Shown here: positions 1 to 30,000 of the stretch, one piece after another | Layout: every line of letters begins with the position of its first letter | Numbering within the stretch: the first letter of the stretch is position 1 | Assembly: GCF_046237015.1 (NCBI RefSeq) | Contig: NZ_JBJYIN010000001.1 | Span: 289,094-319,093 of the forward strand | Source of the DNA: Pectobacterium sp. B1J-3 | GTDB taxonomy: Bacteria > Pseudomonadota > Gammaproteobacteria > Enterobacterales > Enterobacteriaceae | Length of the DNA: 30,000 nt | Direction of reading: 5' to 3' | The notes under the pieces: generated by a model | What the model saw: the letters and a program-made list of their open reading frames with translations, nothing else | What the model was told of the DNA's origin: nothing | The model's database searches: none | Position numbers and translations under genes: made by a program

Positions 1-1
1 C

Positions 2-181
2 CCGCTCACCGCTGTTAATAAAGTCAGTATGGTCGTCACCGAACTGGCGGTATTCCATTTTATTCAGCAACAAATGGTGCTGAGTGAAATAAGCCCAGAT
101 ATCACCATTGACGAATTACGCCAGAAAACCGAAGCAAACTTTATTGTTTCCCCTGATTTACAACCAATGAAAATAAATTAA
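2..181 (+). CDS. atoA: CoA-transferase subunit B (AtoA-like), C-terminal fragment; 5' end lies outside the window
   Basis: Frame 2 is open from the window edge to TAA at 179-181. The translation [59 protein letters not shown] resembles the remembered C-terminus of E. coli AtoA (..PLTAQHAVHMLVTELAVFRF..KTEARFEV..). A thiolase gene follows 11 nt later, as in ato operons. Confidence 0.7.
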
Positions 182-192
182 TAGAGGCGACC

Positions 193-1371
193 ATGAACGA
201 CTCCGTTGTTATTGTTAATGCAAAAAGAACTGCTATTGGTAAGTTCGGGGGCAGTCTGGCGAATACGTCTGCCATTGACATGGCTTCTGCCACCATTAAA
301 GACTGTCTATCATCGCTGCCGGAAAATCTGGCAATTGATGAAGTTATTCTGGGTAATGTGTTACAAGCCGGTTTAGGGCAAAATCCTGCACATCAGGCGA
401 CGATTGCATCTGGCCTTGCCATTGAAACGCCGTCGTTTACCGTCAGCAAAGTATGCGGTTCCGGCTTAAAAGCCGTAGCGCTGGGCGCTCAGTCGATTTT
501 GTCAGGTGACAATCAGGTTTGTATCACTGGTGGCATGGAAAATATGAGTGCAGCGCCTTACCTGCTGGAAAAAGCACGCCATGGCTATCGAATGGGGCAT
601 GGTAAACTGATCGACATGATGATTCAGGATGGTTTGTGGTGCGCTTTTAACGATTATCACATGGGAACAACGGCAGAAAATATCGCAGAGCGCTACCAAC
701 TCACTCGCGAGGAGCAAGATCAGGTTGCTTTGGCATCGCAGCAAAAAGCCATTGCCGCGATTGAGAACGGTCGTTTCAACGCTGAAATCACCCCCATTTC
801 CCTGCGCGTTAAAAAAGAAACCCGGATTTTCGCTCAGGACGAATTCCCACGTGCAGATACGACGCTGGCATCACTAGCAGCGCTACGTCCCGCATTTTCA
901 GCTAACGGCACCGTTACCGCAGGCAATGCGTCAGGCATCAACGATGCCGCCGCAACGCTGGTCTTAATGAGAGAATCAGAGGCCAAAAAACAAGGTATTA
1001 AGCCATTAGCACGAATTCGTAGCTGGGCATCTGCTGGCGTACCAAGTGAAGTCATGGGGTTAGGGCCGATCCCTGCGACACAGAAAGCCTTACTCAAAGC
1101 GGGTTTAACCATTAACGATATCGATCTGATCGAAGCAAATGAAGCCTTTGCCGCTCAATACCTAGCGGTACAGCGTGATTTGCAACTCGATCCTCAAAAA
1201 GTCAACGTCAATGGCGGCGCAATCGCGTTAGGCCACCCCATTGGAGCCAGCGGTGCACGTATTTTAGTGACGCTGATCCACGCGTTGCATAGCTATGATA
1301 AAACTCTGGGTCTGGCAACACTGTGCATTGGTGGTGGGCAAGGTATCGCGATGGTGGTTGAACGCGTCTAA
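193..1371 (+). CDS. atoB: acetyl-CoA C-acetyltransferase (thiolase II)
   Basis: 392-aa ORF with thiolase signatures: [12 protein letters not shown] (active-site Cys), [21 protein letters not shown] and [13 protein letters not shown]. Near full-length resemblance to E. coli AtoB. GAGG Shine-Dalgarno (SD) sequence a few nt upstream of the ATG. Confidence 0.92.
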
Positions 1372-1411
1372 CCCACAGCATACGTGCCACTTAATCGCGC
1401 GTATCTCTCAC

Positions 1412-1439
1412 CATTCCCCGCCAGCACAGGCGGGGAATG
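1412..1439. terminator. 11-bp perfect stem-loop between convergent atoB and the MCP gene (no U-tract)
   Basis: CATTCCCCGCC-agcaca-GGCGGGGAATG read directly. It sits in the 119-bp gap between two convergent stop codons. The lack of a T-run makes intrinsic termination uncertain; it may be a REP-like or stability element. Confidence 0.45.
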
Positions 1440-1490
1440 ATCAAGCATAATCAAAATGCTACGTTTAAAACGTTTTCCAATTCGTACCGG

Positions 1491-3128
1491 CTACCCGGCA
1501 TGCGCAGAGCGATGAATAATGGGCAATGACGGGAGCGGTTGTCGCTCTTCAACACTCTGCTCCTGAACCGCAGCCTGATTAATTTTGAACACAGCAACTG
1601 CATCACGCAAAAATCCCGCCTGTTCTTCCAAAGCCGCTGATGCAGAAGCAGACTCTTCCACCAGCGCGGCGTTTTGCTGCGTGACACGATCCATTTCTGT
1701 CACGGCCTGTCCGACCTGATCAATCCCTCGACTTTGCTCATCAGAAGCAGACGCAATTTCGCCCATAATATCCGTCACCCGGCTCACCGCACCGACAATT
1801 TCTTTCATCGTATCGCCCGCTTCTTTCGCCTGTGAAGATCCCATACTCACACGGCTAGCGGAGTCATCAATCAATGATTTGATTTCTTTAGCTGCCTGGG
1901 CACTACGTTGAGCCAATGTACGCACTTCCCCTGCCACAACTGCAAAACCACGCCCTTGCTCTCCAGCACGAGCGGCTTCAACCGCGGCATTCAGAGCCAA
2001 AATGTTGGTTTGAAAAGCAATGCTATCGATCACACTGGTGATATGAGCAATTTTTTGGGAGCTGTCAGAAATATCACTCATGGTTCTGACAACATTATCG
2101 ACAACAACGCCGCCTTTTCCTGCCGTCTCCGAGGCACTTTTTGCCAGTTGAGCCGCTTGTCGGGCATTGTCAGTATTCAACCGCACCGTCGAAGTCAGTT
2201 GCTCCATACTCGCAGCCGTTTCCTGCAATGATGCAGCCTGCTGTTCAGTACGTGAGGATAAATCATTGCTACCCGCCGAAATCTCACTGGCTCCCGAATA
2301 GATAGCATGCGAACTGTCGCGAACCAGCCCCACCGTATTGATCAATGACTGTTGCATATGGCGTAACCCAGCCGCCAATTGACTCATTTCATTACGTCCA
2401 TCGGCATTAATATGCAGCGTTAAATCCCCCTCGGCGATAGCACTAATATGCCGCATTAATGCATGTAATGGTTGTAACAAAATACGCTGCAATCCGATCC
2501 AGCTTAGAATAATCGCCAACACAACCACCACCGTAGTGGCCCCCAATAGCCATAAAATAGTTGCAAATGCGCGATTATTTTCCTGTAATCCCTCATCGGA
2601 AAGTTGGTTTTGTGCCGCTCGCCACGCAATATAGGCATCCTGCATCGCAACATTAAATGGCGTAGCGCCATTATGTAATTTCATTGCCGACCCCGCCAAT
2701 CCACTGGAAAGGGCATCAATAATATCATTCAGCAGTTTGTGATAAGCGGTGTAGCTATCCTCAAGCTTTTTAGAGAGGCTTTCATCCATTCCTGGCGGAT
2801 TAGGAATGGATAGATATTGTTTATAACTATTTTCTGATGCGCTCAATTGTGATTGTGCTTGCTGCAACAGCGCTTGCATTGCCTCCTTATCCGCATTTCC
2901 CATCATCATGTTTTGCACGATAGAACCAATGGCGATACGCGTCTGATTCATCATGATCCATGCATCAGTAAATGCAGCGACATTCTGGTTAGAGCGTTGT
3001 GAAACAAGAAACCCTTCTTTATCGTTAATCAGCGCCCGGACCGATAGTGCACCCGTAAAAAACTGGGATATCCCTAATATAAACAGAACAATAATAAGGA
3101 TGGTAATCACTTTAATACGTTTAAACAT
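1491..3128 (-). CDS. methyl-accepting chemotaxis protein (N-terminal TM, periplasmic 4-helix-type sensor, second TM, HAMP, signalling domain)
   Basis: The ORF track gives 1491..3215. I trim to the ATG at 3128 (MFKRIKVITILIIVLFILG..), which has an AGAGGG SD sequence upstream. Highly conserved MCP hairpin region: IAFQTNILALNAAVEAARAGEQGRGFAVVAGEVRTLAQRS. Second TM is ILWLLGATTVVVVLAIILSWIGL, followed by a HAMP-like segment. No C-terminal NWETF pentapeptide. Confidence 0.9.
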   Translation of the reverse strand: MFKRIKVITILIIVLFILGISQFFTGALSVRALINDKEGFLVSQRSNQNVAAFTDAWIMMNQTRIAIGSIVQNMMMGNADKEAMQALLQQAQSQLSASENSYKQYLSIPNPPGMDESLSKKLEDSYTAYHKLLNDIIDALSSGLAGSAMKLHNGATPFNVAMQDAYIAWRAAQNQLSDEGLQENNRAFATILWLLGATTVVVVLAIILSWIGLQRILLQPLHALMRHISAIAEGDLTLHINADGRNEMSQLAAGLRHMQQSLINTVGLVRDSSHAIYSGASEISAGSNDLSSRTEQQAASLQETAASMEQLTSTVRLNTDNARQAAQLAKSASETAGKGGVVVDNVVRTMSDISDSSQKIAHITSVIDSIAFQTNILALNAAVEAARAGEQGRGFAVVAGEVRTLAQRSAQAAKEIKSLIDDSASRVSMGSSQAKEAGDTMKEIVGAVSRVTDIMGEIASASDEQSRGIDQVGQAVTEMDRVTQQNAALVEESASASAALEEQAGFLRDAVAVFKINQAAVQEQSVEERQPLPSLPIIHRSAHAG

Positions 3129-3156
3129 GTCACACCCTCTTTTTCCATAAGGACAA

Positions 3157-3318
3157 TATAAACCCTGAATAATTCGAGTTGCATGCAAGCGGAGACACAG
3201 CACATCCCCAAGCACTTATACCTGTCAATAATCAGGTAAGCGGCTCTTTGAGGGACGGTCATAAGCTGGCCTAATAACAAAACCAACGCACAGGCAACTT
3301 GAAGTATGACGGGGATAT
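3157..3318. repeat. ERIC/IRU-derived element, degenerate centre (copy A)
   Basis: Termini match the ERIC consensus ends: TATAAACCCTGAATAATTCGAGTTGCATG... and ...CAACTTGAAGTATGACGGGGATA. Lies 29 bp upstream of the MCP start codon. Confidence 0.7.
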
Positions 3319-3380
3319 TTATATCGAAAAAAAGAAGATAAATATTTATCCTCCGACACAAATCAAAGAATTACCGTATA

Positions 3381-3582
3381 TATATCCTAAATAATTCAAG
3401 TTGCATGAAGGCGGAAAGTGAGGGAATCCCGATGAGCTTACTTGAGTAAGTGATTCAGGTGACAAATCTGCCGGGAGCAGATTTGAACGCTGCTTGCCGC
3501 GGCCCCAACAGGGCGAGGCTCATGGATGAGCCGAATAACTAACGTAGCCAACGCACAAGCAGCTTGAAGTATGACGGATATA
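3381..3582. repeat. ERIC element carrying a ~75-80-bp internal insertion (copy B)
   Basis: TATATCCTAAATAATTCAAGTTGCATGAAGGCGGAAAGTGAGGGAATCCCGATGAGCTTACTTGAGTAAGTGATTCAGGTGA ... AGCTTGAAGTATGACGGATATA. The core matches the ERIC1R/ERIC2 primer region. An extra block containing the hairpin AAATCTGCcgggaGCAGATTT interrupts it. Confidence 0.85.
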
Positions 3583-3600
3583 TCACAACTAACACACATA

Positions 3601-3623
3601 CAACTTAAAATATGACAGGTATA
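3601..3623. repeat. isolated duplicated ERIC terminus
   Basis: CAACTTAAAATATGACAGGTATA plus the preceding ACACACATA parallels ACGCACAAGCAGCTTGAAGTATGACGGATATA at the end of copy B, 20 bp upstream. Confidence 0.5.
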
Positions 3624-3725
3624 AAAATGGGATTAAGCATGGATTAAATAGCATGAAATATGGATGAAATAAGTAAAAAAATACCGTTATAGTTAATCTT
3701 TGAAAAATAGCGGCAGATAACAATC

Positions 3726-3845
3726 TATGTACCCTGAATAATTCAAGTTTCAGGACAAAAACAGCGAAGCATGTTTGAACTGCGCTTGCGATGCCCCGAA
3801 GGCGTGAAGCTATCTGGCTAAATAACGCGACAAGCGAAAGACAAA
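3726..3845. repeat. truncated, degenerate ERIC (copy C): one terminus plus an insertion-like block
   Basis: TATGTACCCTGAATAATTCAAGTTTCAGG is followed by GTTTGAACTGCGCTTGCGATGCCCCGAAGGCG..AATAACGCGACAAGCGAAAG, which is alignable by eye to the insertion block of copy B. The far terminus is missing and the right boundary is approximate. Confidence 0.5.
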
Positions 3846-3876
3846 TTGTCCGGAAAAAATTTAACGGAACGTCTCC

Positions 3877-3901
3877 GGAGAGAGACAAGATGCCTCTCTC
3901 C
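3877..3901 (-). terminator. possible ypfH terminator hairpin
   Basis: GGAGAGAG-acaagatgc-CTCTCTCC (8-bp stem) lies 15 nt downstream of the ypfH-like stop codon. There is no adjacent U-tract on the minus strand. Confidence 0.35.
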
Positions 3902-3915
3902 TCATCCAGATAAGC

Positions 3916-4533
3916 TTACTTCAGGTGTGCCAATGCATGATTCAGCATTCGCTGGTCGATACCATGTCCAACACCAGGAATGATATCTAATGTAAATTGC
4001 GTCCCTAGCATTTCAAAACGTTGTGCAGCAACACGCGCGTGTTCAGGAACAATCACCACATCAGACTCACCATGGATCAAATGAACGACCGTATCGCTGA
4101 ATATCTGATCGGGTAATACCGCAAAGCGCCCGCTAAAGGCGACAATATGCCCAGCGAGTCGAGACGTCGACTTTAGCGCTTCCAGCGACATAATACTGCC
4201 CTGAGAAAAACCAATGAGCGTGGTTTGAGCAAAATCTACTCCACTTTTTTGTTGCCAAAACCTTACCGTCTCAACAAAACGAGGGATAATCGCCTCAACT
4301 CGTGCAAGTCGATTTTCTTCTGTCACATGTTGTACCGAAAACCACTGGCGCCCTTCGCCAAATCCCGTACTGAATGGCCCGCTAATACTCACAACCAGCG
4401 CATCAGGAAAAGCCGTCGCAAAGTAATGACCAATGGGTGCCATCCCGACAGCCGTATCCCCTACGCCATGAAACAGTAAAAACAACCGCTGTGGCGCTAT
4501 AGGTTCTTGTACAACAACATATTCCTGACTCAT
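3916..4533 (-). CDS. ypfH: phospholipase/carboxylesterase-family alpha/beta hydrolase (YpfH-like esterase)
   Basis: 205 aa. LFLLFHGVGD oxyanion region, GFSQGS nucleophile elbow (GxSxG), HGESD and GHGI triad-type motifs. Overall resemblance to remembered E. coli YpfH (..LLLFHGVGD..GRQWFSVQ..LIGFSQGA..), but shorter at the C-terminus. Confidence 0.8.
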   Translation of the reverse strand: MSQEYVVVQEPIAPQRLFLLFHGVGDTAVGMAPIGHYFATAFPDALVVSISGPFSTGFGEGRQWFSVQHVTEENRLARVEAIIPRFVETVRFWQQKSGVDFAQTTLIGFSQGSIMSLEALKSTSRLAGHIVAFSGRFAVLPDQIFSDTVVHLIHGESDVVIVPEHARVAAQRFEMLGTQFTLDIIPGVGHGIDQRMLNHALAHLK

Positions 4534-4836
4534 TCTCTTTTCCCCAGCAAAAACTGCTCGATCAATGATAGTTGAGATTAACTATACGCGTCCCTTTACA
4601 AGGTGAAATCGGGATTTATTGAATGAGATGTTCCATTTTTTGCAATGGCGGGGGGCAGATAAACTACAGGCGGAGGCGTCATCTTGTCCTTCTGTTATCT
4701 AGCAGTCCCAAGCATCCAGCTCAAGATTCTGGCTTAAAAATACGCCATAAGACGGCTTTTTTGTGTCTGAGCAGGAAATGATGCACAGCGATAAAGGGCC
4801 TCAAGCAGACCCTTTATATCTGTGAAAACATGTCAC

Positions 4837-5949
4837 TCAGAATGCAGTGTGCCTGACACGAAAAGAGCGGGTGATACGATCCCATATTGCGACCAGTTCA
4901 GCATCGCTGTAAGCCGGTGGGGGCAGAGCATAATTATTTAATGTCAGATCAAGATTAGGATGTCGAAAATCCGCAATTTTTTCATTAGCTACAGCGGTAA
5001 ATAGTAACTGTGCTGATGCGTTGTTGGGCGATTTTTCTGACGGGGCAGTGTTAAGCCATTCGCTGGCATCAAAACCAGCTATCTGTGTTTTGCCTTTGCG
5101 TAATGTCCGCGCATTGATACCCGTCAGATAAGACTGAATCTCATGGCTCCGCTCCAGCATACTTGTACTTTCTTTTAAGGAATTATTACTCCAGATCACA
5201 AAAGAAAAGACCGGATCATGCCGATAGACAAAGGTAATATCCTCTTTCGGCTTCCCACTCCCGTCGCGGATAAACCCTTCTGAAATACAGGTTCCCGGCT
5301 GTGTCGGGATCTCATCATCTTTTCGCCCCCTCAGACGGGACATGACATCCTGTAACTCCGCCAGCTTCTGAGGCTTGTCATTCGCCATCCATTCAGGTCT
5401 TCCTGCCTCTTTACGTAACCAAAACGCACGTTCTTTGGCAAAGTTTGGATCTGAGTAATCAGTAATCTCCTGGGAGAGAATAAACGCTACCCCGTCTACG
5501 TACAGATGTCCTTCCAGAACGCGCCCAAAACCAGGCACACTCCCATTTTTATTGCGGTCAAATATCACCGCATTTTCACTGACCCGGTACACCTGTTTGA
5601 GAAAAGGCTGATCCACTTTTCTCACTGTGTGTTCATTCTGTAATTCCTGCTCACGCAGTTGGATACGCTGCTCAAACGCCGGACGATAAAGCCGCTTGCT
5701 GCTGATATTGATTTCATTAATCTGAGCACGATCCGTCAGCGTATTTTCAAAAGAGGCCGGAACCTCAAATACATAGCGCCCCACGCACTGGGCTTTAGTG
5801 GTGGCAAATAGGGTATCGACCATACGTTTTTCCTTGTCCGTTAACGCCGATGGCGTATGCACAAACGTCACATAGTTATGAATATAAAATCCTGCCGCCA
5901 GTAGCACCATCGCCAGCGGAATAAGCCAGGGAAGAAGGACTTTTTTCAT
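4837..5949 (-). CDS. membrane-anchored periplasmic protein, candidate lipase-immunity protein (Tli-like), orphan paralogue
   Basis: 370 aa. The N-terminal MKKVLLPWLIPLAMVLLAAGFYI is a signal-anchor/TM with no lipobox Cys. Its ATG overlaps the stop of the upstream lipase remnant by 4 nt (ATGA). It is identical to the 6453..7559 product except for a ~64-aa central block. The immunity role is inferred from context only. Confidence 0.55.
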   Translation of the reverse strand: MKKVLLPWLIPLAMVLLAAGFYIHNYVTFVHTPSALTDKEKRMVDTLFATTKAQCVGRYVFEVPASFENTLTDRAQINEINISSKRLYRPAFEQRIQLREQELQNEHTVRKVDQPFLKQVYRVSENAVIFDRNKNGSVPGFGRVLEGHLYVDGVAFILSQEITDYSDPNFAKERAFWLRKEAGRPEWMANDKPQKLAELQDVMSRLRGRKDDEIPTQPGTCISEGFIRDGSGKPKEDITFVYRHDPVFSFVIWSNNSLKESTSMLERSHEIQSYLTGINARTLRKGKTQIAGFDASEWLNTAPSEKSPNNASAQLLFTAVANEKIADFRHPNLDLTLNNYALPPPAYSDAELVAIWDRITRSFRVRHTAF

Positions 5950-6194
5950 GGCGTCGGCACCTGTTGCACGATTTTTACTACCGAGCGCACCGTGAACACC
6001 ATCGCGTCCGACAGGTCACTGTAAACCGAACGAGAACGGTCTACGGGGTCCACGGCATAGGCTCTCAGCAGCGCCGCCGAATCAACATTGGACTGTGACC
6101 AGTTATAACCAGCAAGGGGAATGATGTCGTTGTGGAAGCGTCCATCCTCATCCCAGAGGGGACGATGGTAAGAACAGTTTTTGTTGTCGTCCAT
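5946..6194 (-). pseudogene. internally deleted remnant of the lipase gene (82 codons, in frame, no catalytic residues)
   Basis: The product MDDNKNCSYHRPLWDEDGRFHNDIIPLA + GYNWSQSNVDSAALLRAY + AVDPVDRSRSVYSDLSDAMVFTVRSVVKIVQQVPTP corresponds to three segments of the 509-aa protein: residues ~1-27, ~192-209 and the last ~37 aa. The HSMGG, GDGTVP and DHEGAY motifs are all missing. Confidence 0.8.
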
Positions 6195-6452
6195 GCGTTA
6201 ACCCACTGTTATTTTTAGCTATAAATGACACAGGATCCATCACCCGTCGTCTGCAAGAAATTTATATTAATATGGACAAAATAGACGGAGTCACTATCTT
6301 GTCCCTCTGTCACCTACCAGCGCCAAGCGTTCCAGCTCAAGGCTCAGGCTTAAAAATACGCCACAAGACGGCTTTTTTGTGTCTGAGCAGGAAATGATGC
6401 ACAGCGACAAAGGGCCTCAAGCAGACCCTTTGTATCTGTGAAAACATGTCAC

Positions 6453-7559
6453 TCAGAATGCAGTGTGCCTGACACGAAAAGAGCGGGTGATACGATCCCA
6501 TATTGCGACCAGTTCAGCATCGCTGTAAGCCGGTGGGGGCAGAGCATAATTATTTAATGTCAGATCAAGATTAGGATGTCGAAAATCCGCAATTTTTTCA
6601 TTAGCTACAGCGGTAAATAGTAACTGTGCTGATGCGTTGTTGGGCGATTTTTCTGACGGGGCAGTGTTAAGCCATTCGCTGGCATCAAAACCAGCTATCT
6701 GTGTTTTGCCTTTGCGTAATGTCCGCGCATTGATACCCGTCAGATAAGACTGAATCTCATGGCTCCGCTCCAGCATACTTGTACTTTCTTTTAAGGAATT
6801 ATTACTCCAGATCACAAAAGAAAAGACCGGATCATGCCGATAGACAAAGGTAATATCCTCTTTCGGCTTCCCACTCCCGTCGCGGATAAACCCTTCTGAA
6901 ATACAGGTTCCCGGCTGTGTCGGGATCTCATCATCTTTTCGCCCCCTCAGACGGGACATGACATCCTGTAACTCCGCCAGCTTCTGAGGCTTGGTGTTAA
7001 GAGACCCAACTCTAACGCCGGCTTTGATAAAACTTTCTTTATCTTTTTGATACTTAGGATCAGATAAATCGATAATATCTTGGCTGAGGATAAACGCTAC
7101 TCCGTCAACGTATAGGTGCCCTTCCAAAGTGCGGCCATATCCGCCCTCACTCCCATTTCTATTACGGTCAAATATCACTGCATTTTCACTGACCCGGTAC
7201 ACCTGTTTGAGAAAAGGCTGATCCACTTTTCTCACTGTGTGTTCATTCTGTAATTCCTGCTCACGCAGTTGGATACGCTGCTCAAACGCCGGACGATAAA
7301 GCCGCTTGCTGCTGATATTGATTTCATTAATCTGAGCACGATCCGTCAGCGTATTTTCAAAAGAGGCCGGAACCTCAAATACATAGCGCCCCACGCACTG
7401 GGCTTTAGTGGTGGCAAATAGGGTATCGACCATACGTTTTTCCTTGTCCGTTAACGCCGATGGCGTATGCACAAACGTCACATAGTTATGAATATAAAAT
7501 CCTGCCGCCAGCAGCACCATCGCCAGCGGAATAAGCCAGGGAAGAAGGACTTTTTTCAT
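6453..7559 (-). CDS. membrane-anchored periplasmic protein, candidate cognate immunity protein (Tli-like) for the adjacent lipase
   Basis: 368 aa with the same N-terminal TM anchor as the paralogue. ATGA overlap with the stop of the 509-aa lipase gene implies translational coupling. Size and topology fit periplasmic Tli-type immunity proteins. Family unverified. Confidence 0.55.
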   Translation of the reverse strand: MKKVLLPWLIPLAMVLLAAGFYIHNYVTFVHTPSALTDKEKRMVDTLFATTKAQCVGRYVFEVPASFENTLTDRAQINEINISSKRLYRPAFEQRIQLREQELQNEHTVRKVDQPFLKQVYRVSENAVIFDRNRNGSEGGYGRTLEGHLYVDGVAFILSQDIIDLSDPKYQKDKESFIKAGVRVGSLNTKPQKLAELQDVMSRLRGRKDDEIPTQPGTCISEGFIRDGSGKPKEDITFVYRHDPVFSFVIWSNNSLKESTSMLERSHEIQSYLTGINARTLRKGKTQIAGFDASEWLNTAPSEKSPNNASAQLLFTAVANEKIADFRHPNLDLTLNNYALPPPAYSDAELVAIWDRITRSFRVRHTAF

Positions 7560-9085
7560 GGTGTCGGCACCTGTTGCACGATTTTCACCACCGAGCGCAC
7601 CGTGAACACCATCGCGTCCGACAGGTCACTGTAAACCGAACGGGAGCGGTCTACGGGGTCCACGGCATAGGCCCCTTCATGATCAACATCGGTCGCTAGT
7701 ACCCCACGAATTCGTGAAGAAGAGGTCCGGATGGCCGTCACTGGCACCGTGCCGTCGCCGGGACTCCCTGCGGAAATCAGCTCATGGGTTCTTAACGGAT
7801 TGAGCTCAATAGTCTTTCCGGCATCCTTCACGGCCAGTTGTGCCGCCTTCACACGCGAAGAGATGGTCTGCGCTTTCCATGTCAAAAATGCATCAGACGG
7901 ATTATCCGCACTCGCACCGTAAAACAGCCAGGTCTGCGGATGGTATTTTCCGTTTAATTCTTCAATGAACTCTTTAACTGGCTTCTTTATTCGGTAAACA
8001 AAAGCTTCCCACTCACTGTTCGTATCCCCCAGCAGCAAATCCTGTTCACACAACCGCCACCAAGCCGTTTTGTTCAGGTAAATCTCCTCATACGGATCGT
8101 TCTTCGGCAAGGACTGGCAAGAACTGCTCTCCTCGACCTTCAGCCAGCCCAGACCATAAGCCCTGCCCGGCAGAAGTTGTAACGGACCAGGGGACTGTGC
8201 CAGCACTGGCATCAGCTTTTCCGCATTATTCCCGATAATCATTCCGGTAACGCCCCGCTCACCGGTTTTCATCCGCCGGTACGCCGCTGGCGAGCCCAGA
8301 TCCGGCATTACGCCATGCACAACTCCCAGAATATTTTCCTGCCCGTTCATGTTCTCCGAGTAGTGACGGGCAACCAGTCCCCCCATCGAGTGGGTGATCA
8401 GGATGACTTTATTGACCGCCAGACGACCGTGATAATCTCTCAGCACCTTGCGGATATACGTTCCCAGCAGCGTCGCCGAGTCCACATTAGACTGCAGCCA
8501 GTTATAACCAAAAACGTGCAGCGGGTATAAAAAACGGTGGCCATGTGCCGTTTCTGTTTCCGTCAGTACCTGTTCCACCGGCTCGTCGCCTAGCCTGATG
8601 CCAGTAAAACGCTGTCTCGCTGTCTGCAGTTTTTCCTCTCTGAAGTAGTTATCTATCAGGATATCATCGTCGTTGAGCAGGTACTGCAACCGGTCAAGCG
8701 CCTCCCCGTAGCTCTTGTAAAATGCGCATCCCCATCCCCGCTCTCGCCGCGAGGGGAATTTTTTTCCGTCCGCACCCTCGTTAAAAATAGCCCCTCGGTC
8801 ATCAACCATCGTGGTCTTCGGATCAAGCAGAAGCTTCCTTTTCTCTGGGCTGGCAAGCGGCCATTTTTTTAGCGACGAAACGCTGAATTGCCAGACCTCA
8901 TCGTCCTTATTTTTCAGGTTTGATCCCATCACCCCGGGAATAAAAATCACCGGGATCACCTTTTCTGGCGGTTTGAGGCAGACCGCCACATAATTCTTTT
9001 CTTTTGCCTGAGGAATAATGTCGTAGTGGAATCGCCCATCTTCATCCCAGATGGGACGATGGTAAGAATAGTTTTCGTCGTCCAT
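7556..9085 (-). CDS. alpha/beta-hydrolase lipase/phospholipase, candidate T6SS Tle-type (PGAP1-like/Tle4-like) antibacterial effector
   Basis: 509 aa with no signal peptide. PVIFIPGVMGSNL (oxyanion-type loop), VILITHSMGGLVARHY (GxSxG nucleophile elbow), SPGDGTVP (Asp) and DVDHEGAY (His) form a Ser-Asp-His arrangement. The gene is coupled to a membrane-anchored partner gene. Lipase fold confidence is ~0.8; T6SS effector role ~0.5. Confidence 0.65.
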   Translation of the reverse strand: MDDENYSYHRPIWDEDGRFHYDIIPQAKEKNYVAVCLKPPEKVIPVIFIPGVMGSNLKNKDDEVWQFSVSSLKKWPLASPEKRKLLLDPKTTMVDDRGAIFNEGADGKKFPSRRERGWGCAFYKSYGEALDRLQYLLNDDDILIDNYFREEKLQTARQRFTGIRLGDEPVEQVLTETETAHGHRFLYPLHVFGYNWLQSNVDSATLLGTYIRKVLRDYHGRLAVNKVILITHSMGGLVARHYSENMNGQENILGVVHGVMPDLGSPAAYRRMKTGERGVTGMIIGNNAEKLMPVLAQSPGPLQLLPGRAYGLGWLKVEESSSCQSLPKNDPYEEIYLNKTAWWRLCEQDLLLGDTNSEWEAFVYRIKKPVKEFIEELNGKYHPQTWLFYGASADNPSDAFLTWKAQTISSRVKAAQLAVKDAGKTIELNPLRTHELISAGSPGDGTVPVTAIRTSSSRIRGVLATDVDHEGAYAVDPVDRSRSVYSDLSDAMVFTVRSVVKIVQQVPTP

Positions 9086-9119
9086 GCGTTAACCTACTGT
9101 TATTTTTAATGATAAAGAC

Positions 9120-9137
9120 ACAGGTTCCATTACCTGT
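9120..9137. promoter_or_regulatory. perfect inverted repeat ACAGGT-N6-ACCTGT in the lipase leader/promoter region
   Basis: Read directly, 35-52 nt upstream of the lipase ATG (9085). The equivalent site in unit 1 (6229-6246, ACAGGATCCATCACCCGT) has lost two arm positions. Confidence 0.3.
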
Positions 9138-9273
9138 CGTCTACGAGAGGTTTATATTAATATGACCAAGCAGCACGTTAAATAATGAACATACATGCGC
9201 TTAATTCATAATGTCCAAGCGAATGATATGCCAAAATCATGGGCATACAGAAAGAATATGCCCATAAACTCAC

Positions 9274-9400
<127 letters not shown>

Positions 9401-9404
9401 TGTT

Positions 9405-9809
9405 TCAGAATGTCGCCGCCAACGGAAGCAGTTGTTCCTGTGACAAAGGTGCAAGTGGCACGGTAAAAGGCGAACGCGGATCAACCCATACCACCTCGGC
9501 AATCTCTGCCGCCGGATTAACCGATGCAACGCCAACCACTCGATAAACCTCAGCGACAACCGTACATCCAGGTTCATTCACCGCATGGTTGGAAAACTGC
9601 CCCAGATAAGTCAAATCATCGGCGCTAACGGTGATCAATAATTCTTCTTGTAGTTCCCGAATCAATGCGGCTTCCGGCGTTTCGTTAGGTTCCATTTTGC
9701 CACCCGGCTGCATAAACGCAGTCGTGCCACGTTTGCGCACCAACAAGCACGCTCCTGTAGTATCAAGGATCACTGCTGCCGCGATACGGATTTCGGAAGA
9801 TATCGACAT
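9405..9809 (-). CDS. NUDIX hydrolase (MutT-like)
   Basis: 134 aa. Nudix box GGKMEPNETPEAALIRELQEELLI fits GX5EX7REUXEEXGU. The start codon lies 4 nt after the LOG gene stop, with a GAGG SD sequence embedded in the LOG 3' end. Confidence 0.85.
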   Translation of the reverse strand: MSISSEIRIAAAVILDTTGACLLVRKRGTTAFMQPGGKMEPNETPEAALIRELQEELLITVSADDLTYLGQFSNHAVNEPGCTVVAEVYRVVGVASVNPAAEIAEVVWVDPRSPFTVPLAPLSQEQLLPLAATF

Positions 9810-9813
9810 GTGC

Positions 9814-10398
9814 TTACCTCGCCACCGTCCGTGTACCCGACGTCCACTTATGAGGCGGCGGCGTATAACTTGCGAAACTACTGAGAATATCGTCGATATT
9901 ATCGCTAAACTGCAACATATCCGAATAAGGCTGCTTCATAAAACCTTGCGTCACCATCGTCTGTGACATTGCACGAAGCGGATCAAAATATCCATTGATA
10001 TTCAGGAAGGCACACGGTTTATCGTGGATGCCTAATTGTGCCCACGTCCATTGCTCAAAAATTTCTTCAAGCGTTCCCGGCCCACCCGGCATAGCAATAA
10101 ACCCAGAGGCAATCTCTGCCATTTTCGCTTTTCGCTCATGCATGTTCTCCACCACATGCAATGTCGTCAGCCCCGGATGGGAAATTTCCTGCTCCACCAA
10201 CAAACGGGGCATCACACCAATGACGTTTCCGCCATGCGCAAGCGCTTCATCCGCCACCGCCCCCATCAAGCCAACTCGTCCACCACCGTAAACGATGGCA
10301 ATGCCAGACTGTGCCAGCACACGCCCAGTCGCACGGGCTGCCTCAATATAGGCTGCATCGCTACCCGCGCTTGAACCACAAAATATTCCTACAATCAT
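9814..10398 (-). CDS. LOG-family (TIGR00730-type) nucleotide 5'-monophosphate phosphoribohydrolase
   Basis: 194 aa. Motifs VYGGGRVGLMGAVA and AMPGGPGTLEEIFE (PGGxGTxEE) are typical of the LOG / lysine-decarboxylase-like family. Confidence 0.85.
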   Translation of the reverse strand: MIVGIFCGSSAGSDAAYIEAARATGRVLAQSGIAIVYGGGRVGLMGAVADEALAHGGNVIGVMPRLLVEQEISHPGLTTLHVVENMHERKAKMAEIASGFIAMPGGPGTLEEIFEQWTWAQLGIHDKPCAFLNINGYFDPLRAMSQTMVTQGFMKQPYSDMLQFSDNIDDILSSFASYTPPPHKWTSGTRTVAR

Positions 10399-10775
10399 TT
10401 TATATTCAATATGTTAAATTAAAAAAGAGTGTAACTATAGTAGCAAATCAGGCCGCAAGCCTAAAGTGCCATACGCTCTATCGCACTTTTCGCTTAACTG
10501 ATATCTGCACGACGAAAATTTTGCACGACCGCTTACGCTGGAAAAATTAATACCGTTAACACGATAGTTGCAATGCCGACAACACTGAGGCTGTGAAACA
10601 AGGGAATGAGAAGGCTATCGGGGGAAATTTTAGTGTAGGAGGCTATACGGGAACCTTTCCAGAAAAACAAAGTCAGGTTAGCACTCATGGTAAAGGCAGT
10701 TTTAAAAGTTTAGAGGGTTTTTTAGTGAATACCGCTCTAAACGTTCTCACTGCCATTTTCGCTCAGCAACTAATA

Positions 10776-12443
10776 TCAGGCAGGAAACGATAAAGACTGA
10801 GTTTGCTGCTGTTCATCCAGCCCGAGGCGTTGCAGAATGTCTTGTCGCAGCAGGTATTTCTTGATTTTCCCGGATGCGGTGCGCGGCAAACTCTCGACGA
10901 TCACCAGATGCTCGGGGTACTTGTACTTTGCCACACGTTTACGGCTGAAAAAGGCAATAATGTCTTCAAGCGTCAGCGTGTGGTAGGGGACGTTAAGCAC
11001 CACATAAGCGCATGAGCGTTCACCCAACCGTTCATCGGGCATGGCAACCACTCCCGCATCGCGGATACGCGGGTGTTGCATCAGAATATCCTCAACCTCA
11101 CGGCTGCTGATATTCTCTCCGCCGCGCACGATGATATCTTTCTTGCGTCCGGTGATTTTGATGTAGCCGTCGGCATCCATGCGGCACAGGTCACCGCTGT
11201 AATACCAGCCATTTTCATCCAGTGCGCGCGCTGTCAATTCCGGTTCATCCAGATACCCCATAAAAACATTCGGGCCGCGCGACGCTTCTTCACCCTCTTC
11301 ACCACACGTAACGATGTTGCGTGCTTTATCGACCACTTTGATTTCAACGCCCGGCGCGGCCTGTCCATCAGTGTTCACGATGCGGGATGTGGGATCATCC
11401 AGTTTCACTACGGCATGCGGTGAGCTTTCCGTTGAACCGTACACGCTGAGCAGTTTGATGCCCATCTGCATACAATCACGGGTGATCTTCTTGGGGATCG
11501 TGGTACCACCGCACAGGAAAAAACGCAGCGATGACAAATCGTAAGGTTTCTGCTGTACGCAGCACAGCAAATCGTAGACAAACGGCGTCGCGCCCAGTAC
11601 ACAGGTACAACGCTGCTGCTGTAACAGCTCAAGACAGTCTGCCGGATTGAAAATGTCCAGCAATACGCTACAAGCACCGATGATAAAGGGGGCGGTGACG
11701 CCGTGTAAAAAGCCGGTGGCATGACCCAACGGCGCGGGCATCAAAATGGCATCCAGCCAGGTCAGGTTCAGGCGTGCGCAGTAGGCGCGTTCGCTGGCGA
11801 GAATATTGTTGTGTGTCAGCATTACCCCTTTGGGTACCCCTTCCGTGCCGGAGGTAAAAAGCACGGCCGCTAACGCATCGCCATGCACGCGGATCGGCGT
11901 CTCCAGCGGTGCAAAATTATGCAATAGTTGACTGAGTGCCTGAGTACTGGGATTAGCGGGCGCCAGCTTATCCACGGCCACTATTTGTCGCAGGTAAGGC
12001 AACCGATCGCGCAACGAGATCGCTCTGTCGATGGGCTGGGTATTCTTGAACAAGGTAGGGGCGAACAGCACTTTTGCCTGGCATTTATTGAGGATCCATA
12101 CCAGCTCGGTTTCACGGTAGGCCGGGAGTAGCGGTACGGACACCGCGCCCACCTTCAGACAGGCCAGATAGATAATCGTAAACTCGCACCATCCAGGGAG
12201 CTGAAAAGCGACGCGATCGCCGGGTTCAATCCCACAGGAGAGCAAAAAGCTTGCAACACTGCTTGCTGCGCGGTCTAGCGCGGCATAGCTGTAAGACGTC
12301 CCCTGATTGTCAATCACGGCAACCTTGTCCGGCATAGCGCTTTGTGTTTGATGCCAATAGTCAGCGAGTGAAGCGTCTCCCCAGAATCCTTGCTGACGGT
12401 ATAACGCCCGACGTTCAGCGTTAAATGCTATTGAAACGGTCAT
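10776..12443 (-). CDS. fadK: short/medium-chain acyl-CoA synthetase (AMP-forming)
   Basis: 555 aa. AMP-binding motifs LFTSGTEGVPKGV and YGSTE, plus GWYYSGDL..GYIKITGRKKDIIVRGGENIS. Follows ydiT as in E. coli. Strong resemblance to remembered E. coli FadK (YdiD). Confidence 0.85.
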   Translation of the reverse strand: MTVSIAFNAERRALYRQQGFWGDASLADYWHQTQSAMPDKVAVIDNQGTSYSYAALDRAASSVASFLLSCGIEPGDRVAFQLPGWCEFTIIYLACLKVGAVSVPLLPAYRETELVWILNKCQAKVLFAPTLFKNTQPIDRAISLRDRLPYLRQIVAVDKLAPANPSTQALSQLLHNFAPLETPIRVHGDALAAVLFTSGTEGVPKGVMLTHNNILASERAYCARLNLTWLDAILMPAPLGHATGFLHGVTAPFIIGACSVLLDIFNPADCLELLQQQRCTCVLGATPFVYDLLCCVQQKPYDLSSLRFFLCGGTTIPKKITRDCMQMGIKLLSVYGSTESSPHAVVKLDDPTSRIVNTDGQAAPGVEIKVVDKARNIVTCGEEGEEASRGPNVFMGYLDEPELTARALDENGWYYSGDLCRMDADGYIKITGRKKDIIVRGGENISSREVEDILMQHPRIRDAGVVAMPDERLGERSCAYVVLNVPYHTLTLEDIIAFFSRKRVAKYKYPEHLVIVESLPRTASGKIKKYLLRQDILQRLGLDEQQQTQSLSFPA

Positions 12444-12503
12444 GTGTTTTATCTCAGGATTTAACGACCACCCGTGTGGCCGTCTATCACTTATGCGGAG
12501 GGA

Positions 12504-12797
12504 TCAACCAAAACGGAATTCAATACCGAACGTCCCCCGCGGGTATTCCCATTGTTCCAGGATAGTTTCACCGCACAGTACCCGGCAGGTACCGCACTCT
12601 AGACAGCCAGCAGAGTCGAAATGGATATTCCCTGCTTCATCCTGCTTGTAGAGCCCTGCCGGACAGGCCTTGAGTAATTTACGAAACTCAGCCATATCAG
12701 GGTTGTCGGCCAGAATGATATGTGGATGACCTTCATCCACATGGAACTTGTTGACGCCCAGTTTGACGTCCACATTGACGCTGTTGTCGTGACTCAT
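12504..12797 (-). CDS. ydiT: FixX-type ferredoxin-like protein
   Basis: 97 aa. Cys cluster ..CPAGLY..CLECGTCRVLC.. 4-nt ATGA overlap with the ydiS stop. Position as in the E. coli ydiQRST operon. Confidence 0.85.
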   Translation of the reverse strand: MSHDNSVNVDVKLGVNKFHVDEGHPHIILADNPDMAEFRKLLKACPAGLYKQDEAGNIHFDSAGCLECGTCRVLCGETILEQWEYPRGTFGIEFRFG

Positions 12798-14083
12798 AGC
12801 GCTGTCGCTCCCTTGATGCCGTCTTTCAGCAGGTTTATCAGTCCAACCTGTTTGGCACGCTTCATGATTTTTGATCGCACTGGCACGTTAGGGCCGCCAT
12901 CAATAATGAACAGATCGCTCATGATATCGGCCACCATGCGTGGGTACTGGGTGAACATGCGTGGGTTTTCCATCATGGCGGGCACTTTGCGATAATGGTG
13001 CATATCGCGTAGCACGAAGCTCTTTTCCAACGTGCGTTTGTACTCCATCAGGCTGCTGGAGGAGAAGTCCTGACGCTGCTTTGCGGCAATCGCGGCGTCG
13101 GCGGCGGCCTGTGCAGAGGCAATCGCCAAGTCCATGCCGCGCACGGTGTAGCCCAGATTGAGGCACAGACCGGCAGCATCGCCGACGATCATCACGCCGT
13201 CATCCACCAGACTGGGCACCATATCCAGCCCACCTTCCGGCACCATGTGTGCCGAGTACTCCAGCAACTCTCCCCCTTGAATCAAGGGGCGGATCGTCGG
13301 GTGTTGTTTAAAATCTTCCAGCATCTGCGGCACACTTTTACTGGCGTGGGCGATATCGCCCAAACCGCAAACCAGACCCAGTGAAATTGAGTCTTTATTG
13401 GTGTAGAGAAAACCACCGCCCATCAACCCGTTGGAAGGCGAACCGGCAAACAGCCAGGCCGCACCTTCTCCCGGTGCCAGGTTAAACCTGTCTTCGATTT
13501 GCGATGCGGGTAGGGCAATCAGCTCCTTCACACCGACCGCATAGTGATGCGGTGATGGAGGCGGGACCATACCGACGGAACGGCCCAGCAGCGAGTTCAC
13601 GCCATCAGCCAAGATCACCACGTTCGCTTCCAGCGCATCGTCTCCTGCCTGCACGCCAGTGACTCGGTTGCCTTCGCGCAACAAGGCATCGACGCGTACG
13701 CCAGGAATAAACTGCACACCAGCTTCTTCAGCTTTCTCCATCAGCCAAGGATCGAATCGGTTGCGCAGCACGGTGTAAGAGGCTTTGGCTGGAATATCCG
13801 GTTGTTCGCTGTGATAATCCATCGTGACGGCGCTTTCATCGGTGAGAAAGGAAATTTTTTCTCGCGTGACTTTGCGTTCAACCGGAGCCTGTTGTGCAAA
13901 CCCAGGCATAATGCTTTCCAGACTGTGGGCGTAAAGGCGTCCACCGGTCATATTTTTACTGCCCGCGCTGTTACCGCGTTCGATGACTAATACATCAAGA
14001 CCGGCTTGTGCCATGACATAACCGGCGACGCAGCCCGCAACTCCAGCACCGACGACGATGGCATCAAATTTTTCTTCCGACAT
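12794..14083 (-). CDS. ydiS: FixC-type FAD-dependent ETF-quinone oxidoreductase-like protein
   Basis: 429 aa. N-terminal FAD fold FDAIVVGAGVAGCVAGYVMAQAGLDVLVIERG. Length and position match E. coli YdiS. Confidence 0.9.
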   Translation of the reverse strand: MSEEKFDAIVVGAGVAGCVAGYVMAQAGLDVLVIERGNSAGSKNMTGGRLYAHSLESIMPGFAQQAPVERKVTREKISFLTDESAVTMDYHSEQPDIPAKASYTVLRNRFDPWLMEKAEEAGVQFIPGVRVDALLREGNRVTGVQAGDDALEANVVILADGVNSLLGRSVGMVPPPSPHHYAVGVKELIALPASQIEDRFNLAPGEGAAWLFAGSPSNGLMGGGFLYTNKDSISLGLVCGLGDIAHASKSVPQMLEDFKQHPTIRPLIQGGELLEYSAHMVPEGGLDMVPSLVDDGVMIVGDAAGLCLNLGYTVRGMDLAIASAQAAADAAIAAKQRQDFSSSSLMEYKRTLEKSFVLRDMHHYRKVPAMMENPRMFTQYPRMVADIMSDLFIIDGGPNVPVRSKIMKRAKQVGLINLLKDGIKGATAL

Positions 14084-14158
14084 GGTTCCTGCTCCCTATC
14101 CCACCACATTATTGTGGCGGGATACGTGCTGTTAACGAAAAAGCCAACAAATGAAGGA

Positions 14159-15109
14159 TTACCGGGTCAACTGCTCAACCAACGCCGGGACCACTTTGTA
14201 GATATCACCGACTAAACCGTAGTCGGCGTATTTGAAGATCGGCGCATTCTTGTCTTTGTTAATGGCGACGATAGTTTTTGCCCCGTTGCCACCCACCATG
14301 TGCTGAATTTGGCCGGAGATCCCTAGTGTTAGGTAGAGATCGGATTTCAGCAGCACACCAGAGACACCGATATAGCGCTCGCGCTCCATCCAGTGTTCCC
14401 CTTCAGCAATCGGGCGTGAGCAGCCGACTTCCGCGCCCAATACCGTTGCCAGGTCTTGAACCATGCGTAAATCTTCCTGCGACACCAATCCACGGCCCAC
14501 GCCGACAACACGTTTAGCCTTGCTCAAGTCGACACTACTCAAGGATTTGGCTCGGCGTTCAACACACAGAATTTCCTGACGCGGTGCAACATAGCTAGCC
14601 TGATAAACCGGGCAATCAGACGGTGCGGTGGCTGTCTCGGATTCGACGGCACCCGGTGCCAGCGTAACGATGGCAATGGGGGTATTGATCTTCTCTTTGC
14701 CAAACGCGAGGCCACCGTACATGCGATGTTCGGCATACAACGCATGCTCATTTACCGTCAGGGCAGTGACATCGTTGACGACGGCAGCATCAAGCAGCAC
14801 ACTCAACCGGGCCGCCAGCGCCTTACCGCGCTTAGTGGCTGCCAGTAGGATCAGCGTGGTGGGAAAGTCCGCCGTTGCCGGTTTTTCGATCAGGGATGCC
14901 AGCGTTTCGGCGTAGTTTTCGATACGCTGCTGCGCTGTTTTGCCGAGCACATAAAGCCCCTGCGCACCGAGCGGTTTAACGGCGGCAACCTGCGCGTCAT
15001 CTTGCACAACCGCATAAACCTGCTGTCCCCACTGGCGTGCGCCCGTCATTAATTCGCTGTAGCGCTCAACGTTATCGCTGAACACCCATACATTGGTTAA
15101 TTGACTCAT
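14159..15109 (-). CDS. ydiR: electron-transfer flavoprotein alpha subunit (FixB-type)
   Basis: 316 aa. C-terminal ETF-alpha FAD region [30 protein letters not shown]. Lies downstream of the ETF-beta gene. Confidence 0.9.
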   Translation of the reverse strand: [316 protein letters not shown]

Positions 15110-15125
15110 GATGATATTCTCCGGG

Positions 15126-15890
15126 TTAGTTCAGCGCTTTTTTCAGGTGTTCGGCCAGTTCGGCGATCGCTTCCGGCGAATCGCTTTCCAGAATGATGTG
15201 TTTACGCTCCGCCTGCGGTGGTACGTGGATCTGCGTCAGCTCGGTGTGGGGGGCTGTGCGCTGCCAACTGATATCTTCCGCTTTCCATTGCGTTACCGGT
15301 TTTTTCCCGGCACCCAGAATGGCCTTCATCGACGGAATTTTTGGCGCATTAATATCTGATGTCACGCAGAGCACGGCGGGCAGCGGCAGCTCAAGAATTT
15401 CCACTTCCTCTTCCAATGTGCGCTCCACGCGCACCCGGTTATCCAGCAGTTCTACCTGGCTTACGGCATTGACGGTAGGCAGTTGCAACATTTCACCGAC
15501 CAGCAGTCCAACCTGCTGCGCATAGAGATCGCCGGAGCCTTCGCCGAACAGCAGCAGATCGAAGCCAATCTTACGGGCCGCAGCCGCTAGCACTTGTGCA
15601 GTATCTTTGGGTAGCACGTTGTCTAACTGCGCATCCTGTACCAGGAACAGTTCATTGGGGCCGCGCGACAGCACATCTTTGCGCACTTTGGTGTTGTCCA
15701 GCAGGCTGCCGCCAACGCTCAGCGCCGCGACGTGCCCATCAGCGCCGGCCAACTGGGTAGCGGCCTCGATGGCATTCAAATCAAACTGGCTGATTTTTGC
15801 ATCGGCACGGTCAAAATTGAGCGTGCGTTGGGCGGTAATCACAATGTCTTGCTCTTCGGGCACCAGCTTGAAGCAGGTTATTATTTTCAT
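15126..15890 (-). CDS. ydiQ: electron-transfer flavoprotein beta subunit (FixA-type)
   Basis: The ORF track gives 15126..16007. I trim to the ATG at 15890 (MKIITCFKLVPEEQD..), which is preceded by AGGAG. This gives 254 aa, the length I remember for E. coli YdiQ. Confidence 0.9.
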   Translation of the reverse strand: MKIITCFKLVPEEQDIVITAQRTLNFDRADAKISQFDLNAIEAATQLAGADGHVAALSVGGSLLDNTKVRKDVLSRGPNELFLVQDAQLDNVLPKDTAQVLAAAARKIGFDLLLFGEGSGDLYAQQVGLLVGEMLQLPTVNAVSQVELLDNRVRVERTLEEEVEILELPLPAVLCVTSDINAPKIPSMKAILGAGKKPVTQWKAEDISWQRTAPHTELTQIHVPPQAERKHIILESDSPEAIAELAEHLKKALN

Positions 15891-16154
15891 GGCGTCTCCT
15901 ATTGGTCGCTCGCAGGCGGAGCATCGAAAAATAATATCGATGAGCCTCAGAGAGATATAAAAATTTGATGGGAGTAGTGTGCGGGGGATAAAGGTGAAAA
16001 ACGACATGATAATATGTTTTAGTTACTAACAATCTTGCAAAAAAATTGTGCGCAACGGCAGATAATGTATTTAATGACTGTGACATCACCTCTAAATATC
16101 ACGCTGAAATCGACTACTGAATATTCACGCTAAAAATACAGAGCGAATATAAGT

Positions 16155-16170
16155 TGTGATGCACATCATA
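16155..16170. promoter_or_regulatory. CRP-like site in the ydiQ/ydiP divergent region
   Basis: TGTGA-tgcaca-TCATA matches 9/10 positions of TGTGA-N6-TCACA. It lies ~265 bp from the ydiQ ATG and ~300 bp from the ydiP ATG. Motif match only. Confidence 0.3.
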
Positions 16171-16350
16171 AATATGAGGCTTTTTTTTAATTGGAATTAT
16201 TAACATGCTCATTGAATAAAGAGAATATCAGTGAATTGTGAATATGATGTTTTGTGTATGTAGGCAATGCGTATTTTAAATGGGAAAAAACATACCGTGT
16301 GATGCATTAAGAAAATACGTTTTCCTGGCTAAAAATTGGACGGTGTAATC

Positions 16351-16365
16351 TTGCATGATATGCAA
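16351..16365. promoter_or_regulatory. perfect palindrome TTGCAT-gat-ATGCAA upstream of ydiP
   Basis: Read directly, 107 nt upstream of the ydiP ATG. It does not fit FNR (TTGAT-N4-ATCAA) well. Binding factor unknown. Confidence 0.25.
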
Positions 16366-16471
16366 ACAATCTTGTTTTGCGCGGTTAAAAACGTGATATA
16401 CAGTACGAGTTGTTGCGTTACTTTACCCCTAATAATTGGCTCACACTTTACTGTTCTCCGTGGAGGCTGTC

Positions 16472-17383
16472 ATGTATCAGCGCTGGTTTGACAATAATAC
16501 CGATACCTTGTTTGAAAAGGGAATGACGCCCAAATTGTCCCGTTTTGTGATCAGCGATGACCCAAATTGGGAGTCTGGCCACCATGTGCATGATACAGAA
16601 ACCGAGCTGATCTACGTGAAAAGTGGCGTAGCTCGGCTTATCATCGATTCGTCCAATTATGTTGCACAGAGCGGGGATATTGTGGTGGTCGAGCGTGGTC
16701 GATTGCACGCCGTCGTCTCCGATAATGCGTCCCCGGCAACCACCTACACGTGCGCCGTTTACGGATTTAAATTCTGCGACAGGGATGAGAACCAGATCAT
16801 GCAGACAAATTCCTGCCCGGTGGTTTCGGTGGTGAAAGGAAAAGAGGTAATAAAAAGTATATTTCACGAACTGGGGGTAATGTTATCACAGCAAAAAAAT
16901 CTTTTATCCTCACCCGTCTATGATGCTTTTGGTTATGCCCTGACAGCGTTATTTTATGAGAACTTTAAAAATGCCTACCGTTCTGAATCAGGTTATATTC
17001 GCAAGGAAGTGTTGGTGAAAGATATTTTAGTTTATCTCAATAACAACTATCGTGAAAAAATAACCCTGGAACAGCTTGCTAAAAAATTCCGTGCCAGCGT
17101 CAGCTATATTTGCCATGAATTTACCAAGGAATATCATATCTCCCCTATCAACTATGTGATTAAACGCCGGATCACCGAAGCAAAATTTTCGCTGACCAAC
17201 ACCGAGTTCAGTTTAAATGAGATTGCCATCCGCGTGGGGTATGACAATGTTGATCATTTTGCCAAATTATTCATGCGCCATGTTGGATGTCCTCCAAGCG
17301 AATACCGCAAGCAGTTTAAAAATAGTCTGAGTGGATTGGAGTATATAACGGAATTTGGTGAGAGCTCAGAATTGCTGCTGTGA
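16472..17383 (+). CDS. ydiP: AraC/XylS-family transcriptional regulator with N-terminal cupin-type sensor
   Basis: The ORF track starts at TTG 16436. I prefer the ATG at 16472 (MYQRWFDNN..), preceded by GGAGG, giving 303 aa. C-terminal double HTH: ..LEQLAKKFRASVSYICHEFTKEY.. and ..LNEIAIRVGYDNVDHFAKLFMRHVGCPPSEYR. Divergent from ydiQ as in E. coli. Confidence 0.8.
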   Translation: MYQRWFDNNTDTLFEKGMTPKLSRFVISDDPNWESGHHVHDTETELIYVKSGVARLIIDSSNYVAQSGDIVVVERGRLHAVVSDNASPATTYTCAVYGFKFCDRDENQIMQTNSCPVVSVVKGKEVIKSIFHELGVMLSQQKNLLSSPVYDAFGYALTALFYENFKNAYRSESGYIRKEVLVKDILVYLNNNYREKITLEQLAKKFRASVSYICHEFTKEYHISPINYVIKRRITEAKFSLTNTEFSLNEIAIRVGYDNVDHFAKLFMRHVGCPPSEYRKQFKNSLSGLEYITEFGESSELLL

Positions 17384-17394
17384 TGTTAATATCT

Positions 17395-17428
17395 GGTTGA
17401 GACTCCCGTGTGAACGGGGGTCTCAACC
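17395..17428. terminator. 14-bp stem-loop between convergent ydiP and ydiO
   Basis: GGTTGAGACTCCCG-tgtgaa-CGGGGGTCTCAACC, with one G-U pair. It occupies most of the 51-bp gap between the two stop codons. No U-tract on either side. Confidence 0.55.
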
Positions 17429-17434
17429 TGTCAG

Positions 17435-18586
17435 TTATTTACTTTGGTAATCTTTCAGAATCTGCCGTCCGGCAATATAAATCATGATCTCATCAGTACC
17501 GCCGCCAATCCTTTCGCAGCGCACGTCACGCCAAAAACGGGATACGCGAGCATCATCCGTATAACCTAGTCCGCCCATGATCTGAATGGCATCATCGATT
17601 ACTTCTAGTGCCGTGCGTGCACAATAGAGTTTGCACAGTGCGGCACTGGTGCGTAATGACAGTTCCTGGTCTGCCTGCCAGGCGCATTTCAGCACCATAT
17701 TACGCATGTTATCGATTTTTATGGCCATCAGCGCCAGCTTCTCCTGAATCATCTGGTTATGACCAATAGGTTTGCCAAAAGCGATACGCTGATTGGCATA
17801 ACGCGCAGCATCTTCGAAGGCGCACTCAGCAAAACCGGTACTGCGCGCGGCATTGATCAGGCGTTCCATTTCGAAATTGTACATCACATTCAGGAAGCCC
17901 ATGCCTTCTTCACCCACCATGTCACTCTCTTCGACTTCGACGTTATCGAGATAGACTTCACAGGTGGTCAGCATATGCCAGCCGATTTTGTGCAATGGGT
18001 TGATTTTGATGCCGGGCTTATTCGATTCCACCCACCACAGGGTGAAGGCTTTTTTCGGATCCTGCGGTTCGGGATCGCGCGCCAGCACCAGCATATAGGG
18101 GTACTCTTTCGCACCAGTGATAAAGGTTTTTTGTCCGTTGAGATACACCTTGCCGTTTTTACGCGTGTAGCTGGTAGTCGCGCTGCTGTTGTCCGAGCCT
18201 GCACCCGGTTCGGTCAGAGCTAACGAATAGGCTGGATCGCCAGTCGCCAGCGTACTCTCTGCAGTTTTGCGTAATTGCTCGGCAGAGCCAAAACGACGCA
18301 TGCTGTGGATGCACTGGCCGTTAGTGATCAGGAACGCCGGTGCGCCATTTTTAGACACTTCCATCAGTGCCAGCATTTGGGTGACATAGTCTGCCGGAAT
18401 ACCACCAAATTCTTCCGGCACGCCCAGCAGGGAAATGCCGTTATCGGCCAGCGCTCGCATAAACTCTTTCGGATAGGTACCTGTTTGGTCGCAGGTTCTG
18501 AAGTACTCTTCCGGGAAATCACTGGTGATCAATTCCCGAATACTGGCAAGCAGCAGTTCTTGCTCTTCGGTTAAGGAAAAGTCCAT
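17435..18586 (-). CDS. ydiO: acyl-CoA dehydrogenase (CaiA/YdiO family)
   Basis: 383 aa, the same length as E. coli YdiO. ACAD motifs LTEPGAGSD and ..QIMGGLGYTDDARVSRFWRDVRCERIGGGTDEIM. Lies immediately downstream of ydiF. Confidence 0.88.
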   Translation of the reverse strand: MDFSLTEEQELLLASIRELITSDFPEEYFRTCDQTGTYPKEFMRALADNGISLLGVPEEFGGIPADYVTQMLALMEVSKNGAPAFLITNGQCIHSMRRFGSAEQLRKTAESTLATGDPAYSLALTEPGAGSDNSSATTSYTRKNGKVYLNGQKTFITGAKEYPYMLVLARDPEPQDPKKAFTLWWVESNKPGIKINPLHKIGWHMLTTCEVYLDNVEVEESDMVGEEGMGFLNVMYNFEMERLINAARSTGFAECAFEDAARYANQRIAFGKPIGHNQMIQEKLALMAIKIDNMRNMVLKCAWQADQELSLRTSAALCKLYCARTALEVIDDAIQIMGGLGYTDDARVSRFWRDVRCERIGGGTDEIMIYIAGRQILKDYQSK

Positions 18587-18600
18587 TATTTTTACTCCTG

Positions 18601-20196
18601 TTATTGTTCAGCGTCAGGCAATACAAAGCCCATCACCCCATCGAAAAAGAGGCGTGTATCCATCAATTTTAAGTCGGGCGAAATGACCGGGGTAAAATCC
18701 ATCTGTGCCAGAATGTCTTTTTCCAGATCGATGCCGGGCGCGATCTCAATCAGGTGCAAGCCATCTGCTTTTAAGGTGAAGACGGCGCGTTCGGTGATGT
18801 AACGCACGTCCAAGCCGCGTTCGAGCGCAATTTTTCCGCTGAACGTGATTTCTGGGATTTCCTGAATGAATTTTTTGACTTTCCCTTCCTGCACGATCGA
18901 CAGCTTGCCGTCGCCGACATCGGTTTTTAAACTGCCCGCCGTCAGGGTGCCGCAGAAGATGATCTTCTTCGAGGTGGCGCTGATGTCGATAAACCCGCCG
19001 GTGCCCATGATCTTGCCGTTGAATTTATGTACGCCAACGTTGCCGTGTCGGTCAATTTCAGCGAAGCTCAGATAGCACACATCCAACCCACCGCCGTGGT
19101 AAAAATCGAACTGAGAGGTCATGTCCAGAATGGCGCGGGTATTGACGTTGGCGCCGAAGGCCACCCCTTGCGTGGTGATCCCGCCGATAGGGCCGGTTTC
19201 CACTGTCAGCACGAAGTCATCGGCACAGCCCTCTTCGCGAGCCACCATACCGATGCCATCGGCGATGCCGACGCCCACGTTACCGACCGCACCTTTGCGC
19301 ATTTCGAACAGCGCGCGGCGTGCCACCAGCTTACGCTGGTTAAGAGGGATGGTCATTTTGGTGCTGTCATCCAGTACAAAATCGCCGGAGATAAAGCGGT
19401 TGACGGGCGCACCGCCGTACAGTTGGGTTTGCGTTGAATCCACCACCACAATATCGACCAGATAGCCAGGAATGCGCACAGACTTAGGATGCAGCGTGGC
19501 TTTTTTAACCATTTTCTGCACCTGCATCATCACGATGCCGCCGTTGTTGTGTACCGCTTGTGCAATCACCAGCGCATCGAGGTACATCACTTCATCTTCA
19601 AAAGAAGCGTACCCTTCGCTGTCGCAGGTGGTGGCGCGGATAAAGGCGACATTCGGCGCAATGGCCTTGTAGAACAGATATTCCTGATTATCGATCTCGA
19701 CCAGCTTGATCAGTTCGTCTTTGGTGATTTCATTCAGCTTGCCGCCCTGTTGGCGCGGGTCGACAAAGGTACCAATACCAATATTGCTCAAAATGCCTGG
19801 CTGGTGAGCGGCAGAGGCTCGGATCGCTTGCGTCAGCACCCCTTGCGGATAGTTATAGGCGACGATCTTGTTTTGTTCAGCCAGATCGGAAATACGCGGT
19901 GACTGTCCCCAGTGACCACACAGCGCCCATTTCACCAGACCTTCCTGTGCCAGCGGACTAATGCCACGTTCGGCGCGATCGCCTAACCCAGTTGGGCTGA
20001 TCAGCGACAGGTCGCGCGGTGATTGCGTGGTTTTGTAGCGGTCGGCAAGAGCGGTGATCAGCGAGGTGGCCTCCAGAATGCCGCCACCAGCCCCTAATAC
20101 GCACAGGGTGGCTTCATCGGGGATATAGTTAACCGCGTCCTGTGCGGAGAGTACCGGCACTCGTCCATTGATTCTTTTCGGTTTTTCCAGTTTCAT
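18601..20196 (-). CDS. ydiF: fused alpha-beta short-chain acyl-CoA:acetate CoA-transferase
   Basis: The ORF track gives 18601..20247. I trim to the ATG at 20196 (MKLEKPKRINGRVPVLSAQDAV..), preceded by GAGGAG, giving 531 aa, the length of E. coli YdiF. Very close resemblance to remembered YdiF along its length. Confidence 0.9.
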   Translation of the reverse strand: MKLEKPKRINGRVPVLSAQDAVNYIPDEATLCVLGAGGGILEATSLITALADRYKTTQSPRDLSLISPTGLGDRAERGISPLAQEGLVKWALCGHWGQSPRISDLAEQNKIVAYNYPQGVLTQAIRASAAHQPGILSNIGIGTFVDPRQQGGKLNEITKDELIKLVEIDNQEYLFYKAIAPNVAFIRATTCDSEGYASFEDEVMYLDALVIAQAVHNNGGIVMMQVQKMVKKATLHPKSVRIPGYLVDIVVVDSTQTQLYGGAPVNRFISGDFVLDDSTKMTIPLNQRKLVARRALFEMRKGAVGNVGVGIADGIGMVAREEGCADDFVLTVETGPIGGITTQGVAFGANVNTRAILDMTSQFDFYHGGGLDVCYLSFAEIDRHGNVGVHKFNGKIMGTGGFIDISATSKKIIFCGTLTAGSLKTDVGDGKLSIVQEGKVKKFIQEIPEITFSGKIALERGLDVRYITERAVFTLKADGLHLIEIAPGIDLEKDILAQMDFTPVISPDLKLMDTRLFFDGVMGFVLPDAEQ

Positions 20197-20272
20197 TGCA
20201 ACTCCTCGTAATAAGCAAATGAACGTGCACTGCCCGTAGCAATGCAAACGGCTACAGCCACGCCATCGCTAT

Positions 20273-21031
20273 TCAGGATTGGTGTAATACCGTCAACACG
20301 GCGCGTAAATCTTTAACGGCAATTTGCCCTGGGGCAGAGGCCTTTTTCAGTGCACCAAACGTGGCGGCTGAACCAAACAGTTCGCCGGAGAGACGGGAGA
20401 TAACACCGGTTTTTGACATGGACATGGTGATGATCGGGCGGTCAGCGTGCTTCTCATGCATTTCCAACGTGGCGGCTAACAGAGTGAGCACATCGCCTTT
20501 GCTCTGCGGCATCAGGGCAATTTTCGGGATATCGGCACCCAATTCCTGCATCTTGCACAGGCGTTTGACGATTTCTTCTTTCGGTGGCGTTTTGTGGAAA
20601 TCGTGGTTGGACATGATGACCTTCACGCCGTGAGCATGCGCAAACGCCACGGTATCTTTCACCAGCTCATCACCGGTAAACAGCTCCAGATCGATCATAT
20701 CCACCAACCCGCTCTCCACTACCGCCTTGTTCAAGGCAATGTAGGCCTCGGCTGAGAGCGCTTTTTCTCCGCCTTCTTGCTTGCTACGAAAGGTAAACAG
20801 CAGGGGCTTGTTGGGGATGCCATCACGCAGTGTGCGCACCGCCTCCAGTACGCTGGCGATGGAGGACACATCATCGAAATGATCGGCACGCCATTCCAGA
20901 ATATCGACATCGCCGTCTTGGTAATGGTGGACTTCAGACTTGATGGCAGCGATATCTTTGCCCATCAGCGAGACGATAATTTTTGGTGCGCCTTCGCCAA
21001 ACACCTGATTTTTTACGGTTACGGTTTTCAT
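20273..21031 (-). CDS. aroD: type I 3-dehydroquinate dehydratase
   Basis: 252 aa. [65 protein letters not shown] matches E. coli AroD, including the Schiff-base Lys region. Confidence 0.95.
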
Positions 21032-21106
21032 GCTTTTCCCTTACGTCATCTTTTGCCACACGGTCTGGTAACGCGGCGTGAGAAATACACCGCGTACCGA
21101 CGTGTT

Positions 21107-21973
21107 TTAGGCGTTAAAGCCCATCACTTTTTTGATGTGTTCCAGCGGGAACTCTTTACCAGTCCAGAGCTTGAATTGCTCAGCCCCCTGCCACAGCAGC
21201 ATGCCGTAGCCATCAATGGTCTTGCAGCCTGCATCCATGGCCATTTGCAGCAGTTTGGTGATGTGCGGGTTGTAAACGCATTCGGTGACCAACAGTTCAG
21301 GGCGCAGCATGGCGATATCGCTCACAACGCATTGGTCTTCCAGCGGTTTCATGCCGACCTTGGTGCCATTGGTCAGAATATCAGCGTGCGCAATAGCATC
21401 GGCGAAGGCTTTCTGGTTCGTCAAATCACCGACCGTGACGGTGCAATCAGTGTTGTCATTCACGCGTTTAGCGAAAGCGAGCGCCTGTTCGTAAAATTCA
21501 TCTTTACGGTTGAATAGCTTGATCTCTTTGATACCTTCAATCGCGGCCTGAGCACCAATTGCGGTTGACGCACCGCCCGAACCGACCAACACCATGGTTT
21601 TTCCTTGAATATCAAAACCGCTTTCTTTGATGGCCCGAATATGCCCGGTACCATCGGTGTTATAACCACGTAAATACCCGTTATCGTTAACAATGGTATT
21701 AATCGCACCGACCAATTTGGCGGCCGGTGTTAATTCATCCACATATTGGCAGGCTAATTGTTTATTTGGCATGGAAACGCCAGTGCCGCGCATTTTCAGC
21801 GCTTTAAGGCCTTCAATTGCTTTGCCAAACGTGGTGTTGTCTACTTCAAAGGCCATATAGGTGAAAGGCAACCCCGCTTTTTCTAACGCCTTGTTTTGCA
21901 TTTCCGGCGAAAGACTGTGTCTGATGGGATAAGCCATTAATCCAATCAGTTCATATTTTGCGGTAACATCCAT
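21107..21973 (-). CDS. ydiB: NAD(P)-dependent quinate/shikimate 5-dehydrogenase
   Basis: The ORF track gives 21107..21991. I trim to the ATG at 21973 ([46 protein letters not shown]..), which gives 288 aa. This N-terminus matches the E. coli YdiB sequence as I remember it. Confidence 0.95.
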
Positions 21974-22104
21974 TCTAAACTCCTTACACAAGGTAATAAT
22001 AGGTAGTGCAGTTATTCAGGCAATAGGCGGGCGCATATCGCGCAAACTGTCGATTGCCGTTCTGTTCAGGTTTTAATATCAATATTAACGTTATTATGGC
22101 GTCG

Positions 22105-23340
22105 CTATTGAAAGAAACGTTCGCCGAAGCGTAAATCACTTTGCGGAATTCTGAACACTTTGTAATAGCGAATAAAAACTACGATGGCAGTAATAAAGGC
22201 CAGCAGGGCAAAAGCGATATCTAGCAAAATAATGTATTGCAGACCGATCTTTGACAGGTATCCCGTAATTAACGGAATTAAAAAGTTAGCCAGCCCGCCC
22301 ATCATCATATAAATACTGGTAACTTTAGCTTTGCTTTTTGGAAAGAATTCAGACATGACAGAAACGCCGAGTTGCAATATTCCGCCTGCGGCTGAAAAAC
22401 CGATAACAAAGGCACCCACATTACACACTAACGGTGATGGGTAGAGATAAATAATCGTGGCGGTAATCACCGAAACCCCGGTATTAAACACGTTAGCCCA
22501 CACTGGGCGCACCATGCTTTTTAACAGCAGGGCGAAAATAAATACGCACACCAGTGACCCCATGCTGTAATACGAGATGGTTTTCAGCGCATCGGCTTCT
22601 GCCATACCGGCAAAGGCCATGGCATATTTGGGCATCCAGACCACAATAACGTAGAAAGTAGAGAATGCGGCAACACCAAAAATGATGGAGGCAACCCCTT
22701 CCAACCAGGCAAGCGGCTTGCTGTTCATCTGCGGTAACTCTTTGGCGATGGAGGCATCTACCAACTGGCTGGGGAACTTGCTTCTCAGCAGCAGCAACGA
22801 CACCAGTACAAACAGAACGCCAGGGATGATCATCGCATAGCCATACCAGATGTGGCTGAGCAAAAGGTAGCTGACCAGCATCGGGTATAACATCTGGCCG
22901 AAGGAGATCATGGCTTTTAATAAAATGACCGCTGAACCTGACGTTTTTGGATAACACTCCATCAGTGCCGGATAACCACCGGTATCTAGCGCAGCATTGG
23001 CAACGCCAACGCACACCGCCAGGCCGAAGGCGACAACCAGATTTGGACTGGCGGGAATACCAAAGAAGAACAAAATATATAAGCTAACGCCGAGCAGGAT
23101 GACAAAGCGGCGGCCAAATTTGTCAGAGATCACCCCAAAGAAGAGAATACTGACCAATCGGCCTAAGCCAATACCCGAAATCAGATAGGCAATACCCGCA
23201 TTGTCAGTACCAAATTTATCTGCAAGGGATGTCATATTTTGAGCCAGCGTAATAACGCTGACGCCATGTAAAAAATAACTGAGATAGATACCGATGACGG
23301 CTAATAAGAAGGGCGCATTGAAGGCCTTATTCTGGCTCAT
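22105..23340 (-). CDS. ydiN: MFS transporter (YdiN-like)
   Basis: 411 aa with a 12-TM-type hydrophobicity pattern. The N-terminus MSQNKAFNAPFLLAVIGIYLSYFLHGVSVITLAQNM.. resembles remembered E. coli YdiN. MFS loop motif DKFGRR. Upstream of ydiB as in E. coli. Confidence 0.85.
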   Translation of the reverse strand: MSQNKAFNAPFLLAVIGIYLSYFLHGVSVITLAQNMTSLADKFGTDNAGIAYLISGIGLGRLVSILFFGVISDKFGRRFVILLGVSLYILFFFGIPASPNLVVAFGLAVCVGVANAALDTGGYPALMECYPKTSGSAVILLKAMISFGQMLYPMLVSYLLLSHIWYGYAMIIPGVLFVLVSLLLLRSKFPSQLVDASIAKELPQMNSKPLAWLEGVASIIFGVAAFSTFYVIVVWMPKYAMAFAGMAEADALKTISYYSMGSLVCVFIFALLLKSMVRPVWANVFNTGVSVITATIIYLYPSPLVCNVGAFVIGFSAAGGILQLGVSVMSEFFPKSKAKVTSIYMMMGGLANFLIPLITGYLSKIGLQYIILLDIAFALLAFITAIVVFIRYYKVFRIPQSDLRFGERFFQ

Positions 23341-23962
23341 GCTTTTCTCCGCATTTCGTTAATGATTCTGTTTGTTGTTGATGTTTTTCATAACCAGGGA
23401 TAGCGGTTTTCGTTTTTCCTGACCTTTTGTATTTAAATAATTGTCGATACTGCGCGAGATACTTTTCATTCTCGTTATTTAATATATTAAACGCGGATAA
23501 TAATAAATACGTAATATGCCGTTTTAGTTGCCAACTTTATTGCTGTGCAATGTGATGACACGGATAGATTGGATGTTGATGAAATGTTTTTATTTCACAA
23601 GTTCCCTACAACAGCCTTGTTTGGAAAAGAAAGGGATACGTCACATTGTATTTACGACGAGATGCTATTTTGTGATCAGACAAACAGTATTATTTCCTCA
23701 ATTTATTGAATGGCGTATATATGCCATAACACCATGTCATTCTTGTCCGCTTTATGTTTTTACTTATTAACAATTTCGTTACTCTATACCTTTTTGTTGC
23801 ACTGACAGGTGTACCGCTTATATTGCACGGCACCGAAACAATGTTGCATTAGCGCTGTTTGACAGGAAGTTACAACGGTAAAAGCGAGATATGCTGGCAA
23901 TAGGAATCCACCAATCTCACTGCGTGCGAATAATGCCGTGATACCTTGCCAAGAGGCCGGTC

Positions 23963-24862
23963 ATGAATTTAAAACAGCTCCATTACTTTAAACGCTTGGC
24001 TGAAAAGCAACATTATACCGAAGCGGCATCAAGCCTATTTATTACTCAGCCGTCGCTCAGCCACGCCATTGCCGAATTAGAGAAAGAACTGGGTGTGATG
24101 TTATTTGAAAAAACAGGCAGGAATGTACGTATCACTCATGCGGGCAAGCTTTTTTTACCCTATGTGGACAATGCGCTGCAGGAGCTGGAACATGGTCGTC
24201 TGGCTCTGCGTCAGATGTGTAGCCAGCAGGATGATGTCATCAATCTGGCGTTTATCTACACCATGGGCGAAACCGTGGTACCACGCCTGGTCGATCGTTT
24301 TGTCCATCAGCCCGGTAATGACAACAAACGTTTTTGCTTTTATCAGGGCACCACGTCAGCGTTGGTGGAAGATCTGAAAGCGGACAAATACGATATGGCG
24401 ATCTGTTCGCTGGTGGCGGATGAGAATGAAATAGAATTTTTGCCGCTGATAAGCCAGGAACTGGTGCTGGTAACCTCTTGCCAACACCCACTGGCACAGC
24501 AAGAGAAGGAAGATATCTCGCTGGAAGAGGCTATCGCTTACCCATTTATCTTCTTTTCACGGAAAAGTGGGCTGAGTCAGTTTATCGATAAGATGTTTAT
24601 GCAGAAAAAGCTGATCCCGGAAATTGCGTGTTACGTTGAAGAAGATACCGCGATGGCAGGGTTGGTCAGCGTCAATTATGGCATTGCCGTGATGCCGCGC
24701 ATCAGCACGCTCTCACGCTCGGATCTGCATGTTCTGCGTATTCGCAAGCCCGGTCCAACGCGCTATATCTATTTGGCAACGCGTAAAGACAAAATGCTGT
24801 CAGCAGCAGCACAGGGGTTTAAAAAGTTTGTCTTTAGCGCCTGCCAGACCCTGCAATTTTAG
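23963..24862 (+). CDS. LysR-family transcriptional regulator
   Basis: 299 aa. N-terminal winged HTH MNLKQLHYFKRLAEKQHYTEAASSLFITQPSLSHAIAELEKELGVMLFEKTGRNVRITHAGK, followed by a LysR substrate-binding region. AGAGG SD sequence upstream of the ATG. Divergent from ydiN and convergent with ydiM. Confidence 0.88.
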   Translation: MNLKQLHYFKRLAEKQHYTEAASSLFITQPSLSHAIAELEKELGVMLFEKTGRNVRITHAGKLFLPYVDNALQELEHGRLALRQMCSQQDDVINLAFIYTMGETVVPRLVDRFVHQPGNDNKRFCFYQGTTSALVEDLKADKYDMAICSLVADENEIEFLPLISQELVLVTSCQHPLAQQEKEDISLEEAIAYPFIFFSRKSGLSQFIDKMFMQKKLIPEIACYVEEDTAMAGLVSVNYGIAVMPRISTLSRSDLHVLRIRKPGPTRYIYLATRKDKMLSAAAQGFKKFVFSACQTLQF

Positions 24863-24871
24863 CGCTTAACA

Positions 24872-24894
24872 CCTCTGGACCAGTGGCACAGAGG
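24872..24894. terminator. weak hairpin between convergent LysR gene and ydiM
   Basis: CCTCTG-gaccagtggca-CAGAGG (6-bp stem, 11-nt loop) lies in the 39-bp gap between the stops. No U-tract. Confidence 0.3.
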
Positions 24895-24901
24895 CGTGGT
24901 A

Positions 24902-26149
24902 TCAGGATGGACGACGCAGCGCACCGTCAACGTGTCGTTCATCCTCTGTCAGAAGGTTGTCGCGTGTTTTCCGATTACGGTAGCCAATAAACAGCGCCAG
25001 CAAGAAACCGACAGCGGCAACCCCAGTATCAAACCACATAATGCTGGCAATACTGGTTTGTGAAAGCCTAGCAGTGATAAGAGGGATCGTGAAGGTAGCG
25101 ATACTGCCGGCGCTATAGTAAATCGCGGTGGCTTTGCCTTTGGCATGGGGAAACCGTACCGCCATCAGCGTCAGCCCCAGTTGCAGCACGCCCCCCGCAG
25201 CGGAGAAGCCAATCACGAATGAAAACACAATAACCGTGTTTGGACTGGGATACAGGCACACACCCAGCAGTGCCACGAACGAAATAAACGTGTAGAGCAT
25301 CAGCAGCGAGGTGGAACTGACGGTTTTCCTCACTAATACGGCGGAGATCACCACACAGAGCAGAGAGCCGACGGTGTAAATACTGAGCAGTTTGATGGAC
25401 ATGGTGTAACTCATGCCTGCCACAAACTGGCCATATTGTGCCAACCATTGGCTGATGAGGTAAAACGTTGCCATGGCGATGTAGCCATACAGCGTATAAC
25501 TGGTGAGATCCACCAACGAGCAGGCGTGTTGTGTGGTGGTGCGTGCTACTGGGGCTTCTGCAGCCAAGGTTTCCCGCACCACTTTTCCCGGATGGGCCGG
25601 GAAAGGATAGCGGAACAGACAAATGCCGTTGAGCAGCATAATGCCTGCCGCGATGATAAACGACCAGCCAAACCACAGATCTGCCCAGACTAATAGACTG
25701 ATGATCATGGGCAGCAAGAATTGCCCACTGGAGACAAAGGCCTTAATTAAAATGTTGGCAGTGCTGGGGGAAGAGGGGAAGGCTTCCATCAACGATGGGT
25801 AGGTGCCAGAATCGAGGAAGCTGTTTGCCATCCCTGCGAGAAAGCCAAAACAATAGGCAGCGGCAATGCTCTGCGAGCCGAGAATGCCAAAGAAAAAGCC
25901 GAGATAGCATACCATTCCCAGATACACGAACGGTTTACGACCAAAACGGTCGGATAACATCCCAGCCAACATCAGCAGACTCAGTCTGCCAATGCCCAGC
26001 GATGAAATGACGACAGACACCCCTGCGGCGTCGGTGTGCCACTGTTGCTCCAGATGCGGCATGTTCAGGCTAAGTAATATCACGCCCATGCCATGAACCA
26101 GATAATTGAGATATAACCCAAAGGCGGTTGGTATATATTTGTTTTTCAT
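24902..26149 (-). CDS. ydiM: MFS transporter (YdiM-like)
   Basis: 415 aa. MKNKYIPTAFGLYLNYLVHGMGVILLSLNM.., DRFGRKP, and ..ILIKAFVSSGQFLLP.. resemble remembered E. coli YdiM. Paralogous to the ydiN-like gene. Confidence 0.8.
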   Translation of the reverse strand: MKNKYIPTAFGLYLNYLVHGMGVILLSLNMPHLEQQWHTDAAGVSVVISSLGIGRLSLLMLAGMLSDRFGRKPFVYLGMVCYLGFFFGILGSQSIAAAYCFGFLAGMANSFLDSGTYPSLMEAFPSSPSTANILIKAFVSSGQFLLPMIISLLVWADLWFGWSFIIAAGIMLLNGICLFRYPFPAHPGKVVRETLAAEAPVARTTTQHACSLVDLTSYTLYGYIAMATFYLISQWLAQYGQFVAGMSYTMSIKLLSIYTVGSLLCVVISAVLVRKTVSSTSLLMLYTFISFVALLGVCLYPSPNTVIVFSFVIGFSAAGGVLQLGLTLMAVRFPHAKGKATAIYYSAGSIATFTIPLITARLSQTSIASIMWFDTGVAAVGFLLALFIGYRNRKTRDNLLTEDERHVDGALRRPS

Positions 26150-26602
26150 AGTTAGCCTTGTGAGAAAATGCCTGGGTGAAAAAACCTGTCATTTCCCTGC
26201 CCTGACGCATAATACCCGTTGTCTTTTAGTATCCTGTCGTGTTCAATCGACATAACCTACAGATCTACAGCCGGTTTTTAAGTTTTTTTGATGCTAGCAA
26301 TCCCTTCGGGAAATGAATAATTCCTTTTTTTCTATTAATTCATAGATTGTTTCTATCGGCAAACCCGATAAATGTTATTGATGTTAATTTTTATGCTAAA
26401 AACCCTGACATCCCTTTCTATTTATTCAATGAAAAAGATACGGATGTGTAACACGTGATAAATAATGTGGTATTCACTAAATTACCTTGAAGATCGCTGT
26501 GATTACCTCCCTGGCAATAAAATCGTTAATTTGTGATTTATCTCGCAATCAAAGAGTCTGGGGTAGCAAAAACATACATCGTATTATTTCTATTACCAGG
26601 AA

Positions 26603-27118
26603 TTATAAAGAAACGCAGAGTGCGTAAATTTGTTGTAATACCTCATCTTTCTCTTTATTCGCATCAATAACGTAATGTGCGCTTTCGTGATAAAGCGGAT
26701 CGCGCTCGTTAATAATACCCGTAATCTCTTCAGTAATAGACAGACCTGTAAGTGAAGGACGCTGACTGACTGCCGGGTTTGATTTCAGTCGTGCTACTAC
26801 GGTTTCGGCAGAGGTGGCAAGATAAAATACAATACCGTTATTTTTCATACAGAGACGTTTTTTTTCCGAGACCACCATCCCGCCGCCTGTCGCCACCACG
26901 GCATCACATAACATGACGTCTTCGAGAATCTGGCTTTCGATTTCACGGAAACGATCCCAGCCTTGCTCATCAACGATTTGTGCGATGGTTTTATTCGTTT
27001 TTTTTTGTACTAGATCGTCCGTATCAATAAAATGCCGAAGTAGCTGAGCGGCCAACATTTTCCCAACGGTTGTTTTACCAGATGCGCGCGGACCAACTAA
27101 AATAATCGAATGAGACAT
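26603..27118 (-). CDS. aroL: shikimate kinase (AroL-like, type II)
   Basis: 171 aa. Walker A LVGPRASGKTTVG, then ..DTDD.., ..ATGGGMV.. and ..NNGIVFYL..RPSLTG.. parallel E. coli AroL (LIGPRGCGKTTVG..NNGIVVYL..RPTLTG) more closely than AroK. Starts 9 nt after the ydiL-like stop. Confidence 0.85.
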   Translation of the reverse strand: MSHSIILVGPRASGKTTVGKMLAAQLLRHFIDTDDLVQKKTNKTIAQIVDEQGWDRFREIESQILEDVMLCDAVVATGGGMVVSEKKRLCMKNNGIVFYLATSAETVVARLKSNPAVSQRPSLTGLSITEEITGIINERDPLYHESAHYVIDANKEKDEVLQQIYALCVSL

Positions 27119-27127
27119 CTATTATCC

Positions 27128-27487
27128 CTAACATAAATGTTCTAGGTTGTGTGCGTAAAGTTCGGCAGCGACAGATTGGTATATTTTCCACTCAATATAA
27201 TCACCTTCGGTATAAACGGTACGAAAGTCAGCATAATCTGGGAAAAAACGCATAGTATTATTCCCGATGCGATTATTGATTTTCTCTATGATGGCATTAA
27301 TCTGTTGCTTCCGTTTTTTATTCATCATCATCAATGTATCAATAACCTCAGTAGGTATCGGATGAGAGTCGTTTTCCCATAAACGCCAGGTTTCGCTTTC
27401 AGCCCCATTTGCGATATAGGTTGCAGCTTCATCAATACTCATAAAAAATAATTGACGTAAGGCCTGTAGCTCTAAATGGTTCATCAT
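27128..27487 (-). CDS. ydiL: small cytoplasmic HTH-like protein, YdiL/DUF1870-like
   Basis: The ORF track starts at TTG 27502. I prefer the ATG at 27487 (MMNHLELQALRQLF..), with GGAAG upstream. Assignment rests mainly on size (~119 aa) and on its position upstream of ydiM, as in E. coli. The sequence-level match is recalled only vaguely. Confidence 0.55.
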   Translation of the reverse strand: MMNHLELQALRQLFFMSIDEAATYIANGAESETWRLWENDSHPIPTEVIDTLMMMNKKRKQQINAIIEKINNRIGNNTMRFFPDYADFRTVYTEGDYIEWKIYQSVAAELYAHNLEHLC

Positions 27488-27633
27488 AATACAGCTTCCC
27501 AAAAAAAATGAATATTCAAGTTAGTAAATAACATCATTTTCTATTAATCGGTTTGATTATTGTCACACTATTTTGTGCAACATTATTTATTTTGATTATG
27601 GCGTTGAAATGTAAATTATGGCTCATAATGTGT

Positions 27634-27651
27634 TGTAATGTCATATTTCCA
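27634..27651. promoter_or_regulatory. TyrR-box-like palindrome upstream of ydiL-aroL
   Basis: TGTAAT-gtcata-TTTCCA matches 10/12 positions of TGTAAA-N6-TTTACA. A weaker one lies at 27610-27627 (TGTAAA-ttatgg-CTCATA, 9/12). They sit 120-165 nt upstream of the ydiL-like start. E. coli aroL is TyrR-regulated. Confidence 0.25.
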
Positions 27652-27751
27652 ATATAGCCACTAACACTTTGTTAGTCATATATTCACTCCAATCATCAGA
27701 ACAACGCCTCATTTTTATCAAAAGCGTTCCAATGAGCAAAACTAAATAGCT

Positions 27752-27857
27752 TATGCCCGTCATACTTCAAGTTACATAAGCGTTGGCTATGTCATTCATG
27801 AGCCTCGTCTCGTTAGGACCGCTGCAAGCAACGCTCAAATCTGCTCCCAGCAGATTT
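27752..27857. repeat. truncated ERIC (one terminus plus the same internal-insertion block as copy B)
   Basis: TATGCCCGTCATACTTCAAGTTACATAAGCGTTGGCT.. is followed by TCATGAGCCTCGTCTCGTTAGGACCGCTGCAAGCAACGCTCAAATCTGCTCCCAGCAGATTT. The second part is the reverse complement, with substitutions, of the insertion in copy B (3465-3530). The element stops there, ~50 bp from the tmcA stop. Confidence 0.7.
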
Positions 27858-27907
27858 ATCATTCGATCCAAAAAACACTAAGTACTCCAAGTGGTTATTT
27901 TTTACTC

Positions 27908-29992
27908 TCAGGAGAACGCTCCCGTTGATACCCAATTACGCCACTGTAGGCAGGCAAGCGCATTATGTTCGCTCAATGCAGTGGCGGTTTCCTCGCGCCA
28001 TTGCCTTAGCAACGCTTTTTTCCCCGACAGGCCGAGCGAGGCGGCTGACATTTCGCTATTAAGCGGCTGTTCAATCAATAAACGCAGCGCTGGCAATGCC
28101 TGCTGGGAATGCGAAATTAATCGGCACAGCGCGGCATAGCAAGATTCCATTGGCCGATGGGCAAACGCAAAGCCTGACAACGCTCGCCAATCGTCATCGT
28201 TTAGCAATGTATTTTCATCGGGTGCCAAAGGTAAATCGATTGGAATGAGACGGCGTAACCAAAACCAGTCCCGTTCAAACACGTTCATACTGTGTTCAAC
28301 TAACTGTTGTCCGGCTTCGCTTAGCGGAAACAACGCCATTGCGCTGTAACAACCACTACTGGCTTCAAGATGGCTACCGATACGAACCAGCTTAAAATCA
28401 CAGGCTTGCCAAAACGACCACAGATCAGGCTGGTAGCCAAAGCTCACGGACAAGTAATCCAACCCTTGAGACTGCGCCACACGTTTTTGTGCTTCAATCA
28501 GCATATGGCCAATACCTTGACGACGCTGTGAAGCCGATATGGCAATACGACTGATACGACGTGCCAACAACATCGGCGCATAGGTTATCCCACCGTGTGC
28601 AGCTAACGACTGGGCGACTAAATTCCCCCGCGGACGACGTTTTCCGGCCCACACGGCATGCGCCAATTCAGCAGATAATCCTCCCTCATCTACCATCCAT
28701 AGCACACCATCAACCTCATGCTTTACGTTATTTTTCACGCTCGCACTGTAGACATGCATACCGGGTGCATCCAGCAAACGTCGAAGATCGAGCGGTGAGG
28801 TTCGGTAGTGTGCGCTACATAGCAGTGCGTAGCATTGCTGCATACGTTGCGGATGGCACAACCAGTCATCAGGGTGTTCTTCTCTGATATCCCAGCATGA
28901 TAATTGAACGCTCTGACCACTTTTACCACTCGGTTGCACTTGCCCATCGTGCCTGTACTCATCGAATAACAGTGCCTGATCGACAATGCGCTCCAACGGA
29001 TCGTGATTAGCCCAGCGTAAAGGCTCATCTAAAGTAAAGGCCTGCCACTGCGGCAACGTGGCACAAAATTTTAATAAAAAGCCACGCCCTGTGCCTTCAT
29101 AGCCCATTACCGTTGTTGTCATCAAAATTCGGGGAAAATACGCAAGCAAGGCATGCAAAACAGGAGAAGGAATCGAGGCGGCTTCGTCAATTAATAACCA
29201 ATCGACTGGAGGTAATGGGTTGAGGCGACAATACGCCAGCAACGCATCTGGTGCCCAAAATCGCACATCATGACGAGCATGGTATTGTAATACATCCGTT
29301 GCTGAGCGGGAGGGGGCTGTTATCCAACAAGGCCCGGAGCAACGTTGCGTCAGCATGCCAGCCACTGCCGATTTGCCACGCCCACGAGAGGCGGTAATCA
29401 CATAGACGCCCTGTCTGGCGGCATACAATTGCGCCAGAATATGCTGTTGCTGAACCGTGGGCTCACCAGAGGCAGGTTTCCAGTCTACGCGGGGAGATAG
29501 CGGGTTGATGGTTAGCGGTAGCCCCTGTTGCCAAATCACCACATCTTCATCTGCAAGCAAATGACGTTGAAAGTGCTGAATAAAACGCGGTGTAGCGATA
29601 GGATTCGGCCTATCGCTCCAGCGCAGGCTGTCACTGTCCGGTAAAGCGGGCCAATCCTGCCACGGTGGAACCAACAGCAATAACCAGCTCCCCGCCAGAA
29701 GCGTACCTGACAACATCGCCAGCGCTTCAACATCCAGCCCGTGACGCGCATCAAACGCCACGTGCTTAAGTTCTTGCCCAAGCCGTGTACGAACATGACT
29801 GGCAACTAGCGCCGTTACGCCCTGCGGCGCATGTTCACTGACCCATAACCAGTCATTTCCCGTACATGCCGTCAGCAATAATGCCTGTTTTTCAGTCCAA
29901 GCAGCATCACCACTCAACACCAACAAACGCCGCACACCGTAGCGAACGTGCAGGGACTGCTGGTGTAAAAAGTCTGAAAGCCGGGTTCTCAT
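27908..29992 (-). CDS. tmcA: tRNA(Met) cytidine acetyltransferase
   Basis: 694 aa. Walker A ASRGRGKSAVAG, DEAA(S)IP helicase-type motif, YEGTGRGF, HYRTSPLDLRRLLD, and GNAT motif RISRIAISASQRRQGIGHMLIE. Colinear with remembered E. coli TmcA (YpfI). Confidence 0.9.
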   Translation of the reverse strand: MRTRLSDFLHQQSLHVRYGVRRLLVLSGDAAWTEKQALLLTACTGNDWLWVSEHAPQGVTALVASHVRTRLGQELKHVAFDARHGLDVEALAMLSGTLLAGSWLLLLVPPWQDWPALPDSDSLRWSDRPNPIATPRFIQHFQRHLLADEDVVIWQQGLPLTINPLSPRVDWKPASGEPTVQQQHILAQLYAARQGVYVITASRGRGKSAVAGMLTQRCSGPCWITAPSRSATDVLQYHARHDVRFWAPDALLAYCRLNPLPPVDWLLIDEAASIPSPVLHALLAYFPRILMTTTVMGYEGTGRGFLLKFCATLPQWQAFTLDEPLRWANHDPLERIVDQALLFDEYRHDGQVQPSGKSGQSVQLSCWDIREEHPDDWLCHPQRMQQCYALLCSAHYRTSPLDLRRLLDAPGMHVYSASVKNNVKHEVDGVLWMVDEGGLSAELAHAVWAGKRRPRGNLVAQSLAAHGGITYAPMLLARRISRIAISASQRRQGIGHMLIEAQKRVAQSQGLDYLSVSFGYQPDLWSFWQACDFKLVRIGSHLEASSGCYSAMALFPLSEAGQQLVEHSMNVFERDWFWLRRLIPIDLPLAPDENTLLNDDDWRALSGFAFAHRPMESCYAALCRLISHSQQALPALRLLIEQPLNSEMSAASLGLSGKKALLRQWREETATALSEHNALACLQWRNWVSTGAFS

Positions 29993-30000
29993 GGGAAGAA

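Follow-up and report, generated by a model that had tools for sequence, protein, structure and literature searches.

Why does Pectobacterium sp. B1J-3 carry two tandem copies of a lipase/partner gene module, one with its lipase gene reduced to a remnant, and why is the divergence between the copies so uneven? We analysed a 30-kb stretch of its DNA, hereafter the window. The genes (Table 1) all lie on the minus strand in the order tle4 (9085-7556), tli4b (7559-6453), tle4 relic (6194-5946) and tli4a (5949-4837), and they are homologous to Tle4/Tli4, the T6SS lipase/immunity pair of P. aeruginosa. The tle4 product matches Pfam PF07819 (31.5 bits vs a cut-off of 24.3) and P. aeruginosa Tle4 (PDB 4R1D_A; phmmer E=1.3e-43), carries its nucleophile, Ser233, within HSMGG (codon at 8387-8389), and gives an AF2 model (pLDDT 89.8) that Foldseek matches to 4R1D_A (E=2.8e-30, TM 0.73). 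The tli4b start overlaps the tle4 stop (ATGA), and its product has an N-terminal hydrophobic helix followed by Tli4_N and Tli4_C domains (PF18443, E=1.4e-43; PF18426, E=1.5e-43), with a model (pLDDT 88.1) that matches 5H7Z_A/4R1D_B (TMt 0.81). Both partner genes encode the two Pfam domains (E~1e-43); they are 93% identical, and every protein difference falls inside one core. The relic joins three tle4 pieces (aa 1-26, about aa 193-210 and aa 472-509), lacks the catalytic Ser233, Asp444 and His469, and still begins at its original start codon and overlaps tli4a by ATGA. No T6SS genes were found within the 30-kb window, so the case for T6SS delivery here rests on linkage in homologues, whose loci adjoin VgrG, PAAR or TssM; from this linkage, we infer that Tle4 is delivered by a T6SS in this strain.

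Table 1. Features of the two units, in window coordinates.
Feature	Unit 1	Unit 2	Strand	Description
tle4		7556..9085	-	intact 509-aa T6SS lipase effector, PGAP1-like alpha/beta hydrolase
tle4 segment for aa 345-372		7970..8053	-	variable face of cap helix 355-376, class I (GDTNSEWEAFVYRIKKPVKEF)
tli4b		6453..7559	-	cognate immunity gene, 368 aa, core class I
tli4b core		6994..7175	-	aa ~128-189, class I (…DLSDPKYQKDKESFIK--AGVRVGSLNT)
Delta-tle4 relic	5946..6194		-	82 codons, in frame; from ORF list, repeat families D4, D8, D9, piecewise identities, protein alignment
tli4a	4837..5949		-	intact orphan immunity gene, 370 aa, core class II
tli4a core	5378..5569		-	class II (…DYSDPNFAKERAFWLRKEAGRPEWMAND); 6-nt indel relative to tli4b core
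upstream region	6195..6282	9086..9172	-	5' UTR / putative promoter; in unit 2, outer end of repeat
tle4 5' piece
tle4 middle piece	6057-6117	8456-8516		48/61 identical
tle4 3' end	5950-6062	7560-7672
tli4 5' part	5570-5949
putative conversion tract A	5570-5901	7180-7511		332 nt, zero differences
tli4 3' part	4837-5377	6453-6993
putative conversion tract B	4817-5378	6433-6994		longest run, zero differences, reaches beyond stop codon
3' flank	4668..4836	6283..6452	-	ColE1-type origin relics, that of unit 2 diverged (RNAII promoter / RNAI); terminator-like hairpins 4744-4756 and 6360-6372

We compared the units (4640-6290 against 6255-9180) using MAFFT and pairwise alignment, which reproduced nearly point for point the duplicated, two-unit lipase/partner module of a preliminary description. 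The ~540 nt without difference at the 3' ends of the partner genes are identical at 541/541 positions, in a run that extends to 562 nt, and the one synonymous difference in their first ~380 nt lies at 5902. The last ~110 nt of the lipase ORFs, credited with about five synonymous differences, match at 108/113 positions with all 5 differences synonymous, which leaves the 38 C-terminal Tle4 residues identical in relic and intact gene. The strongly diverged ~190-nt core of the partner gene is 61.6% identical on a codon alignment. A divergence of one position in seven or eight holds for the lipase 5' piece (69/80 identical) and the upstream region (72/85, with indels) but not for the 3' flank, which is 95% identical over its proximal 122 nt and 75% over its distal 47 nt; the tle4 middle piece had not been set apart. 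Beyond tract A, 95-99% identity goes on to 6062/7672, within the tle4 3' end. Overall, identity is 100% in the tracts, 95-96% beside them, 75-87% at the unit ends and ~62% in the core.

This profile is non-uniform on proper alignment, and its patchiness is far above chance. With 74 substitutions in 1395 columns, 200,000 random placements gave a longest identical run of 292 nt, and the runs of 562 and 332 nt have analytic P values of about 4e-12 and about 1e-6, respectively. Between genera, identity over these stretches falls to 69-90%, which indicates that the perfect tracts are not intrinsically invariant. In the unconverted parts of the backbone, units 1 and 2 are mutually nearest (87% vs <=78% to any other locus), so that descent from an ancient duplication and the meeting of two alleles are both conceivable. 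Each of the two cores shows 75-87% DNA identity to same-class cores in other genera and 62% to the other. The history of the core clearly differs from that of the backbone.

The identical tracts of 332-562 nt exceed short-read length, which could raise the suspicion of an assembly artefact, for instance a chimeric join or a repeat wrongly collapsed or expanded. We find this scarcely credible, since the units are structurally unlike each other (intact vs doubly deleted tle4, the core indel and ends that are 13-25% diverged). Furthermore, a Logan assembly of a sister strain (SRR5940706) is collinear to window position 7613, where it ends. The last difference between the units, at 7643, lies exactly 30 nt before that end, which is where a k=31 graph should break on meeting this repeat. 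That an independent assembly breaks exactly at the repeat indicates that the duplication is real. Equivalent arrays are also present in other genomes: the tle4-tli4-[tle4 relic]-tli4 layout occurs in Serratia, Rosenbergiella and metagenomic loci, and near-identical tandem tli4 paralogues with one sharply divergent patch occur at L003, L010, L013 and L016.

Cores of three discrete classes are found across Erwinia, Pantoea, Serratia, Scandinavium, Buttiauxella, Rosenbergiella, Enterobacter, Yersinia and Pectobacterium. The tli4a core is 77-82% identical in DNA to class II cores of other genera vs 61.6% to the tli4b core, from which it differs with dN 0.44 and dS 1.40. Within classes, purifying selection on the core (dN/dS 0.10-0.16) is like that on the gene outside it; comparisons between classes give a dN of 0.45 for the core and 0.09-0.14 for the flanks. 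In Tli4b, the core comprises a domain I loop, the end of a beta-hairpin, helix 168-179 and loop 180-189, and thus falls in the domain that the large cap subdomain of the effector contacts (PMC5611513).

We also investigated co-variation in about 26 effector-immunity pairs from other Enterobacterales. Core class and Tle4 helix class were concordant in 24/26 pairs and discordant in the other 2/26 (L005 and L022), with the pairs phylogenetically non-independent, so that a permutation P overstates significance. In an unbiased scan of Tle4, the sole segment that tracks core class was aa 354-371, about 6 sd over background (difference 0.24 vs mean 0.002, sd 0.04), and the top 9/9 mutual-information columns lie within residues 356-369. 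Since Tle4 outside the helix is not structured by core class, the co-variation is not explained by a common ancestry of the backbones. In the AF2 model, the variable positions (356/357, 360/361, 363/364 and 367/368) share one face of a long helix within the 259-384 insertion of the hydrolase fold. The method also has a positive control: domain II of Tli4 holds another cassette, whose co-variation with Tle4 aa 60-62 and 79-81 is perfect. This Tle4 region aligns to TplE residues 82-108, which bind TplEi domain II by crystallography and ITC (PMC5611513). We propose that the cap-helix segment is the effector-side specificity patch, and helix 355-376 presumably touches the core cassette. Because it co-varies with this helix face, the spared core is very probably the specificity determinant, and it probably decides which rival's lipase is blocked.

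The sister strain L041, which is 97.7% identical across 11 kb of flank, has tle4 at the same site, and 24/64 of its differences from tle4 here fall in nt 1033-1116. It encodes a class II helix, matching the class of the orphan tli4a. Judged from the genes, its Tle4 differs from that of B1J-3 almost only in the cap helix.

The 3' flank of each unit is a relic of a ColE1-type plasmid origin. By nhmmer, window positions 6306-6448 and 4717-4832 match the region downstream of L009 tli4 (E=2e-9 and 2e-7), and 6360-6435 and 4729-4819 match a Klebsiella ColE1-like plasmid origin (E=3e-4 and 6.5e-5). L009 itself matches Rfam RNAI in full (61 bits vs a gathering score of 47); an Rfam search of the window itself gave no RNAI match. 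A terminator-like hairpin sits downstream of tli4b, and 6195-6282 shows no convincing sigma-70 promoter. Expression of tli4a and unit 1 is uncertain; the intact ORF and retained upstream region suggest that it may occur.

Based on these findings, we consider it probable that the locus is an orphan-immunity array homogenised by gene conversion, with a specificity cassette spared. It would be a chromosomal island that holds a Tle4/Tli4 effector-immunity module, with an orphan module directly after. Unit 2 would be the working pair: Tle4 would be delivered to the periplasm of neighbouring cells, and periplasmic Tli4b would block it in the producing cell and its kin. Unit 1 would formerly have been a second, diverged tle4-tli4 module, whose lipase was destroyed by two internal in-frame deletions that left the start codon, upstream region and stop/start overlap, so that tli4a would still be expressible. 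As read from the two copies, recombination between the tandem paralogues may have repeatedly overwritten one copy with the other, which would have produced the perfect tracts, the adjoining 95-96% tracts being older. Conversion would halt at the edges of the ~190-nt cassette, likely because a mismatch of about 38% blocks strand exchange and because loss of either version would be loss of a specificity, although the mechanistic barrier alone, without selection, could be enough to spare the core. The cassette classes are ancient and matched to the exposed face of the Tle4 cap helix, such that class I Tli4b would neutralise its own class I Tle4 and class II Tli4a would neutralise the class II Tle4 of competitors, including the sister strain; protection by Tli4a is what we infer from this match. 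The patchwise conversion and orphan-immunity structure envisaged in the preliminary description are thus borne out by perfect tracts that flank a core of two ancient cross-genus classes and by an intact immunity gene behind a lipase relic, in a layout that recurs in other genera. The related loci, where copy-number and cassette variation might be sought, supplied the class II helix of L041 and the tandem arrays of other genomes.

The 100% identity on both sides of the core would also fit a recent tandem duplication, or recent copying of a short segment (reaching from about the tle4 3' end on one side of tli4 to the proximal flank on the other) over an older orphan, followed by import of a foreign class II core into one copy by horizontal transfer and homologous recombination. 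Foreign donors exist, since core classes are common to several genera and the modules are mobile, with copies on a ColE1-like contig, next to Tn3 and resolvase genes, and in many different chromosomal settings; furthermore, an ~85-nt tle4 patch has been exchanged in the sister strain between genes otherwise 96-97% identical. However, the units have diverged by 13-25% in their outer parts, which indicates that the array itself is old, and there is no near-identical donor: among the class II cores sampled, none exceeds 82% identity to that of the window, which is as far apart as the flanks are between genera. We regard this course of events as unlikely, and it would still be recombination with breakpoints at the cassette edges, differing only in the segment moved.

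It is also conceivable, but quite improbable, that the mosaic is neutral, with tli4a redundant, conversion blocked mechanically by core divergence, and classes that reflect ancestry and not specificity. Homologous recombination fails at high mismatch density, and the tracts stop exactly where divergence starts. Against this, the 370 codons of tli4a form an intact ORF, purifying selection acts on class II cores across genera (dN/dS about 0.10), and core class predicts helix class about 0.9 kb away in the effector gene, while the intervening Tle4 aa 400-445 assort independently of it. In addition, the co-variation method recovers a crystallographically known interface.

The locus is a clear example of the already known "orphan immunity" arrangement. 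The P. aeruginosa Tle4-Tli4 pair (TplE-TplEi, PA1510-PA1509; PDB 4R1D, 5H7Y/5H7Z), in which the two domains of TplEi grasp the effector cap domain at two sites (PMC5611513), has the same families and folds and is likewise bicistronic, effector then immunity. Sequence identity to it is only 20-29%, and the pair here differs in lying away from any vgrG/T6SS cluster, with a tandem orphan unit, and in belonging to a family with discrete, shuffled cassette classes at both interfaces; our literature search found no description of such classes for the Pseudomonas pair. In V. cholerae arrays, an intact pair is followed by immunity genes without effectors, with 3' remnants of old effectors kept (Kirchberger et al. 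2017, PMC5361080). These orphans are similar to immunity genes that are cognate in other strains, and the proposed benefit, protection from kin that keep the old effector (PMC5361080), is an exact fit with our sister-strain comparison. However, the incoming module in V. cholerae displaces the old effector from the 5' side, whereas the relic here keeps both ends and has lost its middle by two in-frame deletions. Moreover, V. cholerae array members are usually different immunity types, whereas the orphan here equals the cognate gene outside one cassette, as would result from conversion.

Rhs/CDI orphan modules of Salmonella and E. coli (PMC5361080, PMC10539506) are similar in carrying displaced 3' toxin fragments in tandem, each accompanied by an intact immunity gene, and in being reshuffled by homologous recombination between repeats. 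In those modules, it is the C-terminal domain of the toxin that varies, and the immunity protein that goes with it is entirely unrelated, whereas here both proteins are homologous throughout and small patches vary. In Pantoea agglomerans (Erwiniaceae), the similarity patterns of duplicated T6SS immunity genes, paired and orphan, have been ascribed to intrachromosomal recombination or gene conversion (bioRxiv 10.1101/2023.03.17.533219). That study concerns another effector family (Rhs-type tri genes), without cassette-level resolution or effector-immunity co-variation. Colicin DNases E2/E7/E8/E9 have very similar Im proteins, in which a short variable helix beside a conserved binding hot-spot sets specificity, and their genes are carried on plasmids with ColE1-type replicons. 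Neither the proteins nor the delivery route is related to those here, and the likeness lies only in this logic and in the ColE1 connection.

The array places a working Tle4/Tli4 module and a decayed one in tandem (unit 2, tle4-tli4b, and unit 1, a tle4 relic with the orphan tli4a, respectively), and its features are collected in the table.

Features of the tandem Tle4/Tli4 array, with positions in the window
Feature	Position (nt)	Strand	Remarks
tle4, lipase, 509 aa	9085-7556	minus	ORF
tli4b, partner, 368 aa	7559-6453	minus	ORF; ATG overlaps the tle4 stop codon (ATGA, 7556-7559)
tle4 relic, 82-codon ORF	6194-5946	minus	ORF
tli4a, partner paralogue, 370 aa	5949-4837	minus	ORF; ATGA overlap with the relic
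Retained tle4 5' piece, unit 1 vs unit 2			69/80 identical
tle4 middle piece	6057-6117 = 8456-8516		48/61 identical; not separated in the preliminary description
Upstream region, unit 1 vs unit 2			72/85 identical
tli4 core, tli4a vs tli4b	5378-5569 vs 6994-7175		61.6% identical (codon alignment)
3' flanks, ~170 nt	4668-4836; 6283-6452		proximal 122 nt 95%, distal 47 nt 75% identical

The intact tle4 encodes an alpha/beta-hydrolase with a PGAP1-like domain (Pfam PF07819; score 31.5 bits, cut-off 24.3) and an HSMGG nucleophile motif at residues 232-236, which is invariant in 61 homologues. The protein matched the founding member PA1510 (4R1D_A) across residues 41-451 (phmmer, E=1.3e-43), and its AF2 model (pLDDT 89.8) matched the same structure in Foldseek (E=2.8e-30, TM 0.73), with a long insertion between core strands (259-384) as the cap. 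As expected of the Tle4 family, the gene adjoins a Tli4 immunity gene, tli4b. The products of both tli4a and tli4b contain Tli4_N and Tli4_C (PF18443 and PF18426, E~1e-42 to 1e-43), and the AF2 model of the tli4b product (pLDDT 88.1) has the two-lobed fold of the TplEi/Tli4 structures 5H7Z_A and 4R1D_B (prob 1.0, TMt 0.81). Sequence and model both place an N-terminal hydrophobic helix at Tli4 residues 6-28, a candidate signal or anchor for periplasmic export, and there is no lipobox Cys. Relatives in Pantoea, Erwinia, Pectobacterium, Serratia, Yersinia, Enterobacter and others are named 'T6SS immunity protein Tli4 family protein' by NCBI, NCBIfam holds no model for the lipase or Tli4 proteins, and exact-protein look-ups for tli4a, tli4b and the neighboring LOG gene and ypfH returned no record from a collection without the window's own genome. 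Binding and neutralization of the cognate Tle4 by Tli4 is predicted, with indirect support from two co-varying effector-immunity patch pairs.

The unit 1 relic joins three tle4 pieces in frame (aa 1-26, ~aa 193-210 and aa 472-509) and lacks Ser233, Asp444 and His469. The layout is that of an orphan, in that an intact tli4a follows the relic downstream of a complete tle4-tli4b pair, and the effector remnant is kept 5' of the orphan with its middle deleted and its 5' end not displaced. The relic retains its start codon, its ATGA overlap with tli4a and ~88 nt of the region upstream. Since the chance expectation of two in-frame deletions is 1/9, selection for translational coupling is no more than suggested. 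At a Rosenbergiella locus (L011, 9282-9941), a single tli4 follows an in-frame tle4 relic of 219 codons, which has kept both termini and lost the middle. The repeat itself was assessed in a sister strain, represented by a Logan contig (L041, SRR5940706) that is collinear with window positions 20398-9399 (97.7% identity) and 9276-7613 (95.1%). This contig stops at 7613, which is 30 nt past the last inter-unit difference (7643) and is a branch point of the k=31 graph. Because the contig ends where the assembly graph branches on the repeat, the duplication exists in an independent dataset. On a 3990-bp metagenome contig (L021), two full, diverged tle4 genes stand in tandem with a tli4 and an origin relic between them, a layout that is presumably the ancestral state of the window array.

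Alignment of the two units (4640-6290 against 6255-9180) bore out the patchy divergence that the preliminary description had read by hand. The 3' part of tli4, said to be free of differences, was 541/541 identical, and the longest difference-free run reached 562 nt (4817-5378). The single synonymous difference reported for the 5' part of tli4 was recovered, with zero differences over 5570-5901 and one synonymous difference in the remainder, as were those at the 3' end of tle4 (108/113 identical, all differences synonymous) and the strongly diverged tli4 core. The alignment contains 74 substitutions in 1395 columns. At that density, none of 200,000 permutations gave a run as long as 562 or 332 nt (null maximum 292), and the analytic P values of the two runs were ~4e-12 and ~1e-6, respectively. 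The regions of these tracts vary between lineages, at 69-90% identity between genera. We conclude that the tandem paralogues carry two or more conversion tracts, which differ in age.

The cassette spared by conversion belongs to a different, ancient class. Across 17 genomic loci, 19 metagenomic loci and 60 database proteins, Tli4 residues ~134-190 fall into discrete classes: class I, carried by tli4b (DLSDPKYQKDKE.FI.AGV....LNTK); class II, carried by tli4a (DYSDP.FAKERAF.LR.EAGRP.WMAN.K); and class III (SSEIRDVSDPKYKQDR..YLNGGM.E..LNTK). Compared with each other, the two window cores reach only 62% identity; compared with same-class cores of other genera, their DNA is 75-87% (class I) and 77-82% (class II) identical, which is as distant as the flanks are between genera (69-90%). 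Within classes, constraint on the core (dN/dS 0.10-0.16) equals that on the remainder of the gene, and between classes its dN is 0.45 vs 0.09-0.14 in the flanks. A class II core is found in the cognate Tli4 of L007, L009, L010, L020, L021, L028, L034, L038 and L039, among the homologous loci compared with the window.

The unconverted backbone of unit 1 (upstream region and 5' tle4) is 87% identical to unit 2 and at most 78% identical to any other locus, so the genealogy of the core conflicts with that of the backbone. The relic is no closer to the tle4 genes of class II modules elsewhere, a pattern that would have indicated independent acquisition; its 5' part most resembles the intact tle4 of the window. 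The two units may have begun as an in-situ duplication or as two acquisitions. The sparing of the cassette from conversion probably reflects both a mismatch barrier and selection.

The effector has a matched class structure. Core class and the class of a Tle4 helix were concordant in 24 of 26 adjacent Tle4-Tli4 pairs, with the helix motif EW.AFV..IK.PVK accompanying class I cores, EW.KYE..I...V class II cores and EW..[FY]QDRI..DV class III cores. When all Tle4 windows were scanned against core class, residues 354-371 alone stood out (between-minus-within distance 0.24; mean 0.002, sd 0.04), and the nine best mutual-information columns all fell in Tle4 356-369. Shared backbone ancestry is not the cause, because the remaining Tle4 is not structured by class. 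In the AF2 model, helix 355-376 sits in the cap, its variable positions (356/357, 360/361, 363/364 and 367/368) form one face, and its other face is conserved (W359, F362, I366 and V370). In the reference pair, the large cap subdomain of TplE contacts domain I of TplEi (PMC5611513, from which cap/lid boundaries and the contact list are taken second-hand), and the Tli4 core falls in domain I. We infer that the helix face touches the cassette and that the two determine specificity.

A positive control for this approach was provided by the Tli4 domain-II cassette at residues 244-262 (WSNN vs VSTNT), which co-varies perfectly with Tle4 residues 60-62 and 79-81. The phmmer alignment makes this Tle4 region the equivalent of TplE 82-108, a peptide that binds TplEi domain II according to crystallography and ITC (PMC5611513). 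Viewed across loci, Tle4 aa ~58-90 (8816-8914) and Tli4 aa ~244-262 form a second patch pair (normalised mutual information 1.0), with 'EDG…ANAK' or 'x…A[SG]PE' in Tle4 and 'SLSVSTNT' or 'SFVVWSNN' in Tli4 domain II; it was observed at L006, L012, L020, L023, L025, L028, L032 and L034, and its Tle4 patch coincides with the crystallographic interface of the TplE L-peptide with TplEi domain II. Separately, Tle4 aa 406-440 occurs across loci in two sharply different versions, 'IP.RVKEAQ…' and 'PVLRPVPVMGYPEPSSPTYRYDAG', the latter mostly, not always, accompanied by an insertion of 5-7 residues close to the C-terminus of Tli4 (near aa 340), and the two sites may constitute a third interface patch.

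We also compared the effectors of the two sister strains. The tle4 genes of L041 and the window differ at 64 of 1470 nt, and 24 of the 64 differences lie in nt 1033-1116 (aa 345-372). The L041 helix is GNTEAEWNQYETRINKEVQGF (class II) and that of the window GDTNSEWEAFVYRIKKPVKEF (class I); each most resembles helices of its own class in other genera (88% and 92%), and the tle4 DNA flanking the patch is 96-97% identical between the two strains. The helix of locus L038 is most like that of L041, and among loci with both partners known, the core closest to tli4a is that of the cognate Tli4 of L038 (P0003). Because the L041 helix is class II and nearest L038, the orphan of the window strain is of the immunity class that matches the sister-strain effector. 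In the two-patch reading, the orphan Tli4a would be the antidote to the Tle4 of the sister strain. Independently of that reading, tli4a is probably expressed and protective against class II Tle4.

Taken together, these patterns leave us evenly poised on a modular two-patch specificity code for Enterobacterales Tle4-Tli4, which combines swappable patches, a kept old antidote, gene conversion and spread by plasmids and Tn3-type elements. Under this proposal, cap helix 354-371 of Tle4 would pair through its exposed face with the Tli4 domain-I cassette (134-189), Tle4 ~58-90 would pair with the domain-II cassette (~244-262), and the two patch pairs would swap independently. Exchange of an ~85-nt helix patch in the effector would confer a new range of killable targets, the previous antidote would be retained as an orphan, and everything else in the paralogues would be held identical by gene conversion. 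The modules would be disseminated by small ColE1-like plasmids and Tn3-type elements and would leave origin relics in chromosomes. If this is true, very short recombination patches can switch strain-level T6SS incompatibility with the old immunity retained, and concerted evolution and diversifying selection can coexist inside one gene. The locus offers a minimal natural pair of immunity proteins that differ only in one ~60-residue cassette, and its counterpart is two sister-strain effectors that differ almost only in one helix face. Tle4/Tli4 specificity is therefore directly testable by a few cassette swaps, in an unusually clean natural experiment.

The 3' flanks bear on how the modules may have traveled. 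Each is homologous to sequence directly 3' of tli4 in L009, L011, L012, L021 and L023 (stretches L009:4164-4420, L012:11017-11102 and L023:7054-7449), and each has a terminator-like hairpin after tli4. In the L009 stretch the RNAI gene is complete (Rfam RF00106, 61 bits, gathering score 47), and the 86-nt L012 stretch shares 95% identity with over 5000 small plasmids of ColE1-like type. The link of the window flanks to ColE1 was made by nhmmer through such intermediate loci, with E=2e-9 and 2e-7 against the RNAI-bearing region of L009 and E=6.5e-5 and 3e-4 against a Klebsiella ColE1-like plasmid origin; blastn of the window flank against plasmids gave no match. The window flanks are relics of the RNAII-promoter/RNAI region of such an origin and not functional RNAI genes, because Rfam searches of the window for RNAI (RF00106) gave no match over 7 kb (E<=1) or over 221 nt (E<=10). 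These origin relics point to small plasmids as putative former carriers of the tle4-tli4 module. No Tle4 relative above 60% identity was found in the plasmid database, and ColE1-type plasmids of Erwinia pyrifoliae that carry hcp are on record (PMC2827408). Small-plasmid dissemination of T6SS effector-immunity modules is little documented, and the ColE1 relics suggest a possible route.

Several loci carry observations of their own on this subject. L009 is a 5246-bp contig of Erwinia persicina NBRC 102418 with genes for a resolvase, PAAR, tle4, tli4 and RNAI, a candidate ColE1-like small plasmid on which the T6SS spike-tip/effector/immunity cassette is complete; no overlap between the contig ends was found. 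At L039 (positions 322-4550, Logan SRR35353264), a serine resolvase gene and a fragment of a Tn3-family transposase flank tle4-tli4, which suggests carriage as a Tn3-type passenger. A sigma-70 promoter scan gave matches no more frequent than in shuffled sequence and none in 6195-6282, the unit 1 upstream region. In stand-alone chromosomal modules (L002-L007 and L012), a conserved sigma-70-like motif (TTGxGT, 16 nt, TAT[TG]AT) was observed ~45-80 nt 5' of the tle4 start, and this stretch is altered in both window units by a ~9-nt insertion (TATTAATATAAA).

The 30-kb window contains no T6SS genes, and outside the array it holds housekeeping genes (ydi/aro-type operons, ypfH, tmcA and an MCP). 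Tle4/Tli4 homologues lie directly 3' of VgrG in L016 and L038 (the L038 Tli4 is 84% identical), 3' of PAAR in L009 and near TssM in L013 and L038. The LOG protein encoded beside the array has a 98% relative on L041 and an 81% relative in Symbiopectobacterium purcellii (L042), in which the LOG gene, a NUDIX remnant and ypfH directly neighbor one another, without an intervening tle4 or tli4. Because this order is uninterrupted in S. purcellii, the roughly 4.5-kb array is an insertion in the window lineage. We also observed that tmcA stands directly beside the LOG gene in S. purcellii (compared with window 9405-29992) and that ~17 kb separates the two in the window (a fadK-like gene, ydiQRST, ydiO/F, aroD, ydiB, MFS and aroL-like genes), a difference that reflects a large insertion or rearrangement next to the island.

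ERIC-like intergenic repeats occur at 9277-9398 and in several copies in 3150-3760, with sub-threshold Rfam matches to V_AS5, Ysr49 and isrH. Inverted copies at 3380-3462 and 9319-9401 were considered as bounds of a mobile island and rejected, since the 9277-9398 copy is absent from L041, where tle4 is already present. Because this 122-nt copy is missing precisely from the sister-strain contig, it is a recent insertion/deletion polymorphism unrelated to the arrival of the array. Enterobacterales-type tle4-tli4 modules, 80-82% identical and beside rnd-like genes, were also found at L001 and L006, in records titled Chryseobacterium sp. 18061, and this assembly is probably mixed or mislabelled.

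The layout recurs, with tle4-tli4 followed by a relic and tli4 or by a second tli4 in L003, L010, L013, L016, L021, L026, L031 and L035. In L003, L013 and L016, a single patch of sharp divergence interrupts tandem paralogues that otherwise share 95-100% identity, and L010 shows the same at lower flank identity; the patch is the core or the domain-II cassette. Orphan immunity arrays have been described in T6SS clusters of V. cholerae (PMC5361080), and duplicated effector-immunity genes of Pantoea have been noted to undergo intrachromosomal recombination (bioRxiv 10.1101/2023.03.17.533219). Recombination-shaped orphan immunity arrays are already well known, and the window array is of the same kind as those of V. 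cholerae T6SS and Rhs/CDI loci. It differs from them in details: its effector was gutted from the middle, whereas theirs are displaced from the 5' end; its orphan equals the cognate immunity gene apart from one cassette; and it carries ColE1 relics.

What the first reader, a model, noticed from the sequence alone, without database searches (positions are those of the whole stretch)
5378..7179. Sharp-edged hypervariable cassette inside otherwise identical immunity-like paralogues
**Boundaries.** The two partner genes differ almost only in one block: 5378-5569 in the 370-aa copy versus 6994-7179 in the 368-aa copy, with a 6-nt length difference. The left edge is abrupt. Both copies read ...CAGCTTCTGAGGCTTG and then diverge completely.

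**Protein level.**
- Copy 1: ..NKNGSVPGFGRVLEGHLYVDGVAFILSQEITDYSDPNFAKERAFWLRKEAGRPEWMANDKPQKL..
- Copy 2: ..NRNGSEGGYGRTLEGHLYVDGVAFILSQDIIDLSDPKYQKDKESFIKAGVRVGSLNTKPQKL..

The sub-segment conserved in protein (LEGHLYVDGVAFILSQ) still differs at many synonymous sites. The block is therefore anciently diverged rather than recently mutated.

**Inference.** This block is a swappable specificity determinant, probably the effector-contacting surface. The copy next to the lipase remnant would preserve immunity to a different (lost or foreign) lipase allele.
Basis: partly seen in the sequence, partly recalled or inferred. Interest (0 to 1): 0.7.

Follow-up and report, generated by a model that had tools for sequence, protein, structure and literature searches.

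The report
Orphan lipase-immunity gene with swapped specificity patch
Two neighbouring antidote genes against a bacterial lipase toxin are identical except for one short block, and comparison with other genomes indicates that this block is the part that recognises which variant of the toxin is neutralised, so the second copy probably protects against a rival strain's lipase.

Summary
The window (Pectobacterium sp. B1J-3) carries, on the minus strand, tle4 lipase, tli4 immunity (368 aa), a deleted tle4 remnant, and a second tli4 (370 aa). The two tli4 genes differ at 75 of 76 variable positions inside 5378-5569 / 6994-7179. There dS is about 1.3, against 0-0.012 in the flanks.

- Across 88 homologues the block is the most variable stretch. 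It falls into discrete allele classes (A, B, C) shared between genera.
- In 35 adjacent lipase-immunity pairs the class co-segregates (34 of 35) with one face of a single lipase helix (Tle4 aa 355-377). The DNA between the two sites does not co-vary.
- A second cassette in Tli4 domain II co-varies 27 of 27 with the lipase segment homologous to the P. aeruginosa "L peptide". That contact is known from crystals, so it serves as a positive control.
- P. carotovorum holds the intact two-module array. Its modules differ almost only in the lipase helix and the Tli4 block.

The identical flanks reflect gene conversion. The copy beside the remnant is an orphan immunity gene of class A. This is a new variant of a known kind (orphan immunity arrays). 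No binding or protection was tested.

The parts
7556..9085 (-). Intact tle4-family lipase effector, 509 aa, with a TxSxG nucleophile elbow (S233), D444 and H469.
   Evidence: The Pfam PGAP1-like domain matches. phmmer against 4R1D chain A gives E 1.3e-43. The AF2 model has pLDDT 90, and Foldseek against 4r1d_A gives E 7e-30 and TM 0.70. It is 100% identical to P0121 of Pectobacterium sp. B1J-3.
7952..8026 (-). Lipase specificity helix cassette (Tle4 codons 354-378). The window allele is class B: EWEAFVYRIKKPVKEF.
   Evidence: This is the top mutual-information region against the Tli4 block class. It lies in predicted helix H355-377. Co-varying residues 356, 357, 360, 361, 363, 364, 367 and 368 sit on one face. 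Invariant W359, V370, F373 and L377, with the near-constant F/Y362 and I/M366, sit on the other face. It is the only clustered difference between the two P. carotovorum tle4 paralogues.
8819..8890 (-). Lipase segment homologous to the P. aeruginosa TplE 'L peptide' (codons 66-89). The key codons 78-81 (ASPE) lie at 8843-8854.
   Evidence: The alignment to 4R1D_A places S79-P80-E81 on G98-P99-K100. This segment co-segregates with the Tli4 domain II cassette in 27 of 27 pairs.
6453..7559 (-). tli4 copy 2 (368 aa). It is the cognate immunity gene, and its start overlaps the lipase stop (ATGA).
   Evidence: Pfam Tli4_N (E 1.4e-43) and Tli4_C (E 1.5e-43) both match. It is identical to P0001.
6994..7179 (-). 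Divergent block in copy 2, class B allele (SEGGYGR ... DLSDPKYQKDKESFIK--AGVRVGSLNT).
5946..6279 (-). Remnant of a second tle4 module. It comprises the upstream region and start codon, an N-terminal piece, a mid piece and the C-terminal 38 codons, fused in frame as an 82-aa ORF (5946-6194). The ORF still overlaps the start of copy 1 by ATGA.
   Evidence: The direct repeats to the intact gene and its upstream region are 82-87% identical (6224-6279, 6181-6225, 6118-6188, 6057-6111). The last ~114 nt are 96% identical. The catalytic core and the specificity helix are deleted.
4837..5949 (-). tli4 copy 1 (370 aa), an orphan immunity gene with an intact ORF.
   Evidence: Pfam Tli4_N (E 3.4e-42) and Tli4_C (E 1.5e-43) both match. 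The AF2 model has pLDDT 72, and its top structural hits are TplEi 5h7z/5h7y at E 5e-9.
5378..5569 (-). Divergent block in copy 1, class A allele. Patch 1 is a loop (codons 134-144, 5518-5550). Patch 2 is a helix plus loop (codons 160-191, 5377-5472). They flank a conserved beta-hairpin.
5161..5208 (-). Domain II cassette (codons 248-263, FSFVIWSNNSLKESTS, N-type). It is identical in copy 2 at 6777-6824.
   Evidence: It aligns to the TplEi R209-E219 pocket that binds L-peptide K100 (PMC5611513). It is dimorphic in the family and co-varies with Tle4 aa 78-81.
4817..5377 (-). 3' gene-conversion tract, 561 nt, 100% identical to 6433-6993.
5570..5901 (-). 5' gene-conversion tract, 332 nt, 100% identical to 7180-7511.

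Best explanation
The locus is a small tle4-tli4 effector-immunity islet that once held two complete modules of different specificity.

Module 1 is intact. It encodes a Tle4-family phospholipase whose cap helix (aa 355-377) is of class B, followed by its cognate membrane-anchored Tli4 immunity protein (copy 2, class B block).

Module 2 has lost the core of its lipase through two internal deletions. It kept its immunity gene (copy 1, class A block), together with its own upstream region and the translationally coupled start. Copy 1 is therefore an orphan immunity gene. It most likely neutralises class-A Tle4 lipases injected by competitors.

The block (aa 133-191) forms a loop and a helix-loop on Tli4 domain I. 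These most likely touch the exposed face of the lipase cap helix. This would be one jaw of the 'crab-claw' grip by which Tli4 holds the cap closed. A second, independently assorting cassette in domain II grips the L-peptide segment of the cap.

The rest of the two tli4 genes is identical because gene conversion between the tandem paralogues homogenised them. The diverged block survives for two reasons. About 60% identity stops heteroduplex extension at its edges, and converting it would erase a specificity.

Shown here:
- the mosaic structure;
- the allele classes;
- the co-variation;
- the minimal-pair array in P. carotovorum;
- family membership.

Inferred:
- physical contact;
- protection against class-A lipases;
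- expression of copy 1;
- delivery by a type VI secretion system.
For: Mosaic structure. 75 of 76 differing positions lie in the block (P = 1e-61). dS is 1.27 in the block and at most 0.012 in the flanks.

The second module was a diverged allele, not a fresh duplicate. The remnant pieces and upstream region are only 82-87% identical to module 1, rising to 96% and then 100% towards tli4.

Concerted evolution. Flank identity is 0.999 within the window and 0.966 within P. carotovorum, against 0.85-0.87 between the two genomes. The class-B blocks are 0.84 identical between genomes, against 0.63-0.65 across classes. The same central trough is seen in tandem pairs of Mangrovibacter (L013), Erwinia (L002) and others.

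Population data. The entropy maximum is at aa 161-192, with discrete classes A, B and C shared among Pectobacterium, Erwinia, Pantoea, Enterobacter, Yersinia, Serratia and Cedecea.

Co-variation.
- Tle4 aa 356-369 against Tli4 aa 160-187 tops an all-against-all mutual-information scan with APC correction. Permutation gave 0 of 300.
- Concordance is 34 of 35 adjacent pairs.
- The dimorphic Tle4 block aa 404-435, which lies between the two sites on the DNA, is not associated. Linkage alone therefore does not explain the association.
- Patch 1 has its best partners in the same helix.
- The helix is predicted with high confidence, and the co-varying residues lie on one face.

Positive control. The domain II cassette co-varies with Tle4 aa 78-81 in 27 of 27 pairs. 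These positions align to the K100 - S215/T216/G217 contact of the P. aeruginosa TplE-TplEi crystal structures (PMC5611513).

Minimal pair. The two modules of P. carotovorum CP196742.1 differ at 138 of 2639 nt. These cluster in tle4 codons 354-378 and tli4 codons ~93-187. Class B pairs with B and class A pairs with A.

Tandem copies usually carry different cassettes.

The published structure has the large cap subdomain contacting Tli4 domain I (PMC5611513, citing Lu et al. 2014).
Against: No physical or functional test was possible. I had no coordinates of 4R1D to check that the P. aeruginosa equivalent of helix 355-377 touches domain I.

One pair is discordant. L022 has a class-B-like helix centre with a class-A Tli4. 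The two sites therefore may not be the whole code, or cross-protection may exist.

The pairs are phylogenetically related, so the counts overstate the number of independent events. I count roughly four or five independent co-switches on near-identical backbones.

The class-A blocks of the window and of P. carotovorum are only 70% identical in DNA.

The Tli4 model is of moderate quality (pLDDT 72; TM to TplEi 0.28-0.35).

No type VI secretion genes lie in the window, so delivery is assumed from family membership.
Confidence: 0.8

Rival explanations
1. Recent tandem duplication followed by import of a foreign patch. Under this reading the two tli4 genes are young duplicates, and a ~190-nt class-A segment was later recombined into one of them from another strain. 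The flanks would then be identical by descent and not by gene conversion.
For: The flanks are essentially identical. Recombinant alleles that mix patch 1 and patch 2 types exist in the family, for example P0017, so short-patch exchange does occur.
Against: The unit upstream of copy 1 carries lipase and promoter-region pieces that are only 82-87% identical to module 1. This is typical of a different allele and not of a fresh duplicate. Identity rises gradually (82-87%, then 96%, then 100%) towards tli4 and decays again downstream. That gradient is what conversion tracts centred on tli4 would produce. P. carotovorum shows two complete modules homogenised everywhere except the two cassettes. Under this rival, that would need two separate precise imports.
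Confidence: 0.12
2. The block varies for a reason unrelated to the lipase. Possibilities include relaxed constraint on a surface loop, or selection by another partner such as a phage, a membrane component or a different toxin.
For: The block is surface helix and loop in the model. One discordant pair exists (L022).
Against: The allele classes are discrete and conserved across genera, not a smear. The class tracks one helix face of the adjacent lipase in 34 of 35 pairs while the intervening polymorphism does not. dN/dS in the block is well below 1 (0.30).
Confidence: 0.04
3. Copy 1 is a non-functional leftover. It would be an immunity gene stranded by loss of its lipase and kept intact only because gene conversion from copy 2 keeps repairing it.
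For: Its lipase is destroyed. Conversion demonstrably overwrites most of the gene. No expression data exist.
Against: The ORF is intact, including the unconverted block. The ATGA coupling and the upstream region homologous to the module 1 promoter region are retained. Orphan copies with a different cassette recur in several genera, which suggests they are retained by selection.
Confidence: 0.1
4. A dedicated diversification mechanism writes the block. Candidates are a diversity-generating retroelement, a shufflon or a site-specific cassette exchange.
For: One edge of the block is very sharp.
Against: No reverse transcriptase, recombinase or integrase lies in the 30-kb window. The substitutions show no adenine bias (24 transitions, 46 transversions, all types). 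No template repeat or inverted repeats bracket the block. The same alleles recur across genera, so they are inherited and not generated de novo.
Confidence: 0.01

Closest known systems
Tle4-Tli4 (TplE-TplEi) of Pseudomonas aeruginosa H2-T6SS (PDB 4R1D, 5H7Y/5H7Z)
   Same: The domain families are the same on both proteins. The lipase has the same fold (TM 0.70). The gene order is the same, with overlapping genes. The immunity protein has two domains and grips the lipase cap ('crab claw'). The L-peptide / domain II pocket contact is conserved in position.
   Different: Sequence identity is only ~28% (lipase) and ~18-20% (immunity). The Enterobacterales genes sit in small islets without neighbouring vgrG or T6SS genes. 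Allele classes, tandem modules and orphan copies have not been described for the P. aeruginosa pair in the papers I could read.
Orphan immunity arrays made by effector displacement (Vibrio cholerae T6SS auxiliary clusters; Kirchberger et al. 2017, PMC5361080). Also the orphan cdiA-CT/cdiI and rhs-CT/rhsI modules.
   Same: An immunity gene is retained downstream of the active pair, with a remnant of its former effector. Homologous intact pairs exist in other strains. The presumed role is defence against kin that still carry the old effector.
   Different: In those systems the orphan and resident immunity genes are usually unrelated or diverged over their whole length. Here they are paralogues homogenised by gene conversion, so they differ only in a ~190-nt specificity block. 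The displaced effector was destroyed by internal deletions, not by replacement of its 3' end.
Colicin E DNase - Im protein 'dual recognition' (recalled from established literature; Li et al. 2004 is cited in PMC12483513)
   Same: Closely related immunity proteins discriminate between closely related toxins. They do so through a short variable helix beside a second binding element.
   Different: In the colicin system one element is conserved and supplies affinity. Here both interface elements (domain I block and domain II cassette) are polymorphic and assort independently. The folds and toxin chemistry are unrelated.
Proteus mirabilis conserved effector operon with subtle variable region (Alteri et al. 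2017, PMC5714391; abstract only read)
   Same: A small variable part of otherwise conserved T6SS effector-operon products decides killing and immunity between strains.
   Different: The protein families are different. That work involves no tandem paralogues and no gene-conversion mosaic, as far as the abstract says.

Membership tests
Tli4 immunity family | Tli4_N and Tli4_C domains | tested here: met
   In both copies, Pfam PF18443 and PF18426 match with E about 1e-42 to 1e-43 over their full lengths, far above the cut-offs.
Tli4 immunity family | Fold similar to solved Tli4/TplEi | tested here: met
   Foldseek places 5h7z/5h7y (TplEi) as the top hits at E 5e-9 and probability 1.00. TM is only 0.28-0.35, probably because of domain orientation and low-confidence segments. 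phmmer against 4r1d_B gives E 9e-11 over the C-terminal domain.
Tli4 immunity family | Encoded immediately downstream of a Tle4 lipase | tested here: met
   Copy 2 overlaps the lipase stop by 4 nt. Copy 1 overlaps the remnant ORF in the same way. The same arrangement holds in the related loci that carry a lipase.
Tli4 immunity family | Exported to or anchored in the periplasm | tested here: inconclusive
   There is a hydrophobic N-terminal helix at aa 5-29 in the model, and no lipobox cysteine in the sequence. No signal-peptide predictor was available.
Tli4 immunity family | Binds and neutralises its cognate lipase | not testable with these tools
   This needs binding or toxicity-rescue experiments.
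Tle4 lipase effector family | Alpha/beta-hydrolase with a PGAP1-like domain, a TxSxG motif and a Ser-Asp-His triad | tested here: met
   PF07819 matches. THSMGG aligns with the same motif of 4R1D_A. S233, D444 and H469 are invariant in 82 homologues.
Tle4 lipase effector family | Fold of Tle4, with cap insertions over the active site | tested here: met
   The AF2 model has pLDDT 90 and pTM 0.91. 4r1d_A is the top hit at E 7e-30 and TM 0.70.
Tle4 lipase effector family | Secreted by a type VI secretion system | not testable with these tools
   No vgrG, hcp, PAAR or core T6SS genes lie in the 30-kb window. Secretion is assumed from homology.
Orphan immunity gene (effector-displacement array) | Immunity gene without an intact cognate effector, beside an effector remnant | tested here: met
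   The 82-aa remnant ORF lacks the catalytic core.
Orphan immunity gene (effector-displacement array) | The same immunity type is paired with an intact effector in other strains | tested here: met
   Class-A Tli4 sits next to class-A-helix Tle4 in 13 loci, including module 2 of P. carotovorum.
Orphan immunity gene (effector-displacement array) | Protects against the non-self effector | not testable with these tools
   This needs competition assays.
Diversity-generating retroelement target | Reverse transcriptase, a template repeat and adenine-specific substitutions | tested here: not met
   No reverse transcriptase lies in the window. No template copy was found. The substitution spectrum is unbiased.

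The most novel reading that the evidence does not exclude
The Tle4-Tli4 interface of Enterobacterales may carry a two-site, combinatorial specificity code. Site 1 pairs the cap helix (aa 355-377) with the Tli4 domain I block. Site 2 pairs the L-peptide segment (aa 78-81) with the Tli4 domain II cassette. The alleles at the two sites assort independently and are exchanged as short cassettes. Gene conversion erases all other differences between tandem modules. If this holds, cross-immunity between strains could be read directly from two short sequence tags. New specificities would arise by reshuffling cassettes and not by point mutation.
Probability: 0.45. Interest if true: 0.7.

Novelty: new variant of a known kind. 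Interest (0 to 1): 0.55.

Why it matters
Effector-immunity specificity decides which bacterial strains can coexist. It is rarely possible to point to the residues responsible from sequence alone. Here nature has done the experiment. The window, and even more the P. carotovorum array, provide paralogous lipase-immunity modules that are identical except for a 25-codon helix and a ~60-codon block. That gives a ready-made minimal system for measuring how specificity is encoded. It can also show how an orphan immunity gene extends protection, and how gene conversion and selection jointly shape such loci. The recovery of a crystallographic contact by simple co-variation suggests the approach would work for other toxin-immunity families. 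The general phenomena involved are already known: orphan immunity genes, polymorphic toxins and concerted evolution.

Tried and rejected
- Co-folding. I built a 14-row paired alignment of lipase, linker and immunity fusions. No complex model was obtained.
- E. coli genomes. A megablast of 4500-9300 found nothing, so the locus is not from E. coli.
- Enterobacter cloacae Tle/Tli paper (10.1101/2023.03.28.534661). It looked relevant, but it concerns a different lipase family.
- Lu et al. 2014, the paper on the 4R1D complex, is not held. Interface details came second-hand from PMC5611513.
- The Pantoea T6SS papers contained nothing on Tle4/Tli4.
- Rfam found no family in 3000-9700.
- The promoter scan was no better than shuffled sequence (6 sites found, 5.6 expected). 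Only weak terminator-like hairpins follow each tli4 copy.
- A diversity-generating retroelement or site-specific mechanism was considered and rejected (see the rival explanations).
- The profile search of PDB sequences with the family alignment did not extend the alignment into Tli4 domain I. The block could therefore not be mapped residue by residue onto TplEi.
Full report
**What is in the window.** On the minus strand between about 4.8 and 9.1 kb lie four genes.
- A 509-aa lipase (7556-9085).
- A 368-aa gene whose start overlaps the lipase stop (6453-7559, copy 2).
- An 82-aa ORF built from pieces of a second lipase (5946-6194).
- A 370-aa gene overlapping that ORF in the same way (4837-5949, copy 1).

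Both long downstream genes match Pfam Tli4_N and Tli4_C at about 1e-42 to 1e-43. The lipase has a PGAP1-like alpha/beta-hydrolase domain. The lipase aligns to chain A of the P. aeruginosa Tle4-Tli4 crystal structure at E 1.3e-43. Its AlphaFold model (pLDDT 90) has 4r1d_A as top structural match, with TM 0.70. The immunity model (pLDDT 72) has TplEi (5h7z, 5h7y) as its top matches. The proteins are identical to entries from Pectobacterium sp. B1J-3. The rest of the window is ordinary metabolism and regulation. It contains no type VI secretion core genes, reverse transcriptase or recombinase.

**The observation.** It is confirmed exactly.
- In the alignment of the two units, the two tli4 coding sequences differ at 76 positions, and 75 of them lie in 5378-5569 versus 6994-7179. 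These comprise 70 substitutions and a 6-nt indel.
- The flanks are identical for 332 nt and 561 nt.
- The clustering has P = 1e-61. dS is 1.27 inside the block and 0.012 / 0 outside. The sub-block that is conserved in protein (aa 127-160) has dS 0.92 and dN 0.13.
- The 3' edge in gene orientation is abrupt. The 5' edge is gradual.
- Substitutions are of all types with no adenine bias.

**Is the block special in the family?** Yes.
- In an alignment of 88 full-length homologues at 61-93% identity, column entropy peaks at aa 161-192. It is two- to three-fold above the background.
- The sequences fall into discrete classes. Class A reads DYSDP.FAKERAF.LR.E.GRP.WMAN and is two residues longer. Class B reads DLSDPKYQKDKE.FI.--AGV...SLNT. 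Class C reads SSEIRDVSDPKYKQDR..YLN--GGM.E.QLNT. There are a few rarer types.
- Each class is found in several genera. Classes A and B both occur within Pectobacterium.
- A second, shorter variable patch (aa 134-144) assorts partly independently.
- In the model, patch 1 is the loop between two strands. Patch 2 is helix 168-177 plus the following loop. Both precede the interdomain helix.

**Does the block track the lipase?**
- I collected 30 adjacent lipase-immunity pairs from genome and metagenome contigs and five more by look-up.
- The Tli4 class co-segregates with a short stretch of the lipase, aa 356-369. Class A goes with EW.KYE..I...V. Class B goes with EW.AF[VA]..I..PV. Class C goes with EW...QDRI..DV. 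This holds in 34 of 35 pairs.
- Mutual information along the lipase is near zero everywhere except this stretch. Reciprocally, along Tli4 it is concentrated in aa 161-190 (permutation 0 of 300).
- In an all-against-all scan with average-product correction, the top pairs are almost all Tle4 356-369 against Tli4 160-187.
- The lipase has another strongly dimorphic block (aa 404-435). It lies between the two sites on the DNA and is not associated, so simple linkage does not explain the result.
- The stretch lies in a confidently predicted long helix (355-377). The co-varying residues 356, 357, 360, 361, 363, 364, 367 and 368 occupy one face. Invariant W359, V370, F373 and L377, with the near-constant F/Y362 and I/M366, occupy the other.
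- Patch 1 of Tli4 has its best partners in the same helix.

**A positive control.**
- Tli4 has a second dimorphic cassette, in domain II: aa 248-263, FSF.VWSNN.LKES versus FSLSVSTNTYLGDP.
- It co-segregates in 27 of 27 pairs with lipase residues 78-81, A[SG]PE versus ANAK.
- By the HMMER alignments, lipase S79-P80-E81 correspond to G98-P99-K100 of P. aeruginosa TplE, and Tli4 N255-N256-S257 correspond to TplEi S215-T216-G217.
- PMC5611513 reports from crystal structures that K100 of the 'L peptide' is anchored by exactly those three TplEi residues, and that K100E abolishes binding.
- Co-variation in this data set therefore recovers a true contact. That lends weight to reading the helix-block pair as the other contact. 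The same paper states that the large cap subdomain meets Tli4 domain I.

**A natural minimal pair.**
- P. carotovorum CP196742.1 has the array in intact form: tle4, tli4 (368 aa), tle4, tli4 (370 aa).
- The two modules differ at 138 of 2639 aligned nucleotides. These cluster in tle4 codons 354-378 and tli4 codons ~93-187, with about a dozen scattered singles.
- Module 1 is B/B and module 2 is A/A.
- This is what the window's array would look like before its second lipase was deleted.

**Why the flanks are identical.**
- The remnant upstream of copy 1 retains the upstream region, the start and two internal pieces of a lipase gene. These are only 82-87% identical to module 1. Identity rises to 96% in the last 114 nt of the remnant, reaches 100% in tli4, and decays again downstream.
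- Flank identity is 0.999 within the window and 0.966 within P. carotovorum, but 0.85-0.87 between the two genomes. The class-B blocks are 0.84 identical between genomes.
- The same central trough appears in tandem pairs of Mangrovibacter, Erwinia and others.
- This is the signature of gene conversion between tandem paralogues. The diverged block is spared because it lacks homology, and presumably because converting it would erase a specificity.
- Tandem copies elsewhere differ in the domain I block, in the domain II cassette (Serratia L008), or in both.

**Caveats.**
- Contact, binding, protection, expression of copy 1 and secretion are all inferred.
- One pair (L022) combines a B-like helix centre with a class-A Tli4.
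- The pairs are related, so 34 of 35 is not 35 independent trials. I see roughly four or five independent co-switches on near-identical backbones: the 513-aa Enterobacter-type lipases with A, B and C; L005 against L025; and the P. carotovorum paralogues.

**Comparison with what is known.** Orphan immunity genes beside effector remnants, and recombination-driven turnover of effector-immunity modules, are established (PMC5361080; also PMC10539506 and PMC12483513 for orphan and non-cognate protection). I did not find the following described in the literature I could search: the intragenic, cassette-like architecture in the Tle4-Tli4 family; its pairing with one lipase helix face; the second independent cassette; and the conversion-homogenised minimal pairs. 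I therefore rate this a new variant of a known kind. It is of moderate interest, with good experimental tractability.

Noticed in passing
window 5161-5208 and 6777-6824 (Tli4 domain II); window 8843-8854 (Tle4 codons 78-81): A second specificity-like cassette exists. Tli4 aa 248-263 is dimorphic in the family (WSNN.LKES versus STNTYLGDP). It co-segregates in 27 of 27 pairs with Tle4 ASPE versus ANAK. These positions align to the crystallographic K100 - S215/T216/G217 contact of P. aeruginosa. The change looks like a charge swap (E81 with K259, versus K81 with D260). Both window copies carry the same type.
   Followed up: yes
L053 (P. carotovorum CP196742.1) 4475-9980: This locus holds the intact two-module array tle4-tli4-tle4-tli4. 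The modules are nearly identical except for tle4 codons 354-378 and tli4 codons ~93-187. A MbeD/MobD-like fragment lies just upstream.
   Followed up: yes
window 7781-7876 (Tle4 codons 404-435): The lipase has a third block with two sharply different alleles in the family (ERPALRPVPVMGYP..SSPTYRYDAGKTFE versus ERIPLRVKEAQRVR.DAG.P.ELSPLRTHE). It assorts independently of both Tli4 cassettes. Its partner or function is unknown.
   Followed up: partly
window 3380-3462 and 9319-9401; also 3148-3755 and 9274-9315: The islet, together with the neighbouring carboxylesterase gene, is bracketed by inverted copies of an 83-nt repeat that are 92% complementary. Three related copies are stacked at 3.1-3.8 kb. 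There is no Rfam match. This may be a repetitive intergenic element or the ends of a mobile unit.
   Followed up: partly
L022 (metagenome contig Ga0207655_1000303) 2475-5113: This is the one discordant pair. The lipase helix reads NTEDEWAAFVQRIKNPVQIF, a class-B centre in a class-A-like context, and sits next to a class-A Tli4. It may be a recent recombinant, a case of cross-protection, or evidence that the code is incomplete.
   Followed up: no
L049, L050, L052, L053 and the window: The tle4-tli4 islet sits in a different chromosomal neighbourhood in each genus, and never beside T6SS core genes. This suggests a mobile 'orphan effector' islet.
   Followed up: partly
L020 787-3933; L043 35-5590; L042: Longer arrays exist in metagenomes (tle-tli-tle..., tle-tli-tle-tli-tli), including more distant (~40-55% identity) family members.
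   Followed up: no
L006 and L012 (assembly labelled Chryseobacterium sp. 18061): Two Enterobacterales-type tle4-tli4 loci occur in an assembly labelled as a Bacteroidota species. The assembly is probably contaminated or mislabelled.
   Followed up: no
L009, L015, L016, L017 (Erwinia tasmaniensis PPS120): Four copies of the module sit in one genome, all with frameshifted or truncated lipase or immunity genes. This may be decay or assembly error.
   Followed up: no
window 4744-4756 and 6360-6372 (minus strand): The same terminator-like hairpin (GCCGTCTT[A/G]TGGC followed by a T-run) follows each tli4 copy. Copy 1 would therefore need its own promoter, presumably in the region 6195-6279 that is homologous to the region upstream of the intact lipase.
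   Followed up: partly
Family alignment A2, C-terminal region (copy 1 aa ~340-346): Some homologues (375 or 377 aa) carry a 7-residue insertion (LPTGSDSLST in place of LPPP) near the C-terminus. This accounts for the four length classes 368, 370, 375 and 377.
   Followed up: no

Follow-up and report, generated by a model that had tools for sequence, protein, structure and literature searches.

A Tle4-family phospholipase gene and its tli4 partner located apart from T6SS genes in Pectobacterium sp. B1J-3

Organization of the locus

The analysed window is a 30,000-nucleotide stretch of the Pectobacterium sp. B1J-3 genome, placed on contig C5. The following features were recognized within it:

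9274-9401, strand not assigned: ERIC-like intergenic repeat between the tle4 leader and a Nudix gene (from repeat copies)
9086-9217, minus strand: leader or promoter-like region of tle4 (consensus matches only)
7556-9085, minus strand: tle4, intact gene of a Tle4-family (TplE-like) phospholipase effector of 509 aa (homology, predicted fold, triad residues)
6453-7559, minus strand: tli4 copy 1, gene of the cognate immunity protein of 368 aa (Pfam and PDB matches, ATGA overlap)
5946-6194, minus strand: remnant of tle4, an in-frame stub of 82 codons (82 aa; blastn between the two units, tblastn)
4837-5949, minus strand: tli4 copy 2, orphan immunity paralogue of 370 aa (Pfam Tli4_N and Tli4_C, BLASTP)

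The immunity gene lies directly downstream of tle4 and overlaps it by 4 nt (ccATGAaa, 7556-7559), and the two genes are translationally coupled through this ATGA. Directly downstream of the intact pair sits a second, decayed tle4-tli4 unit, in which the stub overlaps tli4 copy 2 by the same ATGA (5946-5949). Comparison of the two units by blastn revealed three matching blocks: 6274-6118 against 9164-9012 (85%), 6111-6057 against 8510-8456 (82%) and 6062-4668 against 7672-6283 (93%). The stub retains the first approximately 26 codons of tle4, about 18 codons from around GYNWLQSN and the final 38 codons, while all three catalytic motifs are deleted. The two tli4 products are 93% identical (343/370 residues, BLASTP), and all of their differences fall within one block, at residues ~134-190. 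An intact immunity gene behind a toxin stub, following a complete pair, is a signature of an arms race. The decayed unit was omitted from a preliminary description of this locus, and a comparable tle4 stub occurs in Serratia sp. NPDC078593.

The leader of tle4 contains a sigma70-like sequence (TGGACA-18-TATGTT, 9217-9188) and an inverted repeat (ACAGGTAATGGAACCTGT, 9137-9120) immediately upstream of the RBS, both of them consensus matches of chance-level frequency. Approximately 79 bp of this leader recur before the stub (85% identity). The tle4-tli4 block is flanked by Nudix/LOG genes and ypfH-like genes; further ERIC-like copies, at about 3380-3585, bound its other side, and many copies with 80-94% identity are present in this and related genomes. 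In a search for an empty site, which covered a collection with this one genome of the genus, the genomes of other genera had only ERIC repeats and fadK in common with this region.

The lipase and its immunity partner

The preliminary description had identified the product of tle4 as a 509-aa protein without a signal peptide and with three lipase motifs, and both observations hold. The N-terminus (MDDENYSYHRPIWDEDGRF...) is acidic and non-hydrophobic, and hence no signal peptide is present. The motifs THSMGG, GDGTVP and DHEGAY occupy residues 231-236, 443-448 and 468-473, respectively, and the candidate residues S233, D444 and H469 are invariant in an alignment of 76 family sequences. The predicted catalytic triad, Ser233-Asp444-His469, is intact.

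A phmmer search matched the protein (residues 41-451) to chain A of PDB entry 4R1D, i.e. Tle4/TplE (PA1510) of P. aeruginosa (residues 46-504; E 1.3e-43). In this alignment the nucleophile elbow (vThSMGGLvAR) is identical and GDGTVP stands opposite GDETVP (GDxTVP). The Pfam PGAP1 profile matched 43 residues surrounding the elbow with 31.5 bits (cut-off 24.3); the LCAT profile stayed marginally under its cut-off. A structure prediction made with 14 sequences was unusable (pLDDT 54.8) and was repeated with 76, yielding an AF2 model with pLDDT 91.3 and pTM 0.92. The modelled protein has an alpha/beta-hydrolase core broken by a cap domain and resembles 4R1D_A overall (Foldseek E 2.4e-30, TMq 0.74, TMt 0.73, 28% identity); the runner-up fold, LPLA2/LCAT, reached a TM of only 0.45. 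The resemblance to Tle4/TplE suggested earlier from the elbow motif is borne out by both sequence and predicted structure. The suggestion of a divergent or new Tle-like family, on the other hand, did not stand: the protein is a clear and ordinary member of the Tle4 family, with hundreds of close homologues in Enterobacterales; homologues overall number roughly 3,200.

MIX-type effectors carry the marker motif hRxGhhYhh, to which, judged by eye, the N-terminus of Tle4 (..WDEDGRFHYDIIP..) shows no fit. Over its first ~45 residues the protein shows homology to Tle4 proteins encoded next to vgrG, and in the model this segment forms part of the core fold. The earlier remark that there is no recognizable delivery domain is therefore true but uninformative, since the vgrG-linked proteins have the same N-terminus.

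The partner gene, described previously as encoding a singly anchored 368-aa protein, was confirmed as such and could be assigned to the Tli4 (TplEi) family. Its product matches Pfam Tli4_N (E 1.4e-43, 148.8 bits) and Tli4_C (E 1.5e-43, 149.2 bits), as well as the structures 4r1d_B (E 3.1e-10) and 5h7y_A, and both domains are full length in copies 1 and 2. The protein starts with MKKVLLPWLIPLAMVLLAAGFYIH, which forms a single N-terminal hydrophobic helix and lacks a lipobox Cys. This helix is kept across Tli4 homologues, some of which have a cleavable signal peptide instead, and it points to a signal-anchor topology or periplasmic targeting.

T6SS genes of strain B1J-3

In whole-genome profile searches, VgrG matches were confined to contigs C19 and C30, Hcp matches to C30 and PAAR matches to C19, with no vgrG, hcp or PAAR gene in the window or elsewhere on C5. 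The DUF4123 adaptor was sought by tblastn with the genome's own copy, which matched only C19 and not the window. The other large ORFs of the window all have housekeeping functions and belong to the ydi/fadK/aroD region; for Rhs, DUF1795 and DUF2169 the check extends to these large ORFs. The reported lack of T6SS genes around the pair is accordingly upheld.

The toxin interpretation presupposed a T6SS elsewhere in the genome, and one is present, as a single cluster divided between two contigs (C30 and C19) and including two VgrGs and one PAAR. All 13 core genes were found, the majority through profile matches and the rest from their position: profiles detected TssC, Hcp, both VgrGs, PAAR, TssA, TssF, TssG, TssJ, TssE and VasL, as well as TssM with a score under the model's curated cut-off, while TssB, ClpV (which also resembles ClpB), TssK and TssL were assigned by position and size on C30 only. 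Each VgrG has its own downstream cargo, namely a LysM protein (C30) or a DUF4123 adaptor with a VasX_N toxin (C19).

In relatives the cluster has the order tssC..hcp-clpV-vgrG-tle4-tli4-PAAR. Their Hcp, ClpV and TssC are 78-90%, 66-74% and 87-90% identical to those of B1J-3, which argues that the same type of T6SS machine is present here.

A subclade of Tle4 detached from vgrG

The B1J-3 protein falls in a well-supported, monophyletic subclade of Enterobacterales Tle4 (17 loci in 15 genomes; ORFs of 508-513 aa, 74-87% identity). None of these 17 loci has a vgrG, hcp, adaptor, tss or intact PAAR gene within 10 kb, and the insertion sites vary between genomes. One Pluralibacter locus has a weak PAAR-like ORF ~1 kb upstream of tle4; this ORF is degenerate, a fragment with no relationship to the truncated PAAR-like ORF that B1J-3 carries on C19. 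In the sister clades, tle4 starts 4-206 bp past a vgrG in 29 loci. The VgrGs of these loci (~820-832 aa for complete genes) share a conserved C-terminal extension of ~73 aa after DUF2345, and a PAAR gene often follows tli4. The subclade is thus constantly detached from vgrG, and the question of how its effectors are loaded concerns the whole group rather than the B1J-3 genome only.

The Tle4-type extension is missing from both VgrGs of B1J-3, and tblastn against the whole genome did not find it (best E 0.088); as the assembly is in 82 contigs, it may have missed an additional vgrG. Serratia sp. NPDC078593 likewise combines a tle4 of this subclade with the lack of a Tle4-type VgrG tail. When the VgrG tails of five other subclade genomes were compared with those of B1J-3 and with Tle4-type tails, only the DUF2345 part was common, and no shared carrier tail emerged.

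Upstream of tle4, conservation between B1J-3 and the other subclade loci is limited to the ~40 bp that precede the ATG. Six of 13 subclade loci have a TGATTTnnGTTAAGTC-like promoter block ~75-90 bp upstream; it is absent from B1J-3, and the comparison of upstream sites in these 13 loci made no connection to T6SS regulation.

The Tle4 family as a whole is strongly associated with T6SSs. In a family sample of 401 genomes, TssC was present in 28 of the 29 Tle4-positive genomes, versus 223 overall (56%; Fisher p = 7e-7, ignoring phylogeny), and the single exception still has two TssM and at least three VgrG. Within the subclade, 12 of 14 genomes tested have TssC; the other two are a genome with TssM and VgrG and a 3.3-Mb MAG.

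Discussion

The earlier view of the two genes as a T6SS-type antibacterial lipase/immunity pair is supported and can be made specific, as both proteins match the Tle4-Tli4 complex (4R1D_A/B) and the partner has Tli4_N and Tli4_C. The locus is probably a stand-alone T6SS Tle4 (TplE) effector/immunity cassette, followed by a decayed one, whose toxin is fired by the T6SS of the same genome. [quoted passage not shown] There the cap-bearing alpha/beta-hydrolase, using Ser233-Asp444-His469, would hydrolyse membrane phospholipids from the periplasmic side. Tli4, tethered in or exported to the periplasm via its N-terminal helix, would grip the cap domain and so shield sister cells, and copy 2, with its different recognition block, may guard against a rival allele. 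We infer T6SS-dependent export, a spike carrier, periplasmic action and a lipid substrate for this protein. Counting against this reading are the absence of linked T6SS genes, the lack of a Tle4-type VgrG extension in B1J-3 and the downstream cargo that each of its VgrGs already has.

It is conceivable, as a tentative extension, that the subclade represents a self-contained, horizontally exchangeable two-gene cassette able to dock generically on any host T6SS. Docking may then involve the VgrG core/DUF2345, a plain PAAR or other cargo in place of a dedicated VgrG extension, which would explain the lack of vgrG linkage, the many chromosomal sites and the hosts without a Tle4-type VgrG tail.

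An improbable alternative is that the locus is disarmed or defensive: tle4, although intact, would no longer be exported, because the genome offers no compatible spike tail or adaptor, and would be heading for the same decay as the adjacent stub. The block would then persist mainly through the protection that its pair of tli4 genes gives from neighbours armed with Tle4. The absence of the Tle4-type extension from the genome and the adjoining unit, which has lost its toxin and kept its immunity gene, fit this scenario, as do broken copies elsewhere in the subclade (truncated or stop-bearing at L019, L033, L074, G105 and G242). However, tle4 of B1J-3 is a full-length ORF that keeps all of the invariant residues, and the retention of intact ORFs of closely similar length throughout a vgrG-less subclade speaks for purifying selection acting on a toxin that is active and deployed. 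Moreover, an unexported toxin with a solely periplasmic immunity protein would bring no benefit.

Release independent of the T6SS (through cell lysis, in vesicles or via a different secretion system), or action on eukaryotic hosts, is very unlikely. Such a route would explain the position of tle4 away from T6SS genes, which holds for all 17 loci, and the MAG G421, which has tle4 but no TssC match; P. aeruginosa TplE, furthermore, is active in eukaryotic cells too (PMC6560169). Against it speak the missing signal peptide, the frequency of TssC in the subclade genomes, the tight T6SS association of the family overall and the N-terminal ~45 residues, which resemble those of the vgrG-linked proteins and are folded into the core. 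A search for carriage by mobile elements also gave no phage match and only plasmid matches of <60% identity. Finally, the preliminary description had named as a refuting outcome that the lipase is of a housekeeping or secreted type and its partner a Lif-type foldase or a chaperone. Weak, sub-threshold matches of the elbow region to generic lipase and alpha/beta-hydrolase profiles might point that way, but this reading is effectively refuted: the Pfam, PDB sequence and fold matches are to Tle4/Tli4, no lipase-chaperone domain occurs in the partner, TM values reach only 0.25-0.29 for family I lipases and for complexes of lipase and foldase (versus 0.74 for Tle4), and no signal peptide is present.

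With stand-alone Tle4 delivery by the resident T6SS as the preferred explanation, the locus would mark its host as armed for contact-dependent killing. The proteins, for which public records give no more than "esterase/lipase family protein" or "hypothetical", can safely be renamed Tle4 and Tli4. Because orphan T6SS effectors in themselves occur commonly, the locus is only modestly surprising. The family and its type of antidote are already known; what is unusual is a monophyletic branch permanently separated from vgrG, whose sisters lie directly behind a tailed VgrG. The two groups form a natural matched pair for studying how cargo effectors choose their spike, and the detached branch offers a test of whether effectors may turn carrier-agnostic.

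Relation to known systems

The Tle families were reportedly first collected, by Russell et al. in 2013, through genetic linkage to vgrG, hcp or PAAR. No such linkage exists at the B1J-3 locus on C5; the protein is nevertheless filed as Tle4, since linkage is a criterion of context and not a property of the protein.

Loss of an effector with retention of its immunity gene is a well-known T6SS pattern. B1J-3 matches such orphan immunity arrays in having an in-frame stub and an intact, diverged tli4 behind an active pair; that the stub keeps its ATGA coupling to tli4 is no essential difference. Eukaryotic LCAT, lysosomal phospholipase A2 and PGAP1-like hydrolases are distant fold relatives (TM 0.42-0.46), with a likeness confined to the hydrolase core and with neither an immunity partner nor a T6SS context.

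The closest characterized counterpart is the P. aeruginosa pair Tle4/TplE (PA1510) and Tli4/TplEi (PA1509), which shares with B1J-3 the elbow, the Asp motif, the cap-interrupted hydrolase and a homologous two-domain immunity gene immediately downstream. The P. aeruginosa effector is delivered by the H2-T6SS from the vgrG2a island, which also holds hcp and PAAR, and its Tli4 works by a grasp mechanism (PMC6560169). The B1J-3 pair differs in having no linked T6SS gene, in a shorter Tle4 (about 509 versus about 570 aa) and in the N-terminal signal-anchor-like helix of its Tli4.

The vgrG-linked Tle4 proteins of Enterobacterales are 38-58% identical to that of B1J-3; they include the APEC Tle4/Tli4 pair, shown experimentally to be an antibacterial pair of T6SS1 (PMC5874247). 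The N-terminal segment, the catalytic residues and the tli4 partner are common to both groups, whereas the vgrG-proximal slot, filled by tle4 in the linked loci, is taken by a LysM protein gene in B1J-3.

The window lipase is a member of the Tle4 family

The window lipase is an ordinary, unannotated Tle4 (TplE) family protein and heads the following array:

7556..9085, minus strand: tle4, 509-aa ORF, Tle4 (TplE) family lipase; nucleophile elbow THSMGG at residues 231-236, Asp motif GDGTVP at 443-448, His motif DHEGAY at 468-473
6453..7559, minus strand: tli4 copy 1, 368 aa, Pfam Tli4_N and Tli4_C
5946..6194, minus strand: tle4 stub, 82 codons, in frame, in three pieces
4837..5949, minus strand: tli4 paralogue (copy 2), 370 aa
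9274-9401 and about 3380-3585: ERIC-like repeats, of which this genome and related genera contain many copies

The ORF with three lipase motifs is present as the preliminary description had it; the translated N-terminus is acidic and hydrophilic, and no signal peptide was found there. Ser233, Asp444 and His469 occur without exception in 76 homologues (43-87% identity range). Chain A of 4R1D, the structure of the Pseudomonas aeruginosa Tle4-Tli4 complex, matches residues 41-451 (E 1.3e-43), the elbow and Asp motif aligning residue for residue. An AlphaFold model built on 76 sequences reached pLDDT 91.3 and pTM 0.92, against a pLDDT of 54.8 with 14 sequences. Comparison of the 76-sequence model with known structures (Foldseek), as had been proposed, placed 4r1d_A first (E 2.4e-30, TM 0.74/0.73) and LPLA2/LCAT folds next (TM ~0.45), with family I lipases, including lipase-foldase complexes, at TM 0.25-0.29. 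The early guess of a Tle4 likeness is therefore upheld, while that of a divergent or new Tle-like family is rejected on both sequence and fold.

Residues 1-45 form strands packed into the model (pLDDT 77-93) and show homology to the N-terminal segments of vgrG-linked relatives, i.e. Tle4s encoded directly behind a vgrG; they thus belong to the family fold and do not point to a delivery domain, whether missing or novel. The earlier remark that an N-terminal delivery domain is absent was correct, but this absence does not signal a missing piece.

The tle4 TGA shares bases with the ATG of tli4 copy 1 (ccATGAaa), whose product starts with a single hydrophobic helix, MKKVLLPWLIPLAMVLLAAGFYIH; no lipobox cysteine was found in this N-terminus. 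The described overlap with an anchored partner gene is thereby confirmed, as is the partner's immunity type, since Tli4_N and Tli4_C are both full-length (E ~1e-43 each). These domains, together with a match to 4R1D chain B (5H7Y is also matched), exclude a foldase or chaperone.

The decayed second unit and its surroundings

A second tle4/tli4 unit lies directly downstream. Its stub joins the leader and first ~26 codons of tle4 (85% identity to the intact gene), ~55 bp from the GYNWLQSN region (82% identity) and the last 114 bp, and it also overlaps its tli4 by ATGA. This is the familiar pattern in which the toxin is lost and the immunity gene kept. Both Tli4 proteins have the same sequence outside one block (~residues 134-190), which is probably a specificity patch. 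ERIC-like repeats, which may be recombination substrates, flank both sides of the block ypfH-like / tli4' / stub / tli4 / tle4. The other large window ORFs comprise a ydi/fadK/fixABCX-like/aroD housekeeping block, an MCP, a thiolase, a YpfH-type esterase and a LOG-Nudix pair.

The secretion apparatus resides elsewhere in the genome

Genome-wide profile searches for VgrG, Hcp and PAAR gave no match on the contig carrying the window (C5, where it spans 289094-319093), in agreement with the T6SS-free window first described. The suggested genome scan located T6SS cluster genes on two other contigs, C30 and C19:

C30: tssB, tssC, tssK and tssL (the latter two assigned by position), OmpA-like tagL, hcp, clpV, 805-aa vgrG
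C30:9515-11932: the 805-aa vgrG, then genes for a LysM protein (552 aa) and a secreted protein (317 aa)
C19:4976-7345: 789-aa vgrG
C19, after vgrG: DUF4123 adaptor, 965-aa VasX_N toxin, four paralogous ~365-aa genes, 88-aa PAAR
C19, further on: tssM, tssA, tssF, tssG, tssJ, tssE, vasL

All 13 of 13 core functions are accounted for, some from position only; the TssM match (243 bits) lies under the model's curated cut-off of 388 bits. Clusters of relatives are ordered tssC..hcp-clpV-vgrG-tle4-tli4-PAAR, and the identities of their Hcp (78-90%), ClpV (66-74%) and TssC (87-90%) to the B1J-3 proteins indicate that the machine is of the same type. The two B1J-3 vgrGs are 99.7% identical across the first 680 codons, diverge sharply over the last 110-125 and precede different cargo, a clean case of tail-swapping by recombination. 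C19 also contains a 113-aa ORF (C19:99169-99510; L087:1468-1809 in the fetched locus) whose PAAR motif is weak and truncated (E 4.4e-4). Small AT-rich ORFs come after it, and it could be what is left of a PAAR-toxin module.

A Tle4 subclade detached from vgrG

The point worth keeping is that the subclade containing the window's Tle4 is constitutively detached from vgrG. We fetched 78 loci of Tle4 relatives from one-genome-per-species contigs and scanned them with the VgrG, Hcp, PAAR, DUF4123, TssB/C and ClpV of B1J-3. Maximum-likelihood analysis of 76 full-length Tle4 sequences puts the window's protein in a clade of 15 rows (SH-aLRT 100, stem length 0.45), none with vgrG linkage: 11 show no vgrG in an upstream stretch of 3 kb or more, and for 4 the contig is too short for a decision. 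Of the rows outside the clade, 29 have vgrG linkage, 14 lack it and 18 received no call (Fisher p = 5e-5 for clade versus linkage, ignoring relatedness).

Look-ups by identity brought the subclade to 17 loci in 15 genomes: B1J-3, Yersinia intermedia, three Erwinia, Pantoea, Scandinavium, Serratia, two Enterobacter, Pluralibacter, Cedecea, two MAGs and one record labelled Chryseobacterium. This last (CACSKA01, titled Chryseobacterium sp. 18061; L009, L013, L058) holds three Enterobacterales-type tle4 loci and four enterobacterial-type TssC genes, and seems to be either a mislabelled record or a contaminated assembly. No vgrG, hcp, tss gene or intact PAAR lies within 10 kb of any of the 17 loci. 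The only T6SS-related trace adjoining a member is a degenerate 134-aa PAAR-like ORF, its tail arginine-rich and frameshift-like, 1 kb upstream of tle4 in Pluralibacter gergoviae (L114:8553-8957).

Flanking genes are unlike in most pairs of subclade loci, the insertion sites including ppsA/ydiK (Erwinia sp. E602), tusA/zntA (Cedecea), an ECF-sigma operon/betA (Enterobacter) and Nudix/ypfH-like (window). Only ~40-90 bp upstream of the ATG are conserved. At six of 13 loci (L008, L009, L011, L012, L015, L020) a TGATTTnnGTTAAGTC block, then a TAttATgg-like -10, lies ~75-90 bp upstream of tle4; it was not found in the window's own leader, which has an inverted repeat, ACAGGTAATGGAACCTGT, at 9137-9120 in its place. 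Phages gave no match, and every plasmid match was below 60% identity.

Within an even sample of 401 genomes from the GTDB family, 223 (56%) have TssC; Tle4 relatives (E <= 1e-20) occur in 29, of which 28 have TssC (p = 7e-7, overstated because kin are not independent). The direction is clear: the Tle4 family goes with T6SS. The lone exception, Serratia sp. NPDC078593 (G154, locus L012), is rated 100% complete on marker genes and encodes two TssM and at least three VgrG; its TssC may be in an assembly gap. A tle4 C-terminal stub of 93 aa lies ~1.4 kb downstream of its intact tle4. TssC is present in 12 of 14 distinct subclade genomes tested, the exceptions being this Serratia and one 3.3-Mb MAG.

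Loading onto the spike

At the 29 vgrG-linked loci tle4 starts 4-206 bp (mostly 17-40 bp) after vgrG. In all of these VgrGs (complete genes encode ~820-832 aa) DUF2345 is followed by a conserved extension of ~73 aa with the pattern ..QKFGGQS..W.sADFavTPk... In enteroaggregative Escherichia coli, the transthyretin-like domain of VgrG1 binds Tle1; by analogy, the conserved extension is likely to be the Tle4 dock. The subclade occurs in genomes without this canonical tail. The B1J-3 VgrGs have 46 and ~30 residues after DUF2345, unrelated to the extension, which tblastn did not find on any of the 82 contigs (best E 0.088); the VgrGs of Serratia sp. NPDC078593, whose sole Tle4 is of the subclade type, also lack it. 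Since, moreover, a 57-kDa Tle4 is too big to travel inside Hcp, the carrier in B1J-3 would be some VgrG or PAAR surface, or else the toxin is not exported.

Comparison with published systems

No title or abstract found, within an incomplete coverage of the literature, addresses a vgrG-detached Tle4 lineage. An unrelated Tle of Enterobacter cloacae requires cytosolic Tli to become active (bioRxiv 10.1101/2023.03.28.534661). Tle4/Tli4 of APEC has been shown experimentally to be a T6SS1 antibacterial pair (PMC5874247). Tle4 of P. aeruginosa is delivered by the H2-T6SS from the vgrG2a island, without use of the Tla3 adaptor, and Tli4 inhibits it by a grasp mechanism that acts on the cap (PMC6560169; PMC5611513).
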